From contig JBFMBF010000019.1 of NCBI GenBank assembly GCA_040755315.1, forward strand, positions 1 through 22,610: 22,610 bases of DNA. The letters are read 5' to 3'. How positions within the stretch are numbered: position 1 is the stretch's first letter; every line of letters begins with the position of its first letter. The notes under the pieces were generated by a model, which saw nothing but the letters and a program-made list of their open reading frames with translations, did not search any database and was not told the origin of the DNA. Below are positions 1-22,610 of the stretch, piece by piece. The translations under genes were made by a program, and so were the position numbers. This DNA comes from Candidatus Hadarchaeota archaeon (GTDB lineage Archaea > Hadarchaeota > Hadarchaeia > Hadarchaeales > Hadarchaeaceae).

Positions 1-83
1 GGCCTGAGCGCGGCCACTGCCCCGGCCGCCACGACCACCACGACAAGCGCAACCGCCAGCTTGACCAAGGGTTTTGCCATCAT
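1..83 (-). CDS. N-terminus of a membrane-anchored or secreted protein (runs off the window)
   Basis: Minus-strand translation from CAT at 81-83 gives MMAKPLVKLAVALVVVVVAAGAVAALR (basic residues plus hydrophobic helix). It lies 34 bp downstream of the 118..1398 gene on the same strand. Confidence 0.6.
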   Translation of the reverse strand, partial: MMAKPLVKLAVALVVVVVAAGAVAALR

Positions 84-117
84 AGTATCTTTGTCCTTCC
101 GTGCATTTATCGGCTCC

Positions 118-1398
118 CTAGCGAATCTTCAATAAGGCGCGTAGGACGGCTAACGCGGCGTTTACTGCTGCGGTTGTGTTCTGGGTCTTGGGACTTGCAG
201 CAGTTGGTTGCGGGGCAGCGATTTTTGGGGTGGCAATCACCGTCGACGTACCTGAACTCTTGGAACCAGTGGCGGCGGGCGTGGGTGGGACCGCGCTTGA
301 GTTCACCGTGCTTGGCGCCGTGTTCAGGCCGCTTTTGCTTACAGAATTCACGGCATTCGACACCGTGTTAATAACAGTCTTCATGATACTTACAACGGCG
401 TTCACCAATTGTGTCATAATTTTTTCAGCTTTGTCAATGACTTTGAGTGAGAATCCCTTATTATTCGCTCTCTCGGCCTCCTGTTTTTTCATCGTCGGGC
501 TCAAGTAGTTGGGAATCGTGACCGGGGAGTCGTTGACCATTATGGTCTCTGTCGGCCGCCGGGGGTTGACGGTATACATGGGAGTTACCGCCCCCCGCGA
601 GGATTGCGATCCCCCATCGTGGGACGGCCCGGGGGAGTAACCCGCCGCCTCAACCTTCGTCTCCTCGTCCACGCGCAGCTCGGCGCTGTCCGACCTGTTC
701 ACTCCGCCGGATGTCGCCGTCACTGTAATCGTGTAGGTTCCCTTCTGGGTCGAGCTTGTGGCGGTTATGTCGAGAGACGTGACCGCTTGGCCGTTCGCCG
801 GCGCGGACATTTTTTGCGGGAACCTGCAGCTCGCCCCGCCCGGCAGCCCGGAAACGCTCAGACTGACATTCCCCGTGAAGCCGTCAACAGACCTGACCGC
901 GACCGTGAAGCTGACCGACCTTTGGATCTTCAAAGTCAAAACGCCGTCCTTAAAACCGGTGTCCGCGTCTTTTGACACTCGCCCCAGCTCATGCTCGTTT
1001 ATTGGCCCTTGCGGGTATTTGTCCACCTCCCTCCTCGTCAGCTTGCCGTCCTTGAACTCCTCCAAAGTTATCCTGTTCAGGATCTTCCTCGAGCTGGGGG
1101 TTATCGTGAGCGTGAAGTCAGGCCTTGCCTTGTCTTTTGCGGCCCCATTCCCGGTGTTCGAGCCAGCGGAGGATGACGAGTAGCTTGGTCCAGACGTAAC
1201 GGAGGGAGGCGTAACGTTCTCCCGCTGAGCCCCGTTCTCCCGCTGAGCCCCGTTCTCACAAGTGTATTGGAATTCCCTCCTCTCGAGCCCGGCAGCCGCA
1301 ACCCCGACGCCGCCCAACGTGAAAAGGATGCAGAAGGCCAGCGCTGCCAGACGCGGCCATCCAACCGAGCGGCGCGTTTGTTTCTCCATTCTCATCAT
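118..1398 (-). CDS. Secreted/cell-surface protein with an Ig-like beta-sandwich domain and Ser/Thr/Pro-rich linkers
   Basis: Signal peptide (RR...LAALAFCILFTLGGVGVAAA). Ig-like strands PDFTLTITPSS...SFTVAVRSVDGFTGNVSLSVSGLP...GTYTITVTATSGG. Low-complexity S/T/P/A stretches. Confidence 0.75.
   Translation of the reverse strand: MMRMEKQTRRSVGWPRLAALAFCILFTLGGVGVAAAGLERREFQYTCENGAQRENGAQRENVTPPSVTSGPSYSSSSAGSNTGNGAAKDKARPDFTLTITPSSRKILNRITLEEFKDGKLTRREVDKYPQGPINEHELGRVSKDADTGFKDGVLTLKIQRSVSFTVAVRSVDGFTGNVSLSVSGLPGGASCRFPQKMSAPANGQAVTSLDITATSSTQKGTYTITVTATSGGVNRSDSAELRVDEETKVEAAGYSPGPSHDGGSQSSRGAVTPMYTVNPRRPTETIMVNDSPVTIPNYLSPTMKKQEAERANNKGFSLKVIDKAEKIMTQLVNAVVSIMKTVINTVSNAVNSVSKSGLNTAPSTVNSSAVPPTPAATGSKSSGTSTVIATPKIAAPQPTAASPKTQNTTAAVNAALAVLRALLKIR
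1215..1257. repeat. In-frame 18-bp tandem repeat (2.4 copies) encoding ENGAQR
   Basis: CGTTCTCCCGCTGAGCCC at 1215-1232 and 1233-1250, plus CGTTCTC at 1251-1257. Confidence 0.95.
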
Positions 1399-1474
1399 CC
1401 GAATTCTACTATGAAAAAAGCTCTATTTAGCCTTATTTTGTAAAAATATTGAATAATAAGCAGAATTTTTATAC

Positions 1475-1554
1475 AATGGTTCATTAAATTTCTATTTAAT
1501 GGTTCATTGGAAAAATTTTTAATAGTCTATTGAAAATTAATTCAATGGTTGGAT
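1475..1554. promoter_or_regulatory. Array of four 11-bp pseudo-palindromic sites with exact 23-bp period in a divergent promoter region
   Basis: AATGGTTCATT at 1475, AATGGTTCATT at 1498, AATAGTCTATT at 1521 and degenerate AATGGTTGGAT at 1544. The array overlaps the TATA-like TTTTAATA (1517-1524) and the ATG of the HTH gene. Confidence 0.7.
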
Positions 1555-1957
1555 GGTTGAGAGGCAGGAGATAAGGAAAATCAAACAACCGCCTGTTTTT
1601 GAGAAAAAGACGGGGTGGAAGGAGGTGGAATCGCAGGAGCAGGCCGAGATTATCCACCGGGCGTTGGGGGATCCCATAAGGGCCACAATATACAGCCTTT
1701 TGGACGATGGGCCCATCAGGCAGATAGACCTTGCGAGGCTCGTGAACAAGGTCATGAAAACCAGTTACGATGTTTCGGCAATCCTCCACCACCTTGAGCT
1801 CCTCGAGAAGGCTGGGCTGGCGGCCTCCGTGGAATTCCCCGGCAAGCAGACAAAAATCAAGATGATCTACAGGGCGAGGGACCTGAAGCTGCAGCTATAC
1901 GAGAGGCCCAAGATCGACGCCCCTCCGGAAGATGACGACTGGCGGCGCGAGCGCTGA
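1553..1957 (+). CDS. ArsR-like winged-helix DNA-binding protein
   Basis: RALGDPIRATIYSLL...IRQIDLARLV...SAILHHLELLEKAGL is an ArsR/HTH_20-type pattern. Confidence 0.85.
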   Translation: MVERQEIRKIKQPPVFEKKTGWKEVESQEQAEIIHRALGDPIRATIYSLLDDGPIRQIDLARLVNKVMKTSYDVSAILHHLELLEKAGLAASVEFPGKQTKIKMIYRARDLKLQLYERPKIDAPPEDDDWRRER

Positions 1958-1961
1958 AACA

Positions 1962-2810
1962 ATGGCTGTTTTCTCCACGATAGGGACGAAGGGCGGCGTG
2001 GGAAAGTCCACCGTGGCGATGGGGCTGGCCATCTGGATTTCCAAGCTCCAGCCGAAAAAGCACGTCCTCCTGATAGACGGGGACCTGCACGTCCGCTCGG
2101 CGGAGCTGAAGCTGTTCCCCCACCACGATGTCACCTTGGCGGATGTCTTCGCTGGCAGGAAGCCTTGGGAGGAGGCAGTCTACACTTGCCAACTGGCGGA
2201 CAAGGAGGGGAACATCCTCTACCCCAACTTGGCAGGGGTGCCAGCGGGGGGACGCTTCCTCTCCCCGATGAAGGCCGAGAGCGCCTTGGCCTACTTGGAC
2301 TACGCAAGGAGGGTCTTCGAGAAGATGATAACCACACTGCGGGACAAGTACGACACGATAATAGTCGACACCCCAGCCTCCGTCACATACGAGCACCTGA
2401 TCCTCACCGCCGTCGCCGACAGGATTCTCTACGTCTGCGAGGCTAACGACGACTCCCTGAACTCGACGCTCGTGACCGCCAAGGGACTAGAGAAATTCAT
2501 GGGGATAGAGTCAGTCGGGGTCGTTCTCTCCAAAGTTCCTTACAACGTTGACGCCAAGCCCTGGATCAAGAAGGCTAGGGAGATATCTTCCGTGCTCGGG
2601 GTGGTGCCCGACGACGGCCTGGTGGGCGACGCTTTCAGGGACAACCTCCCGGTGGCCGCCGCCTACCCCAATTCCCCGGCGAGCCTCAGCATCAGAGACA
2701 TTTCTAAAAAGCTTGTCAAGGTCAGGTCTCCGGCGAGGTCGGAGTTCTCGAAGCGCCTCGACATGGCGGTCAAGAAGGTCGCCGAAAAGGTTGAAGCCCG
2801 AAATCGCTGA
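1962..2810 (+). CDS. MinD/ParA family ATPase
   Basis: Deviant Walker A KGGVGKST, VLLIDGD, Walker B IIVDTP. Start moved to ATG 1962, 4 bp after the HTH stop. Confidence 0.9.
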   Translation: MAVFSTIGTKGGVGKSTVAMGLAIWISKLQPKKHVLLIDGDLHVRSAELKLFPHHDVTLADVFAGRKPWEEAVYTCQLADKEGNILYPNLAGVPAGGRFLSPMKAESALAYLDYARRVFEKMITTLRDKYDTIIVDTPASVTYEHLILTAVADRILYVCEANDDSLNSTLVTAKGLEKFMGIESVGVVLSKVPYNVDAKPWIKKAREISSVLGVVPDDGLVGDAFRDNLPVAAAYPNSPASLSIRDISKKLVKVRSPARSEFSKRLDMAVKKVAEKVEARNR

Positions 2811-2816
2811 GAAAAG

Positions 2817-2823
2817 TTTTTTT
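2817..2823 (+). terminator. Oligo-T archaeal terminator candidate
   Basis: T7 run 6 bp after the MinD/ParA stop, between convergent genes. Confidence 0.45.
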
Positions 2824-2962
2824 ACACCAATGTTTTGGATGGATTGGCGGAGGCTGGGACTCGACCTCACCTTCGCTTGGGCGCGTCGGCATGCTTTCCG
2901 GCTTCCGACGTGCCCGCTTCTGGTTTGATAAAAATCACAAAACAACCACGGTTTCGACGTCT

Positions 2963-3418
2963 TCACTGCCTCGTCTGCTTTCTGCTGTCCTTGATGAGAT
3001 AAATTTCCTGCACTCCGGAACCAAGCCTCGGCAGGAGCACCGCGGCCCTTTCAACGTCGCTCTGGGTGACCATCCCCACTATCTTCCCATCCTTCACGAC
3101 CGGCACACGCCTGATCGAGTGTTTTTCCATGAGCTTCATCACCTCGAACATGGACGACTCCGGCTTCACCGTAACGAGGGGCTTCGACATTATCCGCGCC
3201 ACGATTTCTCTTTCAAGCTTGCGCTTCTGCGCGACCGCCCTCGTTAGGATGTCGCGGTCTGTCAATATCCCAACGGGCCTCTCACCCTTCGTCACGACTA
3301 TGCTGCCCAGCCTCTCCTCGCTCAGGACCTTTGCGGCGTCGAATATGCTCTTCGCGGCGTCAATTGTGATGACCTTCTGTGTCATGAATTCTTCCACTTT
3401 GAACTTCATCCCCATCAT
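2963..3418 (-). CDS. CBS domain pair protein
   Basis: KVEEFMTQKVITID...GILTDRDIL and IMSKPLVTV...IRRVPVV..GKIVGMVTQSD. Start uncertain (3418/3415/3409). Confidence 0.9.
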   Translation of the reverse strand: MMGMKFKVEEFMTQKVITIDAAKSIFDAAKVLSEERLGSIVVTKGERPVGILTDRDILTRAVAQKRKLEREIVARIMSKPLVTVKPESSMFEVMKLMEKHSIRRVPVVKDGKIVGMVTQSDVERAAVLLPRLGSGVQEIYLIKDSRKQTRQ

Positions 3419-3568
3419 TAACGCTTTTGGTTTTGTCCTAAAAACAGTTGGGTATTTTTCTCTTTTATAAAGCTCCAACTCCCAAGCTCCGGTGAGAGAA
3501 TGCAGGCCGTGTTGGAAGATGCACCGCTCGAGGCGCTAAATACTACTGATGCTAGTCTCGGTGGGAAC

Positions 3569-4243
3569 ATGGGGAAGCAAAAGTTGAGGGTGATCGCAGA
3601 CCACCGCGAGGTCCCTTCAGGGGTGGTGGAAGAGCTGCGGAAGATGGGCGTCGAGGTGGAAGAGAGGCAGCTTGGTGTAGGCGACTTCATACTCAGCCAG
3701 CGGGTCGGGGTCGAGAGGAAGTCGGCTGGGGATTTCCTCCAGTCCATGATTGATGGCCGCCTTCTCACGCAGGCCAAGCTGCTGCGCGAGAGCTTCGAGC
3801 GCCCGGTTCTGATGGTAGAAGGCAAGGACCTTTACAAAAGGAGGGCCATCCACCCCAACGCAATCCGTGGGGCGCTGGCGGCGCTGGCAATAGACCTCGG
3901 CATCCCGCTCATCCCGACGGCCAACGCGAAAGACACCGCCCACCTGCTTGCGGCAATCGCGAGGAGGGAGCAGGCGATGGAATTCAATGAGGCCGCCATG
4001 CGGAGGAAGGTTTGTGGGCTGGACATGCACGAGTGCCAGCGCTTTGTGGTCGAGGGCCTGCCGGGCGTCTCGGCTGTGCTGGCGAAGAGGCTGCTCGAGC
4101 ATTTCAAGACAGTCGAGGCGGTCATGCGGGCGTCCGAGGAGGAGCTCCGCGAGGTCCACGGCATCGGCAAGGTGAAGGCCAAAAGGATACGGGAGCTGCT
4201 CGCGGCGTTTTACGAAGACAAGGCCGAAGAGGCGACCAGCTGA
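3569..4243 (+). CDS. xpf: XPF/ERCC4-type structure-specific endonuclease with tandem HhH (stand-alone, no helicase)
   Basis: IADHRE, GDF...VERKS..DF..S..DGRL..Q nuclease motifs. HhH motifs LPGVS and VHGIG. ATG 3569 is preceded by GGTGGG. Confidence 0.88.
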   Translation: MGKQKLRVIADHREVPSGVVEELRKMGVEVEERQLGVGDFILSQRVGVERKSAGDFLQSMIDGRLLTQAKLLRESFERPVLMVEGKDLYKRRAIHPNAIRGALAALAIDLGIPLIPTANAKDTAHLLAAIARREQAMEFNEAAMRRKVCGLDMHECQRFVVEGLPGVSAVLAKRLLEHFKTVEAVMRASEEELREVHGIGKVKAKRIRELLAAFYEDKAEEATS

Positions 4244-4288
4244 TTCCGCACACTCTTTAAACTTCAAGGGCAAATCTTCCCAGATAGC

Positions 4289-5881
4289 ATGCACTGGATT
4301 GACGGCGTGGCCGAGGAGTTGATGAAGCGCGGCGGGAAGCAGGTCATCGCCAGCGGCATCTCCATCTCCGGCCACATCCACATCGGGCATGCCAATGATG
4401 TCTTCATCGCCGATGCCGTCCGCCGCTCGCTGGAGGCGCGCGGGGCAGAGGCCGAGGCCATCTGGTATGCGGATGACTACGACCCCATGAGAAGAATCCC
4501 GTGGCCGCTCAACGAGGGGGAACTTGCGGAGAATTACAAAAAATACCTAGGCTTCCCGTACGCTAACATCCCGTCGCCGAGCCCCGAGTTCAAAAGCTTC
4601 GTCGATTTCTTCCAGAGGCCTTTCGTGGAGTCGCTGCATGATTACGGAATAAGGGTGAAGATTCACTCTGGGGCCGAGATCTACAGGAGCGGGAGGATGG
4701 CGGGCATGATAAGGACTGCGCTGGAGCATGCCGGCGAAATCAGGGAAATTTTGAACAGGTTCAGGGAAAAGCCCCTTCCCGAGGACTGGCTGCCTTTTGA
4801 CGCCATCTGCAGCCACTGCGGAAGGATAGCTACTACCAAGGCAATCTCTTGGGAGGGCAACCAAGTTAGGTACAGGTGCGAGGGGACCGACTACGCTGCC
4901 GGGTGCGACCACGAGTGCGACGCGGACTACACCCGCGGGGAGGGCAAGCTAACGTGGAGGGTGGAGTGGCCGGCCAGGTGGAAGCTGCTCGGGGTGAGTT
5001 GCGAGCCGTTCGGGAAGGACCACGCCGTCGTGGGCGGGAGCTACGACACCGGGAAGCCGATTTCCAGAAACATCTTCGGCTACGAGCCTCCGGTGCCGCT
5101 GCCTTACGAGTGGGTGAGCATGAAGGGGAAGAAGCTGTCGTCGTCGAAGGGGGTTGTCTTCACTCTCAAGCAGTGGCTTGAGGTGGCCGAGCCGGAGCTT
5201 TTGAGGTACTTCATCTTCAGGAGCAAGCCCATGAAGTCGAAGGAGTTTGATCCCGGGGTTTCGCTCCCGGACCTCTACGAGGAGTACGACATAGCCGAGC
5301 AGGTCCACTTCAAAAAACTTGAGGTCCCGGCTTCTAGGGAGGGGCAGCTCTCCCGCATCTATGAGCTCTCGCAGGTGAGGGAAGTCCCAGAGGCAGCGCC
5401 GCAGAGGGTATCTTTCAGGTTTGCCGCGGTGCTCTGTCAGGTTGCGAGAGAGGAGGCAGAGGCCGTCGAGATACTGACAAAGAGGAAGGTGCTGGAAAGC
5501 CCTGCCAGAAGCGACATAGATCTTGCCATGAAAAGGATTGAACTCGCGAGGAACTGGGTGGATAACTACGCGCCTGATCACCTGAAGTTCACCCTGCTTG
5601 AGGGGATGAAAGCCGAGGTGAGGCAGCAGCTTGCGCCTGGCCAGAAGGATGGGCTGAAGAGACTGGCGCAAGACCTGAAGAAAAAGGATTTCACTCCCAT
5701 CGAGCTGCACAACCACATCTATGAAGTGGCAAAGCAGACGGGCGTAGAAGCCGTGGAGGTGTTCAAGGCGATTTATCTTGTGCTCCTTGGGAGGGAATCA
5801 GGTCCCAGGGCGGGGGCTTTCATCTCGGCTCTCGAGAAGGGCTTCGTCGTGAAGCGGCTGATGGAAGCGGCGGCCGTTTAG
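4289..5881 (+). CDS. lysS: Lysine--tRNA ligase, class I
   Basis: MHWID start, SGHIHIGH (HIGH), KLSSSKG (KMSKS-like), GKLTWRVEWPARW, EPFGKDH, SGPRAG. Confidence 0.97.
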   Translation: MHWIDGVAEELMKRGGKQVIASGISISGHIHIGHANDVFIADAVRRSLEARGAEAEAIWYADDYDPMRRIPWPLNEGELAENYKKYLGFPYANIPSPSPEFKSFVDFFQRPFVESLHDYGIRVKIHSGAEIYRSGRMAGMIRTALEHAGEIREILNRFREKPLPEDWLPFDAICSHCGRIATTKAISWEGNQVRYRCEGTDYAAGCDHECDADYTRGEGKLTWRVEWPARWKLLGVSCEPFGKDHAVVGGSYDTGKPISRNIFGYEPPVPLPYEWVSMKGKKLSSSKGVVFTLKQWLEVAEPELLRYFIFRSKPMKSKEFDPGVSLPDLYEEYDIAEQVHFKKLEVPASREGQLSRIYELSQVREVPEAAPQRVSFRFAAVLCQVAREEAEAVEILTKRKVLESPARSDIDLAMKRIELARNWVDNYAPDHLKFTLLEGMKAEVRQQLAPGQKDGLKRLAQDLKKKDFTPIELHNHIYEVAKQTGVEAVEVFKAIYLVLLGRESGPRAGAFISALEKGFVVKRLMEAAAV

Positions 5882-5959
5882 TGTTGTTTTTTCGATTACC
5901 CACCTCGGTTTTCGCAAGTGTCAGCCCAGCATCAAGTTCCAGCGGCTGGAGAGGCCGCG

Positions 5960-5979
5960 TGTCAACACCCCTGTTGACA
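5960..5979. repeat. Perfect 8-bp inverted repeat in the lysS-DUF998 spacer
   Basis: TGTCAACA-CCCC-TGTTGACA. Confidence 0.6.
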
Positions 5980-6087
5980 ACTATGACACAACTCCACAAA
6001 CTTTGCTCGAACTTCAGCAACCAGCAGAGGGACAAAACGACGCCGGTCTTTCATTTTTAAGATGATTAGCCAAGTAGTTTCGAGCAC

Positions 6088-6657
6088 ATGTCGTCGAAAA
6101 AGTGGCCGCAGATAGCCGGTATTTTCGGGATTTTGTCCCCCGTCGTCACCATCTCCCTGGTCTTGCTGGCGATAGCACTTTCACCCTGGTTTAGCTGGTC
6201 GGCAAACGCCCTGAGCGACCTTGGCGTGGGGGAGGCAGCTTTGATCTTCAACTCCGGGCTGGCGATAGGCGCAGTCTCCACGATGTTATTCTCCTCCGGC
6301 ATTTTCTTGTCGTCAAAAAAAAGAGCGGTTCGCCGCCACGGCTCCATTGTCCTCTTCGCCGCAGCAGTCTCGCTGCTTGGAGTCGGGATTTTCACAGAGG
6401 CGGCCGGCGGAGCCCACTTTTACTTCTCCGTGGCTTTCTTCTTCCTTTTATGCTTCTCCCTTTTCATACTCGGCGCCGGTCACATTTTGGCCGGCTCAAG
6501 GATGTTCGGAGCCTTCACAATCTCCGCGGGGGCCATGGCCGCCATCCCGTGGGCATTCAGCTGGACTGCCCTGGCCGTGCCGGAAACAATCTCTGCACTG
6601 GCCGCAGGTGTTTGGAGCATCTTGCAGGGAACGAGGCTGTACATGGGCAAAGTTTGA
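6088..6657 (+). CDS. DUF998-family multi-pass membrane protein
   Basis: SPWFSWSANALSDLG, FN.GL, LLGVGIF.E...H..FS..FF pattern, with about six hydrophobic helices. Confidence 0.8.
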   Translation: MSSKKWPQIAGIFGILSPVVTISLVLLAIALSPWFSWSANALSDLGVGEAALIFNSGLAIGAVSTMLFSSGIFLSSKKRAVRRHGSIVLFAAAVSLLGVGIFTEAAGGAHFYFSVAFFFLLCFSLFILGAGHILAGSRMFGAFTISAGAMAAIPWAFSWTALAVPETISALAAGVWSILQGTRLYMGKV

Positions 6658-6669
6658 CCGAGGCCGAAA

Positions 6670-7380
6670 TTATGTTTCATGTTTTTTCAGCCGGAGCTTC
6701 ACCTCGGGGTTCTCTTCCGCCAGCCGCTTGAAAACCTCCTCGAAGCTCTCCTCGGGTGCCAGGCTCCTCTGGATGAAAACCCCCGTGCGCCCGACCTCCG
6801 CCCGCCGCCTGAGGACCTGCGCGCGCTCCCGAACTATGTCCAGACTTACACCCACCACCTTCGCCACCTCCGCCTCCCGCCCGGCAATCTGGCTTTCGAA
6901 GTGCCCCGCGGGCGTCGGCTCTATCAGCATCAACCTCTTGTCCACGCCAGGGACTCGGGCATCCTTTTCCAGCCCGGCCAGGTCAACCGCCCCCCCGAAG
7001 TGGTAAAACTCCAGCTCCATCCGCCCGGCCTTGATCAAAGGAAAAGTCACGGAAGTTTTTTCGTCAATGTAAACATGGGCCTTCGGAAGCTGCCATGGCG
7101 TGGCCATCACCAGCTCCTTCTTCCAAACTTGAAACCCAGCTTCCCGGAGGGCCAGTTCAACCCTGTATGACGGAACTTGGCCAGGTATGAAGACGTCCAC
7201 ATCGCTTTTTTCATCAACATCGCCGCGTGCAACGCTTCCATGCACGACAGGCTCAGCTCCAAGCCCAGAAATAACACCCACAACTGTCTTCGCCTTTTTT
7301 CTGAGCTCCTTCAACAGCAGCCAGCGCTTCTCCACATAGATGACTTCAGAAGCTTCACCGACACGGGCGGGCCGCACCAT
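6670..7380 (-). CDS. Archaeal pol-beta-superfamily nucleotidyltransferase (COG2413-like)
   Basis: HGSVARGDVDEKSDVDVFI. Conserved archaeal tail EFYHFGG...RVPGVDKRL...RR..VGRTGVF. Confidence 0.85.
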   Translation of the reverse strand: MVRPARVGEASEVIYVEKRWLLLKELRKKAKTVVGVISGLGAEPVVHGSVARGDVDEKSDVDVFIPGQVPSYRVELALREAGFQVWKKELVMATPWQLPKAHVYIDEKTSVTFPLIKAGRMELEFYHFGGAVDLAGLEKDARVPGVDKRLMLIEPTPAGHFESQIAGREAEVAKVVGVSLDIVRERAQVLRRRAEVGRTGVFIQRSLAPEESFEEVFKRLAEENPEVKLRLKKHET

Positions 7381-7920
7381 CTACAAACCCACGACCTTGT
7401 CCCCGACGACGAAGGTTTTCCCTGAGATATGGAGAAGAGGCTTCACGGCCTCGGCGTTGAGCATCCCGCCCTTCACGGCCTCATCTCTGGCGTGGGCGGC
7501 GACGACTTTCCCAGCCAGCACAACATACTCAGGCCCCCTGTGCATCCAGTCCAGCTTGCACTCGAGGTTCACGGGACATTCCACTACCCTCGGCGGCTTC
7601 ACGGCGTCCGACGCCTCCCAATGCAGCCCGGCCTTTTCCAGCTCGTTCACGCCGCGGGGAAAGTTCTTCCCGCACGCGTACATCTTCTTCTTGATGCCTT
7701 CAGGCACCAGATTGAACACGAACTCCCCCGTGTCGCAGATGTTTTTGTAGGTGTCGCTCTCGTAGCTCGTCGAAAAAGCAACGATTGGAGGATCGGACTC
7801 AACGGTGGTCACCCAGGACATAGGCGCCGCGTTTGTCCTCCCCTGCTTGTCGACTGTCGTTATCAAAACTATCGGACGGGGAGCCAGGAGCTTGTAAGCA
7901 TTTTTGAGGTCAACCTTCAT
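7381..7920 (-). CDS. Flavin reductase-like (FMN-binding split barrel) protein
   Basis: LLAPRPIVLITT...NAAPMSW...DTYKNI..TGEFVFN...VKPPRVVECPVNLEC. Confidence 0.9.
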   Translation of the reverse strand: MKVDLKNAYKLLAPRPIVLITTVDKQGRTNAAPMSWVTTVESDPPIVAFSTSYESDTYKNICDTGEFVFNLVPEGIKKKMYACGKNFPRGVNELEKAGLHWEASDAVKPPRVVECPVNLECKLDWMHRGPEYVVLAGKVVAAHARDEAVKGGMLNAEAVKPLLHISGKTFVVGDKVVGL

Positions 7921-7924
7921 CCAA

Positions 7925-8239
7925 TCACTTTGTACTTCCCTCAACCCACCTTAAATATTCTGGGAGCCCGCGAGAAACTTTCACTGCAATTATCTCGGGA
8001 ACCTCGTAGCTGTGTAATTCCTTGATGCGCCTGACGAGCTTGCCTAGCTTTTTGTCGGAGGTCTTCACGATTAGGAGGACTTCCCCAACCCTTTCCATTT
8101 TTCCCTTCCACTTGTAGACTGATGTTGCTCCGGGTACTGAGCTCACGCACGCAGCGAGCCCCTCCGAGACAAGCTTCTCCGATATTTTCTTAGCTTCAGC
8201 CCGGTTTTTTGCCATGCTCAGCACAAGGTTCAACTTCAC
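7925..8239 (-). CDS. cutA: Divalent-cation tolerance protein CutA
   Basis: LAACV....SVYKWKGK...E..L.VKT...IKELHSYEVPEII...YLRWV. Confidence 0.93.
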   Translation of the reverse strand: MKLNLVLSMAKNRAEAKKISEKLVSEGLAACVSSVPGATSVYKWKGKMERVGEVLLIVKTSDKKLGKLVRRIKELHSYEVPEIIAVKVSRGLPEYLRWVEGSTK

Positions 8240-8296
8240 ACCAATCTCACAGACGAAACCAGAAGTTTAAACCTTGTTGGAACTCAATGGCATTGC

Positions 8297-9514
8297 ATGA
8301 TGGACCTGCTGATATTCCTGGCGGCGGTCGGGGTGTTGTGGCTTGCCGTGGGCCTCGGCTACCGCAGGTACAAGCTGAAGGCGCGAGGTGTCCTCCTCTA
8401 CCCCGGCGCGATGATATGGCGCACCACAAAGGGCCTCGGTGTCATCGACAGGCTGGCGACGAAGCACAAGAGGCTCTGGAGCTCCTATGGTACGGTCGCC
8501 GCGGCACTCGGCGTCTTTTTCATGATTTTTGTCTTCGTCAACATCATCCTTAACGCTGTGGTTCTCCTGAGCCAGCCCGCCAGAGCTGTGACCGGCGTGA
8601 CGTTTGTGCTCCCCGGGCTTGTGCCGGGACTTTCGATAGTTGCCTGGTTGATCAGCGTTGGGCTAGTGCTGGTGATCCACGAGTTCTCTCACGGGCTACT
8701 CCTGAGGAGCCAGGGGTTGAAAACAAAGTTCACGGGCGTGATGCTGTTTCTTTTTATCCCAGGGGCGTTCGTCGAGCCGGATGAGAAGGAGCTGAAAAAG
8801 GCCCCGCGCCACAAGAGGATGAAGATGTTCGCGGCTGGCCCCGTGAGCAACGTGGTTTTCTCATTTTTCTTTCTCTTCCTGCTCTTGGTATTCCTCGTCC
8901 CAAAGTCGGGAGTTTACGTTTATGCAGTGGCGGACAACTATCCCGCTGAGAATCTGGCCGAAAACCTGCTGGGAGCGAAAATACTGGCGATAGAAAATCA
9001 GGGCTTGCGCACGCCGATAGACACGTATGAGAACTTCAGCAAGTTTTTGTTGCAGAGCAGCCCTGGAGAAAACATCGTACTGAGTACGGACAAGGGAGAC
9101 TACCCGCTTACGCTCGCAAATAGTCCCGATAATGAAAATATTGGAACGATTGGAATCCTGACGATAACTTCCACACCCCGCTCGGATTTCATTAACCCGC
9201 TGCTGGTTCTCGGGAGCGCAGTAGGGGTCTTCTTGGGGGCGCCGGTGTTTCACCCGTTCGTTTACGACGCAATAGTGCCGTGGGCGGTGATAGATGTCCT
9301 GAAGTGGCTCTTCGTGCTTAACATAGGCGTCGGCTTGTTCAACCTTCTTCCTGCCAAGCCACTGGACGGCGGCTACCTGTTTGAGGCCCTGCTCGAGAAG
9401 AAAGCCTCGAGAGAGAGGGCGAGGAAGATTGTGAAGGTGTTCTCTTTCCTAGTGCTGTTCCTGATATTGGTGAACTTGGTTCCGTCCCTGCTGAGGAGGG
9501 CCTTCGGTGGTTGA
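8297..9514 (+). CDS. Site-2 protease (peptidase M50) with PDZ-like loop
   Basis: HEFSH zinc motif, GAFVEPD, AAGP..N, FNLLPAKPLDGG. Confidence 0.93.
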   Translation: MMDLLIFLAAVGVLWLAVGLGYRRYKLKARGVLLYPGAMIWRTTKGLGVIDRLATKHKRLWSSYGTVAAALGVFFMIFVFVNIILNAVVLLSQPARAVTGVTFVLPGLVPGLSIVAWLISVGLVLVIHEFSHGLLLRSQGLKTKFTGVMLFLFIPGAFVEPDEKELKKAPRHKRMKMFAAGPVSNVVFSFFFLFLLLVFLVPKSGVYVYAVADNYPAENLAENLLGAKILAIENQGLRTPIDTYENFSKFLLQSSPGENIVLSTDKGDYPLTLANSPDNENIGTIGILTITSTPRSDFINPLLVLGSAVGVFLGAPVFHPFVYDAIVPWAVIDVLKWLFVLNIGVGLFNLLPAKPLDGGYLFEALLEKKASRERARKIVKVFSFLVLFLILVNLVPSLLRRAFGG

Positions 9515-9707
9515 GGTAAAGTTGATTGGCGAAAGTTCCAGGAAGATCAAGGTGGACGGCGAGAGAAAAATCTCAGACATCCTGACGGGCCTCGGCATAA
9601 GCCGGGAGACGGTGGTCGTGAGCCTGAACGGGAAGATAGTGCCAGAAGAGGAGACGGCCAAGGAGGGGGACAGGCTTGAGGTTCTGCCAGTAGTAACTGG
9701 TGGTTGA
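9507..9707 (+). CDS. Ubiquitin-like sulfur carrier (MoaD/ThiS/SAMP family)
   Basis: 66 aa ending in VVTGG, with the VVVSLNG...GDRLEV pattern. It sits directly before the thiolase gene. Confidence 0.9.
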   Translation: MVEVKLIGESSRKIKVDGERKISDILTGLGISRETVVVSLNGKIVPEEETAKEGDRLEVLPVVTGG

Positions 9708-9708
9708 A

Positions 9709-10659
9709 ATGAGGTGCAGCTTCTGCGGGCGCCGTGCCGCATACAGTCAGAGGTATGCGGGGCTCCTGCTCTGCGACAGATGCCTTGCGAAGAGCGTCGA
9801 GCGAAGGTTCAGGCGCGGTATCGCCGAGCATTCGCTCATCTCTCCTGGGGAGAGGATTGTTTTGGCAGTCTCCGGTGGGAAGGACAGCGTGGCCTGCATG
9901 CATTTGTTGACCGAGTACTGCAAGAGAAGGGGATGCAGGTTGCTCGCGGTTACAATCGACGAGGGGATAGCCGGGTACAGGGACGAGAGCATCGAGGTGG
10001 CACTGGAGAACGCGGAGCTACTCGGGGTTGAGCACAAGGTCGTCAGCTTCAAACAGGCCTTTGGCGCAACGCTTGACGAGATGGTGAAACTTTTGGAAGA
10101 GAGGAAGACCGGGCTGGGCGCGTGCACCTATTGCGGGATTCTGCGGCGTTCGTTACTCAACCAGGCCGCGAGGGAAGCCGGGGCCCAGAAGCTGGCAACC
10201 GCCCACAACTTGGACGACGAGGTCCAGGCGGTCATGCTCAACTACATCCGCGGGGACTTTGTTAGGCTCCACCGCTTGGGGCCGGCTTACAGCCCGCGGC
10301 AGGGGTTCGTCCCGAGGATAAAGCCGATGCGAGAGATACCGGAGAAGGAAGTGGCAGCATATGCGCTGCTGAAAGGGATTAAGGTGCACCTCGGCGTCTG
10401 CCCCTATGCTGGAGGAATCCACACAGAAATAAGGGACTTCATCAACCGCCTCGAGGAAAACCATCCGAACTCAAAGTTCATGGTTCTCAGGATGTTCGAC
10501 AGGATGAGGCCCCATCTTGCACAGGCGGTGCCGGAGTTTGATATTGGAAAGTGCGAGAGGTGTAGTGAGCCTACCTCTGCCAACGTGTGCAAGTCCTGCG
10601 AACTTTTAGAACAGTTGGGGATAAGTCCAACACACAACTTTTTTAGTAAAGATTATTAG
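9709..10659 (+). CDS. ncsA: tRNA 2-thiolation protein NcsA/TtuA/Ncs6 family
   Basis: N-terminal CSFC...CDRC, PP-loop SGGKDS, CTYCG..RR..LN, ATAHNLDD, CPY, C-terminal CERC...CKSC. Confidence 0.9.
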   Translation: MRCSFCGRRAAYSQRYAGLLLCDRCLAKSVERRFRRGIAEHSLISPGERIVLAVSGGKDSVACMHLLTEYCKRRGCRLLAVTIDEGIAGYRDESIEVALENAELLGVEHKVVSFKQAFGATLDEMVKLLEERKTGLGACTYCGILRRSLLNQAAREAGAQKLATAHNLDDEVQAVMLNYIRGDFVRLHRLGPAYSPRQGFVPRIKPMREIPEKEVAAYALLKGIKVHLGVCPYAGGIHTEIRDFINRLEENHPNSKFMVLRMFDRMRPHLAQAVPEFDIGKCERCSEPTSANVCKSCELLEQLGISPTHNFFSKDY

Positions 10660-11394
10660 ATGTATTTGAGTGATTTCTTGAAAAAGAATGATTTAGATAA
10701 AGTATTCAAAGCTATTGAGCACGTTAGAGTCAGATTCCCCCTCGTTTTTAATATTTCCAAAAAGTTCGTGCCATCCCCGTTGACGGCGAAAATTAGTCTT
10801 GCCACTGGCATAAAACAATATGAAACATTTGTTGAAAGTAAAATGGGCCCGCGTCTTCATGAAGGCCACGTTTTTTTGGATGTAGGTGCATTTGTTGGTT
10901 ATTACAGCATTTATGCGTCAAAAAAAGTCGGCAGGGCTGGTATTGTTGTGGCTATCGAGCCGGAGCCAAAAAATTTCAAAATGCTTTTAATCAACACAAG
11001 AGGTTTGGAGAATGTTATCCCAATTAATGCGGCGCTCTGGAGCAAGGACGGAACAGTTAGTTTAATCCCCCAAGGCTCCAGCACCAAATCTTTCGAAAAT
11101 AAAGTTGAGAAATACATTCAGGTTAGGGCATTTACGTTGGATACTTTAATTAAAAAGTTGAATATCCCACGGGTCGATGCAATAAAAATAGACACAGAGG
11201 GAGCAGAGTTAGAGGTGCTGAAAGGCGCAAGACAAACACTTAAAAAACAATTGAAATTTGCGTCAGTTGAAATTCATGGGTCAAATTCTAAAGAACTTGA
11301 AAATAAATCAAGAAAAGTAGTCAAAATTTTAAAACAAAATAAACTTCGTGTGGAAAGGCCAATTCCAAAATTTGTTTTTGGGTCCATAGAGTAA
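10660..11394 (+). CDS. FkbM-family SAM-dependent methyltransferase
   Basis: FLDVGAFVGYYS, VVAIEPEP.NF, IKIDTEGAEL.VLKG, VEIH. Visibly AT-rich compared with its neighbours. Confidence 0.88.
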   Translation: MYLSDFLKKNDLDKVFKAIEHVRVRFPLVFNISKKFVPSPLTAKISLATGIKQYETFVESKMGPRLHEGHVFLDVGAFVGYYSIYASKKVGRAGIVVAIEPEPKNFKMLLINTRGLENVIPINAALWSKDGTVSLIPQGSSTKSFENKVEKYIQVRAFTLDTLIKKLNIPRVDAIKIDTEGAELEVLKGARQTLKKQLKFASVEIHGSNSKELENKSRKVVKILKQNKLRVERPIPKFVFGSIE

Positions 11395-11409
11395 CCAGCA
11401 TCTGCATGC

Positions 11410-11922
11410 TTGTTCATTGGCATAGCTGAACTTCACGCCGAGGGCTGCTTCAAATGGCGCCAAGCGGGGAAAGGCAAGGGCGCCCAAGTTTTGGTGTCTG
11501 TACCACACTTCTCGGCCCGCACAATCACCATATCCGCGCTGCCCACAATGCCAGTCAGCGGACTTCCACCTTTGTATATTGTGCTTGGCGCAGCGCTCGG
11601 CCTAGCGGTGGTCACGGTAGCAGTTATTTGGCACCAGCTTCGGAAGTCGCGTGAGGAGACGACATCAATGTTGATTGAGCATGGCATGACGGACATGAGA
11701 ATCGCAGAAGCGGAGATTGTCAGGGAAATCAGGGAAATGAACGAGTTCACCATTACAGACCTGATGCAAAAAACAGGCGCCTCCAAGACTCAAGTGTGGC
11801 GCACTGTACACAGGTTGATGGAGGAAGAACTCGTGGAGCCGACGGAGCAGGTCAAGCCGCCCGCTGGTGGGGACGGGAGCCGGGGAAAACCAAGCGTAGT
11901 TTACAGGTACGTTGGCAAGTAG
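11410..11922 (+). CDS. Single-TM membrane-anchored HTH protein (COG2512-like), probably 5'-truncated
   Basis: TM helix LYIVLGAALGLAVVTVAVIW, then FTITDLMQKTGASKTQVWRTVHRL...GKPSVVYRY (wHTH). No convincing start codon or signal peptide. Confidence 0.6.
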   Translation: MFIGIAELHAEGCFKWRQAGKGKGAQVLVSVPHFSARTITISALPTMPVSGLPPLYIVLGAALGLAVVTVAVIWHQLRKSREETTSMLIEHGMTDMRIAEAEIVREIREMNEFTITDLMQKTGASKTQVWRTVHRLMEEELVEPTEQVKPPAGGDGSRGKPSVVYRYVGK

Positions 11923-11991
11923 TTCAATTGATTTCGCAAAACAGGCGCGACCCCATCGATTGTTTTATACAGTCTGAAAGCGAAATTCAAT

Positions 11992-12306
11992 CGGCGGCGG
12001 GCTAGGCGGGCAGCTGCCCCTTGCCTACACCACAAATGGGGCTTATGGTGGGCCGAAGCTCGAGGGCGGCGCTGGAACTGCGTGCACGAGCTGGTTGCCG
12101 GCGACGAAGTCCTGTCCCGCAGGGCCTACGGTGGCGGAGCCCCAGCCGAAGGGTTGGGGAGGACCGCCTTTGTCTGGCGAAACCGGCCAGGACCGGAAGG
12201 TAGCAGCCGTAGTCAGGGCGTCCGGCGCTTGTGGAAAACGGGATGGAGCTTGGTGCCAGTCACCGGCGCGCGGGGAAAGCGTCCACTTCGGGCGCGCTCG
12301 TCGCCG
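11992..12306 (+). ncRNA. ffs: Archaeal signal recognition particle RNA (7S)
   Basis: Terminal helix CGGCGGCGGGC (11992-12002) pairs with GCTCGTCGCCG (12296-12306). Helix 8 GGCCAGGACCGGAAGGTAGCAGCC. Alu kissing loops GCCCC/GGGGC. TATA-like TTTTATA about 25 bp upstream. Confidence 0.95.
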
Positions 12307-12354
12307 CTTATGGCACTGCCTAAATTTAAACCACCAGACCTACACTTGTTTGGA

Positions 12355-12463
12355 GCCGGGGTGGCCCAGCCAGGTACGGCGATAGGTCTGTAAAGACCCG
12401 CTAGAGGTTGCTAACCTATTGGCGCATCGCGCCTCAGGGGTTCAAATCCCCTCCCCGGCGCCA
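12355..12463 (+). tRNA. tRNA-Ser(GCT) with a 21-nt non-canonical intron (12384-12404, position 28/29)
   Basis: Acceptor GCCGGGG/CCCCGGC, G73, encoded CCA. Long variable arm GGCGC-ATC-GCGCC. T arm AGGGG-TTCAAAT-CCCCT. Removing the intron gives ATAGG-TTGCTAA-CCTAT. Confidence 0.9.
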
Positions 12464-12500
12464 CACTTTCGGTTCGAATCCCCAAACCTTAAATGTTAAA

Positions 12501-12518
12501 AGTAACAAAAATGTTACT
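12501..12518. promoter_or_regulatory. Palindromic operator of module 1
   Basis: AGTAACA-AAAA-TGTTACT lies between the TATA-like TTAAAT (12489-12494) and ATG 12531. Confidence 0.7.
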
Positions 12519-12530
12519 AAAGGGATATCC

Positions 12531-13409
12531 ATGTTGGGAATAAAAAACACGATCTCGAAAGGGACCGTTGAGCTGAGGAAATTCGGAGGCGAGAACTACC
12601 CGTATCTCAAGGTGACGTTGGGCAGGCTCGTCAAGCGGGGCGCTGCAGTCAAGGTTCGGCGCGGGGTGTACTTCATCCCATCTCCGGAGAACGTTTCCAA
12701 GCTACAGGCTTTGAGGGAAAACCTGGCCGTTTACCAAATCGTGAGATCGATCTATTCGGAATTCCACCGCGACCTGAAGCTTGTTCTCCTTTACGGTTCC
12801 TACGCTAGGGGTGATTTCGACAAGAAAAGTGATGTGGACGTACTGGTCGTCGCGAAGCGGGGGGCAAAGGATTTGGCAAACAGGTTGAGCAAGCAACTTG
12901 GTCTGAGGGTCGACATCCGGGTCATCAGTGAATCCTATTTCAAAAGGCTCATGGTGGTTGAACCCAAAGTTCACTTTTGGTTGAAGGAGGGACTCGTGTT
13001 TGACGAGGCGGGGGTCACAAAGGAAGTTTACCCGGTCGGAAAAATCGGCATCTACGAAGCGCTCAGGAGCGCCGAACTGCAGCTCGAACTTTCGAGAGCT
13101 GCCGACACCTCATCCAAAAAAGGCTATCATCTTCTGGTCGCGCTGAGGGAACTCCTCACCCTGAAGCACGCGCTTGGTCTCGATTTTGACTACAGAAACG
13201 TTAAGGAAGAGCTGGCTGAGGTGGCCGGAAGAGGAGCGATAGAAAAGCTCAGGGGGCGGGGAAAGTCCAGCGTGACCGGAGGGGAGTTGCACAGGTGGAA
13301 GTTGTCGGCTGAAAAATTATATCTGGGCCTGAAGCGTGTGTACGGGAAGCTCGGGGAAAGTATTGGAGATCTCTACGTGAAGAAACTGGTGAGGCATGAA
13401 CATGAGTAA
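12531..13409 (+). CDS. wHTH + minimal nucleotidyltransferase (MNT) + C-terminal helical domain protein (module 1, large gene)
   Basis: LGRLVKRG...VRRGVY (AbiEi-like wHTH wing). LLYGSYARGDFDKKSDVDVLVV...RVDI (MNT). The upstream ORF extension overlaps the tRNA, so the start is set at ATG 12531. Confidence 0.85.
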   Translation: MLGIKNTISKGTVELRKFGGENYPYLKVTLGRLVKRGAAVKVRRGVYFIPSPENVSKLQALRENLAVYQIVRSIYSEFHRDLKLVLLYGSYARGDFDKKSDVDVLVVAKRGAKDLANRLSKQLGLRVDIRVISESYFKRLMVVEPKVHFWLKEGLVFDEAGVTKEVYPVGKIGIYEALRSAELQLELSRAADTSSKKGYHLLVALRELLTLKHALGLDFDYRNVKEELAEVAGRGAIEKLRGRGKSSVTGGELHRWKLSAEKLYLGLKRVYGKLGESIGDLYVKKLVRHEHE

Positions 13410-13707
13410 AACGAGGGATGCGAGGGCGATAAGCAACCTGCTGGGAAACTCGGCAGCGCACTACGCGCTCTACGGCGGGGAGCAGAGGGAGATCGGCGTG
13501 TACACGGAGCAGGCGGAGGACCTGGCGAGAGAGAGGTCCTGGAACCAGAGGGATCGCGAGGCCATCAAAGATTGGGCGATGAGGCGGGCCCGGAGCGAGA
13601 TCCGGCAGAGGGTGCCGTTGCTGGGGATTGACGAGAGAGAAGAGGAACACTATCTCGGGAAGGCGGAAGAGTTCATAGACAATTTCATGGGGTCAAAATT
13701 GGGCTAG
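13402..13707 (+). CDS. Uncharacterised ~101-aa helical protein (module 1, small gene)
   Basis: Overlaps the upstream stop and follows a GGTGAGG ribosome-binding site. Full-length paralogue at 17112..17426. Alternative start at 13396. Confidence 0.85.
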   Translation: MSKTRDARAISNLLGNSAAHYALYGGEQREIGVYTEQAEDLARERSWNQRDREAIKDWAMRRARSEIRQRVPLLGIDEREEEHYLGKAEEFIDNFMGSKLG

Positions 13708-13933
13708 CCGGCTGGTTTATTGGCGGGAGGTACAGAGAAATATTGGCGAACGTACGATTAGTACTTTAACTACGGAGCCTTTCAGGTGGGCTTTTCTAAT
13801 TTCGTTTCGAACCTCATCGGCAGTTCTTCCAAGGGGGCAAATTCTATAATAAAAGGGAGCCGAACCAAAAGGGCGATTCCCTTCCCCGGCGCCAGCCCTT
13901 TTAGCCCTCCGCGAGCAATTGTCATGGTGAACC

Positions 13934-15088
13934 ATGCCGGAAGTCCCATCCCTCAGCGGCCGCGTGATATTCCAGTACCTTTACGACGTCGGCGGCGACA
14001 TCGACATTTCAAAAATCTCAAAGGAGAAGTTCAGCCCCATCGAGCGCCCCAGGGTGAGGGGAGAGCGTCTTCTCGCGCCGAAGTACGAGGAGGTCGGGCT
14101 CGTCCCGCTGGAGGTTGACCTCGGCTCCAAAAAAATAGACAAGTACCAGACCACCTTGGAGGGCAGGATTTTTCCCATCGGCGCTGTAGGAGTTTACATC
14201 TCCGTTGAGTTCCGCAATCTCACTTTCGATGGCCTGATAAAACTTGTAAACCTCAACGACGGGAAGGTCAAATTGGGCGGAAAGGAGGTTGAGTTCGACG
14301 AGGTTCCGCGCGAGTTTTTCCAGCAGCTGCGCGGCTCCATAAAGTCCGCAATCCAGTACCCATATCAATTTTTGGAGCACCCCCAGGTTTACACCCTTGT
14401 CCTGATAGCCGAGTCCGACCCGAGGCTCGACGCTGATGATTTTTTGACAAAGTTCAAGAAGCAGACGGCTGGGGTCCTTCGCGGGGAGAAAAACTGGCGC
14501 TCCCTGAGCCAGAAGGAGGTGGACGACGCCATCAAGCCATACCTGAGCTACTCGGAGGGGGACGTGGTGATTGTCGACTGGTACTCCGCCCTCATCAGCG
14601 GCGCGGTGGAGTACACGGACGACTTGGTGAGGATGATAGAGCTTGCGCTTGTCCAGCTGCTCGAGCTCAGGACATACGACCGACTCCTTGACGTCAGGGC
14701 CCAGCGGGCCTACGACGGCCTGCGCGCGGTCTTCAAGAAGCCGAGCCTCGGGATCTTCTGGAAGGGCCGGGCTTACGGGGAACTGACGCGCGCTACCCGG
14801 GAACTGGCCGAGGCCAGGATAGAGATAATGGATTTCCTTGAGGACGCCCGCAACATCTCGAAGCTCACGGGGGAGTGGTACTTGGGCAAGCTCTACCGCA
14901 TGGCGAGCGAGCGCTTCCGCATCCCCGAGTGGCTTGCGCTTGTGGACAGGAAGCTCGACCAGCTCCAGGAGCTTTACTCCATCTCCGTGGGAAGAATAGA
15001 CACACAGCGGCTCCTGACGCTCGAGGCGCTCATCGTCCTGCTGTTCGTCATAGTGCTGGTTCTGGACATCCTCATTCTGGTGAAATGA
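13934..15088 (+). CDS. RMD1/DUF155-like protein with C-terminal TM helix
   Basis: LSYSEGDVVIVDW.SA, IELA..QLLELRTYD..LD, GEWYL.KLY..ASERF.I.EW...VDRKL, LE.LIVLLF. Family assignment is from memory of the pattern. Confidence 0.6.
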   Translation: MPEVPSLSGRVIFQYLYDVGGDIDISKISKEKFSPIERPRVRGERLLAPKYEEVGLVPLEVDLGSKKIDKYQTTLEGRIFPIGAVGVYISVEFRNLTFDGLIKLVNLNDGKVKLGGKEVEFDEVPREFFQQLRGSIKSAIQYPYQFLEHPQVYTLVLIAESDPRLDADDFLTKFKKQTAGVLRGEKNWRSLSQKEVDDAIKPYLSYSEGDVVIVDWYSALISGAVEYTDDLVRMIELALVQLLELRTYDRLLDVRAQRAYDGLRAVFKKPSLGIFWKGRAYGELTRATRELAEARIEIMDFLEDARNISKLTGEWYLGKLYRMASERFRIPEWLALVDRKLDQLQELYSISVGRIDTQRLLTLEALIVLLFVIVLVLDILILVK

Positions 15089-15122
15089 GCGCAGCTTTTA
15101 TCGGGCCGCGCAGATTTCCATT

Positions 15123-15195
15123 GGGCCCGTGGTCCAGCGGTTAAGACGCTACCCTTACACGGTAGATATCGAGGGTTCGAATCCCTCCGGGCCCA
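15123..15195 (+). tRNA. tRNA-Val(TAC), intronless
   Basis: GGGCCCG/CGGGCCC, A73. Anticodon arm CTACC-CTTACAC-GGTAG. T arm GAGGG-TTCGAAT-CCCTC. Only CC of CCA is encoded. Confidence 0.97.
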
Positions 15196-15398
15196 CCTCT
15201 CCAGCAGTGAATTTCCGAGGACGCGACCAAGGCAAACCTCGTCTACAATATCTGTCCGAGTTCCTGGGCGCGGTGATGTTAATACAAGACCATCATGAAA
15301 CGTTTGTAGAGCAAAGCATCCATGCCGTGGGCTGTCCGTCGAGTGTCAAGAACTCGTGCGCAGGTGTTACTAATGCTTAGTCCTAACCTTGTCGTGGC

Positions 15399-15932
15399 TC
15401 AGCTTGGTTGGAATTCTGAATCAGGGATTGACGGGTTCACCTGAATGTTGTAAATCCTTACTGTCGAACCAGTGGTTGGGTCGGTGTAGGTGTATTCACC
15501 TGTTCCAGTCCAGCCAGCCAACTGTGTAGTGTACGTTTGTGTCATTGCGGTGTAGGTTTCGGGGCTGATGTAGCTTGACATGTCTTGCCAGCCTGTCTCT
15601 GCCGTCCACATCCATGTTTTACTGGCGCCAGAGTCCACGATTACGCTGCTTGTGGTACCCGCCACGGTCATGTCCATTCTGAGCTTTGCGGTTGATTGCC
15701 CGATGTTTTTCATCTTTACAGTAGATGTCAACGACTGGCTCTGATAAGTTCCGTCCACGTTGAAGCTCAGACTGGTTGCAGTAGAAACATTGCCGCTGGT
15801 AGCGGTGCTCCCCCCTCCACCACCGCCTTTCAGGACCAAGAAGCCGCCGACGCCAGCCGCCGCGATGATGATCACTATGAAAACTCCCACGCCAGCCGAA
15901 ATTGCAACCCCTGCTGATTCTTTTCTCCTCAT
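15399..15932 (-). CDS. Membrane-anchored extracellular protein, LolA-like beta-rich fold
   Basis: N-terminal TM helix, Gly6/Ser/Thr linker, KLRMDM...VIVD....TWMW and terminal NIQVNPSIPDSEFQP. Confidence 0.65.
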   Translation of the reverse strand: MRRKESAGVAISAGVGVFIVIIIAAAGVGGFLVLKGGGGGGSTATSGNVSTATSLSFNVDGTYQSQSLTSTVKMKNIGQSTAKLRMDMTVAGTTSSVIVDSGASKTWMWTAETGWQDMSSYISPETYTAMTQTYTTQLAGWTGTGEYTYTDPTTGSTVRIYNIQVNPSIPDSEFQPS

Positions 15933-16033
15933 TTTTTTACCTCCATTTTAAATGAACCCCGCGCCTAATAAACCACACTGATGGCGGCCGCCCATCGAGC
16001 ACGATTTTAAGACAGCGGGTGATGGTAAACTGT

Positions 16034-16150
16034 GCCCCGGTGGTGTAGCCCGGTCAAGGAGAAAACCTCCGCCGAAATCATACAGCCCTTTCGAGCTCGA
16101 TTGGGCGATGAAAGGCTGCGACGCGGGTTCAAATCCCGCCCGGGGCACCA
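16034..16150 (+). tRNA. tRNA-Glu(TTC) with two introns (16057-16076 in the D loop, 20b/21; 16094-16112 at 37/38)
   Basis: The spliced form GCCCCGGTGGTGTAGCCCGGTCAATCATACAGCCCTTTCGAGGCTGCGACGCGGGTTCAAATCCCGCCCGGGGCACCA folds as a normal archaeal tRNA-Glu. Both inserts form BHB-like motifs. Confidence 0.92.
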
Positions 16151-16156
16151 CAATAG

Positions 16157-16182
16157 GTTAACAAAATCGTTAACTTTATAAG
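16157..16182 (+). promoter_or_regulatory. Palindromic operator plus TATA box of module 2
   Basis: GTTAAC-AAAATC-GTTAAC (16157-16174) directly abuts TTTATAAG (16175-16182). Confidence 0.7.
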
Positions 16183-16212
16183 TGTTGCAATGAAGTGTAT
16201 TTTGGTGTCGAG

Positions 16213-17115
16213 ATGAAACCCTACTTGAGGCTCTGCGAGGGGCTTTCCGGGTCAAAGTTTACATTAGCGGATGCACGAAAAGCGCTGGGTGTCCAACCAA
16301 GTTCGACAAAGGTTATCCTCTCTAGACTGAAGAGCGCCGGGCTGATCCTGCCAGTTGGTCGGGGCAGGTACAGGCTAATTGGGCGGGAAAATCTTGCAAA
16401 GCTCCAAGAGATTAAGGAGCGAGACAAGAAGATGTACCAGCTTGTACTGGGAGTCTATCAGAAGTACCATGATTTAAAAGCGCTCGTGCTGTACGGCTCC
16501 AGAATCTCCGGCACCGCAGATGCATTCAGCGACTACGATGCGATGGTGATAACGGATGCCATCCACGACAGGAGTGATAACAAAAAGATTGAGCGCGAGC
16601 TGGCGGAGGAACTCGGAATCAAGGTTCACCTGGCCGTCTACTCCAAAAGGGGAGTCATGATCTCCGCCATGACCGAGCCGCACCTCAAATTTTGGATGAA
16701 CAACGCTGTGGTGCTGGCTGAAGACAGGTGGCCAACGCCCCTTCCGCCAACCGCGAAATGGGGATACAAAGAGGCGCTGTACATGGCAGAGGGGTATATT
16801 GACGTTGGCGGCGAAGATCAAGGAAGCTTTAGGGTTACTTGTTACCTGTTAGCGCTGAAGCTGATACTGATGGTCGAACACGCGCTTAAACTGGATTACG
16901 ACTATGAAAACGTGCGGAAGGAAATGGAGTATCTGGTAGGCAAGAACACCGTTCTGGCCGTGAGAAGAGACCACCTTTCACCGAAGGGCGTGAGGAAAAA
17001 ACAAATCGAGAAGCTGGGGAGAATCGTGCGAAAAAGGTTGAAGGAGTTGAGAAACAAGCTCGACCTGATTGGGGAGAACGAGTCAGACCTGCGATGGAAG
17101 GAGATGAGGGGATGA
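16213..17115 (+). CDS. wHTH + MNT + C-terminal helical domain protein (module 2, large gene)
   Basis: FTLADARKAL...KVILSRLKSAG...VGRGRY. VLYGSRISGTADAFSDYDAMVI. Collinear with 12531..13409 (EP...FW, K.G..EAL, HAL.LD[FY]DY.NV..E, GE...DL). Confidence 0.85.
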   Translation: MKPYLRLCEGLSGSKFTLADARKALGVQPSSTKVILSRLKSAGLILPVGRGRYRLIGRENLAKLQEIKERDKKMYQLVLGVYQKYHDLKALVLYGSRISGTADAFSDYDAMVITDAIHDRSDNKKIERELAEELGIKVHLAVYSKRGVMISAMTEPHLKFWMNNAVVLAEDRWPTPLPPTAKWGYKEALYMAEGYIDVGGEDQGSFRVTCYLLALKLILMVEHALKLDYDYENVRKEMEYLVGKNTVLAVRRDHLSPKGVRKKQIEKLGRIVRKRLKELRNKLDLIGENESDLRWKEMRG

Positions 17116-17426
17116 GCAGAAAAGATGACATAAGAAGGATATCAAGTTTTGTGGGGAACTCCGCGGCACACGTCGCAATTTACCGCGAGGGGGCTGAAAA
17201 AGAAGTCGGTACATACATGGAGATTGCGTCGGAGATAGCGGAAAAGAGGACATGGAACGAACGAGAGATTGAGGATTTTAAAGAACTGGCGACACGGCGG
17301 GCGAGCAGCGTGTTAAAGGAGCGAATCAAGAGGGGAGACCTCGATGAGAAAGAGTTTGACGGGACCCTGAAAGGTGCTCGAATATACATCGATAAATTTG
17401 CGGACGAAGAGCTTTCTAGGAAATAG
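17112..17426 (+). CDS. Uncharacterised 104-aa helical protein (module 2, small gene)
   Basis: ATGA start/stop overlap with the upstream gene. Shares GNSAAH.A.Y, E.G.Y.E.A, R[ST]WN.R, A.RRA.S and ID.F with 13402..13707. Confidence 0.85.
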   Translation: MSRKDDIRRISSFVGNSAAHVAIYREGAEKEVGTYMEIASEIAEKRTWNEREIEDFKELATRRASSVLKERIKRGDLDEKEFDGTLKGARIYIDKFADEELSRK

Positions 17427-17513
17427 GCATCCATTGTTGTGTGTTATGAGATTCAAGCGAAAGGCGGAGCCCATCCAAGGCGTCGGGCCTCAGGGAAATG
17501 CTGGGTTTTGAAA

Positions 17514-17591
17514 AACGAGCGGGAAGAGGAACGATATCTGAAGAAGGCGGAGGAGTTCATCGACAATTTTGTAGGCTCGAAATTGGACTAG
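17514..17591 (+). pseudogene. 3' remnant of a third copy of the small module gene
   Basis: Encodes NEREEERYLKKAEEFIDNFVGSKLD*, 20/25 aa identical to the C-terminus of 13402..13707. The 5' part is missing or eroded. Confidence 0.85.
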
Positions 17592-17875
17592 ATGTTTCAA
17601 GCGATCCGGTACACCCATGTCACTTTTTTAGACCAGACGTGATACAGTATTTGGCGCAGGCAACCGCCTGGGAAACAGCAGGTGCACCGGATGAAAGCCC
17701 GCGGCGGACCAATGCGGCTCAGACCGCTCAGACCCCCTCAGGGGGGACGCTCCGGCTTGCGGCTATACCTGCGCCTTGTGGTGGCAAGGTCACCTCGCCA
17801 CGCTATGCACGCTGATATCGCTGGGGAGATAAGGCAGTACACGAAAGTAGGTTGTGTGGTCAGTTGGTGAATGAG

Positions 17876-19423
17876 ATGAAAAAGGTTGGCAGGAACGATC
17901 AGTGCCCCTGCGGGAGCGGCAGGAAGTACAAAAAGTGCTGCCTGCCTAGGGAGCGGGCCGCCGGGGCCGGTGCAGGATTACTACACGACTGTCTGGGGCG
18001 AATGACTGATTGGATTTTCAGCAACGAGATGCTGGCGGACGAGTTCAGATCCGTGGCGGACGATTTTATGCGGGACAGCCCCCTCGATGAATTCGGGATG
18101 GCATTGCTCTCTGACGCTTTCATTTTCGACCACAAACTACCGGGGAAAAACATGACTCCGTTCGAATTTTTCATGGAGAACGCCCAGCTGTCACCCGACG
18201 AACGCTCGGTCTACGAGGGTTTCTCTAGGAACACCCACAGCATCTTTGAAATCCTCGAGGTGCGGCGCGACGAGGGCCTCGTGCTGAAGGATCTCATCGG
18301 CGAGGGGGAGTACTGGGTGAAGGAGAGGAGGGGGACACATGGTGCCGCACAGGGCGGCATCGTGTGCTGCAGGATCGCGCCGTATGGGGGCCATTTCATC
18401 ATGTTGGGGGTGGGGACGCTGTCGTGGCCCCGGGACGTGGGATATCTGTTCAGGCGAGGTTCGAGATATCTCAGAACCAAGGCGAAGGAACGCCCTCTGA
18501 CCGCTTTCGATGCGCTGAGGCTCCTGACGGGGATGGAATCCAATGAGGAGGAAAGCTTGGAAGACGCGAAGGATGCGCTGAAACGGAAGCTGGACCGATT
18601 GGGGCTGAAGGTGGATTTTCGAACACTTGCGAAGCGCATCAACGAATCCAAGAACCCACAGGAGGCCTTCCCAGAGATTTTCGAGTTTGATTTCCTATCC
18701 ATGCGGGACTTTCAAGAGACGATGGACCTACTGCAAGACCTCTGGAACAAATTTCCCCGGCGCGAGTTCGGCGGCTTGGCACCCTCCGCGAAGTTTCAAC
18801 CTGGTCCAAAAGAGAGCATGCTATTCCAGACCCTTTTAGCGGAATCGCAAAGGAGCATCGATCCCGACAAGTACCCAACGGCAAATGACGCGCAAAAAGC
18901 TGTTAATGAGTTCAGCGATAAATGGCTCAAGACGCCGCAGGAGGAGTTGGGGCAGAGAACACCCATGGACGTGATTTTAGAGGAAAGGGCGGCACTGGGG
19001 GACCCAAGAAAGGAGTTCGGCATGCAAATTCAAATATCCCGGATCCACGATTATGATGTCAACAAGGCCAAAAAACTTTATCGCGATGGCCTTGAGGCGT
19101 GTAAAAGCGGCGCTTGGTTCAAGGCAATGGAATTTTTTGAAGAGGTGACAGAGATGTATCCTGAACACTATAAAGCTTGGGGAAACCTCGGCAGCTGTCA
19201 CGCTAATCTCGGATCCAAGAGGGATGCAATCAAGTGTTACAAAAAAGCACTGTCAATCGAGCCGAACTATGAGGTCGCCAAAAGGAATTTGGCTGCCATC
19301 AAAGATGCAAAAGAGGAAGACTTGGCGATGCTTGGGTTGGCGAGAACAATAAAAGGTCTTCAGCGATCAATGAGCGCCAGAAGATCTGGGCGAAAATACA
19401 AACGTGCTGAAAACAATGAATAA
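17876..19423 (+). CDS. SEC-C motif + Xre/MbcA/ParS-C-like motif + TPR protein
   Basis: KVGRNDQCPCGSGRKYKKCC. WLKTPQEELGQRTPMD. TPRs AWGNLG..H..LG...DAIKCYKKALSIEPNY. GGTGA ribosome-binding site before ATG 17876. Confidence 0.8.
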   Translation: MKKVGRNDQCPCGSGRKYKKCCLPRERAAGAGAGLLHDCLGRMTDWIFSNEMLADEFRSVADDFMRDSPLDEFGMALLSDAFIFDHKLPGKNMTPFEFFMENAQLSPDERSVYEGFSRNTHSIFEILEVRRDEGLVLKDLIGEGEYWVKERRGTHGAAQGGIVCCRIAPYGGHFIMLGVGTLSWPRDVGYLFRRGSRYLRTKAKERPLTAFDALRLLTGMESNEEESLEDAKDALKRKLDRLGLKVDFRTLAKRINESKNPQEAFPEIFEFDFLSMRDFQETMDLLQDLWNKFPRREFGGLAPSAKFQPGPKESMLFQTLLAESQRSIDPDKYPTANDAQKAVNEFSDKWLKTPQEELGQRTPMDVILEERAALGDPRKEFGMQIQISRIHDYDVNKAKKLYRDGLEACKSGAWFKAMEFFEEVTEMYPEHYKAWGNLGSCHANLGSKRDAIKCYKKALSIEPNYEVAKRNLAAIKDAKEEDLAMLGLARTIKGLQRSMSARRSGRKYKRAENNE

Positions 19424-19681
19424 AAGACCGCTGGTGTACGGACCGGGACAGGTGGGTCTTGGGGGTTCTGAGGAAAGATGAACGATAACCGCAGAGGCGG
19501 ACATCCGTGTTTCGGTGGATGATAAAAGTCTGGCGGCGGATTTACAGGAGTGTGGAAGTGGAGAATTTCTAAAGCCTCTGCTTGAGCTTCCAAAGGGGGC
19601 AAAATAAAATCTTGGTCCGCCATGAAACTAGTGGAATCTTTTCTTTGAAAACCATCAAGAAGCACACGGTTTTTGAGAGGG

Positions 19682-19704
19682 CTTTCTACTTTTCCCACCA
19701 TCCC
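19682..19704. repeat. Internal copy of the island right-end arm
   Basis: CTTTCTACTTTTCCCACCATCCC versus CTTTCTACTTTTCCAACCATCCC (22390-22412): 22/23 identical, both preceded by AGGG. Confidence 0.9.
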
Positions 19705-19751
19705 ACGAAAGGATATTAAACGGCCGCAATAACTTTAGAAAGGAGATAGAA

Positions 19752-20291
19752 ATGGCAGAAATAATCGAGATTAAAAAGACCGAGCTTGACAGAGAATTCA
19801 GGCGGAGAGTTGGAATGCTGCTGGACTCCGCCGAGAAGGAAGTGGCAATCATCACGGGCGAGGGCGCCGCGTTCGGCTATTACGACCTGAGGCTCGCGAC
19901 GGAGCGCGCGGTTGCTCGGGGCGTAAAAGTGAGAATTTACACCACCAACCCCGTCCCAGAATTTCTGAACAAGGTTATGATGCTGGGCTGCAAGGTCTAC
20001 CGCGGGAAGGAGATGACGAAAGACCATTTTATGGTGGCCGACGGGAAGAACTGGGCGGTCTCAAAGGCACACCCCCCTAGAGCGATCGGCGTAAGGCACG
20101 GGCAGGTCAGCCTCGGCGACAGAGGGGGTGCAGAAAAGGTTCAGAAAGAGTTCGGCCGCCTCGCCAGTAAGGCCGAGGAAGTGAAGGAGCCGATGTGGGA
20201 CGAGGACCCGCTCGTCCAGGCGCTCCGGCATCCAAAAAGCTGGGGCGTAAAAACCGACTCAAGACGGTTCAGGGAAGAACTGTACAGGTGA
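19752..20291 (+). CDS. Degenerate PLD-fold (TrmB-like) protein with antitoxin-like C-terminal tail
   Basis: LLDSAEKEVAIITGE, AVARGVKVRIYT, DHFMVADGK (HKD motif degenerate). AAGGAG ribosome-binding site. Confidence 0.65.
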   Translation: MAEIIEIKKTELDREFRRRVGMLLDSAEKEVAIITGEGAAFGYYDLRLATERAVARGVKVRIYTTNPVPEFLNKVMMLGCKVYRGKEMTKDHFMVADGKNWAVSKAHPPRAIGVRHGQVSLGDRGGAEKVQKEFGRLASKAEEVKEPMWDEDPLVQALRHPKSWGVKTDSRRFREELYR

Positions 20292-20731
20292 GCTTCTTGA
20301 AGGTTCTGATAGACGCCGGGCCTTTCATCGCCCTCCTGAACAAGGACGACCCGAACCACCAAAACGCCGTAGAGCAGTTCGACAGAATATACTGGACAAA
20401 GGGGATTTGCTTCACGTCAGACTATGTGCTGACCGAGGTGCTGGCGTACGCCACCAGGAAGACAAAAAGTCCGGAAGTCGTACTGGAGATGGACAGGCTC
20501 ATACAGGGAAGCGGGAACATCCACATGCTGAAGGTCGACGGGGCGGCGCTCGGGGACGCCAAGGCGTTTTTGAAAAAATACCCCAAGTTGCTCCTCTCCC
20601 TGACTGACTGGACATCAATCGCGCTGGCGGTGGAACACGGGATTGGAAAAATATACTCCTACGATTCCGATTTCGACCAGTTGATGTCGACTCCAGAGTT
20701 CAGGCACATCAGGCGCGTGGAAGAGATTTAA
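20288..20731 (+). CDS. vapC: PIN-domain ribonuclease toxin (VapC family)
   Basis: VLIDAGPFIAL...D.NH, TSDYVLTEV, LSLTDWTSIALA, IYSYDSDFD. The GTG start overlaps the upstream TGA (GTGA). Confidence 0.9.
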   Translation: MSFLKVLIDAGPFIALLNKDDPNHQNAVEQFDRIYWTKGICFTSDYVLTEVLAYATRKTKSPEVVLEMDRLIQGSGNIHMLKVDGAALGDAKAFLKKYPKLLLSLTDWTSIALAVEHGIGKIYSYDSDFDQLMSTPEFRHIRRVEEI

Positions 20732-20773
20732 CGTGACGGCGCCACACCATTGGTTCGCGCGCCGCATCGAAGA

Positions 20774-21121
20774 TTATTTGCGTTTCCATGTAAATCGGCA
20801 TGTGTCTGACTTGTGGTAGCGCATTTCACCAGTTAGAGTGTCTGGGGCAGTCAAAGTTGCGATACCAAATCCGTGGACAGGATCCATCTCATCATTCCCC
20901 TCGAAAGTGAATGTAATTCGAGACGCCCCGTTTTCTGCGACCTCCACTTTACCATCCAATTCGCCTGATTGAACGCCGAATTGGTAGGTTCCATCAACCT
21001 CTCCCGTTTTAGAAACTTTGAGCAGCACGTGGGGGTCTGGTGTCAGATGGATGTAATCTTCAGACAAATCTGGCAGCTCCACGACGCGCCATTTGCCAGT
21101 TAGTGTTTTCTTTCCACTCAT
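20774..21121 (-). CDS. Hypothetical all-beta (lipocalin-like barrel) protein
   Basis: LTGKWRVVE...GTYQFG...ITFTFEGNDEMDPVHGFG.A.L...DTLTG...H..D...F. ATGA-coupled to the upstream gene. Confidence 0.7.
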   Translation of the reverse strand: MSGKKTLTGKWRVVELPDLSEDYIHLTPDPHVLLKVSKTGEVDGTYQFGVQSGELDGKVEVAENGASRITFTFEGNDEMDPVHGFGIATLTAPDTLTGEMRYHKSDTCRFTWKRK

Positions 21122-22275
21122 TGTTGTCCTTCTTTGTGTGGTATCATCAAATAATCGGGTGACCGCTCTTGCCTGAATCTCTCCCCGCCCTTGAAAAAGT
21201 CCCTCAGGAACTCCAGATAGTCCCGTCCGTGGCCCTGCTCCCTGTGTCTTTTCACGGAGTTCAGGACGTGACTTATGCACGCCGAAACCTCGCCTTTCGT
21301 GTAGCGTAGACCCGACAGCCTGAAAATCTCCAGCTTCAGCCCCGTGATGAACCTCCGCTCGAGTTCGTTTTTACCCTCGTAGTCTTTCCAGATCCCGTCC
21401 CTCACGTTCTTCAGGAGTTCCATCACGTCTCCGTCCCTGAGCGACTGGTTTTCCTCATACTCTGTGAAGATCAGTTGCTCTATCGAGAACAGGAGGGGCA
21501 GGTATTCTCCCCTGTGGCTGTCGTCTATTATGGGTCTTGGTCCATCTGGCACGAGTTCCGCGGGGCTGGAGTCTAGTAGTCCCCGAAGCATGAATGTGGC
21601 CCAGAGCTCGTGTTGCTTCATGTCTCTTTCCCTCATTTCTCTTTGGTAGCCGTCTTTGTCGGTTATGAACTTGTGCAAGTCCTTCAGACCAAGCTTGCTG
21701 GGCCTAGTAAGGTTCTTCAGCCCAAGAAGTCGCTCCACCATCCTAAGCGAGCTTTCCTTCTCCCCGGTACTCACCAGCAACCAGACAAAATGGGCCAAGT
21801 CGAACCAGCGCTCGTAGCGGTCCTGATTAGCCGAAAAATCGTTGAGGATTTTTTCGATGAACTCCCTTGCCCCACGCCCGTTGAGCGCTTCGACCAGCCA
21901 GCGGTTGTACGCTTCTTTTCCGAAGTCTTCCTCGAGCGCCCTGATTACAGGGGTGGTGGCTGGGTCCCCAAAATCGAAAAGAATGCTCGACGCCTCCTCA
22001 CAAAGATCATCCTCGTCGTTCTTCACCAGAAACTGGATCAAGGGCGGGATGAACCTCTCATCCCTCGACATCCAAATCATCCTGAGAATCAATTCGAGGA
22101 CGGAATAAGAGGAGGATGGATCGGCGAGTATCTGAGAGAGCGGCCCCATAGCCGCGTCCACGTGGTTCAAAAACTCTGAGATTAACTCATGCTGCACCCG
22201 TTCGATTTCGCCCCAGGGCTTTTCTTCCGACAGCGCCTCTATGTTTTTCAGTTTCTCGAAGTCTAATGACATCAC
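21118..22275 (-). CDS. Hypothetical helical protein with HEAT-like repeats
   Basis: 385-aa ORF. DERFIPPLIQFL....DDLCEEASSIL..FGDPA..PVIRAL is HEAT-like. Start at GTG 22275 or ATG 22272. Confidence 0.7.
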   Translation of the reverse strand: MMSLDFEKLKNIEALSEEKPWGEIERVQHELISEFLNHVDAAMGPLSQILADPSSSYSVLELILRMIWMSRDERFIPPLIQFLVKNDEDDLCEEASSILFDFGDPATTPVIRALEEDFGKEAYNRWLVEALNGRGAREFIEKILNDFSANQDRYERWFDLAHFVWLLVSTGEKESSLRMVERLLGLKNLTRPSKLGLKDLHKFITDKDGYQREMRERDMKQHELWATFMLRGLLDSSPAELVPDGPRPIIDDSHRGEYLPLLFSIEQLIFTEYEENQSLRDGDVMELLKNVRDGIWKDYEGKNELERRFITGLKLEIFRLSGLRYTKGEVSACISHVLNSVKRHREQGHGRDYLEFLRDFFKGGERFRQERSPDYLMIPHKEGQQ

Positions 22276-22490
22276 TGACCACTATTCCTCTTCCCCGATA
22301 AGTATCTTCTAGGGGGCAGTGCGAACGCAAGTGCTGGGAGCTGGCCACATCAGACGTGTTAATGAGATTTGACTGCCGCTGGGCAGGGACTTTCTACTTT
22401 TCCAACCATCCCGCCCGGGGCACCAAACTAGACCGGTAGTTTAATAAGTTATTTAGTTATTTATTTATATAGAATACGGTGGCGGTGTGA

Positions 22491-22610
22491 ATGAAGCCAT
22501 GGGAAGTCGAGGAGACGGTCAGGCGATTCCGGCGCATGAGCGGTTCGGATAGCGTCGAGCTCGGGTTGGACCTAAGCGAGGGCGCCGCTAGAATATTCGC
22601 GAATTCGTTG
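22491..22610 (+). CDS. Start of a small helical protein (runs off the window)
   Basis: MKPWEVEETVRRFRRMSGSDSVELGLDLSEGAARIFANSL is open to the window end. AT-rich TATA-like region at 22440-22472 and GGTG upstream. Confidence 0.5.
   Translation, partial: MKPWEVEETVRRFRRMSGSDSVELGLDLSEGAARIFANSL

Follow-up and report, generated by a model that had tools for sequence, protein, structure and literature searches.

The window analysed here, a 22,610-nt stretch of a contig from a Candidatus Hadarchaeota archaeon, contains two copies of a gene pair in which a gene for a wHTH-bearing nucleotidyltransferase (MNT) is followed by a gene for a small protein, each pair lying directly behind a tRNA gene (Table 1). 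A first, sequence-only reading had described the two pairs as collinear and translationally coupled; all four open reading frames (ORFs) proved to be real, and those of pair 1 overlap by 8 nt while those of pair 2 share an ATGA overlap. The GS-x10-DxD motif of the large protein and all four motifs noted in the small protein occur in both copies. Between the two copies, identity is 32% for the large proteins (234 aa, E 1e-32) and 41% for the small ones (102 aa, E 3e-25). P0002 and P0004 fall into separate supported clades, in a tree that drew a warning from the tool for its few columns, and a recent local duplication was therefore rejected as the origin of the two copies. Behind pair 2 lies a small-gene relic, 81% identical to positions 13631-13707 (tblastn, 83% over 24 aa).

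Table 1. Features of the two insertions and their tRNA targets, with positions in the window
Feature	Position	Strand	Basis or remark
tRNA-Ser(GCT), integration target of islet 1	12355..12463	+	Rfam tRNA match; 21-nt intron in anticodon stem
Islet 1 (1.43 kb)	12464..13894	+	promoter, pair 1, right-hand repeat; without integrase
Operator-like palindrome GTAAC-N6-GTTAC	12502..12517	.	just behind TATA-like AT-rich stretch
Large gene 1 (P0001, 292 aa)	12531..13409	+	Pfam NTP_transf_2, E 1.5e-10; AF2 pLDDT 86; fold matches
Domains of P0001			wHTH ~11-55; MNT ~65-160 (G89, S90, D101, D103); HEPN-fold bundle ~170-273; then C-terminal helix
Small gene 1 (P0002, 101 aa)	13402..13707	+	four-helix protein, H20/E30/Y34 invariant; AF2 pLDDT 92
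Right-hand direct repeat of tRNA-Ser 3' end	13876..13894	+	17/19 nt against 12445-12463
tRNA-Glu(TTC), integration target of island 2	16034..16150	+	Rfam; introns in anticodon loop and D-loop
Island 2 (6.27 kb)	16151..22425	+	without integrase among ORFs scanned
Operator-like palindrome GTTAAC-N6-GTTAAC	16157..16174	.	directly before TATA-like TTTATAA
Large gene 2 (P0003, 300 aa)	16213..17115	+	wHTH-MNT-HEPN-fold, second subfamily
Small gene 2 (P0004, 104 aa)	17112..17426	+	second subfamily
Relic 3' end of first-subfamily small gene	17499..17591	+	out of frame via 4-nt insertion
Right-hand direct repeat of tRNA-Glu 3' end	22408..22425	+	18/18 nt against 16133-16150

Each pair starts less than 70 bp behind a tRNA CCA, as had been noticed at the outset, with CCA-to-ATG gaps of 67 nt (pair 1) and 62 nt (pair 2). 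Both tRNAs score above the Rfam cut-off of 29 (39.9 and 42.1 bits); default ARAGORN overlooked them because of their introns, and the ARAGORN labels Tyr (given to the first with -i) and Arg were ruled out by comparison with sister genomes. The first is a tRNA-Ser, with a long variable arm, a 3' end identical to that of two other tRNA-Ser genes, and an orthologue in sister genome G030 that has the GCT anticodon and an intron at another place; the limits of its own intron are our reading of a bulge-helix-bulge fold. The tRNA-Glu has an orthologue without the D-loop insertion in a second sister genome, G031. The proposed tRNA-derived direct repeats were confirmed, and the insertions that they bound are missing from relatives: islet 1 from both G030 and G031 and island 2 from G031, in each case with a clean junction and one copy of the repeat core. 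Along with pair 2 and the relic, island 2 holds a structured element, a SEC-C/TPR gene, an ORF with a PIN gene and two more ORFs (Pfam).

The suggestion that such pairs spread on tRNA-targeted islets holds for this genome, given the empty sites in its sisters, but not elsewhere: across 45 locus scans (20 + 7 + 18, some loci overlapping), no homologous locus had a tRNA directly upstream, with the proviso that intron-rich tRNAs and contig ends could conceal some. The scans yielded five tRNA matches, the nearest about 0.2 kb downstream (L016/L017) and 0.9 kb upstream (L017). tRNA targeting is thus confined to this genome and is no family trait. Searches for carriers found no virus in IMG/VR with the archaeal alignment as query and no plasmid in PLSDB with one bacterial member as query.

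Linkage of the two genes holds in both directions at every testable locus, the outcome that the sequence-only reading had named as support for its proposal. The large gene lies directly upstream of 37 of 40 small genes and the other three small genes sit at contig starts, a count that omits one false pattern match (L034) and same-contig duplicates (L018, L033, L050-L060, L094-L096, L098 and others); when the large gene was sought first, 13 full-length copies were found, 12 of them followed by the small gene and one ending at a contig edge. Both genes occur in the same 6 of 66 genomes of their own phylum and in the same 6 of 301 genomes of the Micrarchaeota phylum, and the pair is also present in other archaeal phyla and in bacteria; a scan with P0101 as query found no locus. 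The distribution is very patchy and the neighbours vary, no third gene or pathway setting being shared across the loci. Housekeeping genes surround most loci, and defence or toxin-antitoxin (TA) neighbours are found at few (L011, L016/L017 and this window). Patchy spread, variable neighbours and the empty sites in the sisters are consistent with a mobile module.

The large protein, 230-390 aa across the family, is a wHTH, an MNT and a helical tail, as the sequence-only reading had it, and structure matches refine the tail to a HEPN fold in which no RNase motif is conserved. The AbiEi_4 match falls below the Pfam cut-off, and the wHTH is optional, six bacterial copies being without it. Of 29 complete partners, 28 have GSx10DxD and one has a two-residue insertion; at the third acidic position, subfamily 1 has D and subfamily 2 has H. 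Fold matches of the tail include class II-type HEPN structures (2hsb, Z 8.7; 3o10, Z 8.4; 1ufb, Z 8.0). Window copy 2 and 11 of the 28 tails scanned lack R-x4-6-H; elsewhere it lies mostly in helix 2, where many large proteins other than window copy 2 have an R-x6-H stretch (R206 in 15/22, H213 in 16/22).

The same MNT plus HEPN-like architecture is found in ANT(4'), AadA, ANT(9), LinB and GlnE (Foldseek E 1e-5 to 2e-3; Z 6.5-9.6), and MNT-fused HEPN domains are described in sections of PMC3710099 as mostly inactive and domesticated into modifying enzymes. The pair might accordingly be no toxin system but an autoregulated two-subunit nucleotidyltransferase of the KNTase/ANT/GlnE type, with the small protein as specificity subunit or regulator and a small molecule or host protein as substrate, a reading that also suits the majority of loci outside defence islands and the conserved small-protein residues turned toward the partner in the complex model described below. 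We consider it unlikely in view of the very patchy, mobile distribution, the coupled gene order with the regulator in front, as is typical of TA modules, the lack of a conserved third gene or pathway context, and the two diverged copies kept by one genome.

The small proteins of the P0002/P0004 type are charged, soluble-looking four-helix proteins of 101-104 aa, and the view that they stand outside recognised families was upheld, with no match in Pfam, NCBIfam, PADLOC, PHROGs or PDB sequences. The motifs first described persist in the near family (GNSAAH, WN) but not family-wide, where H20, E30 and Y34 alone are invariant among 48 diverse members (Y34 in 48/48). The best fold match of the small model is to membrane-helix bundles (Z 8.4), the others being middling, unrelated and helical; neither PDB nor BFVD gave a match at E 0.001, an absence that proves neither differing folds nor a new fold. 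Attempts to assign HEPN or another named fold gave no assignment, with no HEPN entry among the 50 best matches listed in each fold search and an unlisted family being possible. The RX4HXY motif is absent from the small-protein alignments, and none of 74 members matches the HEPN families PF01934, PF08780 or PF05168. DUF29 is a weak lead (ESM Atlas scores 0.84-0.88; 3fcn, Z 6.1, rmsd 3.4, 92 aligned) that profile comparison did not support: with an alignment of 20 DUF29 sequences, hhalign gave probabilities of 0.3% and 0.1%, and Pfam gave no match to PF01724. The idea that the small protein duplicates the tail of the large one was rejected in the same way (hhalign 0.2%).

Complex modelling supports a direct interaction, with a score of 0.68 for the large-small pair against 0.00 for the best control; among solved complexes 116 of 157 reach the score mark, among mismatched pairs 2 of 215. 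The runs have at least 85% of contacts in common and a partner pLDDT of at least 83. The modelled interface includes residues 130-146 of the large protein, adjoining D128, and 23-34 of the small one. Conserved small-protein residues face the large protein, and H20 and Y34 lie within the interface, so that binding alone could account for their conservation. Because G89, S90, D101, D103 and D128 are themselves absent from the contact list, a tyrosine in the active site is not demonstrated by the model.

Docking beside the active-site strand would also fit the reverse polarity, in which the toxin would be the nucleotidyltransferase, with tRNA or protein as its target in the manner of MenT/AbiEii, and the small protein would be a type II antitoxin that plugs the enzyme; the tRNAs adjoining the genes in this window, and MenAT1, which is inhibited through antitoxin binding in the account given in PMC10435456, point the same way. 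However, the tRNAs adjoin the pairs because they are integration sites, and the adjacency is not conserved; the enzyme is of the Pfam NTP_transf_2/Polbeta kind, with no match to PF08843 (AbiEii/DUF1814) at E 0.1; and the DNA-binding domain is carried by the large protein. In addition, in one Bacillota class the small gene is damaged in three of four genomes, differently in each, beside an intact large ORF and motif, and no broken large gene before an intact small gene was seen among the loci examined. The MenT/AbiEii option raised initially is thus disfavoured, and we consider reverse polarity improbable. The damaged small genes suggest that the small protein is the toxin and the large protein the antitoxin, an argument from three genomes, one of them a MAG, that fits a merely dispensable partner as well.

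Autoregulation, also part of the original proposal, is backed by a conserved promoter palindrome, TAAC-N6-GTTA, a predicted operator. The window has only two sites, one per pair, against 0.07 expected. Upstream of 21 wHTH-bearing loci, the palindrome is exact at 14 and has one mismatch at 7 (shuffles, 0.4% and 7.3%), and it is exact at 7/7 further Micrarchaeota-type loci. All six wHTH-less bacterial loci have at least two mismatches; a 5-nt-spaced variant occurs at the wHTH-less locus L089. Two distant double-wHTH loci are without the palindrome, and one of eight unrelated MNT loci has one.

The reading that we favour, at a probability of about 0.5, is a mobile two-gene module forming a type VII-like (enzyme-antitoxin) TA system with a new, non-HEPN partner; the absence of a recognisable catalytic fold in the small protein is a point against it, as are the R-x6-H stretch of many large proteins, the exceptions to the palindrome pattern, the differing third acidic position and the many loci among housekeeping genes. 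For this module, gene structure, two-way linkage, mobility in this genome, domain content and conservation of the palindrome are shown, and the complex is modelled; its repression, polarity, NMPylation, toxicity and target we infer as follows. The large protein would be an MNT/HEPN pair fused in one chain, whose HEPN bundle, having lost a conserved RNase motif, may have become a docking domain for the small protein, which in the model contacts HEPN helix 1 together with the strand and helix that flank the nucleotidyltransferase pocket. Most likely, a tyrosine of the small protein, in the first place Y34, would receive an NMP, probably AMP, from the enzyme, and the nucleotidylated protein would thereby be held inactive. 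The wHTH would repress the operon at the palindrome. The small protein would be the costly partner of the pair, and we would guess that it acts through a metal-independent RNase-type site formed by H20, E30, Y34, R62 and R70. The full picture, of a new-family toxin or antiviral effector with a His/Glu/Tyr/Arg site on a fold without assignment, silenced by covalent nucleotidylation from an enzyme made out of an entire domesticated MNT-HEPN system whose dead HEPN serves as dock, making it an MNT antitoxin on a non-HEPN toxin in both archaea and bacteria, is tentative.

This archaeon holds two copies of an undescribed mobile gene pair, probably a self-regulating nucleotide-adding enzyme and a small protein that is bound and kept harmless. 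A literature search found no publication on the pair, a mention in supplementary tables being possible. In the cited literature, as far as those accounts extend, every MNT antitoxin has a HEPN RNase as its target; if true, a non-HEPN partner in strict linkage would widen type VII systems and add a new small effector family. It would also provide a concrete case of the MNT-HEPN domestication proposed in PMC3710099, caught with its new partner. The window further shows how islets without an integrase bring modules of this kind into the tRNA genes of an archaeon from an uncultured phylum. The pair is easily testable, with two short genes, a predicted interface, a candidate acceptor (Y34), one catalytic motif and a putative 14-bp operator core.

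Among known systems, Hailong (PMC13434031; PDB 9dbh, 9dbj) resembles the pair in its similar-fold nucleotidyltransferase with helical bundle, its two-gene nucleotidyltransferase/effector operon and a possibly restrained effector, and its synthesis is described there as tyrosine-primed. HalB is the best Foldseek match of the large model (E 1.1e-6) and the second by VIA-align (Z 9.9, rmsd 4.2, 172 aligned), at a Z level with the HEPN and ANT matches. By analogy, a template-free oligonucleotide from the large protein could inhibit the small effector until a viral nuclease or nucleotide depletion frees it. This is improbable: the large protein scores 26.4 bits against an NF051895 cut-off of 190, in the motif region only, the soluble-looking partner is no membrane channel and is unrelated to the membrane protein HalA (the small protein matches neither HalA nor any PADLOC model), and direct protein contact is favoured by the complex model. 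The pair here also differs in having a wHTH and a putative operator.

Several other known systems are close to the pair. With AbiE/MenAT (PMC3985639, PMC7319586, PMC10435456), it shares an AbiEi-like wHTH (below cut-off) and a promoter inverted repeat; there, in the descriptions cited, a DUF1814 nucleotidyltransferase toxin is separate from the wHTH antitoxin, whereas here wHTH and Pol-beta-type MNT are one protein. FhepTA, as presented in PMC13000451, likewise joins MNT and HEPN in a single chain on mobile elements, but is one gene with an active HEPN RNase; here the RNase motif is not conserved, the enzyme also carries a wHTH, and a second gene, for the partner, is obligatory. The archaeal PDC-M05/class II (PF05168-type) pairs outlined in PMC12988326 have a similar wHTH-MNT part (PDC-M05A HMM, E 2.6e-9 and 8e-5) and the HEPN-type fold seen in our tail. 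In our pair, however, the HEPN domain forms part of the enzyme, and the downstream position is taken by a third, unrelated protein, to which PADLOC models gave no consistent match. HepT/MntA of type VII (PMC7641770; PDB 5yep, 7ae2), in which, according to the passages cited, MntA needs GSx10DxD to adenylylate HepT, has the same mobile two-gene layout with an upstream GSx10DxD MNT, a coupled small downstream partner with a conserved tyrosine, and a direct complex (predicted here). The small protein here, by contrast, has neither RX4HXY nor a HEPN family match, and the single-domain MntA model NF047752 (cut-off 60) is not reached (33.5 and 30.6 bits) by our three-domain proteins, in which the MNT shares a chain with a HEPN-fold domain of its own and, in most cases, a wHTH, giving 230-390 aa against ~110-140.

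Both gene pairs proposed by the sequence-only reading are present in the window, with their overlaps and every motif quoted for them, and the tRNA placed upstream of each proved real, though intron-bearing; comparison with sister genomes identified these as tRNA-Ser(GCT) and tRNA-Glu(TTC). The two copies share 32% (large) and 41% (small) protein identity and fall into different supported subfamilies of the tree, indicating that they were acquired separately, and their closest homologous loci are from Ca. Hadarchaeum or Hadarchaeota. They are the only pairs in the 1.21-Mb, 87%-complete source assembly, alongside one relic small-gene 3' end. Downstream of the pairs, the tRNA 3' end is repeated at 17 of 19 nt for tRNA-Ser and 18 of 18 nt for tRNA-Glu. 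Islet 1 is missing in both other genomes of the genus (G030 and G031) and island 2 in G031, the flanks meeting each time via a single repeat core. Because repeats flank both pairs and the empty sites carry one repeat core, we conclude that each pair lies on a genuine insertion, 1.43 kb long for pair 1 and 6.27 kb for pair 2; Pfam searches found no integrase among the scanned ORFs of these insertions. Spread on tRNA-targeted islets, as originally proposed, describes the source genome but does not extend to homologues: none of 45 locus scans placed a tRNA immediately ahead of the pair, and the surrounding genes differ, ranging from SMC and topoisomerase I to TA clusters.

Features of the window, with observations on each (G030 and G031 are the sister genomes)
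Feature	Position	Observation
Third nucleotidyltransferase gene	6670-7380 (-)	NTP_transf_2, E 1.4e-8; outside the large-protein family, without small partner
tRNA-Ser(GCT)	12355-12463	Intron in anticodon stem here and in G031, in anticodon loop in G030; position varies inside one genus
Islet 1	12464-13894	
Extra T-loop copy	12471-12482	Short, right behind the tRNA-Ser CCA; perhaps scar of an earlier integration
Large gene 1	12531-13409	
Small gene 1	13402-13707	
384-aa gene	13934-15088	C-terminal hydrophobic helix, no Pfam match; both sister genomes keep it between tRNA-Ser and tRNA-Val
tRNA-Glu(TTC)	16034-16150	Two introns; 20-nt D-loop intron absent from the otherwise identical G031 gene, hence a recent gain or loss
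Island 2	16151-22425	
Large gene 2	16213-17115	
Small gene 2	17112-17426	
Relic small-gene 3' end	17499-17591	
Structured element	17653-17776	Conserved, ~125 nt, closed by 8-bp stem
26-nt repeat (92%)	19679-19704, 22387-22412	Second copy runs into the right-hand tRNA-Glu repeat; suggests that island 2 may be a tandem of two insertions
179-aa ORF and PIN-domain gene	19752-20731	Overlapping, in island 2; ORF has no Pfam match; putative second TA-like pair of the island

Rfam yielded nothing for the structured element behind pair 2, even with E relaxed to 5. A search of 46 related genomes found it in 4, each of which belongs to the sample's five pair-bearing genomes; outside the source genome it does not adjoin the pair. 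Folding the 4 sequences gave a consensus of 34 pairs, 2 of them showing two-sided changes. The element may be the end of a mobile element or an RNA of no assigned class.

The two genes proved strictly linked, with a family large gene directly 5' of 37 of 40 small genes and at most 164 nt of DNA upstream of the remaining three. Whole-genome searches placed both genes in the identical 6 of 66 genomes of their own phylum and the identical 6 of 301 genomes of a Micrarchaeota sample, one pair being split by a contig break. In a large-first scan of 21 loci, the 13 full-length family members were followed by a small gene in 12 cases and by a contig end in one, and the other 8 loci were short ordinary MNTs without a small gene. 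Pairwise distances of large and small proteins correlate (Spearman 0.80, 29 pairs), which can show joint inheritance only. One homologous locus (L011:414-7698) holds the pair inside a TA/defence cluster that also includes AbrB-PIN, AbiEii, a BglII-like nuclease and an HTH-like MNT gene separate from the pair.

The small protein belongs to no recognised family, as had been suspected: it gave no consistent match in Pfam (74 members), NCBIfam, PADLOC or PHROGs (48 members), or PDB sequences. A lead to DUF29 failed profile-profile comparison. Searches recovered 77 family proteins when clustered at 90% and 44 representatives when clustered at 50%, two long proteins among the latter being omitted as chance matches, and the hosts of the family include Hadarchaeota, Micrarchaeota, a third archaeal phylum, Bacillota and Anaerolineae. 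The GNSAAH and WN motifs hold in both window copies but not family-wide, H20 alone of their residues being invariant; across 48 diverse members, the only invariant positions are H20, E30 and Y34, followed by G15 (47), A18 (44), N48 (42), W47 (37), R62 (36) and R70 (32). The protein is modelled with confidence as a bundle of four helices (pLDDT 92), for which fold searches returned only middling matches to unrelated folds.

For the large protein, Pfam placed NTP_transf_2 and Polbeta over the cut-off and AbiEi_4 under it, YGS and SDxD are invariant in all 22 aligned proteins, and the AF2 model (pLDDT 86) divides into wHTH, MNT and helical bundle. Hailong HalB headed the Foldseek ranking, ahead of aminoglycoside nucleotidyltransferases and MntA. 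That top match would favour a Hailong-like oligonucleotide guard, a reading we consider improbable; the pair fails defining tests of Hailong, a system summarised in PMC13434031. VIA-align comparison of the tail with HEPN domains gave Z 10.0 for Csm6 (rmsd 2.8, 102 aligned), 8.7 for 2hsb (rmsd 3.1, 103 aligned) and 8.4 for sacsin HEPN (rmsd 3.3, 106 aligned), values of modest size for helical bundles, yet many HEPN entries concur. R-x6-H stands in helix 2 of many tails, though window copy 2 lacks it, and the family as a whole conserves no R-x4-6-H in these tails; the canonical HEPN RNase motif sits later in the domain.

A model of the large-small complex scored 0.68, against 0.00 for the best of three controls. 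Of 157 solved complexes 116 passed the score mark, as did 2 of 215 mismatched pairs; these calibration counts apply only roughly, since the model was run on alignments made for this analysis. Runs had at least 85% of contacts in common, with partner pLDDT at least 83, and PDB sequences offered the model no small-family complex to draw on, though MNT-HEPN complexes are solved. The prediction supports, rather than shows, direct binding. In it, the small protein contacts HEPN helix 1 (171-192), residues 130-146 beside D128 and the C-terminal helix, with large E176 touching small H20 and the small 23-34 loop within the interface. The large catalytic residues are absent from the contact list, so the model gives no acceptor tyrosine in the active site.

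Exactly two copies of TAAC-N6-GTTA occur in the window (0.07 expected), one ahead of each pair, and six in the source genome. Among 21 wHTH-bearing loci, which include some near-duplicates, it is exact in 14 and has one mismatch in 7, compared with 0.4% exact and 7.3% one-mismatch in shuffled upstream regions; seven of seven additional loci carry it exactly. The wHTH itself is variable: six bacterial copies lack it, and two distant archaeal copies apparently have it twice. Each of the 6 wHTH-less loci shows two or more mismatches to the palindrome. Contrary to this pattern, the palindrome is absent from the two double-wHTH loci, present at 1 of 8 unrelated MNT loci and replaced at L089, a Bacillota locus, by a variant with 5-nt spacing. 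By analogy with AbiEi, as described in the accessible part of PMC7319586, we infer that the wHTH would autorepress the pair. The distant, longer enzymes with apparent double wHTH (L091:378-1896 and L092:817-2314) accompany a small protein whose N-terminus is basic and whose C-terminus is extended.

In one Bacillota class the small gene occurs in 4 of 162 genomes and is damaged differently in three: its 3' end is replaced past ~residue 84 (L035), it is frameshifted near residue 65 (L036, a MAG), or its start codon is lost and a stop comes early (L049). All three genomes keep an intact large ORF with its GSx10DxD; the fourth genome (L089) has both genes intact and a diverged partner. No broken large gene preceded an intact small gene in the 40-small-gene census. 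Because damage befell the small gene beside an intact enzyme and never the reverse, this small sample argues that the enzyme may be harmless alone and the small gene a costly or dispensable partner. Reverse polarity, with the enzyme as the toxic member, is quite improbable in the face of that asymmetry. A further reading, a non-toxic two-subunit modifying enzyme, we regard as unlikely. Our preferred reading, held at roughly even odds (about 0.5), is that the large protein is a repressor-antitoxin: the small protein would dock on its dead HEPN domain and be nucleotidylated there, as MntA modifies HepT, at Y104 according to the accessible text of PMC7641770. At a guess from its His/Glu/Tyr/Arg set, the small protein might have RNase-like activity.

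Literature searches, which covered main texts, found no description of the pair. Measured against the accessible portions of their sources, it fails the defining tests of FhepTA (PMC13000451) and PDC-M05 (PMC12988326), and it likewise fails those of AbiE/MenAT. The pair resembles type VII HepT/MntA in its way of working, yet is no member: here the partner shows neither the HEPN motif nor a HEPN family match, and the enzyme is a fused protein. Overall, the mobile module is real, rare and undescribed, and is best placed among enzyme-controlled TA systems.
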